Counted from the first letter of the stretch, positions 1-64,000 are shown. The stretch: DNA of 64,000 bases from the human T2T-CHM13v2.0 reference genome, Homo sapiens (GCA_009914755.4 CP086569.2:14336001-14400000); one strand, 5' to 3'. Translations and numbers: made by a program. The notes: generated by a model not told the origin, from the sequence alone.

Positions 1-340
1 TGCGAGTCTGTCATATTCAGCCTTTATTGTGGGTTGAGGTATGTTCCTTCATGTCTAGTTATTAAGGATTTTTAAAATAAAGGGATGCTGAATTTCATTG
101 AGGGCTTTTTCTACATTTACTGAGAAAATCAAGTTTTTGTCCTTGATTCTGCTTGCATGTGATATATCATACTTACTGACTTGTGTATGGTAAACCATCC
201 TTGGTTCCCTAGGGTAAATCCCACCTGATCACCATTTATAATTGTTAGATATGAGTTCTAAATTTCTCTTCAAAGAGTCAATATGTCTGTATGTTCAATT
301 CTTTGCCTTCTACTTTTAAACTTAACTTCCTCATAAAGCA
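1..340 (-). mobile_element. L1 (LINE-1) ORF2 fragment, old subfamily
   Basis: Reverse-complement similarity to L1 ORF2 3' region (pattern ...GGGATGCTGAATTTCATTGAGGGCTTTTTCTACATTTACTGAGA... typical of the antisense L1 RT/C-terminal region); AT-rich, many stops. Confidence 0.55.
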
Positions 341-351
341 ACCTTTGTGGA

Positions 352-525
352 TCACCTGCTCCACCCTCATTCTGATTACTGCTCCACCCTGACTCATTCT
401 GATTGCCTGCACCACCCTAACTCATTCCGATTTCCTGCTCCACCCTAACTAATTCCGATTACCTGATCTGCCCTGACTCATTCTCCACCCTGACTCATTT
501 GATTTCCTGCTCTGCCATAACCATT
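352..525. repeat. ~28-bp tandem repeat array, ~6 degenerate copies (CTCCACCCTRACTCATTCYGATTDCCTG)
   Basis: Direct reading: ctgctccaccctcattctgattactg / ctccaccctgactcattctgattgcctg / caccaccctaactcattccgatttcctg / ctccaccctaactaattccgattacctg ... Confidence 0.8.
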
Positions 526-539
526 TTTCCCGCCAAATC

Positions 540-720
540 ATTTACCCTGTCACTCTCTTTAAATTAGCCAATAGGAATTAGTTTTGCCTGTGAGGTCTAA
601 CCCTAGCCCATAGGGCAGCAGGGGCCATGTGTGTCAGGAATAAGTCCCTTATTCAGGTGTGCACTCACAACTGCTCCATCTGTGAGGGCACACCCTTCTA
701 TAAAAGTAAATTGCCTTGCT
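540..720 (+). mobile_element. LTR-like segment with TATA box (TATAAAAG) directly downstream of the tandem array; possible solo LTR / MER fragment
   Basis: CCAATAGG..., GC-rich core, TCTATAAAAG at ~700; tandem repeats followed by a TATA box are typical of some ERV LTRs (e.g. LTR12-type); family not identified. Confidence 0.3.
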
Positions 721-1360
721 GAGAAGAAAAAAAGAAAATTTTATATTCAAGTGCTATTTCTTTTGTGGCACTGAAACTTAACTTATAACATTATCATTTT
801 AATACATTAATAGATTCATTTTGCTAGTCTTTTGTAGAGGATTTTTGCATTTATGTTCATCAGGAATACTGACCTGTAGTTTCTTCTTGTGCCATTGCCT
901 GGTTTAAAATCAGAGTGATATTGGCCTCACAGAATGAGTTACAAAGAATTCCCTCCTCCTCATTTTTTTGCAATAGTTTCTGAAAGATTAGTACTAGTTA
1001 TTTTTTGTATGTTTGTCAGATTTTGGCTGTGAATCCATATGATCCTAGGCTTTTTTTGTCAAAAGATTTTGCTATTATTGATTCAATCTTGCTACTCCTT
1101 ACTGTCTGTTCAGAAGTTCTATTTCTTCCTGGTTAAATCTTGGGAGGTTGTGTACCTTGAGGGATTTATCCATTTCCTCCAGGTTTTCTAGTTTGTGAGT
1201 ACACATTCATTCATAACAATCTCTGATGACCTTCTGACCTTTTTTATTTCTGTGTTATCAATTGTGATCTCTTTTATCATCTCTGATTGTGCTTATTTGG
1301 ATCCTCTCTATTCTTTCCTTCATTAGTCTAGCTAGTGGTTTTTATCAATTTTGTTTATAA
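720..1360 (-). mobile_element. L1 ORF2 fragment (antisense)
   Basis: Antisense L1 RT-region motifs (…GATTTTGGCTGTGAATCCATATGATCCTAGGCTTTTTTTG…, …TGGGAGGTTGTGTACCTTGAGGGATTTATCCATTTCCTCCAGGTTTTCTAGTTTGTG…). Confidence 0.6.
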
Positions 1361-1640
1361 GGCTGGAGTGCAATGTGGCTCATGCCTGTAATACTGGTCC
1401 TTTGGGAGGCCCAGGTGGGCAGATCAATTGTCCTCTAGACCAGCCCAGACAACATGGTGAAACTCCATCTCTAACAAAAATACAAAAAAAAAAAAAAAAT
1501 TAACTGGGCATGGTGGCATGTGCCTGGGGTTTCAGCTATGCAGGAGGCTGAGGTGGAAGGATGGCTTGAGCCTGGGAGAGAGGTGGAGGTTGCAGTGAGC
1601 AGAGTTTGTGCCACTATGCTCCAACCGGGTTGACAGAGGG
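1361..1640 (+). mobile_element. Alu SINE (older, AluJ/S-like)
   Basis: GGCTGGAGTGCAATGTGGCTCATGCCTGTAAT… left arm, A-rich linker, right arm …GAGGTTGCAGTGAGC…. Confidence 0.85.
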
Positions 1641-1649
1641 ATTTTTTTT

Positions 1650-2960
1650 GGTTTATATTTTTGAACAGCCTAAAAACATGGCTATTTTGAAAAAATGGTG
1701 TTGACAAACCTTTAACTAGACTAAAAGAAAAGGAAAAAAGACCAATACAAATAAAATAAGAGAGGAAAAAAAAGAGATTATAACTGAAACCACAGAAATT
1801 CAAGGGATCATTCACAGGCTTCTATGAACTGTGTACCAACAACATGGAAAACCTGTAGAAAATAATTAAGTTTTTGGACATATATAATCTACCAAGATTA
1901 AATCATAAAGAGAGAGAAATCCCAAACAGATCCATAAATTGTAGCAAGATTGAAGCAGTAATAAAAAGTCTCCCATTAAAGAAAAGCCAGGACCTGATGA
2001 TTGCACTACAGGATTCTACCAAATATTTTGAGAAGAATTAACATCACTTCTACTCAAGCTACTTCAAAAAAATTAAAGATGAGAGAATTTCTCCAAACTC
2101 ATTCAATGAGGCTAACATCCTGCTATCAAAATCAGAACACAAACACACAGATGCGTGCACACACAAATTTCCCTGATGAACACATCCAAAACTCCTTAAA
2201 AAATACTAGCAAACTGAGTTCTGCAATACTACAAAAAGATCATTCAACATGATCTTTTTCGTCATCATAATCTCCCCAAAAGAGGACTCATCTACTGCAT
2301 GCAGCAATGGTTCAAACAAAAAAAAAAGTAATAAATGTGATTGACGCATCACATTAAAAGAGTCAAGAACAAACACCATGTAACTGCTTTAACAGATACC
2401 AAACGGAGAAATTCAAAGATTTTGTCCTCAAAGATCTGGAAAAAGTCAAGGATGCCCACTTTTATTCAACATAGTGCAGAAAAGTCATAGCCAGAGAAAT
2501 TATGGAAAGAGAAATAAAACCCATTCAAATGATTAAAAAATAATCAAATTATCCTTATTCACAGAAGACGTGAACGTACAGAAAAACCTAAACGCTCCCC
2601 CCAAAATACTGTAGAAATTCATAAACAAATGCAGTTATGTTGCACAAAATGAAATCAACATGTAAAAATTACCATTTACATACAGCAATAGCAAATAACC
2701 TGAAAAAGATCAAGGAAGCAATTCCATTTACAACAGCTCCAAAAATAAAATACCTAGAAATAAATATTACTGAACTCAAAGATTTCCACAATGAAAACTA
2801 AAGGCATTGATGAAGGAAACTGAAAAAGATACACAAAATTAAAAAAATTTCCACATTCACCCAAAATAATCTACAGACTCAATGTAGTGCCTATCAAAAT
2901 ACCAATGACGGTCTTCACAAAAATAGAAAACAAAATTCTAAAATTTGTATACAACCACAA
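1650..2960 (+). mobile_element. L1 ORF2 fragment (sense), old L1M/L1P-type
   Basis: Sense similarity to the L1 ORF2 RT region (…AGAAAAGCCAGGACCTGATGATTGCACTACAGGATTCTACCAAATATTTTGAGAAGAATTAACATCACTTCTACTCAAGCTACTTC… vs L1 …AAAAGAGTCCAGGACCAGATGGATTCACAGCCGAATTCTACCAGAGG…). Confidence 0.65.
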
Positions 2961-5869
2961 AGATCATGAAGTGTCAGATCAGTCTGGCTCTGCCCAGCAT
3001 TATCCCCCCTCCCATTTCTGAAAATGAAGATGTCAAGGGACCTAGGAATTGTATAACACAATTCACTATTTGAGGAATCCAAGTATTCCCCCTGGGGCAC
3101 AGTTTAGGTATAAACACACTTCCACTACTAACTATCTCCAGCAGTTGCCTACCTATAAGCTCCACCTACAGGCCTGAAGTCCAGGTCACACAGCCAGCTG
3201 CAATCACTGACAACACAAGTGCACAAACACAGGAAGCAGAACATACTACCGATGCTAGTATCACTGCACACACTACACTGACCACCTAGGGGCTCAGAAA
3301 CTCATTTACCCACCCAATCCACTGCTACCACACTGGCATCTAAGAAGTCCACCCAGAGGCCCACCACGTGGTCCACCTGGAATTGCCAATACAGATGCTG
3401 GCAAACAATGTCGTAGGCAAAAGGATGTTAACAACAAGCACACCACTGAGACCAGTGAAACCTGACTACAGGCCTAACTGGCACTGCAGTTTCCAGCAAA
3501 TTTCTCCACAGCCTCCATTAGTAACCACATCCTAGTATACCAAGGAAACCACAGGTACCATTAAGGGTATATACTGCCAAATAAATCAGAGACTTCACTG
3601 CTGCCCTTACCCAGACACAAAGCCAAAGGGCTCTACCCAATCAACATCACAAACCCACCTTCAGGATAAAGTCCCCACACAACAAAAGTAAATTCAATAG
3701 GCAAAAGCAACTGTTATACAGATATCAACCTAAAGACACAGGAAACATGAAAAAGCAAAGAAATATGACACTACTAAAAGAAAACTATAGATTTGAGGCA
3801 AAAAGACATTCAAGATCCTAAAGAAAGAATCTGAATGTTGTTTTCAAGGAAACTCAATGAGACGCAAGAGAAAATTCAAAACCAATATAAAGCACCCAGA
3901 AAAACAATTCAGGATGTGAATGAGGAATTGATAATCAAGGAAAAAGATTTAAAGAAAGCAAAACAAAACAAAAAATTCTGGAATTGAAAATTTCATTAAA
4001 GGAAATATTAAATACATTCAAAAGTTCCAACACTAGACTAAACCAGGCAGAAAAAAAAAATCTCAGTACTTCAGATGGGTCTTTGAAATAATCAATCAAT
4101 CAATCAATAAAATAAAAAGAATGAACAAAGCCTTTGAGACATTTCGGACAACAAAAAGTGACAAAATTTATGGACCACTGCTATCTACGAGCAGAGACAT
4201 CAAAGGGTTTAGCAAACCTATTACAAAATAGTAGATGAAAACGTCCCATGTCTAACAAGAGATTTAGACTTCTAGATACAGACGGCTCAACAATCCACAC
4301 ACAAACAGATAAAACACAAACAGTTCTTTGCAATGACACATTATAATCAAACTCAAAAGGCAAAGTGAAAATGAAACTAAAAACAGGAAGAGAATATCAC
4401 CTGGTCATGTGTAAATAAATCTACATCAAACAAATAGCATGCTTCTGAGTAGAAACTTCACAAGATAGAAGAGAATGGGTATATTCCAAGTACTGAAGGG
4501 AAAAAATCTGAGAAGAAAAATATACCCAGCAAGACTTATCTACATAAATGAAACAAAATCTTCCCTCAAAAAGGAGACGCTGAGAACATTCATCACTAAT
4601 TGCCTAGCCTAACATATGCTTAAAGTAGCCAGAGGCTTGGAAAAGAAAGAATAACATTTACCATCATGAAAACACAAGAAAGTATAAAACTAACTGGTTG
4701 AAGCAATCAAACAAAAAGGAAGTGTGATGAATCAAAGGGAATCATTACAGAATTCCACACTGGCAAACAGACAATAGAAAGAAAATTTCACAGAACTAGA
4801 AAACAATTTACAATATGATAGGAACAAAACCTCACATATCAATAATAACCTAAAATATAGACAGATAAAGTATTCTACTTGAAAAATACAGATTGACTTA
4901 AGAAACTGTATTTTACTTTACTTTTTCAGACAGTCTCACTCTGTAATCCAGGCTGGAATGCAGTGATGTGACTTCAGCTCACTGCCACCCCCACCTCTCA
5001 GGTTAAAACAATTCTCCGGCCTCAGCCTCCCAAGTAGCTGGGACTCAGGCACGCACCACCATACTCAGCTAATTTTTGCATTTTTAGTAGAGATGAGTTT
5101 TCATCATGTTGGCCAGGCTGGTCTCAAACTCCTGGCCTCAAGTGATCTACCCTCCTTGCCCTCCCAACGTAGGCCAGTGCGCCTGGCCTAAGACTGGTTG
5201 AAGAGATTTTAAAACATGATCCAACTAACTGCTGCTTACAAGAAATTTACCTTACATGGAAAGGTTCATATAAACATAGGTATGGCATGGAAAATGATAT
5301 TCAATAAAACCAGAAACCAAAAGTGAGCAAGAGTAGGTATCATTGTATCAGATAAAAGAGACAAGTCAAAAGGATAAAACACACATTAAAAGACATTTTA
5401 TAATGATAACAGAATCAATTTAGCCAGAGGATATAACAATTTTAAATATATGCACCCATCACTCCAGCACTCAGATTCATAAAACAAATATTACTAGACC
5501 CAAAGGGACATATATCTCAATACATTAAGAGTAGGGGAGGGATATCAACGCCTCACTCACAGCATTAAACAAATCATTTAGAGAAATCAACAAAAAGATT
5601 GGACTTAAACTGGACTTCAGGCCAAATGAACATAAAAAATTACAGAACATTCTATCCAACAACTGTAGAACATACATTCTTTTCATCTGCACATGGAACA
5701 TTCTCCAAGACAGACCACATATCAGGATACAAAGAAGTTCTAATACATATTTAAACAATGAAACTATATGAAATAACATCTCAGACCATACTGGAATACA
5801 ACTAGAAATCAATACAAGAGAAATGCTGGAAACTATACAACTACATATAAAACAGCATGGACCTGAATC
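2960..5869 (+). mobile_element. Older L1 element, 5' portion (leader, ORF1-like region, ORF2 N-terminal endonuclease region); split by the ERV, continues at 14327
   Basis: ORF1-like (…AAAGAAAGCAAAACAAAACAAAAAATTCTGGAATTGAAAATTTCATTAAAGG…) and ORF2 start motifs (…ATGCACCCATCACTCCAGCACTCAGATTCATAAAACAAATATTACTAGACC… = L1 …ATGCACCCAATACAGGAGCACCCAGATTCATAAAGCAAGT…). Confidence 0.6.
4912..5188 (-). mobile_element. Alu SINE inserted in L1
   Basis: Reverse-complement Alu: poly-T head, …GAGACAGTCTCACTCTGTAATCCAGGCTGGAATGCAGTG… to …GGCCAGTGCGCCTGGCC. Confidence 0.85.
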
Positions 5870-6377
5870 TGTGGAAGGAAAATAAAATAAAATAAATAAT
5901 AATAAAGTTGAAAATAATAAACATAACATAGATAATAGTTAACATTAAGTGTGGTTATTTAGAAGTTATACATAGGCTAAGAAATTTAAGCAGCCCCTCC
6001 CAGCATTGCTAACAGGTTGCAGCTGCGAGCTTATCTCAACCTTCCAAGCTTATTGCCTGCCTCCAGACCCCCCGCACATTCCTGTCGTTCCTGTTTTCCC
6101 TTACCCCAGCTCTGTCCAGCTTCGAGCCTGACTGGTCAAGATAACTAAATTGTAAGCTTTCTCAGAATTGTCACAGGTTAAATAATTTACTGTCTTTGTC
6201 TGAAACCGGTATCCTGCCTTGTTTTCCCGCCTCAAACAACATGTAAGCAAGCCTGCATTCTTTGTCAGGGTCGGCAGCCATTTTGGGCGTGAGCCTACTG
6301 GCTCAGGTGCCTCAATTAAAGTTGTTTTTGGTCTCCAAAGGTCTCTTTGTCTTCTTTGGCTGAGTTTTACTGCGACA
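5870..6377 (+). repeat. ERV 5' LTR (508 bp)
   Basis: Starts TGTGGAAGG, ends …GTTTTACTGCGACA; near-identical to 13825-14326; contains AATTAAA/AATAAA poly-A-signal-like box near the 3' end. Confidence 0.8.
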
Positions 6378-7254
6378 TTTTGGAGAGTTCGACAAGAGGA
6401 GAGAGAGGACAAGCTACTGTCTCCTTTGACTGTGGGACTTGGGCCCCGGGGTCGGGGGAGACCCAGTTCTTAGGCGCGCCGACCGAAGAGTTTTCCAAAA
6501 AAGGGCTGGGTTCTCCCACATCCCAAGGCCCTGCCCCTGATAGCGCAGGAAGGAGACCGCAAGACAACTTTCAGCGCAGTGAAAAGGAATCACGGTAAGA
6601 AAAGAGGGCCCTACAGAGTAAGAAAGGGTGCCTTACAGGGACAGACACAAATCGTGCCCTACCAGGCGGGTGGGGCACTGATCACCACTCAAGGGTTGTC
6701 TATTAGCCTAACCCAGAAGGTGAATGGGGGCGGTGAGGAAAGGACCTCACCACTCATGTGACATTCAGCCCTGAAGCCGGCAGCAGGGTAGAGCCTGCTG
6801 AGCCGGAGGGAGCAAAGAGAAAGTGAAACCGTGAAGTCACCAGTGTGAGTGAACTGTCCCAACTGGGAGTGTGTGGGTACGTGTGAACCCACCCAGGACA
6901 CGAGACAGACTCGTTTCATCTGATGAGGAGTCCTGGGGACAGGAGTTGTGTACGAATGTGTGTGAATGTGGGAGCCTAACTAGGCTCATCAGCTGTGAAG
7001 CGTGGGGGCCGCAAGTCTGTTAGAGTGGACTGTATGCTGTGAGTGAAATGTTGGACCCAGGACGACTAGAGGCGAACTTCCTTTGGGGCTACCGCATACA
7101 GCTGAGGGAGGTGGCCCCACAGTCTAGGTATTGTGGCAGAGAGTAACAAACTCTCCAAAGTCAAGCGGGGTCTGGCGTCTGAAACACCCCCACGAGGGAG
7201 ACAGTCTAATCGGTCCGAAATGAAAGTGAGGGTCATTGCGTCGTGCGGGAAGAA

Positions 7255-7671
7255 ATGGGAGGAAAAGAACCTAAGGAATTAACCCCCACTCCTTTGGAGT
7301 GCATGCTAAAGAATTTCAAGGAGGGATTTTCTGGGGAATATGGAGTAAAGCTGACCCCCGCCAAAGGTTAAGAACTCTTTGTGTAATAGAATAGCCTAGT
7401 TTGGGCATTGGTTGGCCGCCAGAGGGCACCCTTGTTTGGAAAATCACCAGCAGGGTGTTTCAAATAATAACAGGGGCAACAGATCAGCATGGACACCCAG
7501 ATCAATTTCCATATATTGATTCCTGGTTAAATATAATCCAAAATTGCCCTAAATGGCTAGGAATCTGCATGGCTGAATATTGTAAGACCCTAGTCGCCCG
7601 AACTGGTCCAAAAGGGATCAAAAAGACAGTATCATGCAAGCCTTTAGAGAAGGAAACTAGGAAGCAAAAGA

Positions 7672-7712
<41 letters not shown>

Positions 7713-8600
7713 CTTACAGGCTCCTTTGGAGAAGCTAGAGAATCCTTCTCCATATGCCCTTCTCTACCCATCCTTAGCAAGGCTCAGATAAGAGGAAGGG
7801 CAATTGTCTCCTGAAGAAACAAGCTCAGAAAGTAGCGGGGCATCTCCACAGCAGGAAGAAGCTGCATCCTTGCCACCTAAGACTAGGAGGGAAAAACAGG
7901 ATGAAGAGGCAGGGCAGGGCGTCTTAGGTCCAGTGGTTCCCGAGCTCTGCAAATGCCGCTCAGAGAGACGTGGGCACAAATCTACCTTGATGATCAAGGG
8001 TACAAGGTGGAGAACAAACTTACTCTTATCTCCCCTTCTCCACTACTGACCTTTTAAACTGGAAACATCATAACCCATCATACACAGAAAAGCCACAAGC
8101 AATAATTGATACGAGAATAATCTTTTCGACTCATAGTCCTACCTGGCCAGACTATCAGCAATTATTAGTAGTTTATTTAGCACAGAAGGAAGGCACAGAG
8201 TGGTGCAAGCAGCCCTCCAATGGCTAGAAAACAATGCCCCTGAATGCATAAATGATTCCAGGCAGTATGCGGAAGCTCAGTTCCCTGACACTGATCCAAA
8301 TTGGGTCCCAAACAACCCTGATCATTTAGAATGCCTACAGAGGTATGTGGATGCACTCCTAAATGGGGTAAAGTCAGAGGGAAGAAAAGCAATGAACATA
8401 GGAAAAGTTTCAGAAGTCCTCCAAAAGCCCGATCAGAGTCCCAGCCAGTTCTAAGAGCAGCTGTGTGAAACCTACTGGCTCTACATCTGACCCACAGGCA
8501 GCTGATAACCAGAAAATGGTAAATACTGCCTTCGTTAGCCAGTCACAAAGTGACATCAAAAAAAAAGCTCCAAAAATTAGAAGGATTGCCAAAGAGGCAT
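7255..8600 (+). pseudogene. gag: ERV gag (MA-p12-CA), degenerate
   Basis: ATGGGAGGAAAAG… start (MG myristoylation-like); …HGHPDQFPYIDSW… ~ MLV MA …HGHPDQVPYIVTW…; ORF 8200-8454 QYAEAQFPDTDPNWVPNNPDHLECLQRYVDALLNGVKSEGRKAMNIGKVSEVLQKPDQSPSQF ~ MLV CA (…[23 protein letters not shown]…); interrupted by a (CA)n microsatellite and stop codons. Confidence 0.7.
7673..7710. repeat. (AC)19 microsatellite inside ERV gag
   Basis: acacac… run read directly. Confidence 0.95.
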
Positions 8601-10700
8601 GGAGGAACTCCTCAGTGTCTTAATGAATGCTGGATATAAAATTTCAGAAAAAAAAAAAAAAGGTTTGCATCTGTTGTCCTAAAGTTAAATATTTAGGTTT
8701 TATAATAAGCAAAGGACAAAAGAAGCTTGGTAGTGAGCGGAAAGAGGCCATGTGTACACTCCCTACAGGTACCACAGGGCGCCAAATCAGAATTCTTAGG
8801 TGCAGCAGGGTTCTGCCGCATTTGGATCCCAAGTTTCTCACTTTTAGCTGAGGCTCTATATAAAGCTACAAAGGGGGTTAAGAAAGAGTCCCTCTTCTGG
8901 GAGACGGATCAAGCAAAAGCATTAAAAAAAATCAAAAAGGCCTTAACATAGGCTCCCAGATCAGACTAAACCTTTCTTCTTCTACGTGGATGAAAGAACA
9001 GGGACAGTAGTAGGAATTTTAACACAAATGCTAGGATCATGGCATAGACCTGTGGCCTATTTATCTAAACAACTAGACACAGTGGCATTAGGCTGGACAC
9101 ACTGCTTTAAAGCAGTTAACGGCAACTACCTTGCTGGCCCAGGAGGCTGGCAAATTAACACTAGGACAGAAGTTAACTTTCAGGTGCCACACACCGTAAT
9201 AACCCTGTTAGACCAGAGGGGGAATCACTGGTTGTCTATCCAAGAATTGCTAAATATCAAAGACTGTTACTTGAAAATCCTAATATAACTGTAGAAATAG
9301 GGAATACCCTAAATCCAGCTACCTTGCTGCCTACAGAAGAATCAAAAGAATTCCCATCACATTGTTGTAAGGATGTAGTAGATAAAGTGTTTTCAAGCAG
9401 GAAAGACTTAAAAGATCAGCCTTTTGAAAACTCAGACCTAGACTATTTAACAGATGTAGCAGCTTCATTTCAGACGGAGTTTACAGAGCCAGGTATGCAG
9501 TAGTGATAAATGATTTTAAGTCAGGTGAGGGAACAGTAGTAGAAGCACAGTCACTGCCAACTAGATCCTCTGCTCAAAAGGCTGAGCTGATTGCTTTAAC
9601 AAGAGCCTTATTACCAGCAAAAGGGAGGATAGTTAATATCTATATTGATTCTAAATATGCTTTTGCTACCCTCTATGCTCATGGAGACATCTATAAAGAC
9701 AGAAGACTTCTAACAGCTGCAGGAAAAGAAGTCAAAAATAAAAAGGAGATCCCGCAACTCTTAGATGCTGTTTGGGCACCTAAAAAGGTGGCCATTATAC
9801 ATTGCAAAGGTCATCAAACAGATGGGTCCTATAAATCCATAGGAAATAGGCAGACAGACAAGCAAGGCAGGCAGCTATGGCAACCGCACCACAGGAAGAA
9901 GCTTTAATGTAAGTTACCTCTTTTCCCAAAACCATTACCTTTAGAATACAACTAGGCTCAACCCCATGAGAACCCGATGGTAGATTTTACTTAGTTACCC
10001 CATGTAAGAGGACTAAAGTATTTATTGGTCTTTGTATGCACCTATCCTGGGTGAGTAGCTTTCCCCACCCAATCTGAAAAGGCCCAAGAAGTAACGTGGG
10101 CATTACTAGCACATATTATCCCCAGGTTTGGGGTGCCTTTGACTATCGGGTCAGATAATGACCCAACATTTGTCGCTGAAGTTGTTCAAAACTTATCCCA
10201 ATTATTAAAACAAGATGGAAGCTGCACACTGCGCACCATCCCCAGAGTTCAGGACAAGTTGAAAGGATGAACCGGACAATAAAGCAACTGTTTAAAAAGT
10301 TCTGTCAAGAAACCCACCTAAAGTGGGATCTGGCTCTGTCCATGGTTCTCCTTTGAATCACATGCACCCCAAACAAGCAAACTGGATACTCACCCTATGA
10401 AATTCTGTTTGGAAGGCCTCCCCATCTTATTTTCCAAATTAAAGGAGATCTCAAAGAAGTACGGGAACTAACACTGAGAAAGCAAATGCAAGCTTTAGGT
10501 ACAGCCGTGAGAGAAGTTGCAAAGCTGGGTGCAAGAAGACTGCCAGTAGGCCTAACTAGCCCAGTTCACCCATACCAACAAACCCAGGGACTCTGGCTGG
10601 GTCAAAAACTGGTACCTATCCACATTAAGGCACATATGGAATGAGCCCTTTGTAGTAATCTTATCTACCCCCACTGCTGTTAAGGTTGCTGAAGTGCTTC
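8600..10700 (+). pseudogene. pol: ERV pol remnant: RT C-terminal half, intact RNase H ORF (9503-9907), integrase; NC-protease-RT N-terminus deleted
   Basis: …LLSVLMNAGYKISEKKKK…VKYLGFIISKGQ… ~ MLV RT …[31 protein letters not shown]…; ORF 9503-9907 …SAQKAELIALTRAL…NIYIDSKYAFATLYAHGDIYKDRRLLTAAGKEVKNKKEI…IIHCKGHQ… ~ MLV RNase H; IN motifs …GSDNDPTFVAEV… / …QVERMNRTIK…; CA joins directly to RT mid-region at ~8600. Confidence 0.75.
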
Positions 10701-10899
10701 CCTGGATCCATCATAGTGGGTTAGCCAGCTGCTGCCTAGGATGTGTGGACCAGCCAGCCAGACCCCGACCAACCCACCAAGCTAACTCTAAGATGAGGTG
10801 CCAACAGAGACCAAACCCAGACCAGCCGACCTCAGACCCAACTGTTAATGAAAAATCGCCAAGCCCTGCTGTAGTCACACAATAAGAAGCTGACTACTC

Positions 10900-11060
10900 T
10901 ACACATGACCAAAGCTTGAGGAGTGTTCAATAGATAAGTGGATATGGATAAGTAAGATATGGACTGATATTTCATAAGTAGATAAGTAAATAAGTAGATA
11001 AGTAAAGTAGTAAATAAGTAGATGAGTAAAGTAGATATGGACTGATATTTTAATACCTAT
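10900..11060. repeat. AT-rich low-complexity / short tandem repeat (AAGTAGATAAGTA-like units) between pol and env
   Basis: Direct reading; GATATGGACTGATATTT occurs twice. Confidence 0.7.
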
Positions 11061-11157
11061 TGCTCTTCTAGTAATATTTGCTGTACTATTGTTATACTGC
11101 CATTGTTGCCAACCCTTGCTTTCAGGAAGAAACATACCCTGCCTGTGCCTAGTGTGA

Positions 11158-13190
11158 AGATGTTACTCTCTGTTTTGCTTATATTAACTAATATGTCAAA
11201 CTTACAAAGGGGGCGGAAATACAATTGAGTTTTCTCTGTGCACCCACACTACTTGGGCAAGGAACACACAGGTTAAAACCTTTATATATCAAACCCTTTA
11301 TAAGCAAACAGGAGCTTCTCTAGGAATTTGTGTACATAACCAGACTACTTATTCAATGTGTGATCTTGGTGATAATCAGCCCTGTGTCTGCTATGACCCC
11401 AAACTTCTACCTGGAACTTGGTTCGACATTAGTGAAAGGTCTGAAAAAGGAACTCTTTAAAATTCAACCTGGATACCCTCCACCAATAAACACTGTGTGT
11501 ATCTGTATTTAGATGCCTGCCAGATTACAAGAACACTCCTTAAAACTGGCTGCTACATTCCTGACTCCAAAAGAAAGTTGACTGTAACCAGTCATATCCC
11601 ATACTGGATTAGTGATACTCCACAGTCTCAAGACATACATTTCTCCAGAAACCTCTCCATAGATTGGTATAACTATGACAATTGTGTAAGAGGAAATTCC
11701 TGTAGCCTCACTGAATTTCTTATTTCAAATCAGATTCACCTAATTGGGCAATAGGCACTGAAGTCCCAGAGGGATACAGTGATGAAGCCACAGAATAGGA
11801 GGCAGATCCTAAGCTAAAGAGATGAGGCATTAAATATTCCAGGGTGCAGGCTACCGACAGCACCATATATTTTTATATTATACCATTATATATTTTATAT
11901 TATTTTATTTTATATTATCAAAAAGACTCAAGCTCACAAACCTCAGCAATGATTTAAAATTTTCAAGTCATTCAGTGAAGAAATTAACCAAGTAGTTTCT
12001 GAGCCATCGTTTACCACTAAAAATCTGTCTGTGCAATTAGCTAAGAATATAGCAGGAAATCTAGGAGTTACCTCATGGTAACTGACATGGAGGATAGATG
12101 GCATTGGGAGGCAAAAGAATTGCTTCCCCAGGACAACTACACTTTAATTTTCTCTGCCACAAATGCTCCAGAATTAATCCCTACTGGCTCTAGCACTTGG
12201 CTTTTAAAGGCTTCTATTACAGGAAGACACTGCATACCTCGTTGGGGGACTACCTATACACACCCAGCAGGCAAATTAGCTTGTTTAGGGCAACAATACT
12301 ACAATGAAACTACAGGAAAAACTCCATGGCAAAGAGAAAATAAAAAGGGTAAAAACAGTTCAAGGCCATCTCATTTCATTCCATTTTCTAGGTTCCCTTC
12401 TTTAAATCACTCTTGGTATCAACTAGAAACACCAAACACATGGTAAGTGCCTGTAGGCCTCTACTGGATCTGTGGTCAGCAAGCCTACAGGCGGTTGCCA
12501 GAAAAACGGACAGGAGCTTGTGTATTAGGTGTTACTAAAACATCGTTCTTCCTGTTACCTTTAAAGCAAGGAGAAACTTTAGGGTATCCTATTTATGATG
12601 AGCCTAGAAGTAAAAACAAAGGAGCAGTAAAAGATATAGAAATAGGGGATTGGAAAGATACAGATTGCAGAGAGAATAATGAATTATTATGGCCCAGCCA
12701 CCTGGGTGCAAGATAGATCATGGGGATACTGTACTCCCATCTACATGATTAATCACATCATTAGGTTACAAGCAGTATTAAAAATTATAACTAAAGAAAC
12801 AACTAAAGCTTTAGATTTATTAGATGTACTATCTACACAGAATGAGAAATGCGGTTTATCAAAACAGACTGGCATTAGATTATCTGCTGGATTCAAAAGG
12901 GGTCTGTAGTAAATTTAACCTGATTAACTGTTATTTAGAAATTGATGACAACAGGTAGGCAGTTATGAAATCACTGCCAAACTGAGAAAGTTAGCTCTCG
13001 TTCCAGTACAAACCTGGAAAGGTTGGACCCCAGACTCTCTTGGTGGATGGTTTTCATCTTCTGGAGGATTCAAGACTCTCCTTGTAAGTGTAATACTTCC
13101 ATTAGGCAGCTGTCTAATACTCCCTTGTTTATTGCCTCTCCTGTTTAGGAAGATACAGTCCACTACACCACCCCCCAAATAATGGCACTA
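11158..13190 (+). pseudogene. env: ERV env (signal peptide, SU, TM), frameshifted
   Basis: MLLSVLLILTNMSNL… signal-like start; three overlapping ORFs 12075-12909 (…[14 protein letters not shown]…GACVLG…; TM …[30 protein letters not shown]… ISD-like) in different frames. Confidence 0.6.
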
Positions 13191-13824
13191 AGTATCAGCC
13201 ATTACCCAAAGAAATCTCATCTCATGAGAAGGTAGAGAATTATGAAACTAACATAGGTTTTCTCCAAAGTAGTTTCCTTTCCCATGCCTCACCCTCTTTA
13301 CGTTCTACACGGATTATAAAACACACATGTATAGGTATGGGATAGAAGAGCTAGGCTTTAAACATCATTTATAAAAATAACTTGCTGAAGTTTAATCTGA
13401 CTTCTACTTAGGCACAGGCAAATGATGCCACAGAAAATACTAAGTTCAGCTCCTGGCTGACTTACTCGTGCTTCTCTCTAGAGAAGACACCAAAAATCAT
13501 GCCCCCCAGGTAGGTGGCTGGTTAGTCAATGATGGGGAAGATTCCCTGAAAGATAGGAACAATCTAAGAAGACAGGCACAGCCACAGGGAGGACAGCAAA
13601 GGCTGAGAAAAATTAAGCCAGAGAGCCAGTGTGCTCCCACAAAGAAGAAAAGTGACGCTAAGAGCAGATACACCGGCAAAGTAACTCCCCATGCAAACAG
13701 ATGAATTGCCTTTTGACAGGCCTTTGACTCTGTCCTACCATCCTAGCTGCATGTGCATCATCAGGAACAGGTAAAAGCTTTCTAATAATAGTTTCTTTTA
13801 AAAGAAAGCTTTTAAGGGGGGGAA

Positions 13825-14326
13825 TGTGGAAAGAAAATAAAATAAAATAAACAATAAAGTTGAAAATAATAAACATAACGTAGGTAATAGTTAACATTAA
13901 GTACAGGTTACACATAGGCTAAGAAATTTAAGTAGCCCTTCCCGGCATTGCTAACAAGTTGCAGCTGCGGGCTTATCTCAACCTTCCAAGCTTATCGCCT
14001 GCCTCCAGACCCCCGCATATTTCTGTCATTCCTGTTTTCCCTTACCCCAGCTCTGTCCAGCTTCGAGGTTGACTGGTCAAGATAACTAAATTGTAAGCTT
14101 TCTCAGAATTGTCACAGGTTAAATAATTTACTGTCTTTGTCTGAAATGGGTATCCTGCCTTGTTTTCCCACCTCAAATGACATATAAGCAAGCCTGCATT
14201 CTTTGTCAGGGTTGGCAGCCATTTTGGGTGTGAGCCTGCTGTTGGCCCGGGTGCCCAAATTAAATAAAGTTCTCTTTGGTCTCCAAAGGTCTCTTTGTCT
14301 TTCTTGGCTGGAGTTTTACTGTGACA
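13825..14326 (+). repeat. ERV 3' LTR (502 bp)
   Basis: Starts TGTGGAAAG after PPT, ends …GTTTTACTGTGACA; ~9% divergent from the 5' LTR, with many CpG-transition differences. Confidence 0.8.
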
Positions 14327-15365
<1,039 letters not shown>

Positions 15366-15582
15366 ATTTGTACAAATAAAAAAAAGCATTAGTACTAATC
15401 CTTCACAAACTCTTTCCAAAAATTAGTCCACTTTCACTAAGGGACAGAACAATTAGGCAAAAGAGTAATGAAGGATACATTAAGACAACATTTTGAACCA
15501 ACTATACTTAACAAAAATCTATGTCACTTCACCAACAATAGCAGGATATACATTCTTCTCAAGCACACAAAAACAGCTCTTG

Positions 15583-15887
15583 GACCAGGAGCGGTGGCTC
15601 ACACCTGTAATCCCAGCACTTTGGGAGGCCAAGGCATGCAGATTACGAGGTCAGGAGATCAAGACAATCTTGGCCAACAGGGTACAACCCTGTCTCTACT
15701 AAAATACAAACAATTAGCTGGATGTGGTGGTGCACACCTGTATTCCCAGCTACTTGGAAGGCTGAGGCTGGAGAAGCCCTTGAACTCAGGAGGCAGAGAC
15801 TGCAGTGAGCCAAGATCCACCTCTGCTTTCCAGCCTGGCAACAGAGCAAGACTCTGCCTCAAAAAAAAAAAAAAAAAAGAAAAAAAC
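15583..15887 (+). mobile_element. Alu SINE with poly-A tail
   Basis: GGACCAGGAGCGGTGGCTCACACCTGTAATCCCAGCACTTTGGGAGGCCAAGG… … A27 tail. Confidence 0.9.
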
Positions 15888-15947
15888 CAGCTTTTGAACA
15901 GTCCCTATGATAAGCCATAAAACAAGGCTTAACAGTAAAGTTTTTAA

Positions 15948-15952
<5 letters not shown>

Positions 15953-15986
<34 letters not shown>
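15953..15986. repeat. (TA)17 microsatellite
   Basis: direct reading. Confidence 0.95.
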
Positions 15987-15990
<4 letters not shown>

Positions 15991-16319
15991 TAAAAAGTAT
16001 CTCTTGTGACCATGACAGAATATACTAAGTAATAAAACATGGAAAATTCACAAATTGTGGAAATTAAACACACATTTGTGAATTTGTGTGTCTCAATTTC
16101 CAGTGAGTCAAACAAATCAGTAAATACGTCATAAGAATTAAAGCTAAAATACATCTTCACAAAACTCATAGAAAGCAGCTACAACAATGCTCAGAGGGCA
16201 AATTACAGGTATAAATTCCATTGCTAAAAAGAAATAAATCCTACGAGTAAACTACTCTAAAAAAAAAAACAGCAAACTAAATGCAAAGCATGTTAAAAAA
16301 AAAACATAGATGAGTAAAA

Positions 16320-17040
16320 ATTTAATAAAGTATATTATCATCTGCAAACACAGATAGTTTGACTTCCTCTCTTCCTATTAGGATGCTCTTTATGTCCTTC
16401 TCTCCCCTGACTGGTCTGGCTAGAACTTCCAGTACTGTGTTATCAGTGGTGGTAACAGCAGGGCATCCTTCTTCTGGTTTTTTTCAAGGGAAATGGTTTT
16501 AGCTTTTGCCCATTTGATGTGATGCTGGCTACGAGTTTATCACAATGGCTGTTACTATTTTGAGGTAGATTCTGTCAATGACTCATTTGTTAAGGGTTTT
16601 TAACATGAAGGAATTTTGAATCTTATCAAAAATCATTTCTGTTATCTATTAGAAAGGAATTGTGGTATAAATATACACCATGGTATATACTATGCAGCCA
16701 TAAAAAGGAATGAGATTATGTCCTCTGCAGAAACATGGATGGAGCAGGAGGCCATTATTCTAAGTGAACTAATGCAGCAACAGAAAACCAAATACATATT
16801 ACTAACTTGTAAGTGGGAGCTAAACATTGAGTACATATGGCCACAAAGAAAAAAACAACAGACACCTGAGCCTACTTGAGGGTGGATGGTGGGAGAAGGA
16901 TCAAAAAACTACCTATCAGGTACTATGCATATTACTTGGGTGACAAAATAATCTCTACACCAAACCCCTATGACACTCAGCTTACCTATATAACAAACCT
17001 GCACATGTACCTGAGCCTGAAAGTTAAAAAATAAAAAAAA
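16320..17040. mobile_element. 5'-truncated L1 with twin-priming inversion: antisense ORF2 segment (16320-16600) abutting sense 3' end with A-tail (16600-17040)
   Basis: 16320-16600 is the reverse complement of an L1 ORF2 region (…TCATCTGCAAACACAGATAGTTTGACTTCCTCTCTTCC…CTGGCTAGAACTTCCAGTACTGTG…); 16620-17040 is sense (…GGTATATACTATGCAGCCATAAAAAGGAATGAGATTATGTCC…AACAAACCTGCACATGTACCTGAGCCTGAAAGTTAAAAAATAAAAAAAA). Confidence 0.65.
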
Positions 17041-17156
17041 CCCTAGAAATTAGTGTAAATTTGTTATTTCAACTGTAACAAAAGTACAATACTTATACAC
17101 TGACAACTAAAAAACATTTGATACAAATGTTAAAAGTTCCAAATAAATAACAAGAG

Positions 17157-17256
17157 GGCTGGGTATAGTGGCTCACTCCTATAACCTAGTTTGGAAGGTC
17201 AAGGAGGGTGGATTGCTTGAGCCCAGAAGTTCAAGAACAGCCTGGGTAACAGTGTG
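17157..17256 (+). mobile_element. Alu-monomer-like fragment (FLAM/FRAM-type)
   Basis: GGGTATAGTGGCTCACTCCTATAACC…GGAGGGTGGATTGCTTGAGCCCAGAAGTTCAAGAACAGCCTGGGTAACAG. Confidence 0.6.

Positions 17257-17330
<74 letters not shown>
17257..17330. repeat. Compound tetranucleotide STR (AGAT)12(AGAC)6 [= (TCTG)6(TCTA)12 on the minus strand]
   Basis: direct reading, perfect repeats. Confidence 0.95.
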
Positions 17331-17664
17331 GATGTCATTTGTTTATATCATTTAATTATAAGTGTTCATGGGCTGTACCATATAATACTGTTAAGATGAC
17401 ACTACTCTTAAATTTGAACTGCATATCATAATCCCTGGTGGCTTTTGGCGCAAACACAAAACTGATCCTGTGGAAAATACAAGGTACCTAGAGGAGCCAA
17501 AATAACTTTGCAAAAAAGGAACCAAGGTGAAAAAAATCATACTAACCAGTCTCAAAACTTACTACAAAGTTACACTAATTAAAATATGGTAGCACTACAA
17601 CGACAGACATATATCTAAACTAGAACTTGAGTCCAGAAAAAACTAAAAAAAAATTTTTTTTTTA

Positions 17665-17952
17665 AATTATTGCACTTTAAGTTCTGGGATACATGTGCAG
17701 AAGGTGCAGGTCTCTTACACAGGTATACATGTGCCATGGTGGATTGCTGCACCCATCAACCCATCATCTACATTAGGTATTTCTCCTAATGGTATCCTTC
17801 ACCTACCCAACCCCTGCCAATTCCCTGACAGACCCCAGTATGTGATGTTCCCCTCCCTGTGTCCATTTGTTCTCGTTGTTCAACTACCATTTATGAGTGA
17901 GAACATGTGGTGTTTGGTTTTCTCTTCTTGTGTTAGCTTGCCGAGAATGATG
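17665..17952 (-). mobile_element. L1PA-type 3' end fragment (antisense)
   Basis: Poly-T then …TTAAGTTCTGGGATACATGTGCAGAAGGTGCAGGT…ATTGCTGCACCCATCAACCCATCATCTACATTAGGTATTTCTCCTAATG…TTTATGAGTGAGAACATGTGGTGTTTGGTTTTC…. Confidence 0.8.
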
Positions 17953-18649
17953 AAAACCTTTAACATTTATGGTAAGTCTGAGGAACTGTCAGAGCCAAAA
18001 GGAGCCTAAAAGAAAGACATGAGAAGTAATAATGCTATATTCAGGATGGGATCCAAAACAAAAAAAAATTAGGTAAAAACTCCAGAAATCTGAATAAAGA
18101 ATGAACTTTACTTAATGCTAATTCATCAATATTGCATAATAAACTTTAACAACACATGTACCAGATTAATATAAGATGTTATCAATAGGGGATTATGTAT
18201 AGACACACTGTGGTATCTTTGAAATAATCTTGCAAAGCTAGAACTGTCAATAAAAAATAAAGTTTACTTTGAAAAAATGAAGATAATGATTAAAAGTGAT
18301 GAAAAACATCGACTAATATGTCTTAAAAAGCTTGGTTAAATTCTGAGCAGAAAAAGTACAAGGAGATCAGAAAATGGTGGAATAGAAAGTCCTCTGTTCA
18401 CATACCCCATAGCAGCAATAACTTGGCAATGATTCACAAGCGAAAGTGGCTTTGTGGGAGCTTTGAATTACAGGTAGAAGACAGCAAAACTCTGAGACTA
18501 AGAACTGTTTTGCAAAAGCAGGCCCGTGCCCAGGTGGCAGTTTTGCCAACAAGGTCCCCAGCTATAGTCCTATCACCCTGTAGCCTCAGTCATAACAACA
18601 CTGAATAGCAACGATCCAGACACTATACCAAGGGACACAGATGCCACAC

Positions 18650-19150
18650 CATGCCTTGGGTAATGTACTGTAGTTTTATTTTCTTTTATTATATACCTAC
18701 AAGTGGAATTGTTTGACAAGATAGTAACTTTGTGAAAAGCTGCTAGGTTGTTTTCTAGAGTGGTTGCATCATTTTACATTCCCATGTCAACATTTAAAGA
18801 TCTGTTTCTCTATATCCTAGCCAACACTTGCTGTCTTTTAAAAAATTTTTATAATCCTAGAAAATATGAAGTGGTCTGCAGTTTCGATTCTCATTGTATT
18901 CATGACTAATGTTTGAACAGCTTTTTGTTTATTGGCCATTTGTAAATGTTTATTTTTGAACAAATGTCTATTCTGATTATTTTTCTTCTGTTATTTCTTG
19001 AGTTGCAAGAGTTTTAAAATATATATGTCTGGTTATTTGATCCTTACATGATTTGCAGATGTTTTCTTATTCTTTTGAGTTGTCTTTTCAGTTTTGATAG
19101 CATTCTTTGAAGCACCATAGATTTAAGTTTTGATGGATTCCATCAAAATT
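18650..19150 (-). mobile_element. Ancient L1 (L1M-type) ORF2 3' fragment, antisense
   Basis: …CATCATTTTACATTCCCATGTCAACATTT…TATTGGCCATTTGTAAATGTTTATTTTTGAACAAATGTCTATTC… matches mammalian-wide L1 antisense consensus (…CACCATTTTACATTCCCACCAGCAATG…TATTGGCCATTTGTATATCTTCTTTGGAGAAATGTCTATTCA…). Confidence 0.55.
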
Positions 19151-19705
19151 CGTCCAGAATACACAAATATATAGAAACAGAAATGAAATTAATGACTGCT
19201 TAGTGCCACGTTAATGGAGGGAAACAGAAGGGTACAGTGTTTTATTTTAATATCATGAAAATGTTTCAAAATTAATTGTGATGGTTGGACAACTCTATGA
19301 ATACATTAACAATTACTGAATTGTACACTTTAAATGAGTGAATTCTAAGCTATATATGTATTATACGTCCATAATGTTTTACCAAAAAATAATAAATCAA
19401 AATAAATGCTTATCAATATATGTTTTGGAACTAAGTAGATTTCATTTTTAATTACATTTCTTTCCCACTCAAGTAATTCATGAAAGCCAGAAATAATTTT
19501 ATTTATATTAGGAATCAACACATGGCCTTTCAAAGTCTGTGACTAAAACAGGACTTTCCCTTTATCCACATTGTACTATCTATGGCTAATCCTCATAGCA
19601 GTTACAACTAACAGTAGTATCATACATCCTATGACAAGATAAATGTATTTTGAGTATGATCTGCCATAAAGGAAATAAAAACTGGCATTGAAAATTTGTA
19701 CCAAC

Positions 19706-19755
19706 CTTCCAGTAGTCAGCCTGTAAACTGTAATATCTCTGATATGCAGATAATG
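19706..19755 (-). CDS. UTY: UTY coding exon 4 (50 nt; …ALSAYQRYYSLQADYWK)
   Basis: Minus strand ttttttcttttccag|CATTATCTGCATATCAGAGATATTACAGTTTACAGGCTGACTACTGGAAG|gttggt; continues the reading frame from exon 3 (phase 1); matches the UTY/KDM6A TPR-region sequence, with UTY-specific QADYWK. Confidence 0.75.
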
Positions 19756-21231
19756 CTGGAAAAGAAAAAATAATTATTAGCCAAATCATATCCCATTTAA
19801 AAATCCACTGTAAGACATTAAATTGATATTTTAATATAAGCTGCCAAACATGCCCATCTGTTAACAAACAATAAAAATGAAATAACCTAAATTTTATGGC
19901 TTACTAATTTAATCAGGTATATAAAACCATGATCGAATCTCACCCATGTACTCAAACCAACATAGTATCTTAGCAATTACTTGAATCAATTTGACCTCCT
20001 TCAGGGACCAAAAGTAATGGCAATCTTCTAGAGGTATTCCCTACTATGATAAAGTTTTCTAATTTTTCTTAACATGCAATTCACTTTCTAGAAAGATAAA
20101 AATTCAGTCACCTAAGGCACAAAATAACTTTGTGATGCTTCCCTTTGCACAATCAGTAGACTACTATTATCTATAGTTTAATTCCAAGTTAGGATGCCTT
20201 ATGCCCTAAAACCTATCTAAAAGCAAAAAGAGTACTCAAATCATATAAAGTAGTTGTTCCTGACAGCCTAAAAAAAGGCACATAAAATAAAACCACAAAA
20301 TAAAAACATAAAAAAGAAGTCGTATAAGCACATTAGAATTAGTGGAAACATTAATAATGACAAAACTAGGAAAACTCATCACTTTATCCAATCAACTCAG
20401 AATCTCTGAAAAACAGCTAAGCAATGATTATATTCCTGGGGATAGGCTTTCAGGATAAATTATAGCACTGAATATCACCCAAAGTCAAAAATAAATTGAA
20501 AAAAATGAAAAAAAATTAACTGAAAATAGCAGAATGCCAAAAGTGGCAGATTGAACATATTGTTATATGCGGAGGATTCTGTCTTGAACAATCATTTTTA
20601 GAAATTTCAGAGATTTTTACAATAAAAATGTAAACGTTAGCTGAAATGCTTCCACTGAATTTAGCTACAAAAAGTTAAGGTGTGGGGGTAAGCCTATTGA
20701 GGAAATCTTGCTTTTTTCAAACAATCATAAAAATGACAAGACAGAATTTTAAAAGAACCAAATTTAATGCTCAACAGACAGTAGCATATATAAGAATCAT
20801 CTCACGATATAGGCTACATTTCTATAACTAAAATATTTACTTTCAAAACGAAAAAGTGTAAAGGAGTGACATCCAAAAAAGTAGCCTGAAAAGATCCATA
20901 GACACTTTCTCAAGAAAAGCAGACTTAAAGTCTCTCTATAGCTGTCTTAAGGGTACTATTCAAATGGAGAAAATTTTACTAAGAAAATAAACTAAGTTCT
21001 CAGCAAAAAACAGTGAAAATCTATCGTATTGTAGCCTGAACTAATTCTTTCTGACACCATTCCTACTGTACCCCAGCTCAGTAAGATAGGACCACTAGAC
21101 CCACCAAAATGAAGTGTTCTTTCTTGCACAAGCTCCTGTTTTAGGGCTAGGCTAACACCTCAACAGATGTAGGCTACCAACATTTCCCCTACTCAGCTCA
21201 GTATTGCAGAAACTATATTAAAAACAAGCAT

Positions 21232-21592
<361 letters not shown>

Positions 21593-22775
21593 CTAATCCA
21601 GTTGCAACAGACCACGAAAGTACTGATGCCCAACAGCCCTTGACCCAAATAACTCTGGGTAGACTCCATGTAAGAGAGGCAAGCAGACTAAAGACTATAG
21701 CTCCTGCCCAGTACCTGCTCCTAAAACACAGGGATCATTTCAAGAATAGTGGCCATTATCTCAGGCTCCAGCCCTTGAAGAGCAAAGGTTCAACTCTAGT
21801 GGAAAAAATAGTCTTAAGATCATGGAATGCAGTAATTGCTCTTCTAGTGTGAATTTATACAGAAAGCATTTGGGGTTGTTCAAACCCATAGAAAACATGT
21901 AGATTTTTACAGTTAAGTGTCTAGTAGCTCCAAAATAGCAAGTATCTAAACTGCAGACTGGCTAGAAGTTTTACAGAGAGAAACGGAGAGAAAGAATCTC
22001 CTGGGTTAGTAAAGTCCTGGAAGATAGACCTCAAAAAGCGTTGCGCAAATGAGTAATGCAGGATACCCTTCAGCATAAACACTACAAGTAACAACTGTCA
22101 GAAAAAAAAAGAACGGAAAAAGGAACAGAAAGCCTGAGGAATACCATAGTGGTAAATTCCCACCAATTTACAGGTTATGTTTTTCCCTTTCATCCTACAT
22201 TTGAAACTGAAGAAGCCACCATTCCAGAAGCATCAAAAAGAATGAAGGAGGGCAGGGTGGTACTAATCTCCCTAATCAAAGGAAAATGGCAATCCAGCAG
22301 GACAGAAAACTTAGAACGGGATCTGTGTACTGTAAACAGTACAGAAAAAAGTTCCCTCAAACCACCTACTCTACACAAAGGCCAAGTAGAAAGCACAGAC
22401 ATCTATCATATATCAGGCTACCTATTGCATTAATGTGAGAGGAAGCCAAGTAGGGAGCAAGAAAAGAATTTATCTGATGGCTGGTAGTGAGGCTTACATG
22501 TCCTCTGATGAAGGTAGCCTAGATTTCACACTCACGTGGCAGAAACAAGCTGTCTGCACGTTAGTGGAGTGAGAGCACCCCAGTGGAAGTCAGGATTTTA
22601 ACCACTGGCCAGTAATAAGGAAGACTGGAATAATAATGGAAACCATGTGGGAAGCCAAAATTCTCATTTCAGTTCAACATTAGCAAAAAGCCTAACTCAG
22701 TAATCTGAACTTTAACATTCACCTAGCAGTAAGAGACAGCAATACCGTTTACTGTAGATTAACGTAAGATCCACC

Positions 22776-23052
22776 AGCCAGGTGCAGTGGCTCATACCTG
22801 TAATCCCAGTACTTTTGGGGGCCGAGGTGGGTGGATCACTTAAGGTCAGGGGTTCCAGACCAGCCTGGCCTATTAGCATAGGGAAACTCCATCTCTACTA
22901 AAACTACAAAAATTAGTGAGGTATGGTGGCACATACCTGTAGTTTCAGCTACTTGAGAGGCTGAGGCATGAGAATCACTTGAACCCATGAGGCGGACGCT
23001 GCAGTGAGCTGAGATAGCACTACTGCTGGGCAACAGAGTGAGACTCTGTCTG
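22776..23052 (+). mobile_element. Alu SINE (older)
   Basis: CCAGGTGCAGTGGCTCATACCTGTAATCCCAGTACTTTTGGGGGCCGAGGTGGG… …GGCAACAGAGTGAGACTCTGTCTGA. Confidence 0.85.
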
Positions 23053-24629
23053 ACAGCGTTAACATAAAAACTTCCAAGATCCAGTCAAAAATCATTCACC
23101 ATATCAAAAAAAAGAAGTATACCACAATGAATGAAAAAGATGGGAGAAATGTTTGAATATATGATAAAAATTTTTAAACTGGAATAAAAGTGCTTCAAAG
23201 AACAATGAAAAAAGGAAAAATTGAAAGTCACAGTAAAGAAACAGAAGCTATAAAAGGCAAACCAATGTAAACTTTAGAACTTATAAATGAAATACTCAAA
23301 ATAAAGAGCTCAGCTCATAGCCTTGGTGGCACAATGCACACAGAAACATCATTAAACTAGAATACAGAAAGATAAAAAACTATTCAATCCAAACTAACAA
23401 GAAAAAATAAACTAAGGCAAGAGAAAGAATGGAGGCTCAGGGATTAGTAGGTTATTAACCAGAGATCTAAGTGTCATCACACTCCACAAGGAATGAAGAA
23501 AGAACCAGACGTAAATGTACTTAAAAGATAGGTATGAAATTTATCCAAATGTGAGTGAAAAAGAGATGTGGATGCTAGCCACAACAAAGCCCCTACATCC
23601 TTCAAGGGTCCTCAGACTAACGGGACTTCCTGGAGATCAAGCAAAGGCATTGCTCCAGAGAGAGAGGTCACTTTCGGACCAGTGCACTGCTAGAGCACTA
23701 AGCAATGGCAAGTAGCTAAAACAATTGTGAAGAGCAATAAACTCCGATGACTCACACTTCCCAGTATCAAAACTTCCTACAAAGCTATTATAATCAAAAC
23801 AGTACAGCTAACATAAGGATAGAAATAGAGACCAATGGTAGAATAGAGCTGAGAACCTGAAAATAATCTTTACATATATGATCAATTGATTTTTTCACAG
23901 AATGCCTAGTTCACTCTTGAAAGGGCAGTTCAATTTTCTCATGCAAAAGAATGAGGCTGGTCCCCCAACTCACATAATATACTAAATGTAATTAATTCTT
24001 TATTAAATATAAGAAGTAAAACCAAAGAAATCTGAAAGAAAATATAAAGATTCTTCATGTTCATGAACACAGCAACAGAGAGGACACCAAAAGCATGAGC
24101 AACTAAAGATGAACTGAACTTGATCTAAATTAGAAACTTCTGTGCAAAGCACATTGTTAATAAAATGAAACAAAAACCTATACGATGGGGGAAAATATTT
24201 GCAAATCATATGTTTAATCAAACTTTATTTTCGAGAATATACAAAAAACTCCTAAAACTCAGTAACAAAAAGACAAGTAGCTCAACTAAAAAAATACATA
24301 AAGAATCCGAACAGATATTTCTCCAAAGATACATAAATGGCCTATGAACACCTGAAAAGATACTCAACATTGTTAGTCATTAGGGAAATAATGCAAATCA
24401 AAACCTCTATGAGACTATCACTTCACACTGTAATAGTTACAATGGGAGGTGTGGGGAAATAGTAAAAAACAAGTGTTGGCAAAAAACTGGAAGTCTCCTC
24501 CTTCAATGGCAAGATAGTAATAATGGGTACAGCATCTGTGGAAAACAGGTTTTCTTAAAAAAAATTACTGCTTTTTCAGTAATAAAAATAGCAATTTCAC
24601 TCCCAGCTAACTTGTCAGAAGAATTGAAC

Positions 24630-24950
24630 GCCGGGTGCAGTGGCTCATGCCTGTAATCCCAACACTTTGGGAGGCCGAGGCGGCTGGATCACCTGAGGTC
24701 AGGAGTTCGAGACCAGCCTGGCCAACATGGCGAAACCCTGTCTCTACCAAAAAAAAAAAAAAAATAGAAAAATAAAATAAAAAAAGGCAAAAATTGGCTG
24801 GGTGTGCTGGCACGTGCCCATAATCCCAGCTACTCAGGAGGCTGAGGCAAGAGAATTGCTTGAACCTGGGAGGCAAAGGCTGCTGTGAGCCAAGATCACG
24901 TCACTGCACTCCAGCCTAGGTAACAACTACAACAACAACAAAAAACAACT
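24630..24950 (+). mobile_element. Alu SINE with A-rich/(AAC)n tail
   Basis: GCCGGGTGCAGTGGCTCATGCCTGTAATCCCAACACTTTGGGAGGCCGAGGCGG…. Confidence 0.85.
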
Positions 24951-25344
24951 AAAAGTGGGACTCAAACAGATGTCTGTATACTAATTTTCATAGCATATTC
25001 CCAACAGCCAAAAGATAGGAAAAAAAACCAAAGCATTCATCCAAGATGAACAGTAAACTGTGGCATACACATACAATAAAATATTATTCAGTAATAAAAA
25101 GGAACATAGTAGTAATACATGCTGCAATATAAATGAACCCTGAAAACATTTTGCTGAGTAAAAACAGCTGACATATACAATATGATATCATTTATATATC
25201 AATAACAGGCAATCCACAGAGACAGAAGATAGGCTAGTGACTGCAAGGACCTAACTGAAGAAAGGAAGAAAGAGGAGTGACCACTAAAATAACATTTCAA
25301 TGAAAGAAATATACACATTGTAAACTCGTTGAAGAAAATAAACA

Positions 25345-25648
25345 GGCAGGGCATGGTGGTTAACGCCTACAATCCTAGCACTTACGGAGGCCAAGGTGGG
25401 CAGATCACCTGAGACCAGGAGTTCGAGACTGGCCTAGACAACATGGCAAAACCCTGTCTCTACTAAAAATACAAAATTAGCCAGGCATGGTGGTAGGTGC
25501 CTATAATCTCAGCTACTCAAGAGGCTGAGGCAGGACAATCACCCGAACCCAAGTGGCCGAGGTTGCAGTGAGTCAGATCACACCACTTCATTCCAGCCTG
25601 GGCGTCAAAAGCAACACTGTCTCAGGAAAAAAAAAAAAAAAAAAAAAA
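25345..25648 (+). mobile_element. Alu SINE with poly-A
   Basis: GGCAGGGCATGGTGGTTAACGCCTACAATCCTAGCACTTACGGAGGCCAAGGTGGGCAGATCACCTGAG… A25 tail. Confidence 0.85.
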
Positions 25649-27038
25649 GCCTTAAAAACAAATGAAATTCTAATACATATTATATGAATGACTAAATTAA
25701 ACACATGCCAGGTAAAAGAATCCAGACACAAAAGGAACAATAATGCATTATTCCACTTATAACTTACCAAGGGAAGATACGTTCATACAGATCAAGGTGT
25801 AATGCAGGCAAACAAGGGCTGAGTGTGGTGAATAGGAATTTATAGCTGAATGGCTACAGAGTTTTGTTGGTATGATTAAAGAAAAGTTTTCGAAGAGTGG
25901 TGATGGCTATGAGGTACTTACTGCTAAAGAAATTTAACACTTAAAAGTTATTTAAATGGCAAATTGTGTTATATATATTTTAACACAAAACTTTAAAAAA
26001 AATGAAAAATGATTTTTTCTGGAATAAGTAAAGATCTCTCCCTGGAAGAGATGGGAAAATTCAAAGATCAGAAAGACTATCCATAATCACAGACTATCAT
26101 GTGCTAAAGCATATGAACAATAAAATTTTAGAGTAAGGGTAAGAATAACAGATTTTCTAAATTATCACCAAAACACTTCCAACACGAAGGACATGAGATG
26201 CTGATTCACAAGGACACATAACAGATTAAAATAGGCCTATTCTAAAACATATCAATTTGAAACTCTGGAAAAATAGTTCTATATTCCCAGTTTTTAGAAA
26301 ATTAGTATTTTCCTAAGTCTTCAACATCCCCACAGCCTGTGACCATCTAACCCAAATGACCAGGTCCATCAATAGGATAAGGATAGTCCCTGCCAAGTTG
26401 ACCTTCTTGCCTTTCCCTGATTATGATCTAGAAAAATCCAAAGACATCAGTAAAATTCTCTCTAGACTTTTGCTTGAGTATTCTGTCCTGACCCCTAATA
26501 GAGGAGTTCCACTTTCTCTCAGCTCCTGATGTGCTGGGTGAGGCCATTCTCTGGGAGTTCCACCTAGATGACCCCTTGTGTGGGGTGTCAGGCCTCCTTC
26601 TTCTAGAACCTGTGAGTATAACAAATCCTTTAATCTCATTTGCCTCATCAAGTATAATCTCCACAGCCATATTGGAATGAGCCTTAGTGACCCCAAAAAG
26701 ACCACTTACTCCTCTATTTACAACATAAGGACAAAGACTTCCAGGGGTAGGGCACTAAGCAACAGGTCACATGAAAAAAATTGTTATTAAGGAGCTTCAG
26801 ACTCCATACCAGCAATTCTAGGACCAAGAAAATGGAAAACTACTTCCAAAATTATATTTTTAAAAAACTATTTCCATCCTAGATTTAAATATTTATACTA
26901 TTAATTTACAGTTGCAAGGGTAAAAGAAAGATATTTCACACAAACATATATGTGAAGTCTCAAAACAACATTATATCTCATGAATCTTTCCTTAAGAAGC
27001 TACTAAAGAATGTGCTCATCTAGAAAATACTATACACT

Positions 27039-27325
27039 GGCTGGGCATGGAGGCTCACACCTATAATCCCAGCACTCTGAGAACAAGGCAGGTATGGATT
27101 ACTCAAGTTCAAGAGTTCAAAGCCAGCCTCAGGTAATGAAACTGTTTCTTGAAAAAAAACACAAAAATTAGCCAGCCATGGTGACTTGCACCTGTAGTTC
27201 CAGCTACCTGGGCAGCTGAAGTGGAAAAATGGCTTCAGCCACAAAGATGGAGGTTGCAGTGAGTCAACACTGAGCCAGTGCACCCCCACCTGGACGACAG
27301 AGCAAGAATCTGTCTCTAAAAATAA
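27039..27325 (+). mobile_element. Alu SINE (AluJ-like, diverged)
   Basis: GGCTGGGCATGGAGGCTCACACCTATAATCCCAGCACTCTGAGAACAAGGCAGG…. Confidence 0.85.
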
Positions 27326-28799
27326 TGAAAAACAATTATATACCAACAAAAAAGATACGTGATAAAGAAAACAGCAGTACCAGAACAAAGAAAAAAGGTT
27401 CAAAAATGGCATCTATGTCCCAGATAGAATTTAGGAATACCATGACTCAGGACATATGCATACTGATGTCTACCAACATCTGCTGTTCCTGTATTTCTTT
27501 ATCTGAAAAATGTCCAGTTAAACTTGGTTTTGATTATTATATGTGCAAACCTATTTTTTTAAACCACCTCTACTATCCTTTTCACACACTATAAACTAGA
27601 TGACTAGAAGGCCATCTCACTCCCCTTAGAAGTGTTCTAACATGACCATCATTTGAATTGTCCACTCTCTCCCTCATCTTATTTCCTCACAAATTTCTAG
27701 TACCTGGAACATATAAGAGCCTAGTCAGAAACACTAATTGTAAGAAGTATGTTGTCCTAAAGTCTGTTTCTAAAAATCAGTTTTATTTATGCTGGGGTAT
27801 TCAGTTTTTCAAAACTAAACAATATCCAATTATTTATAAGTTGTTGAAGAAAACAACAAAATTTCAAGGAATCTATAAAATCTACTCCTAGAACTAGCAT
27901 GAATTTAGTAAGCTCTTATGATACAAAGTCAATTTTAAAACTCAACTATTATTTCTTATATAGTACTAACAATAAACAACTATATATAAAAATTTAGCAC
28001 CAAAATTTTAAATATTTAGATCTTAGTATAAGAATATATTTAATAAGACATGCAGGATCTGTATGTTGAAACTGTCAAAACAAGAAATTAAAGCACAAAA
28101 CAATTGAAAAGTTATTTCATTTACATGAATTAAAAGAATTACTATAGATAAGATGAACATCCTTCCTAAAATAATTAATAAACTCAACAAAATCCAAATG
28201 AACCCCCAAGAACTGGCTTGTCTATACCTGTAAAAAAGTACTCCCTTGAGTGCAGGCTATTGATAGTGACTTTCTTCCAGACAATATGATATGCAAAGAA
28301 GCAAAAACAGTAACTTCACAGTGGAGAAACCTAACAAACATGCCTCAGCCAGTGAATAACATTAACATTGCTAAGTCATGTTGACAGTATATGTCTCTGA
28401 TATGATGTGATAAAAATGCACTTTATTTTTGTAATTTTCCCCCTAAAAAAATGATAATCCTAATTTAATCATGAGAAATACAACACATGATCCCTGTTCA
28501 GGGACATGCTACAAAATACCTGACCAATACTCCTGAGTACTATTAACATCATCAAAAATAAGGAAAGCCTGAGAAAGTGGCAACAGACAAGATCATAAGG
28601 AGACATGACAACTAAATGAAATGAGCTATCCTAGTCGGAACTCTGAAAGAGAAAAAGGACAATAGGGAAAAACTCTTAAGAAGAATTTGAATAGAGACTT
28701 TAGTTAATGTATCAATACTGCTTCATAATACTGTGACAGATCTATCATCCTAGTGGAAGAGGCTAAGAGGGAAACGGAGTATACATAGAAACTCTCTAA

Positions 28800-29877
28800 T
28801 AACTTGTAAAATGTAGTATACACTTGACCATGTCTATAAAAAGTAAAAACATTATTGGACATTTAGGTTGGTTCCAGGTCTTTGCTATTGTGAATAGTGC
28901 CGATATAAACATATGTGTGCATGTGTCTTTATAGCAGCATGATTTATAATCCTTTGGGTATATACCCAGTAATGGGATGGCTGGGTCAAATGGTATTTCT
29001 AGTTCTAGATCCCTGAGGAATCGCCACACTGACTTCCACAATGGTTGAACTAGTTTACAGTCCCACCAACAGTGTAAAAGTGTTCCTATTTCTCCCCATC
29101 CTCTCCAGCACCTGTTGTTTCCTGACTTTTTAATGATCGCCATTCTAACTGGTGTGAGATGGTATCTCATTGTGGTTTTGATTTGCATTTCTCTGATGGC
29201 CAGTGATGATGAGCATTTTTTCATGCATTTTTTGGCTGCATAAATGTCTTCTTTTGAGAAGTGTCTGTTCACGTCCTTTGCCCACTTTTTGATGGGGTTG
29301 TTTGTTTTTTTCTTGTAAATTTGTTTGAGTTCATTGTAGATTCTGGATATTAGCCCTTTGTCAGATGAGTAGTTTGCAAAAATTTTCTCCCATTCTGTAG
29401 GTGGCCTGTTCATTCTGATGGTAGTTTCTTTTGCTGTGCAGAAGCTCTTTAGTTCAAATGTCCAACAAGGATAGACTGGATTAAGAAAATGTGGCACATA
29501 CGCACCATGGAATACTATGCAGCCATAAAAAATGATGAGTTCATGTCCTTTGTAGGGACATGGATGAAGCTGGAAACCATCATTCTCAGCAAACTATCGC
29601 AAGGACAAAAAACCAAACATCGCATATTCTCACTCATAGGTGGGAATTGAACCATGAGAACACATGGACACAGGAAGGGGAACATCACACTCTGGGGACT
29701 GTTGTGGGGTGGGGGTAGGGATAGCATTAGGAGATATACCTAATGCTAAATGACGAGTTAAGTGATGCAGCACATCAACATGGCACACGTATACATATGT
29801 AACAAACCTGCATGTTGTGCACATGTACCCTAAAACTTAAAGTATAATAATAATAAAATTTAAAAAAAAGTAAAAAC
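28800..29877. mobile_element. 5'-truncated L1PA-type copy with twin-priming inversion: antisense ORF2 C-terminal segment (28800-29465) joined to sense 3' end with A-tail (29465-29877)
   Basis: 28830-29465 is the reverse complement of …GCACTATTCACAATAGCAAAGACTTGGAACCAACC…; 29465-29877 is sense …CCAACAAGGATAGACTGGATTAAGAAAATGTGGCACATACGCACCATGGAATACTATGCAGCCATAAAAAATGATGAG…CCTAAAACTTAAAGTATAATAATAATAAAATTTAAAAAAAAG. The 233-aa ORF 28796-29497 (-) is an ORF2 C-terminal fragment (…[22 protein letters not shown]…). Confidence 0.75.
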
Positions 29878-31106
29878 GTTACAATCATTCTGTCAACCAT
29901 TGTCCTAGATAAAGGCATTAGGAGAGTACTAGGTCAGCCTCCATTTGCAACCTATAAAGTTTAAAATTCATATTCAGAATTTATGAGGAATTTATTTACC
30001 TCTTATACATGTACACCTAATGTACTTAAGCTTACCTGTTATATTTTCAGCCATTTAAGCAAGTTCTCAAGAATCAGTCTATTACATCAGTCCCTGGGAT
30101 CTTATCATTTAAAAAATCTTAACATTTTATGTCTTCTAAATAGGTTATTAAAATTAATAACTATTACCAATCTCCTTCATTATAGTTTCTCTGTCGAATT
30201 TACCTTATCCAAAGCATTGTCCTTATTTTTAATAGGTAAGTCAAGTACTGACCTATGGATAAAATTCCTAATCCTACTATAACCAGACTTTTCTGAAGTC
30301 TTAAACACAGGATGGGGCAAGAGTGTGAGGATCATTTATTTTGATTTCTTTATACTACACCATGTCTGTTTCATAATAATTGCAGTAATCGTCTGACTGA
30401 TTTTTCTCTTGGTAAACCAAAATTCACGCACTCTTTATTATGTGCTTCTTGGGTCCTCAGTGGCTGAAGTTGTCCTTGTTCATCCCACTATGAAACCTTT
30501 TAATATTATTATAGGCAAGATCATTGTTTTCCTTTACCACTTACAAAAATGGTTTAACAACCATTTCAACATCAACCCCTTGATGAATGCCCAAAACTTA
30601 AGTTTTATCAATCCCTGAACCCAATTTTAGTCTTAAACAGCCTTCTAATTATTTTTAATATTTGTTTTGTATTTAAATCTATTCATTTTAGTCTGTTATC
30701 AGCTTAAATCCCTAATTTCTTGTATTTAAATCTATTCATTTTAGTCTGTTATAAGCTTAAATCCCTAATTTCCTTAAAAGTATTCCTAAGTACCTGAAAT
30801 TCACTGTTTCATTAAAGCCAGAGAACATAAAACTCATTTGTTAATCACAGATTAAATACACAAACATACTTCTTAAAAGTATTAAAATGACTGCCAAGAA
30901 CCAACAATATATTTATATAAAGAAAAAAATTCAAGAGCAAATAATGAAAGTTAACTATTAAAAAAACACTTCAGAGTTCTATAACCCCTACCATATTTTT
31001 ATCTTTAACATAATAGAAATACAAGGAGAAAAAGAAGTGGAAAAGGTGCCATGTCATTTTTTCTTTAACCTCATGACCTTGCTTCACTTCTTTTAAATAA
31101 AAAAAT

Positions 31107-31405
31107 GGGGTCGGGCACATTGGCTCACACCTGTAATCCCAACACTTCGGGAGGTCAGGATGGCAGACTGCTTGATCTCGGAAGTTCAAGACCAGTGTGG
31201 GCAATATGGCAAAACCCCATCTCCACAAAGAATACAAAAAATATCCTGGCATGGTGGCGCACGCCTGTAGCCCCAGCTACTCAGATGGCTGATGTGGGAG
31301 GACTGCTTGAGCTGGGGAAGCGGAGATAGCAGTTAGCCATTATTGTGCCACCACACTCCAGACTGGACGACAGAGCCAAACCTTGTCTCAAGAAGAAAAA
31401 AAAAT
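31107..31405 (+). mobile_element. Alu SINE (AluJ-like)
   Basis: GGGGTCGGGCACATTGGCTCACACCTGTAATCCCAACACTTCGGGAGGTCAGGATGG…. Confidence 0.85.
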
Positions 31406-31834
31406 GAGGGTGAGGGGTGTAAAGAGATGTTGGTCAAAGGAAACAAAATTTTAGTAAGATAGCATAAGTTCAAGGGATCTACTATAAAACATAGTAACTA
31501 TATTCATATTATATATCTTGAAAATTGCAGAGAGTAAATTTTAAATGTTCTTAACACCAAAATAAATAGAAATTTGTGAAGTAATGCAAATGTTAGTTTC
31601 TACAATGTACACATATTTCAAAACGAGATGTTGTACACGAGAAAGATACATAATTTTTATGTCATTTTACAAATAATTTTTTAAAGGGGAAATACAAACT
31701 TTACAAAAGGTCCTGACTACTGTATACATACTAGAACAAAAAAATTTATGACAACTTCTCCCATTTTTATGAGTTTTAAGGATTTGTAAGAATTTTCTTA
31801 GAAATGAAAACAGAAGCAATTGTCAAAGAACAAA

Positions 31835-31995
31835 AAAGAAGGAAGGAAAGGAAGAAAGAGAAGGAAGGAGAGAAAGGAAAGAGAAGGAAAAGAAGGGAAA
31901 TGAGGGAAGGAGGGTGGAAAGGAGGGAGGGAGCGAAAGAAGGAGGGGAAAGGACAGGGTGGGGGGCGCGGGAAGGAGAGTGGAAGAGAAATTAGT
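31835..31995. repeat. Polypurine (GA-rich; GGAA/GAAGGA-type) low-complexity tract, ~160 bp
   Basis: aaggaaggaaaggaagaaagagaaggaaggagagaaaggaaagagaaggaaaag…ggagggagggagcgaaagaaggagggg. Confidence 0.9.
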
Positions 31996-32321
31996 AATAT
32001 AAACTACAATCCAATGGTACAAATAATACTAAGCAGTGATAGGAATTCAAGAACATAGTTACTCTCATACATACTGATATGCAAATATAAATCAATAAAG
32101 CCTTTCAAGAGGACAATCTAGCATTAAGCATTCAAAAGTTCATTTAAAAACAAGAGTATTTGTGTGTGTGTATTCCTCGCTTCCATGATGCCGGTAATGG
32201 ATATATAACAGCAATTATTGGCACATAAAAATTTTCACTAGGCTTGTCAACAGTGATTATTTTAAAAGCATAAAAAGAAACAAAGAGACTAAAATGCTCA
32301 GTAAGAAAATGTTTTCTAGTT

Positions 32322-32623
32322 TTAAGAAGAGTCTCACTCTGTTGCCCAAGCTGGAGTGCAATGGCACCATCTCAGCTCACCTCCGCCTCCTGGGTTCAAG
32401 AGATTCTCCTGTCTCAATGGGTTCAAGAGATTCTCGTCTCAGTCCCAGAGAAGCTGGGATTACAGGTGTGCGCCACCGCACCCTGCTAGTTTTTGTTATT
32501 TTTAGTAGAGACGAGGTTTACCATATTGGCCAGGCTGGTCTCAAACTCCCGACCTCAGGTGATCTGCCTAACTTGGCCTCCCGAAGTCCTGGAATTACAG
32601 GCATGAGCCACCATGCCCAGCCG
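32322..32623 (-). mobile_element. Alu SINE (antisense) with small internal duplication
   Basis: …GAGTCTCACTCTGTTGCCCAAGCTGGAGTGCAATGGCACCATCTCAGCTCAC… to …CCACCATGCCCAGCC; GGGTTCAAGAGATTCTC duplicated. Confidence 0.85.
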
Positions 32624-32999
32624 AGAAAATGTTTAACTTAAGTAATGGAATAAGGGGTTACAAATGTTTTAAAATTGTATATGCAGGCTATAAATTTCAG
32701 GTATTTTGGCACGATATTATTAGTATACTCTATTGACTTTAAGTTACAAACTGGTATGCAGAGTAAAAAACACATTTTAAATTCTGAAATGTTTATATTG
32801 ACACAATAGTCTATTAGGAGTTTTATCAAAAGTTTTAACAGTTGTCTCTTGGTGGCAAATGTATTACTGAAGCCTTCGTAGAATTTTTCTTAAATACTGT
32901 GAGTCACCAAGCTCAATGCAGTAAATACAGATGTAAACAAAACACAAAGCAATAATTTATCTTTTTAGTTATCTGAACACTGGTTTTTTTGATGTTTCT

Positions 33000-33540
33000 T
33001 TTATTGAGATGAAATCCACATAACATACAATTAGCAATTTTAGAGTGTACAATTCAGTGGCATTTAGTATATTCTCAATGTTGTGCAGCCACCACCACTC
33101 TCTATTTTCAAGTTTTTTTGTTACTCCAGAAGTACACACTATAATTCTCTGGCAATCATTAATCTACTCTGTCTCTAAGGATTTACCTATTCTGAATATT
33201 TTATATAAAATAAGTCAAAAAACACGGGATTCTGTGTCTGGCTCCTTTCACTTAGCATAATGTCTTTAAGGGACATGCAGGTTGTAGCAGGTATCAGTAC
33301 TCCATTCCTTTTTATGGCTGAGTAATATTCCGTTGTCTGTATATACTACAGCTTGTTTACATAGTCATGGACATTTGAGTTGTTTCCACCTTTTGGCTAC
33401 TTGAATCAAGTTGCTATGGGCATTCATGAACAAGTGTTTGTTTGAGTGGTTTGTTTTGTTTCAATTATTTAGGGGTGTATACCTCAGAGTAGCATTTCTG
33501 GTTCATTGGTAATTCTGTGAAGTTTTTGAGGATATATACA
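33000..33540 (-). mobile_element. Ancient L1 (L1M-type) 3' region, antisense
   Basis: …TTCACTTAGCATAATGTCTTTAAGG…TATGGCTGAGTAATATTCCGTTGT…GGACATTTGAGTTGTTTCCACCTTTTGGCTACTTGAATCAAGTTGCTATGGGCATTCATG… matches the mammalian-wide L1 antisense consensus. Confidence 0.6.
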
Positions 33541-33564
33541 TATATATATATATATGTACATATT

Positions 33565-34222
33565 TTTATTATACTTTAAGTTCTGGGGTACATGTGCACA
33601 ATGTGCAGGTTTGTTACATATGTATACATGTGCTATGTTGGTGTGCTGCACCCATTAACTCGTCATTTACATTAGGTATATCTCCTAATGCTATTCCTCC
33701 CCCCTCCCCCCAACCCCACAACAGGCCCTGGTGTGTAATGTTCCCTTTCCTGTGTCCAAGTGTTCTCATTGTTTAATTCCCACCTATGAGTGAGAACGCC
33801 CAGTGTTTGTTTTTTTGTCCCTCCAATAGTTTGCTGAAATGATAGTTTCCAGCTTCATCCATGTCCCTACAAAGGACATGAACTCATCCTTTTTTATGGC
33901 TGCATAGTATTCCACGGTGTATATGTGCCACATTTTCTTAATCCAGTCTATCATTGATGGGCATTTGGGTTGGTTCCAAGTCTTTGCTATTGTGAATAGT
34001 GCCTCAATAATCTTACATATGCATGTGTCTTTACAACAGCATGATTTATAATCCTTTGGGCATATACTCAGTAATGGGATGGCTGGGTCAAATCCTATTT
34101 CTAGTTCCAGATCCTTGAGGAATCATCACACTGTCTTCCACAATGGTTGAACTAGTTTACAGTTCCACCAACAGTGTATAAGTTTTCCTATTTCTCCATA
34201 TCCTCTCCAGCACCTGTTGACA
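33565..34222 (-). mobile_element. L1PA-type 3' end fragment (antisense), preceded by a short (TA)n
   Basis: …TTAAGTTCTGGGGTACATGTGCACAATGTGCAGGTTTGTTACATATGTATACATGTGC…GGCTGCATAGTATTCCACGGTGTATATGTGCCACATTTTCTTAATCCAGTCTATCATTGATGGGCATTTGGGTTGGTTCCAAGTCTTTGCTATTGTGAATAGTGC…. Confidence 0.8.
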
Positions 34223-35178
34223 TTACTAAAATAACATTCTCATCAAGGTCATCAGGGTCTCAGAACTGGCTACATACAACCTCCAAGAAAGTTTCGTTCT
34301 TTCTGTTTTTGCAATGTGTTCTGCCACAAATTCATCAGTTCTCAAAGCTAACAGAACTTTTACTAGTTGCCCAATGCATCAATTCCATAGTTCTGAGAGC
34401 ATGGGCATGAATGTCTGAAAACCTGAGGTATGATCACTAATATGCTATTCTCTGAACTTCTCAATTGCATTTTCCTCCTTGAATAAATCAGACTAAATTA
34501 GTGACACCACAAATTGTGATCATTGAGAAATCTCTAAAGGTTTTTCAGAAGCCGAGTAGGAAGCTATCTATGACTTTTTAAAACTCTGACTGAATTCTAA
34601 ATATATTTAATTGGACATTACATGAAGACGTTGTGTATTTAACTTCTGAATGCAGGGAAGATAAATACAAAATCACCTGATGGATATGCAAAAATTTATC
34701 AGCTTTACAAAGACATATAATACCATTCTATGAGCACAAGTTTATTGCAATATTTTGTCCTTTACTGTCAACAAAAGAACACAGCCACATGATATAGGAA
34801 AAATCTATATTCTTTACAAATTTTCCATGAATCTCTAGCTAAAAGATCATATGACATATATGCAACGATTTATCAGCTTTCAGAGCTTTAATTGATATTC
34901 ATTACTTGTGGGTTCTGTTATTTGACTCACGAAAATTTATATATACACAAAATCAATACTTAATGATGGTTTCAAAGATATTCACAGACCTGCTCAGGGC
35001 AGCAATAAATTCGACCCACTGGATACACACTCCCAGCTAATGTTAGAAGCGGTGGGCCTTTCTCTGACTTCATGTGTCAAGTATTCTAAACAAACAGGCT
35101 TTTCCTGCTGTATGCAGTGTCACATTTTTCTGATTTTTGCTCTTTTGTTAGTAATTTCGCTGTTTAAAATCACTATCC

Positions 35179-35488
35179 AGCTGGGTGCAGTGGCTCACAC
35201 CTGTAATCCCAGCACTCTGAGAGGCCAAAGCAGGCGTATCACTTGAGGTCAGAAGTTTAAGACCAGCTTGGCCAACATGGTGAGACCCCATCTCTATTAA
35301 AAATATAAAAATTAGCTGGGTGTGGTGGCACATACCTGTAATCCCAGCTCCTAGGGAGGCTGAGGCACAAGAATCCCTTGAACCCAAGAATCGCTTGAAC
35401 CCAGGAGACATAGGTTGCAGTAAGCCAAGATCGCACCACTGCACACCAGCCTCGTTGACAGAGTGAGATTGTGTTTCAAAAAATAAAG
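35179..35488 (+). mobile_element. Alu SINE
   Basis: GGCTGGGTGCAGTGGCTCACACCTGTAATCCCAGCACTCTGAGAGGCCAAAGCAGG…. Confidence 0.85.
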
Positions 35489-35855
35489 CTGAGTGCAGTG
35501 GCTCACACCTGTAATCCCAGCACTTGGGAGGCCAAGGCGGGTGGATCATGAGGTCAGGAGATCAAGACCATCCTGGCTAACACGGTGAAACCCCATCTCT
35601 ACTAAAAATACAAAAAAATTGCCAGGCGTGGTGGCGGGCACCTGCAGTCCCAGCTACTTGGGAGGCTGAGGCAGGAGGCTGAGGCTGAGACAGATGAACC
35701 CGGGAGGTGGAGGTGGCAGTGAGCCGAGATCACGTCACAGCACTCCAGCCTGGGTGACAGTGAGACCCTGTCTCAAAAAAGTAAATAAATACATAAAATA
35801 AATACATAAAAAATAATAAAATACAATATAAAATAACAAAATAAAATGAAACATT
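35489..35855 (+). mobile_element. Alu SINE (tandem to the previous) with long A-rich/(AAATA)n-like tail
   Basis: GCTGAGTGCAGTGGCTCACACCTGTAATCCCAGCACTTGGGAGGCCAAGGCGGGTGGATCATGAGGTCAGGAGATCAAGACCATCC… (AluY/Sc-like core). Confidence 0.85.
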
Positions 35856-36879
35856 AAGAAGTATACAAAATCACTAACCGATGTATAGTGCTGAAGAGCT
35901 GTCTGATGTCCCTAAGTACAAAAAGAACGTCATGTGCCAATGTGCCTAAATACAAAAAGAATGTGATGTGCCTCACAGAAAAATATATTTCATTCAGGCA
36001 TGAGTTATAATGCTTCTGGCTTTGAGTTCAATGATAATGAATCAACAATTTAGATTTTAGTAGGGATTTTTAAACAGAAATACACATAAAATATAGTTAT
36101 GTATTGATCAGCTAACAACAATGTTGTGATCAAAGGCTAATAGGAACTTTATCCTGTATTTCCCTTTAGGAACAATAGTTCAGTATTTGCTAATTCAGTT
36201 TTCACAATGATTTATAACATTAATCTAAATGACAAGAATCTATATCCATTGTTAAGCAAATTCATTGTTTTATACAGACACACACACACACATATACTGA
36301 GTCTGAGTCTAGTAAGACAGAGAGCCTATCTCAGGCTGCTAATCTGGATAACAGAAGCCTAGTATTCATTGCAAGCTTTGGCCTAAGGCTCATGAAAGCT
36401 GCCCAAAGCATATGGAGTCTCATCTGCCCATGTCCACTTGCACCATAGCTGAGGAACCCTGAAAAGCAGCCCTAAGTTTAACACCCTGGCATTATAAGCC
36501 TTAATGAGCTAAACAGTTGAAAGAACACACCACCAGCTCTTTAGTGCACCCTGTTTCTGGTGTGGAAGGCAGTTGGGAAAAAAGGAGGCTGTTTGCTGAG
36601 TCCCTCATCATCTTAGGATGTTGTATTCCCAGTACATTCTACAGTCATTCTTGTGAACTACAAGTGAGAAAGAATGAAAACTGGGTTGGTCCAAGGCCAT
36701 GCTGACTACCATACTCCATGAAACATACACTATGGTCACTAGTTTATATAAATATTCTACTTTATACTGAAAACAAACAGTATTTCCACATTACAGATTA
36801 AGAAACTGTATATTTAAGAAATTCCCTTCTCTAGGCAACAGAAAAAAGCTATAATCAAGAATCAGGAAGGGAGAGCACT

Positions 36880-37030
36880 GGGAAGAATAGCTAATGGATG
36901 CTGGGCTTAATACCAAGGTGATGGGTGGATCTGTGCAGCAAACAACCATGGTACATGTCTACTTATATAACAAACCTGCACATCCTGCACATGTACCCCA
37001 GAACTTAAAATAAAAGTTGAAGGAAAAAAA
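36880..37030 (+). mobile_element. L1 extreme 3' end fragment (sense)
   Basis: …GCTAATGGATGCTGGGCTTAATACCAAGGTGATGGGTGGATCTGTGCAGCAAACAACCATGGTACATGTCTACTTATATAACAAACCTGCACATCCTGCACATGTACCCCAGAACTTAAAATAAAAG. Confidence 0.7.
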
Positions 37031-37608
37031 CACCGAATTCCTTTTTTAAAAAAACAGATTTTTATATTTTCAAACTATACCAACACTTCAAATTAAAGAA
37101 ACACCATCTTCAATTTAAACAGCAACACAAATAGGCTCATCCATAAATGAAATAAAACTATTATTTTTGGAGAAGCATAACTCAAAGACCTATTAGTGGG
37201 AAGCACCCATTTTATGTTCTTATACTCTATGTACCAGGACAGAGTATTATAATTTCACCCAAGAAAGTGAAAGGCAAACAAAAGAAGAAAAAGAAACATA
37301 AAGTTTGACATACATTATTAGTCATTCTTGGAGTAATAGTAAATGTACAGGAACCAAAAACACAGAGCCAAAATTTTTAACAAAAGTGGCTGTCAGTACA
37401 ACAGGTAACAAATTACTTACCTGAAAGAAGAATAGAAGAGAGAAAGTTATGAATGGCTGGAATCTCAGTTAGCTTGTAATTGGAAAACTTTCAACTCAAC
37501 ACCAAATATAAAATATAAATGAATGTCTCTGTATTCATTTTATTTTCTTCTCTACTATTACAAGTGATCAAGTTAACCTCTACGTCTAAAAAGACTAATT
37601 CTTTTTAT

Positions 37609-37889
37609 CTTTGAGACAGAGTGTTGCCCTGTTGCACACACTGGAGTGCAGCGGCACAATCTCAGCTCACTGCCACCTCTGCCTCCAGGGTTCAGGCAAT
37701 TCTCCTGCCCCAGCCTATAGAGTAGTTGGGATTACAGGCGCATGCCACCATGCCCAGCTAATTTTTTGTATCTTTAGTAGAGACAGGGTTTCACCATTTT
37801 GGGAGGCTGGTCTTGAACTCCTGACCTCATGATCCACCTGCTTTGGCCTCCCAAAGTGCTGGGATTATAGGCGTGAGCCACTGCGCCTC
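37609..37889 (-). mobile_element. Alu SINE (antisense) flanked by 16-bp TSD AAAGACTAATTCTTTT
   Basis: TSD copies at ~37584-37599 and ~37893-37908; reverse-complement Alu between. Confidence 0.9.
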
Positions 37890-38175
37890 ACCAAAAGACT
37901 AATTCTTTTCATGCCAATATTGACCTGAGAGAACATTTAATCAAGAACTTAAATGTCAGCGTTATTCTTCTCTGACCTTAATGTATTTTGCCCAATGTCT
38001 GACCCACCATGTGCCCAAAGCACAACAAAACACAACAAAATAACCTTCAAAACAATTTCCTTGGAGTCTTTATTCACTCCACAGACAAAAATTATACAAG
38101 GTCTCTTCTCTTCTTTTTAAATAGAAAATGTGACTAAATTCTCAATCTTAAAGCTTTAAGAAATTTAAAAATACA

Positions 38176-38482
38176 CGCCAGGAGCAATGGCTCATGCCTG
38201 TAATCCCAAAACTTTGGGAGGTCAAGGCAGGCAGATCACCTGAGGTCAGGAGTTCAAGACCAGCCTGGTCAACATGTTAAAACCCCATCTCTACTAAAAA
38301 TACAAAAATTAGCTGGGAGTGGTGGCAGGCGCCTGTAATCCCAGCTACTCAGGGGAGACTGAGGCATGAGAATCACTTGAACAGGTAGGCAGAGGTTGCA
38401 ATGAGTCAAGTTAGAGTTTGTGCCACTGCATTCCTGGAGACACACCAAGACTCTGTCTCAAAAAAGAAAAAAAAAAAAAAGA
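38176..38482 (+). mobile_element. Alu SINE with poly-A
   Basis: CGCCAGGAGCAATGGCTCATGCCTGTAATCCCAAAACTTTGGGAGGTCAAGGCAGG…. Confidence 0.85.
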
Positions 38483-38672
38483 AATTAAAAATACATATTA
38501 AGTGACTGCTACATAGCAAAGTCAGACAGTCCCTATTTAAATCTACTTCTCAATTCAGGGTCTTTGTTTATTAGCTCTCAAGTTTGCATATTAAACACAC
38601 AAAAAAAATCTTAAATGTGTACTAGAAAAACCTATGTATTTTTCTTCTCCAATTGTTTCCTTTGAAATATTA

Positions 38673-38987
<315 letters not shown>

Positions 38988-39082
38988 TTAACCAAATTTT
39001 TATCTAAAAGTTTATAAATAAACATTACCAGTAAAAGTCACCTGCTAAAATAAAGCCCATTTAACAAGTGCTAAGAATTTCA

Positions 39083-39378
39083 GGCCGGGTGCGGTGGCTC
39101 ACGCCTGTAATCCCAGCACTTTGGGAGGCTGAGGCGGGCGGATCAAGAGGTCACGAGATTGAGAACATCCTGGCTAACACTGTGAAACCCGGTATCTACT
39201 AAAAATATATAAAAAAAAATTAGCCAGGCGTGGTGGCAGGCACTTGTAGTCCCAGCTACTCAGGAGGCTGAGGCAGGAGAATGGCATGAACCTGTGAGGC
39301 GGAGCTTGCAGTGAGCCGAGATGGCGCCAGTGCACTCCAGCGTGGGTGACAGTGAGACTCCATCTCAAAAAAAAAAAG
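39083..39378 (+). mobile_element. Alu SINE, AluY-like (young)
   Basis: GGCCGGGTGCGGTGGCTCACGCCTGTAATCCCAGCACTTTGGGAGGCTGAGGCGGGCGGATCAAGAGGTCACGAGATTGAGAACATCCTGGCTAACAC… close to AluY consensus. Confidence 0.85.
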
Positions 39379-39883
39379 AATCCCATTTATCATTCATTGA
39401 CTTCCTCTGCTACTATTCCCCAACCTACTACATTATTAGGAGGAAGAAGTTAGAGAAACTTAAATAAATCTGTTACTATAAACCATTTTTAAATGGCAAA
39501 GTTCCAGCTGAAACATTAATACCCCATAGAGCATGCTACGTCAAATTAAAAGTACATTTCATTAGTAAACACTGGCTTAACCTAACAAAAAATGAGGTAC
39601 ATCAGATACTCTACTGCTAAAGCACACAAGTAGTATACCCCCACCAACTCTTCCCTCTAATCCTAAAATAGTCAACTGTTCTTTCTACTACCCATATTTG
39701 CTGGAAAATATATCTACCTACTCTCTACAATATGTTTACTTATATCCAAAAGTTATAAAATATTCTTTGGTATGAGAATATTGGTGTGAAGGAAAAATGT
39801 TCTAATTTCCTAAATAAATAATGCTCTTGGTCAGTGGCTTGGTACTATGAAAAGTACACAATTTTTACAGTTATCTTAAGTAA

Positions 39884-40210
<327 letters not shown>

Positions 40211-40690
40211 TGAGAAGAAAAATCATTTGACTGAATGAAAAAAATCTGCTGTATAGAAGGCTCAAACTCAAGAGATGTATTCCTTTATTCCTTTAGAGTA
40301 ACACACTGCTACAGATTCCTTTAGAATAACACACTGTATTCTAACCTGTATTCCTTCAGAATAACACACTGCTACAGATCAGACTTGCAATATTTTCTAA
40401 CTATAATGAAAAATTTTAAAGAAAATCGAGAAATCAAATGAGGAAATACTGTTTTCCTGATCTTTCCAAAATGTCCACGTTTGTATAATATAGACAAAGA
40501 TGACAAACGTATTGTCTTTCTACTGTTAACATTTTTAAAAACTTGATTTTCACAAGGGCAAGCAAAATAGCAATACAAGTGTAGGATATTATACGTTTTA
40601 CTCAATAATCTAATTGACGGCATATTTACATGAAATCACATAAAATTTTCACATCTCTATTTAGTCTAAATTCTTTCTCATTGATTACTA

Positions 40691-40918
<228 letters not shown>

Positions 40919-42261
40919 CTAGAAATAAAAATTATAAACATTAAGAAAAAGGCATGTCCTTCCTGGAAGAATACATACATCTGCACGAGATTCTTAAAGA
41001 AATCAAAGCAACCATAAATGTATGTCATTTCTTCCATAGGCATAGGATTAAATTCGGCATTTCAGAGAGGAAATAACTTCTCTTTAAGAATTTACTAATG
41101 AAGAAATTAGATCCCAAGGATTCTTGGTGAATTTTGAAGTCTTCAGCAGTATACCCATATTAAAAGGAGATGACAGAAGCCAAAGTAATGATGGGCTGAC
41201 AGGACGACTAGATCAGTTTCATTAAAAAGGGCTAACTTGAAGATATATCTTTTGACACCAGCTGTTTAGAGGATCTGAAGTGACCTTGCTGGACAGTGGA
41301 AGTAATCACAACATGGAACTCCTTGAATAAAAATTTACTGACTTTAAAAATAATAATAATAATTATAATAGTAATTCACTAATGAAGCCAACAGTCATGA
41401 TCTAAGTACTTTTCCATCTTGAAAAGATCATATGCTCAATAAAATAAACTAGGAGCTCATTAATAACTTTATATAAAAGTTACATATCTAAATTCTTATT
41501 ATAATCCTTATTTCTACAACAAAACTACTCTCAAATTAAGCATTGGAGGAACATTACTGACTCTGGTAGCCATTAGCCACATGAAATTTTTAAACATTTG
41601 GAATGTGGAGAGCACAAACTGAGATGTGCTGTGTTTCAAAGATTTCACACAAACTTTGGTGGGGGAGTGGTTACGGGTTCCGATCAAATCTTTGAACTTT
41701 CAGGAGTATGCAGAAGGGAAAAACTGAATGAAAACATTACTAAAACATCAGAAAGAACAGTCTTCTGGAATTTTGCTGCAAATAGAGTTGTTACTAACCA
41801 CAGATCTTGAAAAACTTAACTTCTTCTAACTACAGTCTTAACATGCAAACAGCTTGTTATTTGCAAAGGAAAAGATGCTCAGTATTTTCAAGAATAAATG
41901 AATTACTTGTAATGCAGAACAAAATGAATAAATCTGAAAGTAAGCTGAAGGAAAGGAGCAAGGCTAAAGCATAGTATATTTTTCACAATCCCACTTACAT
42001 AATATTCTAGAAATGTAAACCATCTTTAGTGTCAGAAAGCAGATCAGTGATTACTTATAATTCCTGCCTCCTCTTTCTGAATTACTAAACCACTGCCTGA
42101 GTTTACTTGTACTAAGCCCCTACTGTGACAGACCCAATACGAAGTACTTTACATAAATGTTCTTCCTTACACAAAATGCAGTATCCGGAAAACAGGACTT
42201 CAAGTAATGGCAGCATGAAAACGATAGTGAATGCACTCTACAAAAAAGAAGGGGTAATCGC

Positions 42262-42564
<303 letters not shown>

Positions 42565-42934
42565 TTATTTTTTAACATTGTGCTAACATTCACAGCAGCA
42601 AAGAGTTTCACAGTTTAGTCCACAAGTACCCTCCACTCTATGCAAATTTTCTTAAAATACATATCTAAAATGTCTAATTCTCCACCAAACATTACTAGAC
42701 CTGAAAACAAACAGGTAAGTGTAACCCTATTATAATAAGTCACTTTTTTCAATCAACAAAAACTTACCCAAATAAATTTATATATTGTATTCAGCAGGAA
42801 CTTCAAAGTAGTTATTACAAATATACTTAATGAATTAAACAGTGGGCAAATACAGGTGATTGAGGTTGCAGTAAGCTGTCATCATGCCACTGCACTCTAC
42901 CCTGGGTGACACAGCAAGACTTGAAAAAAAAGAA

Positions 42935-43665
42935 AAAGTGGGCAAAGGACAAGAACAGATCAAAAGAAGACACATAATAGTCAAAAAGCACATTTAAAAA
43001 ATGTTCAACATCACTAATCACCAGAGAACTGCAAATCAAAACCACAATGAGATATCATCTTAACACTAGACAGAATGTCTATCATTAAAAAGATAAAAAA
43101 AAAAAAGAGATATTGGCAGGGATACAGACAAAAGGAATCTCTTATACACTTTCATAGAGTATTAGCACACTCTGAAAAACAGTATGGAGATTTCTCAAAC
43201 TACTAAAAACAAAACTACCATTCAATCCAACAATCCCATTACACGGTATATACCCAAAGAATAAGAAATCATTATATCAAAATGATAACTGCATTTGTAT
43301 GTTTACTGCAGCTCTCCTCACAATAGCAAAGATAGGTAATTACTCCAATGTCCACCAATGGATAACTGGATAAAGAAAAAGCGGCATATATAAAATTAAA
43401 TACTATTTGGCAATTAAAAGAATGAAAATATGTCTTATGCAACAACAAGATGGAACTGAAGGTGATTATCTTAAGTGAAACAACTCAGAAACTGAAAACC
43501 AACACTAAATATTTAATACATCAATATAAAAGATCAAATCCAAAAAAAGAAAACATTGAACAAAAACAGAGCTTCAGAAACATTTTGAGATCATGCCAGG
43601 TGTTACAATCTTAATATAACTGGAATCCAAATGAAAAAATGGGAGAATAAAATAACTATCCTCCA
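42935..43665 (+). mobile_element. Ancient L1 (L1M-type) ORF2 C-terminal / 3' end, sense, preceded by an Alu 3' fragment (42851-42935)
   Basis: …AATCACCAGAGAACTGCAAATCAAAACCACAATGAGATATCATCTTAACACTAGACAGAATG…CACAATAGCAAAGATAGGTAATTACTCCAATGTCCACCAATGGATAACTGGATAAAGAAAAAGCGGCATATAT…. Confidence 0.65.
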
Positions 43666-43666
43666 G

Positions 43667-44054
<388 letters not shown>

Positions 44055-44657
44055 CTATTAAAAAGGAGAATCATATTCCCAGATAAACAAAGGCAAAGAA
44101 CTAACTGACGATAGACATACTTTACCAGAAAGAAGTATTGTTTCACGCAGGAAAAAATTAAAATAGCAGGCAGTAATGTGAATTCCCAAGGCAATAACAT
44201 GGTTGTGGGATGAGCAAGGAGTGCTGGGCCAACTGCTAAGTTTGTACCTAAGGGATACACCCCCTGAAAACTGCTAATCTGTTTTTGTATCTCTCTGGAT
44301 TTGCAATTTTCGAGAAAGTAAGACTTCCTTGAAAAACAAACCTGAGGGCGTTCATCACCACTACACCTACCTTGTAAGAAATGCTGAAGTAGTCCCACAG
44401 GTTAAAGAAAAATGATGTTAATCAGCACACAAAACCATTTGAAAATACAAAATAAAGGTAAACATATAGACAAATATAGTAACCTATAATATTATAATGC
44501 AGATGAAAAAATAATGAATAAATCTGGTATCTAATTTTTTAAGGCATAAAAAAATTCTAAAAAATACATTAATGGATCCCTAAAGGACAGATATAAAGAG
44601 CAGTTTTTATATGCAACTGAAATTTAGTTCTTGTCAGTTGACAAAAGATGATTACTG

Positions 44658-44955
44658 GCCGGGTGTGGTGGCTCATGCCTGTAATCCCAGCACTTTAGGA
44701 GGCCAAGGCAGGCAGATCACCTAGGTCAGGAGTTGGAGACCAGCCTGGGCAACATGGTAAAAGCCTGTCTCTACTAAAAAAATACAAAAACAGCTATGTG
44801 TGGTGGCAGGTACGTGAAATCTCAGCTACTTGGGAGGCTGAGGCAGCTTGAACCTGGGACGTGGAGGTTGCAGTGGGCTGACATAGCACCACTGAACTTC
44901 AGCATGGGCAACAGAAGGAAACTGCATCTCAAAAAGAAAAAAAAACAAAGATAGT
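44658..44955 (+). mobile_element. Alu SINE
   Basis: GGCCGGGTGTGGTGGCTCATGCCTGTAATCCCAGCACTTTAGGAGGCCAAGGCAGGCAGATCACCTAGGTCAGGAGTTGGAGACC…. Confidence 0.85.
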
Positions 44956-45400
44956 TTTATAACTTTATGAAGCTTTATGTTACTGCCATGGTAACTACAA
45001 AGAAAACATATAGGACATATGTACAAAGTGAAATGAAAAGAGAATTAAAATTTGTCACTACAAAAAAATCCAATGAAACACAAAGGAAGGCAGAAAGAGA
45101 GGAAAAGAGAAATAAAAAGGGTACAACATAGAAAACAAGGTAAACTTTTAGACAATTATAGTAACCTATATTTTAAGGCATAAAAATGAAATGAAACAAA
45201 GAAAATGGAAGTAGTAAGTCCTTTCTTGTCAGTAAAGAGAAACAGGTAATGCACCAATCATAATACACAGAGGGAATAACTGGATTTAAAAAAACAAGAT
45301 ACAACTACACATTGCCTAAAAGACATTCACTTTAGACCTAAGGACACGCACAGGCCAAAAGTGTAAAAATGAGAAAAGATCTGTATTCTATTCTCTGAAG
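44955..45400 (+). mobile_element. Ancient L1 fragment (ORF1/ORF2-start region), sense; followed by an antisense Alu left-arm fragment 45412-45596
   Basis: …GGATTTAAAAAAACAAGATACAACTACACATTGCCTAAAAGACATTCACTTTAGACCTAAGGACACGCACAGGC… (L1 ORF2 start motif); 45412-45596 is the reverse complement of GGCCTGGCGTGGTGACTCTTGCCTGTAATCCCAGCCGTTTCGGAGATGGAGG…. Confidence 0.5.
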
Positions 45401-46433
45401 AGGGCAAGAGTGTCCATCCTGGGACTATAGGTGCAGATCACCATGTCTAGCTAATTTCTTAGTTTTTTGTAGAGATGGAGTTTTGCCATGTTGCCCAGGC
45501 TAGTCTTGAACTTCTGGACTCAACTGATGCATCAGCCTCCATCTCCGAAACGGCTGGGATTACAGGCAAGAGTCACCACGCCAGGCCAAGTAAAGCTTAT
45601 AACAAAATGAGATCAGCGAGTAAAAGAATAGCAAAGTACATTACTTTAAACATCTGCTAAAGCTAAAGTCTGATTTTAAATCTGAATTCTAAATAAAATT
45701 ACAAGATGCACTGCTGTGGTATGAATCAAATAATCTCCAAGTAACAACTCTGTCCTATTAAGAAACAGCAATGCAAACTTTTATTTTCATAAGCTAACCT
45801 TTACTGTGAACTTTTAAAGCCCTTCACACATTTATTCTACACTCATGTTCCGGTGTTAGTCATCCTACCACTTAAAGGACTATTTGTTCAATCTAAACTG
45901 AGAGAGGTCTTACTTCAATACGACCTTCATAAAAGTTTTCCATTCATGGCACTCTCAAGTTTGTTCTGCTCTGAGTTGCAGCAGCAATTTATAAGCCAAT
46001 CATGTGAAGATTCAAAGCAAGTTCATAAAATATGCCAGTCATTTTATGACAGCCATTGACTAATTTACAAAATATGTAGGTTTAGGTCTTAATTTGTTGA
46101 ATGAAACAATCTTATATTCTTTAAAATACAAATTAGCTCTCTAGACAGCTCATTAAAATGGGATCATTCGTTAGCATCACAGTAAGTTGCAGTGCAAAAA
46201 TAACCTTCAAAACTAAAAATCAATCTATGTCAGAACAGATGTATAATACTGTGGTTGGAAAGCACTAAAATTTAATTTTGGCTTACAGCATTATGCCTAT
46301 AAATAAATTTTGCCACCTGAGTCACAGACAAAACAGGCAAAACAATCTTATTTGGCAATTTAAATAATATCAAATGTTCCCTAGTTATTTCAATTTGACT
46401 CTTTTAAAAGCTAGCTAGTTAGTAATAAAAGTA

Positions 46434-46796
<363 letters not shown>

Positions 46797-49700
46797 TCAA
46801 AATATTTTCTATAATTGCTTCAGATATGTATGTCCAACGTTGTACCCAAATTTTCTATTAGCATTCTTACATAATGCCTACTTAATACTTTGTCCAGTAA
46901 TACGTAAACAATAACAACTCTAATTGTTTGGAAGACAACATCCAAACTGTTCCTGATACACCAAATTAAAGACCTAATTCTAAATAACAAAACATGACAT
47001 TATTTCTATAGTTGCTTTTTTAACTCAAAACACTATTTTTACAACTGGAAATGAAGTTCTACAGGTTACAGGTTAGCAAACAAAACGCATATAACGCAAG
47101 ATCTTAAATATCACCTTTCAAATATTACAGTATAAAAAACCACTCAAAGCATTTTAATAGGCGTTTCTCCTGTTAATGCCTCTAGCATTATATTGAAGGC
47201 ATACTGTAATAGTAATATTCTATTTGACAGAGTGAAACTCTATCATAATACAAACAAAATCAACCTAAAACGTTTTCCAACATGAAATAAAAGTTACTAT
47301 TGCTAAAATCTGTTTTTCACTTAATTGAACTGCGTATTATTTAAATACGAGCAAGTTATTAAGCTTCAACCAAAAAGTTTTTGCTGAAAAGTATTTACAC
47401 TAATTCAGATGACAATCTTATAAAAATTAATAAAAATCTTATAAAACATAAGTTACAGAATTTTAAGGAAATCTATTGTTACAACCATCCTAATGGTTTG
47501 ATATGCGGGTTCACGTATGAGGTCAAAAAAAAAAAAAATCAGAGAAACTAGTCGTTGGGATAGAGCATCCTCAATGTCCAGAAAACTTGACAGGGAAAAA
47601 AGCATATTTATAACAATATTTTAAACCTTTAGAAGCTTGTAAAACAATACTGACATTAGTAAAATCTATAAATAAAACTTTCATAGAAAACATAAATACG
47701 AATAAAAACTGAAATATCAGTGAAATAGATCATTCTAAGAACTTTTTTAAAAAACAGTGATATATGCAAAGCTCTGTGAGAAAGGGAAAAAATACTTTAT
47801 TATACATACTGTAGAATAATTTGTCTTGGAGAACAGGTACTATGGTTTGAATATGTCCCCCAAAGTTCATGCATTGAAAACATAATCCTCAATGCAACAG
47901 TGTTGTGAAATGATGTCTTTAAGATTTGACAACATCATAAGCAGGCTGCTCTCATGGATGGGTTAATGTCATAGTGAGGATAGGTTCATTACAGAGAGTT
48001 AGGCATCCCCCATCTCTTGCACTGTGATATACTTTCTTGCCCTTCCACCTTCTCCAAAGAATGATGCAGCACTAAAGCCCTCATGAAACGCAGCCCCTTG
48101 ATCCTGGACTTCCCAGCCTTCAGAATCCTGAGCCAAATGAAGTGAAATTGAGTTAATATTTTTTTCATTTCAAAAAAGTCACTGCAGTTTAATATACGGC
48201 ATTACTCAGTGTTTTATGAAGCTACAGTTCTCCCCAAACATAATGAAACCACTTTCTCATATTTAAAATGTTACTGTAATCAAAATTGGAAAGGATCAAT
48301 ATGTGAAAAAAAAATTCCTTAAAATTTAAACCCCATATTGTCTATCTGAAAAGTTCATTCCAAACTAAAATGTTAACCACAACCCACTGAGAATTTATCC
48401 TAACTCCAGCATATGAAGATTTAAAGTTCTCAACCAGTATTTTCCCACATTATCCCAGAAAACATCAAATTACTTTTATTTCATTATCATAACTATTTTA
48501 AACATTAAGGCAGATCGAGTCACTGTTGCTTAAATCGTATCATTGATACTATAACATGTTTTTCATAAAGCTATTTTCACTTGCATAATCAAAGTTTAAC
48601 TCATGTTTCATTTATCAGTCAAATAAAGTGGATTTACTAACTATATATATACACATTATACATACATATATATATTACATTTTAGTTTTCTGATCAGTAT
48701 TTGCCCCCAAAACAAACATACAAAGGAGATTATAGGTAAAAGAACTCAGCGTCTGTACTGAATTAAACTACAAAGTAAAACGTCTTGGTAAGTAAAATGT
48801 TCATCCTGAGAAAATAATTAGTATTTCCTTGTCAAATACAATAATAAACTGAAATTCTTAACTACTGGCTTCAGCATCTAAAAGATGGCGCGATTGTTGT
48901 ACCGTTCTTATTTCACGGGACCAATTGACAACATACAAATACTTTAACAAGATTTTGGTGAGAGGGTAAAAAACGATACACACAGGAATATTCCAGGGCC
49001 AAGTTACGCAACAATTCACGTGGGAGTAACTAAACATGCTGCAATTAATAAGCACATATAGGTTTAAAAATGCTGCTGTCAATGTTGGAGATAACGCAAG
49101 AATTCTACTTTTAAATAATAATAATTTTTAATAAGCAACATGAAGCTACGGCAGCGCTCTTTACGGTCTATTCCTTGCTAAGGTTTCCGGGTTAATACCT
49201 CCACCCTCTTCCCAAGCTTCCCCCTTTATTGCTCCTCCCCCTTTTTACCCGCCATCTTGGCTGATAGGAGCAGCCATTAACTAAACGACAGTGCCAACTT
49301 TTCACACAAACAACAAATTCTTCCCACTGTGAGCATGACACCTAAGAAACAAGGTTCCTGAATGGAAAAAGCACACACATTCATGAAATCACATTTGCAG
49401 CACTGTGCATCCTAAAAAAGTCAACAAATCACTAAACTTCAGGCTAAACATACACGCATCAGTTTATAGGTCAAATATCTACTGCAAACTCTTCACCGCT
49501 GTAACTTACTTGCTACTTACACTTAGGACACCAGGGATATTTTTTTTAAAAAGGCAAAAAAATGTTTAAAATTAGACACCAAGAGCCAAATACCAAAAGG
49601 CGAGGGGAAGAAGCAGGAAGTTATGAATTTTGAAAACTGTACACATTCACTATTTGTGACGCTAAAATTCAGGAACAAAAGGCCCTAAAGTAACAGGCAT

Positions 49701-49942
49701 GTGGTGTAGACCCGGTTTAGCCCGGTCCCAAAGCGTCCGATTTTTTTTTTCCTCAGAGTAGAAGGGAGTCTGGAGCAAGGGGCGAAGTATTCCAGAGTAC
49801 GGGGACAGCAAAGGCAAGAAACACTTTTCCGACCCCTTGGCCATGGAGCAGAGCCAAAATAAATACTGGCTGGGCGGTAAGGAACGCGGGGCCTTGGTAG
49901 AGCAAAGTGCGGACCAAAGACTTTGCGTCTGGTTGCTTTTAC

Positions 49943-50006
49943 CTTGCCTAGTAGGGTCTTCGTTCTGGCGCCATCTTCATGAAGCCTCACGAACCCGAAG
50001 AGACGG
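49943..50006 (-). CDS. UTY: UTY coding exon 2 (64 nt; (S)[21 protein letters not shown])
   Basis: Minus strand tgtctctctctctacag|CCGTCTCTTCGGGTTCGTGAGGCTTCATGAAGATGGCGCCAGAACGAAGACCCTACTAGGCAAG|gtaaaag; completes the split codon from exon 1 (AG|C = Ser). Confidence 0.85.
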
Positions 50007-50202
50007 CTGTAGAGAGAGAGACACAGAGCTTGTTAATGGTCTGAGAAAGCCAGTGACTTGCTCCTTCCCGAGTCCAAGAGCGACAGCGACAGATTGGTGA
50101 GTGCCAAGCTGAGGATGACCCCGTCATCAACGTGGGCAAGCTGCGTCCAGGCCTTCCCGGAGAGTATCGCCAGCCAACCAGGCGGGTGATGGAGGTGCGT
50201 AC

Positions 50203-50354
50203 CTGTCCATGCCACCAAGCGCCTCCCTTTCCTCGACTGTCAGGCTAACAGACTCCTCTTCACTCTCGCGGCTCGCTTTTCCTTCCGCCATTTTCTTTGC
50301 CTCATCACCGAAGGCAACAGCGGCGGTAGTGAGCGACACTGCGCAGGATTTCAT
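50203..50354 (-). CDS. UTY: UTY exon 1 coding part: [50 protein letters not shown] (5' UTR extends upstream, >50354)
   Basis: Reverse complement of 50203-50354 translates exactly to this peptide and ends …ATGGACAG|gtacgc (donor). Second ATG (codon 22) has a strong Kozak context AAAATGG; the peptide matches the UTY N-terminus as recalled and differs from KDM6A ([41 protein letters not shown]…). Confidence 0.85.
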
Positions 50355-50699
50355 GGAAACAACAAATTTCCAAGTCCCACGACGATACCCAACCTTAATC
50401 GAGTAGTTGAAAAGACGCCTTCAATCGCTGCTTGAGACTGTGACGCCAATTTTATCGCCTCCTCAGCGGCTGCAAGGAAAAAAGCTGAGGCAAAGACTTA
50501 AGCTACCGAAGCACGGGCAGCGGAACTCGGCTACCTGGATCACATCTGGGAAACTACAGGGAAGGCAGAAGCTCGCAGTGCTGGAGAGCACAGCAGAATT
50601 TCTTAAAATCACAAACTTTGCCAGCACCAGCACAAAGTTGTAATTGTGTCACGGGCGAACCCCACGCAGCCGCCGCGACCTCCCCGCTCCCAACCACTT

Positions 50700-50800
50700 A
50701 GTTGTAGCCAATCTAGGCGACTGATTCGTCTCACGTGATCTTTGTTGACTTACGTCAGGCATTGCTCCACTGTACTCCTAGGCTGCTGGGACCCCGCCCA
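50700..50800. promoter_or_regulatory. Core-promoter-type motifs 250-450 bp upstream of the UTY start codon: CCAAT (50708-50712), E-box CACGTG (50732-50737), CRE-half ACGTCA (~50753), GC box CCCCGCCC (50792-50799)
   Basis: Motifs read directly; no TATA box seen, typical for a CpG-island promoter. Confidence 0.4.
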
Positions 50801-51801
50801 GCCAGTTCGCCAAGGACCTAGGAACATGACAGAGGCTGACTGATTCTGACCGCTGGTTGGTTGATGGTCACGTCTATGGAGAAAAGGGTAGTCTCTGGGA
50901 TGGAACAACCTGTAGGTTGTGCTAGTTAAATGCATTAAGATAGAAAATGGAGTGTCTGTGCTGGGTGTTTTTGCAGTTGCGATACGCTTGAAGGGGAAGA
51001 GAGCGATGGGAAGGGCGGCATCGGGCATCACCCACGGGGCGCAAATGCGAAAAGAGGACACCATGGACTTTAGGAGAGTCCGTAATGAGGCTCCCACTGT
51101 CACAAGCCTTGCGAATGCGAGACCTTGCGGGGCATGGCAGGGAAGCTGCGCAGGCCCTAAACCTTCACCCTCAAGACTTTTGGCCCTAAGGCCTTGTCAC
51201 CTCCATAGGCTGGTTCTTTGCCCATTTCCTCTCCACTGACCAAGTCTAAAGAGAAGGCATAATATCTTATGACCTCAGTCGGTAAGCCAGGCCCTAGGGA
51301 ATCAACGTGGCAACTGCATTTATCAGTTCATGATATTATCTAAACAACAAACGATGAGCAAAAAAAAAAAAAAAAAAAAAAGTTACTCCACAAACCCAAA
51401 ATGTTTATTTCTATTGTGATAATGATAATTCCGTGAGGTCTCAGTAAGAGTAGGAGCTTCTGTGGACAGGAATTATAAGAACAATAATTAAGACCTTCAT
51501 CACACTTTCAAGATGCAGTAACCCTTAGAAAAGAAAAAAACACCACTTTTTTCTTACTTTCTCAATTGTAACCAAAATTATAAATAATAGGTAAAAGAAT
51601 TTATTTCTGAACCCCAAATATCTGAGAGAGGTCTTAGTCAATTTAAAAAGTTTATTTTGCAAGACTTACCCATGATACATTTGCCCAAGGTGGTCAGGGC
51701 ACAGCTTGCTTTTGTACGTTTTAGGGAAACATGATTGGTTCGGTCAGGTAAGAGGGACAGCTCGAAGCGGGGGCTTCCATGTTAGAAATAGATAAGAGAC
51801 A

Positions 51802-52105
<304 letters not shown>

Positions 52106-53719
52106 ATGTAGATAAGAGACAAGAGTTTGCATGCTTTTGAGTCCTTGATCAGCCTCCTACTGAATACAGAATTTAGTCCGGCTAGTAACTCTGTATTTTT
52201 ACATAAATAAATAATAAGGCAGAGGAAGCAATCAGATATGCAGTTGTCTCTTGTGCGCCTCACAGGGATAACTTTGAGTTGGGTCTGTCCTTTGTCCACA
52301 AGGAATTTCCTTGTGGGCACGTTGTGAGGAACGTATGTAGCTTCTTATCTTTGTACGTATCTTATTTAGGAATAAAATGGGAGGCAAGTTTAGTGACATA
52401 GTTCCCAGCTTGACTTTTCCGTTACTTAGTGATTTTGGGATCCCAAGATTAATTTTTTTTTCTCATATTATATGGCATATGTATGTTGAGGAATTGTGTA
52501 TATTTTTCTATGTAAAGAATCTATAAAAAGTCTCATATATATTAAACGCCTCTGTTGATTACTGTTTTCAAAAGACAAATTGCATAATATTCCATGTATC
52601 AAATAGTTTACTGGTTATACCTCCAGATATTAGATATTACAAAAATGTTAATTATTAATGGCATTAGGGGAAATGTTCCTTTATAAGTGAAGAAATGGTA
52701 TCTTTTTTTAAGTAATAGATTTGCCTCCTCCAAAAATAGGTATTATATATTTAAACTTTGATGTTTAAATGAGAGGACAGTTTAGAACTTCCAGACAAAA
52801 AACTATAACACTAGTGAGAGTTTTGGAAATCCCAGCTGATTTTGCTCAGTAACACGTGTTTTCATTGTTATTTTGAAACTAACAACTAACTCTGATTTTA
52901 TAGATTATAGTCTATCATGTTCTTTACTCATTCCATTTCAGTTGAATCGCTACACCACAGAATATTTTCAGTAGCTGTACTATTGAAAATGTTATATTAA
53001 TTGTCATAAGTATATTAGTAAGTATATTAATTGTCATAGTGGTGGCCATCACACCAAGAGGTTTTTGATAATATGCATACATTTGCACAAGCAGACATTC
53101 AAATAATGTAGAATATGGCCTTTTCCAGGAATAAGGCCTACCTGTCTCACTTGAGGCAGGTAATTATTACAAAGTGATAGAGCAACATAGAGGTGGGACA
53201 GAAATTGCAGTAAAGAATGAATTTGAATTCTGGCTCTGTACAGGCTGTACCTTGGAAAAATTAGCTAATCTCTAACCCAACATTATATATCGAATGTAAA
53301 TACAAAGCTGCATCCATCCTCATACCTTCATATACATTTGGCAGATTATAAATCAGACAGTATATAACATTAAGGCCTTACATTCTATGTAACTTTTTGG
53401 ATCTTACCTGGTTTATAAAATGTAACTACAAAAGATACAAAAATATGTATACTGATAAAAGGCTTATTATTTGTACCCTTTGTAGTGTATAATTTGTCAC
53501 ATGTATGTGAAATGGGTATAAAGCATTCAGATTTAGGTTATTCCCTGAAGAGACTAGACTAATGACTTTATATTATTTTTAAAAAAAAATTTAGTATAAC
53601 AACACATGGAAGGTAGGGTGGTATAGCAAAAGAAGAAGTAACAAAAATGAGCATTAATTATCGGAAAATTAGAGGATATAACCATTTAACCTGATATATG
53701 TGAATGCATGTAGCTTATT

Positions 53720-61790
<8,071 letters not shown>

Positions 61791-62886
61791 ACATTACTAT
61801 ATACTTCATACATAGAAAAATCTAAAGGTTAATTTATAATCATTTATTTAAAATTTTTAATATTGAGATATTCTGGTTCAGGTTCAAAGTTTCCCATTAG
61901 TTCACCAAATGACCCTATGTGGGTCTGTGTTCATATGTACATGACCATGATTTTCAAATTGTTCTCTAACAAGATAATCCTGTTTTAAATTAGCTGTTTT
62001 GTGGACTGCTCCCTATGTCTTTTATATAACAGATTTAGAATTGCTCTATATTGAACTTCTTTTACACTATACCCTGTCCTCACTTCGAGGAGCTCTGAAG
62101 TATGGTGGAGCTCAGGGCACCAAAGAATACCATTAGCTAATCATTAAGACTTCATTTCTAAGTTTTGATTTCTAAGATTATTGATGTTTTCCAGAGTCAA
62201 TAATATCTCTTGCCTTTTTTCAATTGTCTAATTATTTCTACCATTGATTAGAAGATTTAGGATAGGAAATAGGCTTGAGGACCAATATTAATAATATTAA
62301 AAGAGTATTCTCAATAATTGCCAGTTAGGTAAGTTTACTTTGATCCTCTCCTGTGTAGAGGTCTGGATCTGTGTAAGGTAAAGCATTCTACTATAGTAAG
62401 AGAATGCAAATATTTGGACATTTGTTCCCAACTTATACATAAGATAGGAAATTCTAAAGTCATATGATAATAATGCTATTAATTCATGATTTTTTAAAAA
62501 GGAGAGGCCTCTTTTGGTGCATTTAATTTATAGATTATTGAACTGCCTATTGTTGGATATTTACGTAGAACAAACAAGCTTTAATGTACATGTAGCAAAT
62601 AGAGATGGCTACCTAAACTCAGGTTTGTGAATATGATTTTTATATTAATTGGATCATAAGGTAATTGAACAAATTAAAATTGTGCTATGTTCTCAATTTT
62701 TGACAAAGATATGATTGCAAGATTAAAGCTTTTTGAGACAATAATACTAAAGACTCATGTAACTAATACTTTTTGTAATCCAAATACATGGGCTTTTTTA
62801 CTTACTGTTCTGAAGTTGACAGTAGCATTAATAGACCACCATGTTGTTCTAAACTCTTTTAAAACCATGTAAGGAGTAAAACAAAT

Positions 62887-63183
<297 letters not shown>

Positions 63184-63310
63184 GATTAAAACAAATGAAA
63201 AGGATATAACAGCTACCTTATAAATATCTGTCAGCCAACTAGCCAATATTTATTGAGCTTGGTGCCAGCCCTGAGGTCAGTGAAAGAAACCTCTGTTTAC
63301 AACAGTAGCA

Positions 63311-63545
63311 AGGCTGGGTCTAGTGGCTCATGCCTGTAATCCCAACACATTGTGAGGCTGAAGCAGGAGAATCACTTGAGCCCAGGAGTTGGAGACAGGC
63401 CTAAGAAACACAGGGAGACCTCCTCTCTACAAAAAATAAAGTTAGCCCGGCTTAGTGGTGTGTACTTGTAGTCCTACTTACCTGGGAGGCTAAGGTAAGA
63501 GGACCACTTGAGCTTAGGAGTTTGAGGCTGCAGTTAGCCATGATC
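63311..63545 (+). mobile_element. Alu SINE (old, AluJ-like)
   Basis: GGCTGGGTCTAGTGGCTCATGCCTGTAATCCCAACACATTGTGAGGCTGAAGCAGGAGAATCACTTGAGCCCAGGAGTTGGAGACAGG…. Confidence 0.8.
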
Positions 63546-63769
63546 TCAAAATATAAATAAATAATTTTTTAAATTACAAAATAAATAAAACAGCAACAAC
63601 TACCACACTACTGTTATTTTTATTATTTGCCTGAAACTGGCTGGAAGGTAGTAAAATGAAAGTTCAGAGCCCTTAGTAGCTCATTTTAAACTTTGATTTT
63701 TTTGGTGCGCCATTCTATACTCTACATGGTCTTGCCTAAATTTCCAACCTTATGGTTCCTTTCATTTGT

Positions 63770-64000
63770 TCTTTAGAGATAGGATCTTGCTCTGTTGCCC
63801 AGATTCACATAATCATAGCTAAATGCAGCCTCTACCTTTTGATCTGAAGTGATTCTCCCCATGTCAGCCTTCCAAGTAGCTGGGACTACAGGCGTGCACC
63901 ACCAAGCCTGGTTAATTTTTTATTTTTTGTAGAGGTGGGGTCTTGCTATGTTGCCTAGGCTGGTTTCAATCTGCTAGGCTCAAGCAATCCCAAGTGATCT
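63770..64000 (-). mobile_element. Alu SINE (antisense), runs to the window edge
   Basis: …GAGATAGGATCTTGCTCTGTTGCCCAGATTCACATAATCATAGCTAAATGCAGCCTCTACC…CCTTCCAAGTAGCTGGGACTACAGGCGTGCACCACCAAGCCTGG…. Confidence 0.8.

What the first reader, a model, noticed from the sequence alone, without database searches (positions are those of the whole stretch)
5870..14326. Gammaretrovirus-like HERV provirus with both LTRs, inserted in an older L1 inside UTY intron 4, antisense to the gene
Two ~505-bp direct repeats (TG…CA) lie 7.4 kb apart and differ by roughly 35 substitutions in 400 aligned bp (~9%), many at CpG sites, so this is an old integration. The internal order is leader (~880 bp, CpG-rich), gag MA/CA, RT thumb, RNase H (134-aa open ORF), IN, env SU/TM, PPT. 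The CA C-terminus is fused directly to the RT mid-region, so about 2.5-3 kb covering NC, protease and the RT fingers/palm with YXDD is deleted. env is split over three frames. The flanking L1 sequence resumes exactly after the 3' LTR. Comparison with the L1 consensus suggests a net 4-bp gain at the junction, consistent with a 4-bp gammaretroviral TSD, though I could not align the TSD unambiguously. I could not assign the family (HERV-H/-F/-I/-E etc.) from the LTR or the degenerate PBS (TGGAGAGTTCGACAAG).
Basis: partly seen in the sequence, partly recalled or inferred. Interest (0 to 1): 0.55.

Follow-up and report, generated by a model that had tools for sequence, protein, structure and literature searches.

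The report
Old defective provirus in UTY intron
This is an ordinary, heavily mutated fossil of a retrovirus that inserted backwards into an intron of the Y-linked gene UTY roughly 20-30 million years ago; it is already in a published HERV catalogue and shows no sign of function.

Summary
Two LTRs (5870-6377 and 13825-14326, TG...CA) flank 7,447 bp reading leader, gag MA/CA, RT C-terminal part, RNase H, IN, env SU/TM, PPT, all on the + strand. The LTRs differ at 37 of 493 aligned positions (7.5%, K2P 8.1%). Every gene is broken. The capsid C-terminus is fused to RT just after the Y(I)DD codons; about 1.5 kb is missing, not 2.5-3 kb. The element splits an old L1 ORF2 with a net 4-nt gain. UTY exons 1-4 lie on the - strand upstream in gene order, so "intron 4, antisense" is right.

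Its env is 53-59% identical to ERV3-1 Env and fits Vargiu et al.'s two-member "HERVI_b" subgroup best. The locus very probably equals RetroTector chain rvnr 5110 (hg19 chrY:15,547,047-15,555,136), filed under HERVI/HERV15. But it is only about 65% identical to that consensus, and its LTR matches neither the HERVI nor the HERV3 consensus LTR. So it is a divergent, low-copy relative, and its Repbase/Dfam name is unresolved. The PBS is present but unassignable.

Verdict: real, correctly read, already known, no evidence of function, low interest.

The parts
5236..5869 (+). Host L1 ORF2, endonuclease-domain part, left of the insertion (ends ...CCTGAATC)
   Evidence: The joined flanks align as one stretch to human L1 ORF2p residues about 42-335, E 7e-16; peptide coordinates
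5866..5869 (+). Left copy of the putative 4-bp target-site duplication (AATC; inferred original AATG)
   Evidence: Net +4 nt at the junction against L1 DNA; only 2 of 4 positions match the right copy
5870..6377 (+). 5' LTR (508 nt, TG...CA; poly(A) signal mutated to AATTAAA)
6381..6398 (+). Primer-binding site, in the correct position but mutated beyond assignment (TGGAGAGTTCGACAAGAG)
   Evidence: Spacing to the conserved CTACTGTCTCC block equals that of the HERVI and HERV3 consensus. Best match is tRNA-Arg(ACG) at 12/18, but shuffles reach that in 8.6% of trials
6378..7254 (+). Leader (877 nt, GC 55%, CpG o/e 0.53)
   Evidence: patches 82-84% identical to the HERVI consensus leader
7255..8588 (+). 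gag: ATG at 7255, MA (Gag_MA, about 7360-7560), p12-like region with PSPY (7741-7788) and an (AC)19 microsatellite (7673-7711), CA from about 7994, truncated at 'KLQKLEGL' (8565-8588)
   Evidence: Pfam Gag_MA 1.6e-11 and Gag_p30 7.5e-29; MLV CA structure 6hwx aligned to residue about 201; coordinates
8584..8588 (+). Deletion junction (GATTG shared by the CA and RT readings). Missing: CA C-terminal end, NC, protease and RT residues 1 to about 233, including Y(I)DD
   Evidence: 1,500 bp of the HERVI consensus (2531->4031) is absent, ending 32 nt after the Y(I)DD codons
8584..9500 (+). pol: RT C-terminal palm remnant, thumb and connection (several frameshifts)
   Evidence: Aligned to XMRV/MoMLV RT (4hkq, 4mh8) from 'SELDCQQG', E 2.8e-100; RT_RNaseH_2 6e-7
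9503..9907 (+). RNase H, 134-aa ORF (stop-free 9428-9904, 159 aa)
   Evidence: Pfam RNase_H 1.6e-16
9910..10885 (+). Integrase: core (GSDNDPTF 10148-10171, QSSGQVERMN 10243-10272) and MLV-type C-terminal domain; pol reading ends at 10882, stop at 10883-10885
   Evidence: Pfam rve 1.2e-8, MLVIN_C 1e-7
10933..11034 (.). AT-rich tandem repeats in the pol-env spacer
   Evidence: TRF
11160..13240 (+). env: ATG at 11160, SU (CTHTTW 11239; [11 protein letters not shown] 12456), degenerate cleavage site RSKNKG (12606-12623), TM with [14 protein letters not shown] (12857-12889), CX6C-Y (12905-12934) and membrane anchor (13069-13146); split over three frames
   Evidence: Homologues with TLV_coat down to E 3e-112, named ERV3-1 Env-like; tblastn of the env consensus sequences and of ERV3-1 Env
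13800..13822 (+). Polypurine tract AAAAGAAAGCTTTTAAGGGGGGG, followed by AA then TG of the 3' LTR
13825..14326 (+). 3' LTR (502 nt, TG...CA; AATAAA intact)
14327..14330 (+). Right copy of the putative TSD (TATG)
14327..14602 (+). Host L1 ORF2 resuming (YDHWVNKD...)

Best explanation
A gammaretrovirus-like (class I) endogenous retrovirus of the HERV-E/R/I supergroup integrated into the germ line of a catarrhine ancestor. It is related to ERV3/HERV-R and to HERV15/RRHERV-I but is a close copy of neither. It landed inside an older L1 ORF2 in what is now intron 4 of UTY, in the orientation opposite to the gene. It has decayed neutrally since then. The two LTRs have drifted 7.5% apart. All reading frames carry stops and frameshifts. 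The PBS is unreadable. A 1.5-kb deletion between two short similar stretches removed the end of CA, NC, protease and the catalytic half of RT. The element is an inert fossil: it cannot make RT, protease or Env, and nothing in the sequence suggests a host function.

Shown: structure, domain content, deletion breakpoint, L1 host, gene context. Inferred: age (about 18-35 Myr from K2P 0.081, depending on the rate used), identity with RetroTector chain rvnr 5110, and neutrality. Unresolved: whether the deletion happened before integration (a defective genome packaged in trans) or afterwards.
For: LTR pair and divergence. Domain order: (Gag_MA, Gag_p30 7.5e-29, RT_RNaseH_2, RNase_H 1.6e-16, rve, MLVIN_C). 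RT/RNase H aligns to XMRV/MoMLV RT at 2.8e-100, starting only after YVDD; CA aligns to MLV CA up to residue about 201. The deletion equals 1,500 bp of the HERVI consensus. env homologues carry TLV_coat and are named ERV3-1 Env-like, and the top hit is the 604-aa ERV3-1 Env itself at 59%; full-length tblastn gives 53%. Env subgroup ranking is HERVI_b 642 bits, HERV3_b 580, HERV3_a 530, HERVI_a 456, HERV1_c 427, HERVE_a 298. The L1 ORF2 is contiguous across the site with +4 nt. UTY exons 1-4 are on the - strand. Vargiu et al. 2016 (PMC4724089, table S1) list rvnr 5110 at hg19 chrY:15,547,047-15,555,136 (+) with ltrdiv 8.03, no PBS, pol ending at 15,552,063 and env at 15,552,333-15,554,398. A single offset of about 15,541,177-81 maps these onto window 5870, 10882-6, about 11155 and about 13220. 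There are no ORFs over 159 aa, no Pfam hits on the - strand and no Rfam hits.
Against: The TSD is imperfect (AATC/TATG). Two substitutions in 8 positions have a probability of only about 3-6% at this age, and both would be transversions. The window's genomic coordinates were not given, so the match to rvnr 5110 is by landmark coincidence. No expression, methylation or comparative-genomic data could be consulted, so lack of function is an inference from decay only.
Confidence: 0.9

Rival explanations
1. It is a typical HERV15/RRHERV-I provirus of the same kind as the two AZFa proviruses about 0.3-1.1 Mb proximal on Yq, and so a potential substrate for non-allelic homologous recombination with them.
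For: Vargiu et al. file rvnr 5110 under taxorder 10250 'HERVI', which by their definition contains HERV15/RRHERV-I/RTVL-I and also holds the AZFa proviruses rvnr 5093 and 5106. Leader plus gag score better against the HERVI consensus than the HERV3 consensus (463 vs 244 bits).
Against: Only 64-66% nucleotide identity to the HERVI consensus in CA and pol. The authors aimed for at least 80% within a group. There is no significant LTR similarity to the consensus LTR portion. The env fits the 10-member HERVI_a subgroup worse than it fits HERV3_b. No Ile PBS (7-9/18).
Confidence: 0.07
2. It is a true member of the ERV3/HERV-R family (Repbase HERV3 interior with LTR4, LTR61 or LTR76).
For: Named env homologues are almost all 'ERV3-1 Env-like' and the best hit is ERV3-1 Env. 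The SU C-terminal half is 62-64% identical to ERV3-1/HERV3_b. The best, non-significant PBS match is tRNA-Arg(ACG), the HERV3 primer.
Against: Overall env identity is only 53-59%. Identity to the HERV3 consensus gag is 65-72% and the score is lower than for HERVI. There is no similarity to the HERV3 consensus LTR end beyond a short U5 motif. Vargiu et al. did not place it in HERV3.
Confidence: 0.15
3. It is a mosaic: a recombinant carrying an HERVI-like leader and gag with an ERV3-like env, as is common in this supergroup.
For: Different regions rank the two consensus sequences differently. Vargiu et al. stress that recombination is especially frequent in HERVERI.
Against: Identity to both consensus sequences is uniformly low (about 65%), rather than high to one in one region and high to the other elsewhere. 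The env is still best matched, and colinear over its full length, by an HERVI subgroup (HERVI_b). Both LTRs are the same type and there is no third LTR or antisense segment.
Confidence: 0.12
4. The element has been co-opted, for example an LTR acting as an antisense promoter or polyadenylation site that modulates UTY, or a retained viral peptide.
For: The 3' LTR keeps AATAAA and the leader keeps more CpG than its surroundings. HERV LTRs in introns are known in general to drive antisense transcripts.
Against: All genes are disrupted, and the longest stop-free stretch is 159 aa of RNase H without an upstream RT. LTR CpGs have decayed at the rate expected for methylated DNA. The viral signals face away from the gene. 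Nothing is encoded on the UTY-sense strand, and no UTY exon matches inside the element.
Confidence: 0.03

Closest known systems
ERV3-1 / HERV-R (7q11.21; Repbase HERV3 with LTR4/LTR61/LTR76)
   Same: Class I gammaretrovirus-like provirus of the HERV-E/R/I supergroup. The env is colinear with shared motifs ([36 protein letters not shown]6C) and is 53-59% identical overall, 62-64% in the SU C-terminal half.
   Different: Far below within-family identity. gag is 65-72% identical to the HERV3 consensus. The LTR is unrelated to the consensus LTR end. There is no intact env ORF, and the PBS cannot be shown to be Arg.
HERV15 / RRHERV-I (Vargiu 'HERVI' group; the AZFa proviruses on Yq)
   Same: Same catalogue group (rvnr 5110, taxorder 10250). 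Homologous leader (82-84% in patches). Same gag-pol-env layout. The env fits the HERVI_b subgroup best. Also on Yq11.
   Different: About 65% identity in coding regions. The LTR is not the consensus (LTR15-type) LTR. No Ile PBS. 1.5 kb of gag-pro-pol is missing.
HERV-E (4-1; LTR2) and Harlequin
   Same: Same supergroup and the same ISD motif. Another UTY intron carries a Harlequin chain (rvnr 5108), outside this window.
   Different: env is only about 45% identical (298 bits). The Glu PBS matches at 7/18.
Moloney MLV / XMRV (exogenous gammaretroviruses)
   Same: RT thumb, connection and RNase H align end to end (E about 1e-100). CA aligns to MLV CA. Integrase C-terminal domain is MLV-type. PPT...AATG and CA-TT(T)-TGG junction architecture is the same.
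   Different: An endogenous, dead copy, with an env of the ERV3 type rather than the MLV type.

Membership tests
LTR-retroelement provirus (ERV) | Two same-orientation LTRs bounded by TG...CA | tested here: met
   5870-6377 and 13825-14326, 92.5% identical
LTR-retroelement provirus (ERV) | PBS just 3' of the 5' LTR and PPT just 5' of the 3' LTR | tested here: met
   TGG... begins 4 nt after CA, at the same spacing as in relatives. The PPT abuts AA|TG of the 3' LTR
LTR-retroelement provirus (ERV) | gag-pol-env order on one strand | tested here: met
LTR-retroelement provirus (ERV) | Short target-site duplication | tested here: inconclusive
   Net +4 nt against L1, but the copies read AATC and TATG
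Gammaretrovirus-like (class I) ERV | MLV-type Gag MA and p30 CA | tested here: met
   Pfam PF01140 and PF02093 above their gathering scores; 6hwx alignment
Gammaretrovirus-like (class I) ERV | RT/RNase H and IN closest to MLV-type enzymes | tested here: met
   4hkq and 4mh8 at about 1e-100; MLVIN_C
Gammaretrovirus-like (class I) ERV | Gamma-type TM with ISD and CX6CC | tested here: met
   [11 protein letters not shown] followed by [10 protein letters not shown], i.e. CX6C with the second C of CC mutated to Y; homologues carry PF00429
Gammaretrovirus-like (class I) ERV | Single NC zinc knuckle; gag-pro-pol in one frame | not testable with these tools
   NC and protease are deleted
HERV-R / ERV3 (Repbase HERV3) | At least about 80% identity to the group consensus | tested here: not met
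   65-72% in gag; env 53-59% aa to ERV3-1
HERV-R / ERV3 (Repbase HERV3) | LTR4, LTR61 or LTR76 | tested here: inconclusive
   No similarity to the LTR end in the HERV3 consensus chain (z 0.4).
HERV-R / ERV3 (Repbase HERV3) | tRNA-Arg (or Pro) PBS | tested here: inconclusive
   Arg(ACG) 12/18, shuffle P = 0.086
HERV15 / RRHERV-I / HERVI group | At least about 80% identity to the group consensus | tested here: not met
   64-66% in CA and pol; 82-84% only in short leader patches
HERV15 / RRHERV-I / HERVI group | LTR15-type LTR | tested here: not met
   No significant alignment to the 312-nt LTR portion of the HERVI consensus; the only local match is an A-rich low-complexity stretch
HERV15 / RRHERV-I / HERVI group | Listed as a member in the published catalogue | tested here: met
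   rvnr 5110 has taxorder 10250. The identity of the locus is inferred from matching landmarks
HERV-E | tRNA-Glu PBS, LTR2, HERV-E env | tested here: not met
   PBS 7/18; env 45%, 298 bits

The most novel reading that the evidence does not exclude
The element is one of only two human representatives of a distinct, so far unnamed lineage within the HERV-E/R/I supergroup (Vargiu's 'HERVI_b' env subgroup). Its LTR type differs from LTR15 and LTR4. It entered the Y chromosome as an already gag-pro-pol-deleted genome that was packaged and reverse-transcribed in trans by a helper virus.
Probability: 0.12. Interest if true: 0.25.

Novelty: already known. Interest (0 to 1): 0.08.

Why it matters
It matters little. 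It is one more entry in the known pile of dead retroviruses on the Y chromosome. It is also a small cautionary example: catalogue group labels such as 'HERVI' can hide members that are only about 65% identical to the group consensus.

Tried and rejected
(1) 'The real PBS is deleted and TGGAGAG... is the post-PBS motif.' Rejected. The distance from the LTR end to the conserved CTACTGTCTCC block is 36 nt here and 38 nt in the HERVI consensus, so an 18-nt PBS sits in place.

(2) Assigning the PBS to a tRNA. Arg(ACG) is best at 12/18, but Gln, Ser and Arg(TCT) reach 11, and shuffled controls reach 12 or more in 8.6% of trials. Most panel sequences were recalled from memory.

(3) Naming the LTR. 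There was no exact 13-20-mer match in any Vargiu supplement and no significant alignment to the HERVI or HERV3 consensus LTR portions. No Repbase or Dfam library was available.

(4) Pfam on whole-frame translations missed rve and env. Stitching across the frameshifts recovered rve. TLV_coat never scored directly, giving only a marginal GP2-like HR1-HR2 hit at 0.0066, so env rests on homologue and consensus comparisons.

(5) Looking for another L1 copy in the window to reconstruct the empty site: none spans the junction. I used the L1HS DNA as I recalled it, and checked the recall by translating it and comparing with the solved ORF2p sequence.

(6) Literature. Andersson et al. 2005 on ERV3-like elements is not held. 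Searches for Telescope-style locus names on Yq11.221, and for UTY plus provirus, found nothing on this locus. PMC12884080 has no supplements held.

(7) Rfam over the whole window gave no hits. The ten longest minus-strand ORFs in the element gave no Pfam hits.

(8) RetroTector's 'DU Prot RT' motif flags for rvnr 5110 are not borne out. Protease and the RT catalytic half are absent by Pfam, PDB and consensus alignment.


Full report
OBSERVATION. The repeat finder shows collinear direct repeats about 7.94 kb apart. A pairwise alignment with flanks fixes the LTRs at 5870-6377 (508 nt) and 13825-14326 (502 nt). Both start with TG and end with CA, and similarity stops abruptly outside them. They differ at 37 of 493 aligned positions (7.5%; K2P 0.081). 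Of these, 33 are transitions and 4 are transversions; 9 transitions are at CpG sites; there are 8 indel events. The interior is 7,447 bp.

INTERNAL ANATOMY. I scanned whole-frame translations, and then conceptual translations stitched across the frameshifts, against Pfam. In this order on the + strand they gave Gag_MA (1.6e-11), Gag_p30 (7.5e-29), RT_RNaseH_2 (6e-7), RNase_H (1.6e-16), rve (1.2e-8) and MLVIN_C (1e-7). Protease, RVT_1 and zinc-knuckle models gave no hit in any frame. The 134-aa RNase H ORF is at 9503-9907. Against solved structures, pol aligns to XMRV and MoMLV RT at E about 1e-100, but only from 'SELDCQQG...' onward, about 8 residues after YVDD. Capsid aligns to MLV CA only up to '...RKLERLEDL', about residue 201. 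In the DNA, the CA reading 'KLQKLEGL' (8565-8588) and the RT reading 'DCQRGMEELL' (8584-8613) overlap by five bases. Relative to the HERVI group consensus, the missing piece is 1,500 bp (positions 2531->4031), ending 32 nt after the Y(I)DD codons. The two parental sites are loosely similar (GGAAGGCTTTGC and GGAGGAATGCC), so a homology-assisted deletion or template switch is plausible. That last step is inference. The stated size of 2.5-3 kb is about twice too large.

ENV. Pfam's TLV_coat model did not score directly. The only Pfam hit was a marginal GP2-like HR1-HR2 match, and the TM region gave weak matches to solved filovirus GP2-type envelope chains. A stitched SU C-terminus plus TM query nevertheless found 71 proteins down to E 3e-112. 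Most carry PF00429, and nearly all the named ones are called 'endogenous retrovirus group 3 member 1 Env'. The top hit is the 604-aa ERV3-1 Env itself, at 59% identity; full-length tblastn gives 53% over 480 aa. The env starts at ATG 11160 and runs to about 13240 across three frames. It has [17 protein letters not shown], a decayed cleavage site, the [16 protein letters not shown]6C followed by Y, and a membrane anchor. The PPT AAAAGAAAGCTTTTAAGGGGGGG sits directly before AA|TG of the 3' LTR. The only internal repeats are an (AC)19 run in gag and AT-rich repeats between pol and env. There is no secondary TE insertion.

SURROUNDINGS. The two flanks, joined, align as one stretch to human L1 ORF2p residues about 42-335 (E 7e-16). 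So the provirus split an older L1 that lies in the same orientation. I aligned the joined flanks to the L1HS DNA of this segment. I recalled that DNA from memory; its translation matches the solved ORF2p sequence. The alignment shows exactly four extra bases at the junction. The only 4-bp duplication compatible with this is AATG, now reading AATC on the left and TATG on the right. Two hits in eight positions is a 3-6% event at this age, so the TSD is consistent but not demonstrated.

A tblastn with the UTY N-terminus, also recalled from memory, gave a 50/50 match at 50354-50205, plus matches at 50014-49940, 40918-40805 and 19756-19706, all on the - strand. There is no later exon in the window. 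A perfect 50-residue match cannot be chance, so the window carries the 5' end of UTY and the provirus lies in intron 4, antisense.

FAMILY. Vargiu et al. 2016 (PMC4724089) list three RetroTector chains inside UTY in hg19. One is rvnr 5110, at chrY:15,547,047-15,555,136 on the + strand. Its row reads '5LTR CA ... RT IN SU TM PPT 3LTR', no PBS call, LTR divergence 8.03, pol ending at 15,552,063 and env at 15,552,333-15,554,398. One offset maps these onto window 5870, 10882-6, about 11155 and about 13220. I therefore take it to be this element. It is filed under taxorder 10250, 'HERVI', which the authors define as HERV15/RRHERV-I/RTVL-I with LTR15, 'highly related to HERV1 and HERV3'.

I tested that placement. 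Of their env subgroup consensus sequences, the two-member HERVI_b is the best match and the only one colinear over the full length (642 bits). It is followed by HERV3_b (580), HERV3_a (530), HERVI_a (456), HERV1_c (427) and HERVE_a (298). At the DNA level, the HERVI consensus is only 64-66% identical in CA and pol, and 82-84% in short leader patches. The HERV3 consensus is 65-72% identical in gag and scores lower. Neither consensus LTR portion resembles this LTR beyond a short U5 motif.

The element therefore belongs to the HERV-E/R/I supergroup, but it is a divergent, very low-copy relative. It is neither a typical HERV15 nor a typical ERV3. Its Repbase/Dfam name could not be determined here.

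PBS. I first suspected that the true PBS had been deleted, because both consensus sequences have TGGAGA...ACAG immediately after their PBS. The spacing argues against that: 36 nt here and 38 nt in HERVI. Against a panel of 25 PBS types the best match is tRNA-Arg(ACG) at 12/18. Shuffled controls do as well in 8.6% of trials, and three other tRNAs reach 11.

MECHANISM AND AGE. This is a germ-line integration followed by neutral decay. With K2P 0.081 between the LTRs and commonly used rates of about 1.2-2.3e-9 per site per year, the age is about 18-35 Myr (inference). That fits the reported 30-40 Myr entry of ERV3-type viruses into catarrhines (PMC5775217). CpG o/e is 0.33-0.42 in the LTRs, 0.53 in the leader, 0.18 in the rest of the interior and 0.10-0.14 in the flanks. 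About 40% of LTR CpGs have been lost per copy, as expected for methylated DNA, so the CpG-rich leader needs no special explanation. No stop-free stretch exceeds 159 aa. The opposite strand encodes nothing recognisable. Rfam finds nothing in the window. Whether the 1.5-kb deletion arose before or after integration cannot be decided without other copies or orthologues.

VERDICT. The finding is real and was read correctly. The corrections are the deletion size, the exact divergence and the family, which is now narrowed to ERV3/HERV15 relatives. It is already catalogued, is inert as far as the sequence can show, and is of low interest.

Noticed in passing
window 50354-50205, 50014-49940, 40918-40805, 19756-19706 (- strand): UTY coding exons 1-4. 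Exon 1 matches the recalled UTY N-terminus 50/50. The window therefore includes the UTY 5' end and promoter region.
   Followed up: partly
outside the window (hg19 chrY:15,394,442-15,401,485 and 15,451,097-15,457,971): Vargiu et al. list two more proviral chains inside UTY: rvnr 5108 (Harlequin/HERV-E type, Glu PBS, LTR divergence 8%) and rvnr 5109 (HERV1 type, no LTRs). UTY introns hold at least three class I proviruses.
   Followed up: no
window 14896-15107: A 108-bp unit duplicated in tandem (2.0 copies, 90% identical) inside the host L1 ORF2, downstream of the provirus.
   Followed up: no
window about 4880-5180 and about 14640-14850: Alu-like sequence interrupts the host L1 on both sides of the provirus. 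This was seen in the frame translations and in one Alu core motif at 5020.
   Followed up: no
window 7673-7711: A perfect (AC)19 microsatellite inside the gag p12-like region. It could be polymorphic on the Y chromosome.
   Followed up: no
window 6314-6320 vs 14262-14268: The poly(A) signal is AATTAAA in the 5' LTR but AATAAA in the 3' LTR. The 5' LTR also has a 10-nt insertion or retention near 5972 and lacks 7 nt near 6300 relative to the 3' LTR.
   Followed up: no
Vargiu 2016 table S1 row rvnr 5110; supplement 3 header: RetroTector flags 'DU Prot RT' motifs for this chain, although protease and the RT catalytic half are absent. Also, the HERVI consensus in supplement 3 is headed 'herv4_10250', a labelling oddity.
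   Followed up: partly
window 57244-57297 (- strand): A short (54-nt, 83%) match to the L1 ORF2 segment just right of the provirus, indicating another L1 fragment upstream of UTY.
   Followed up: no
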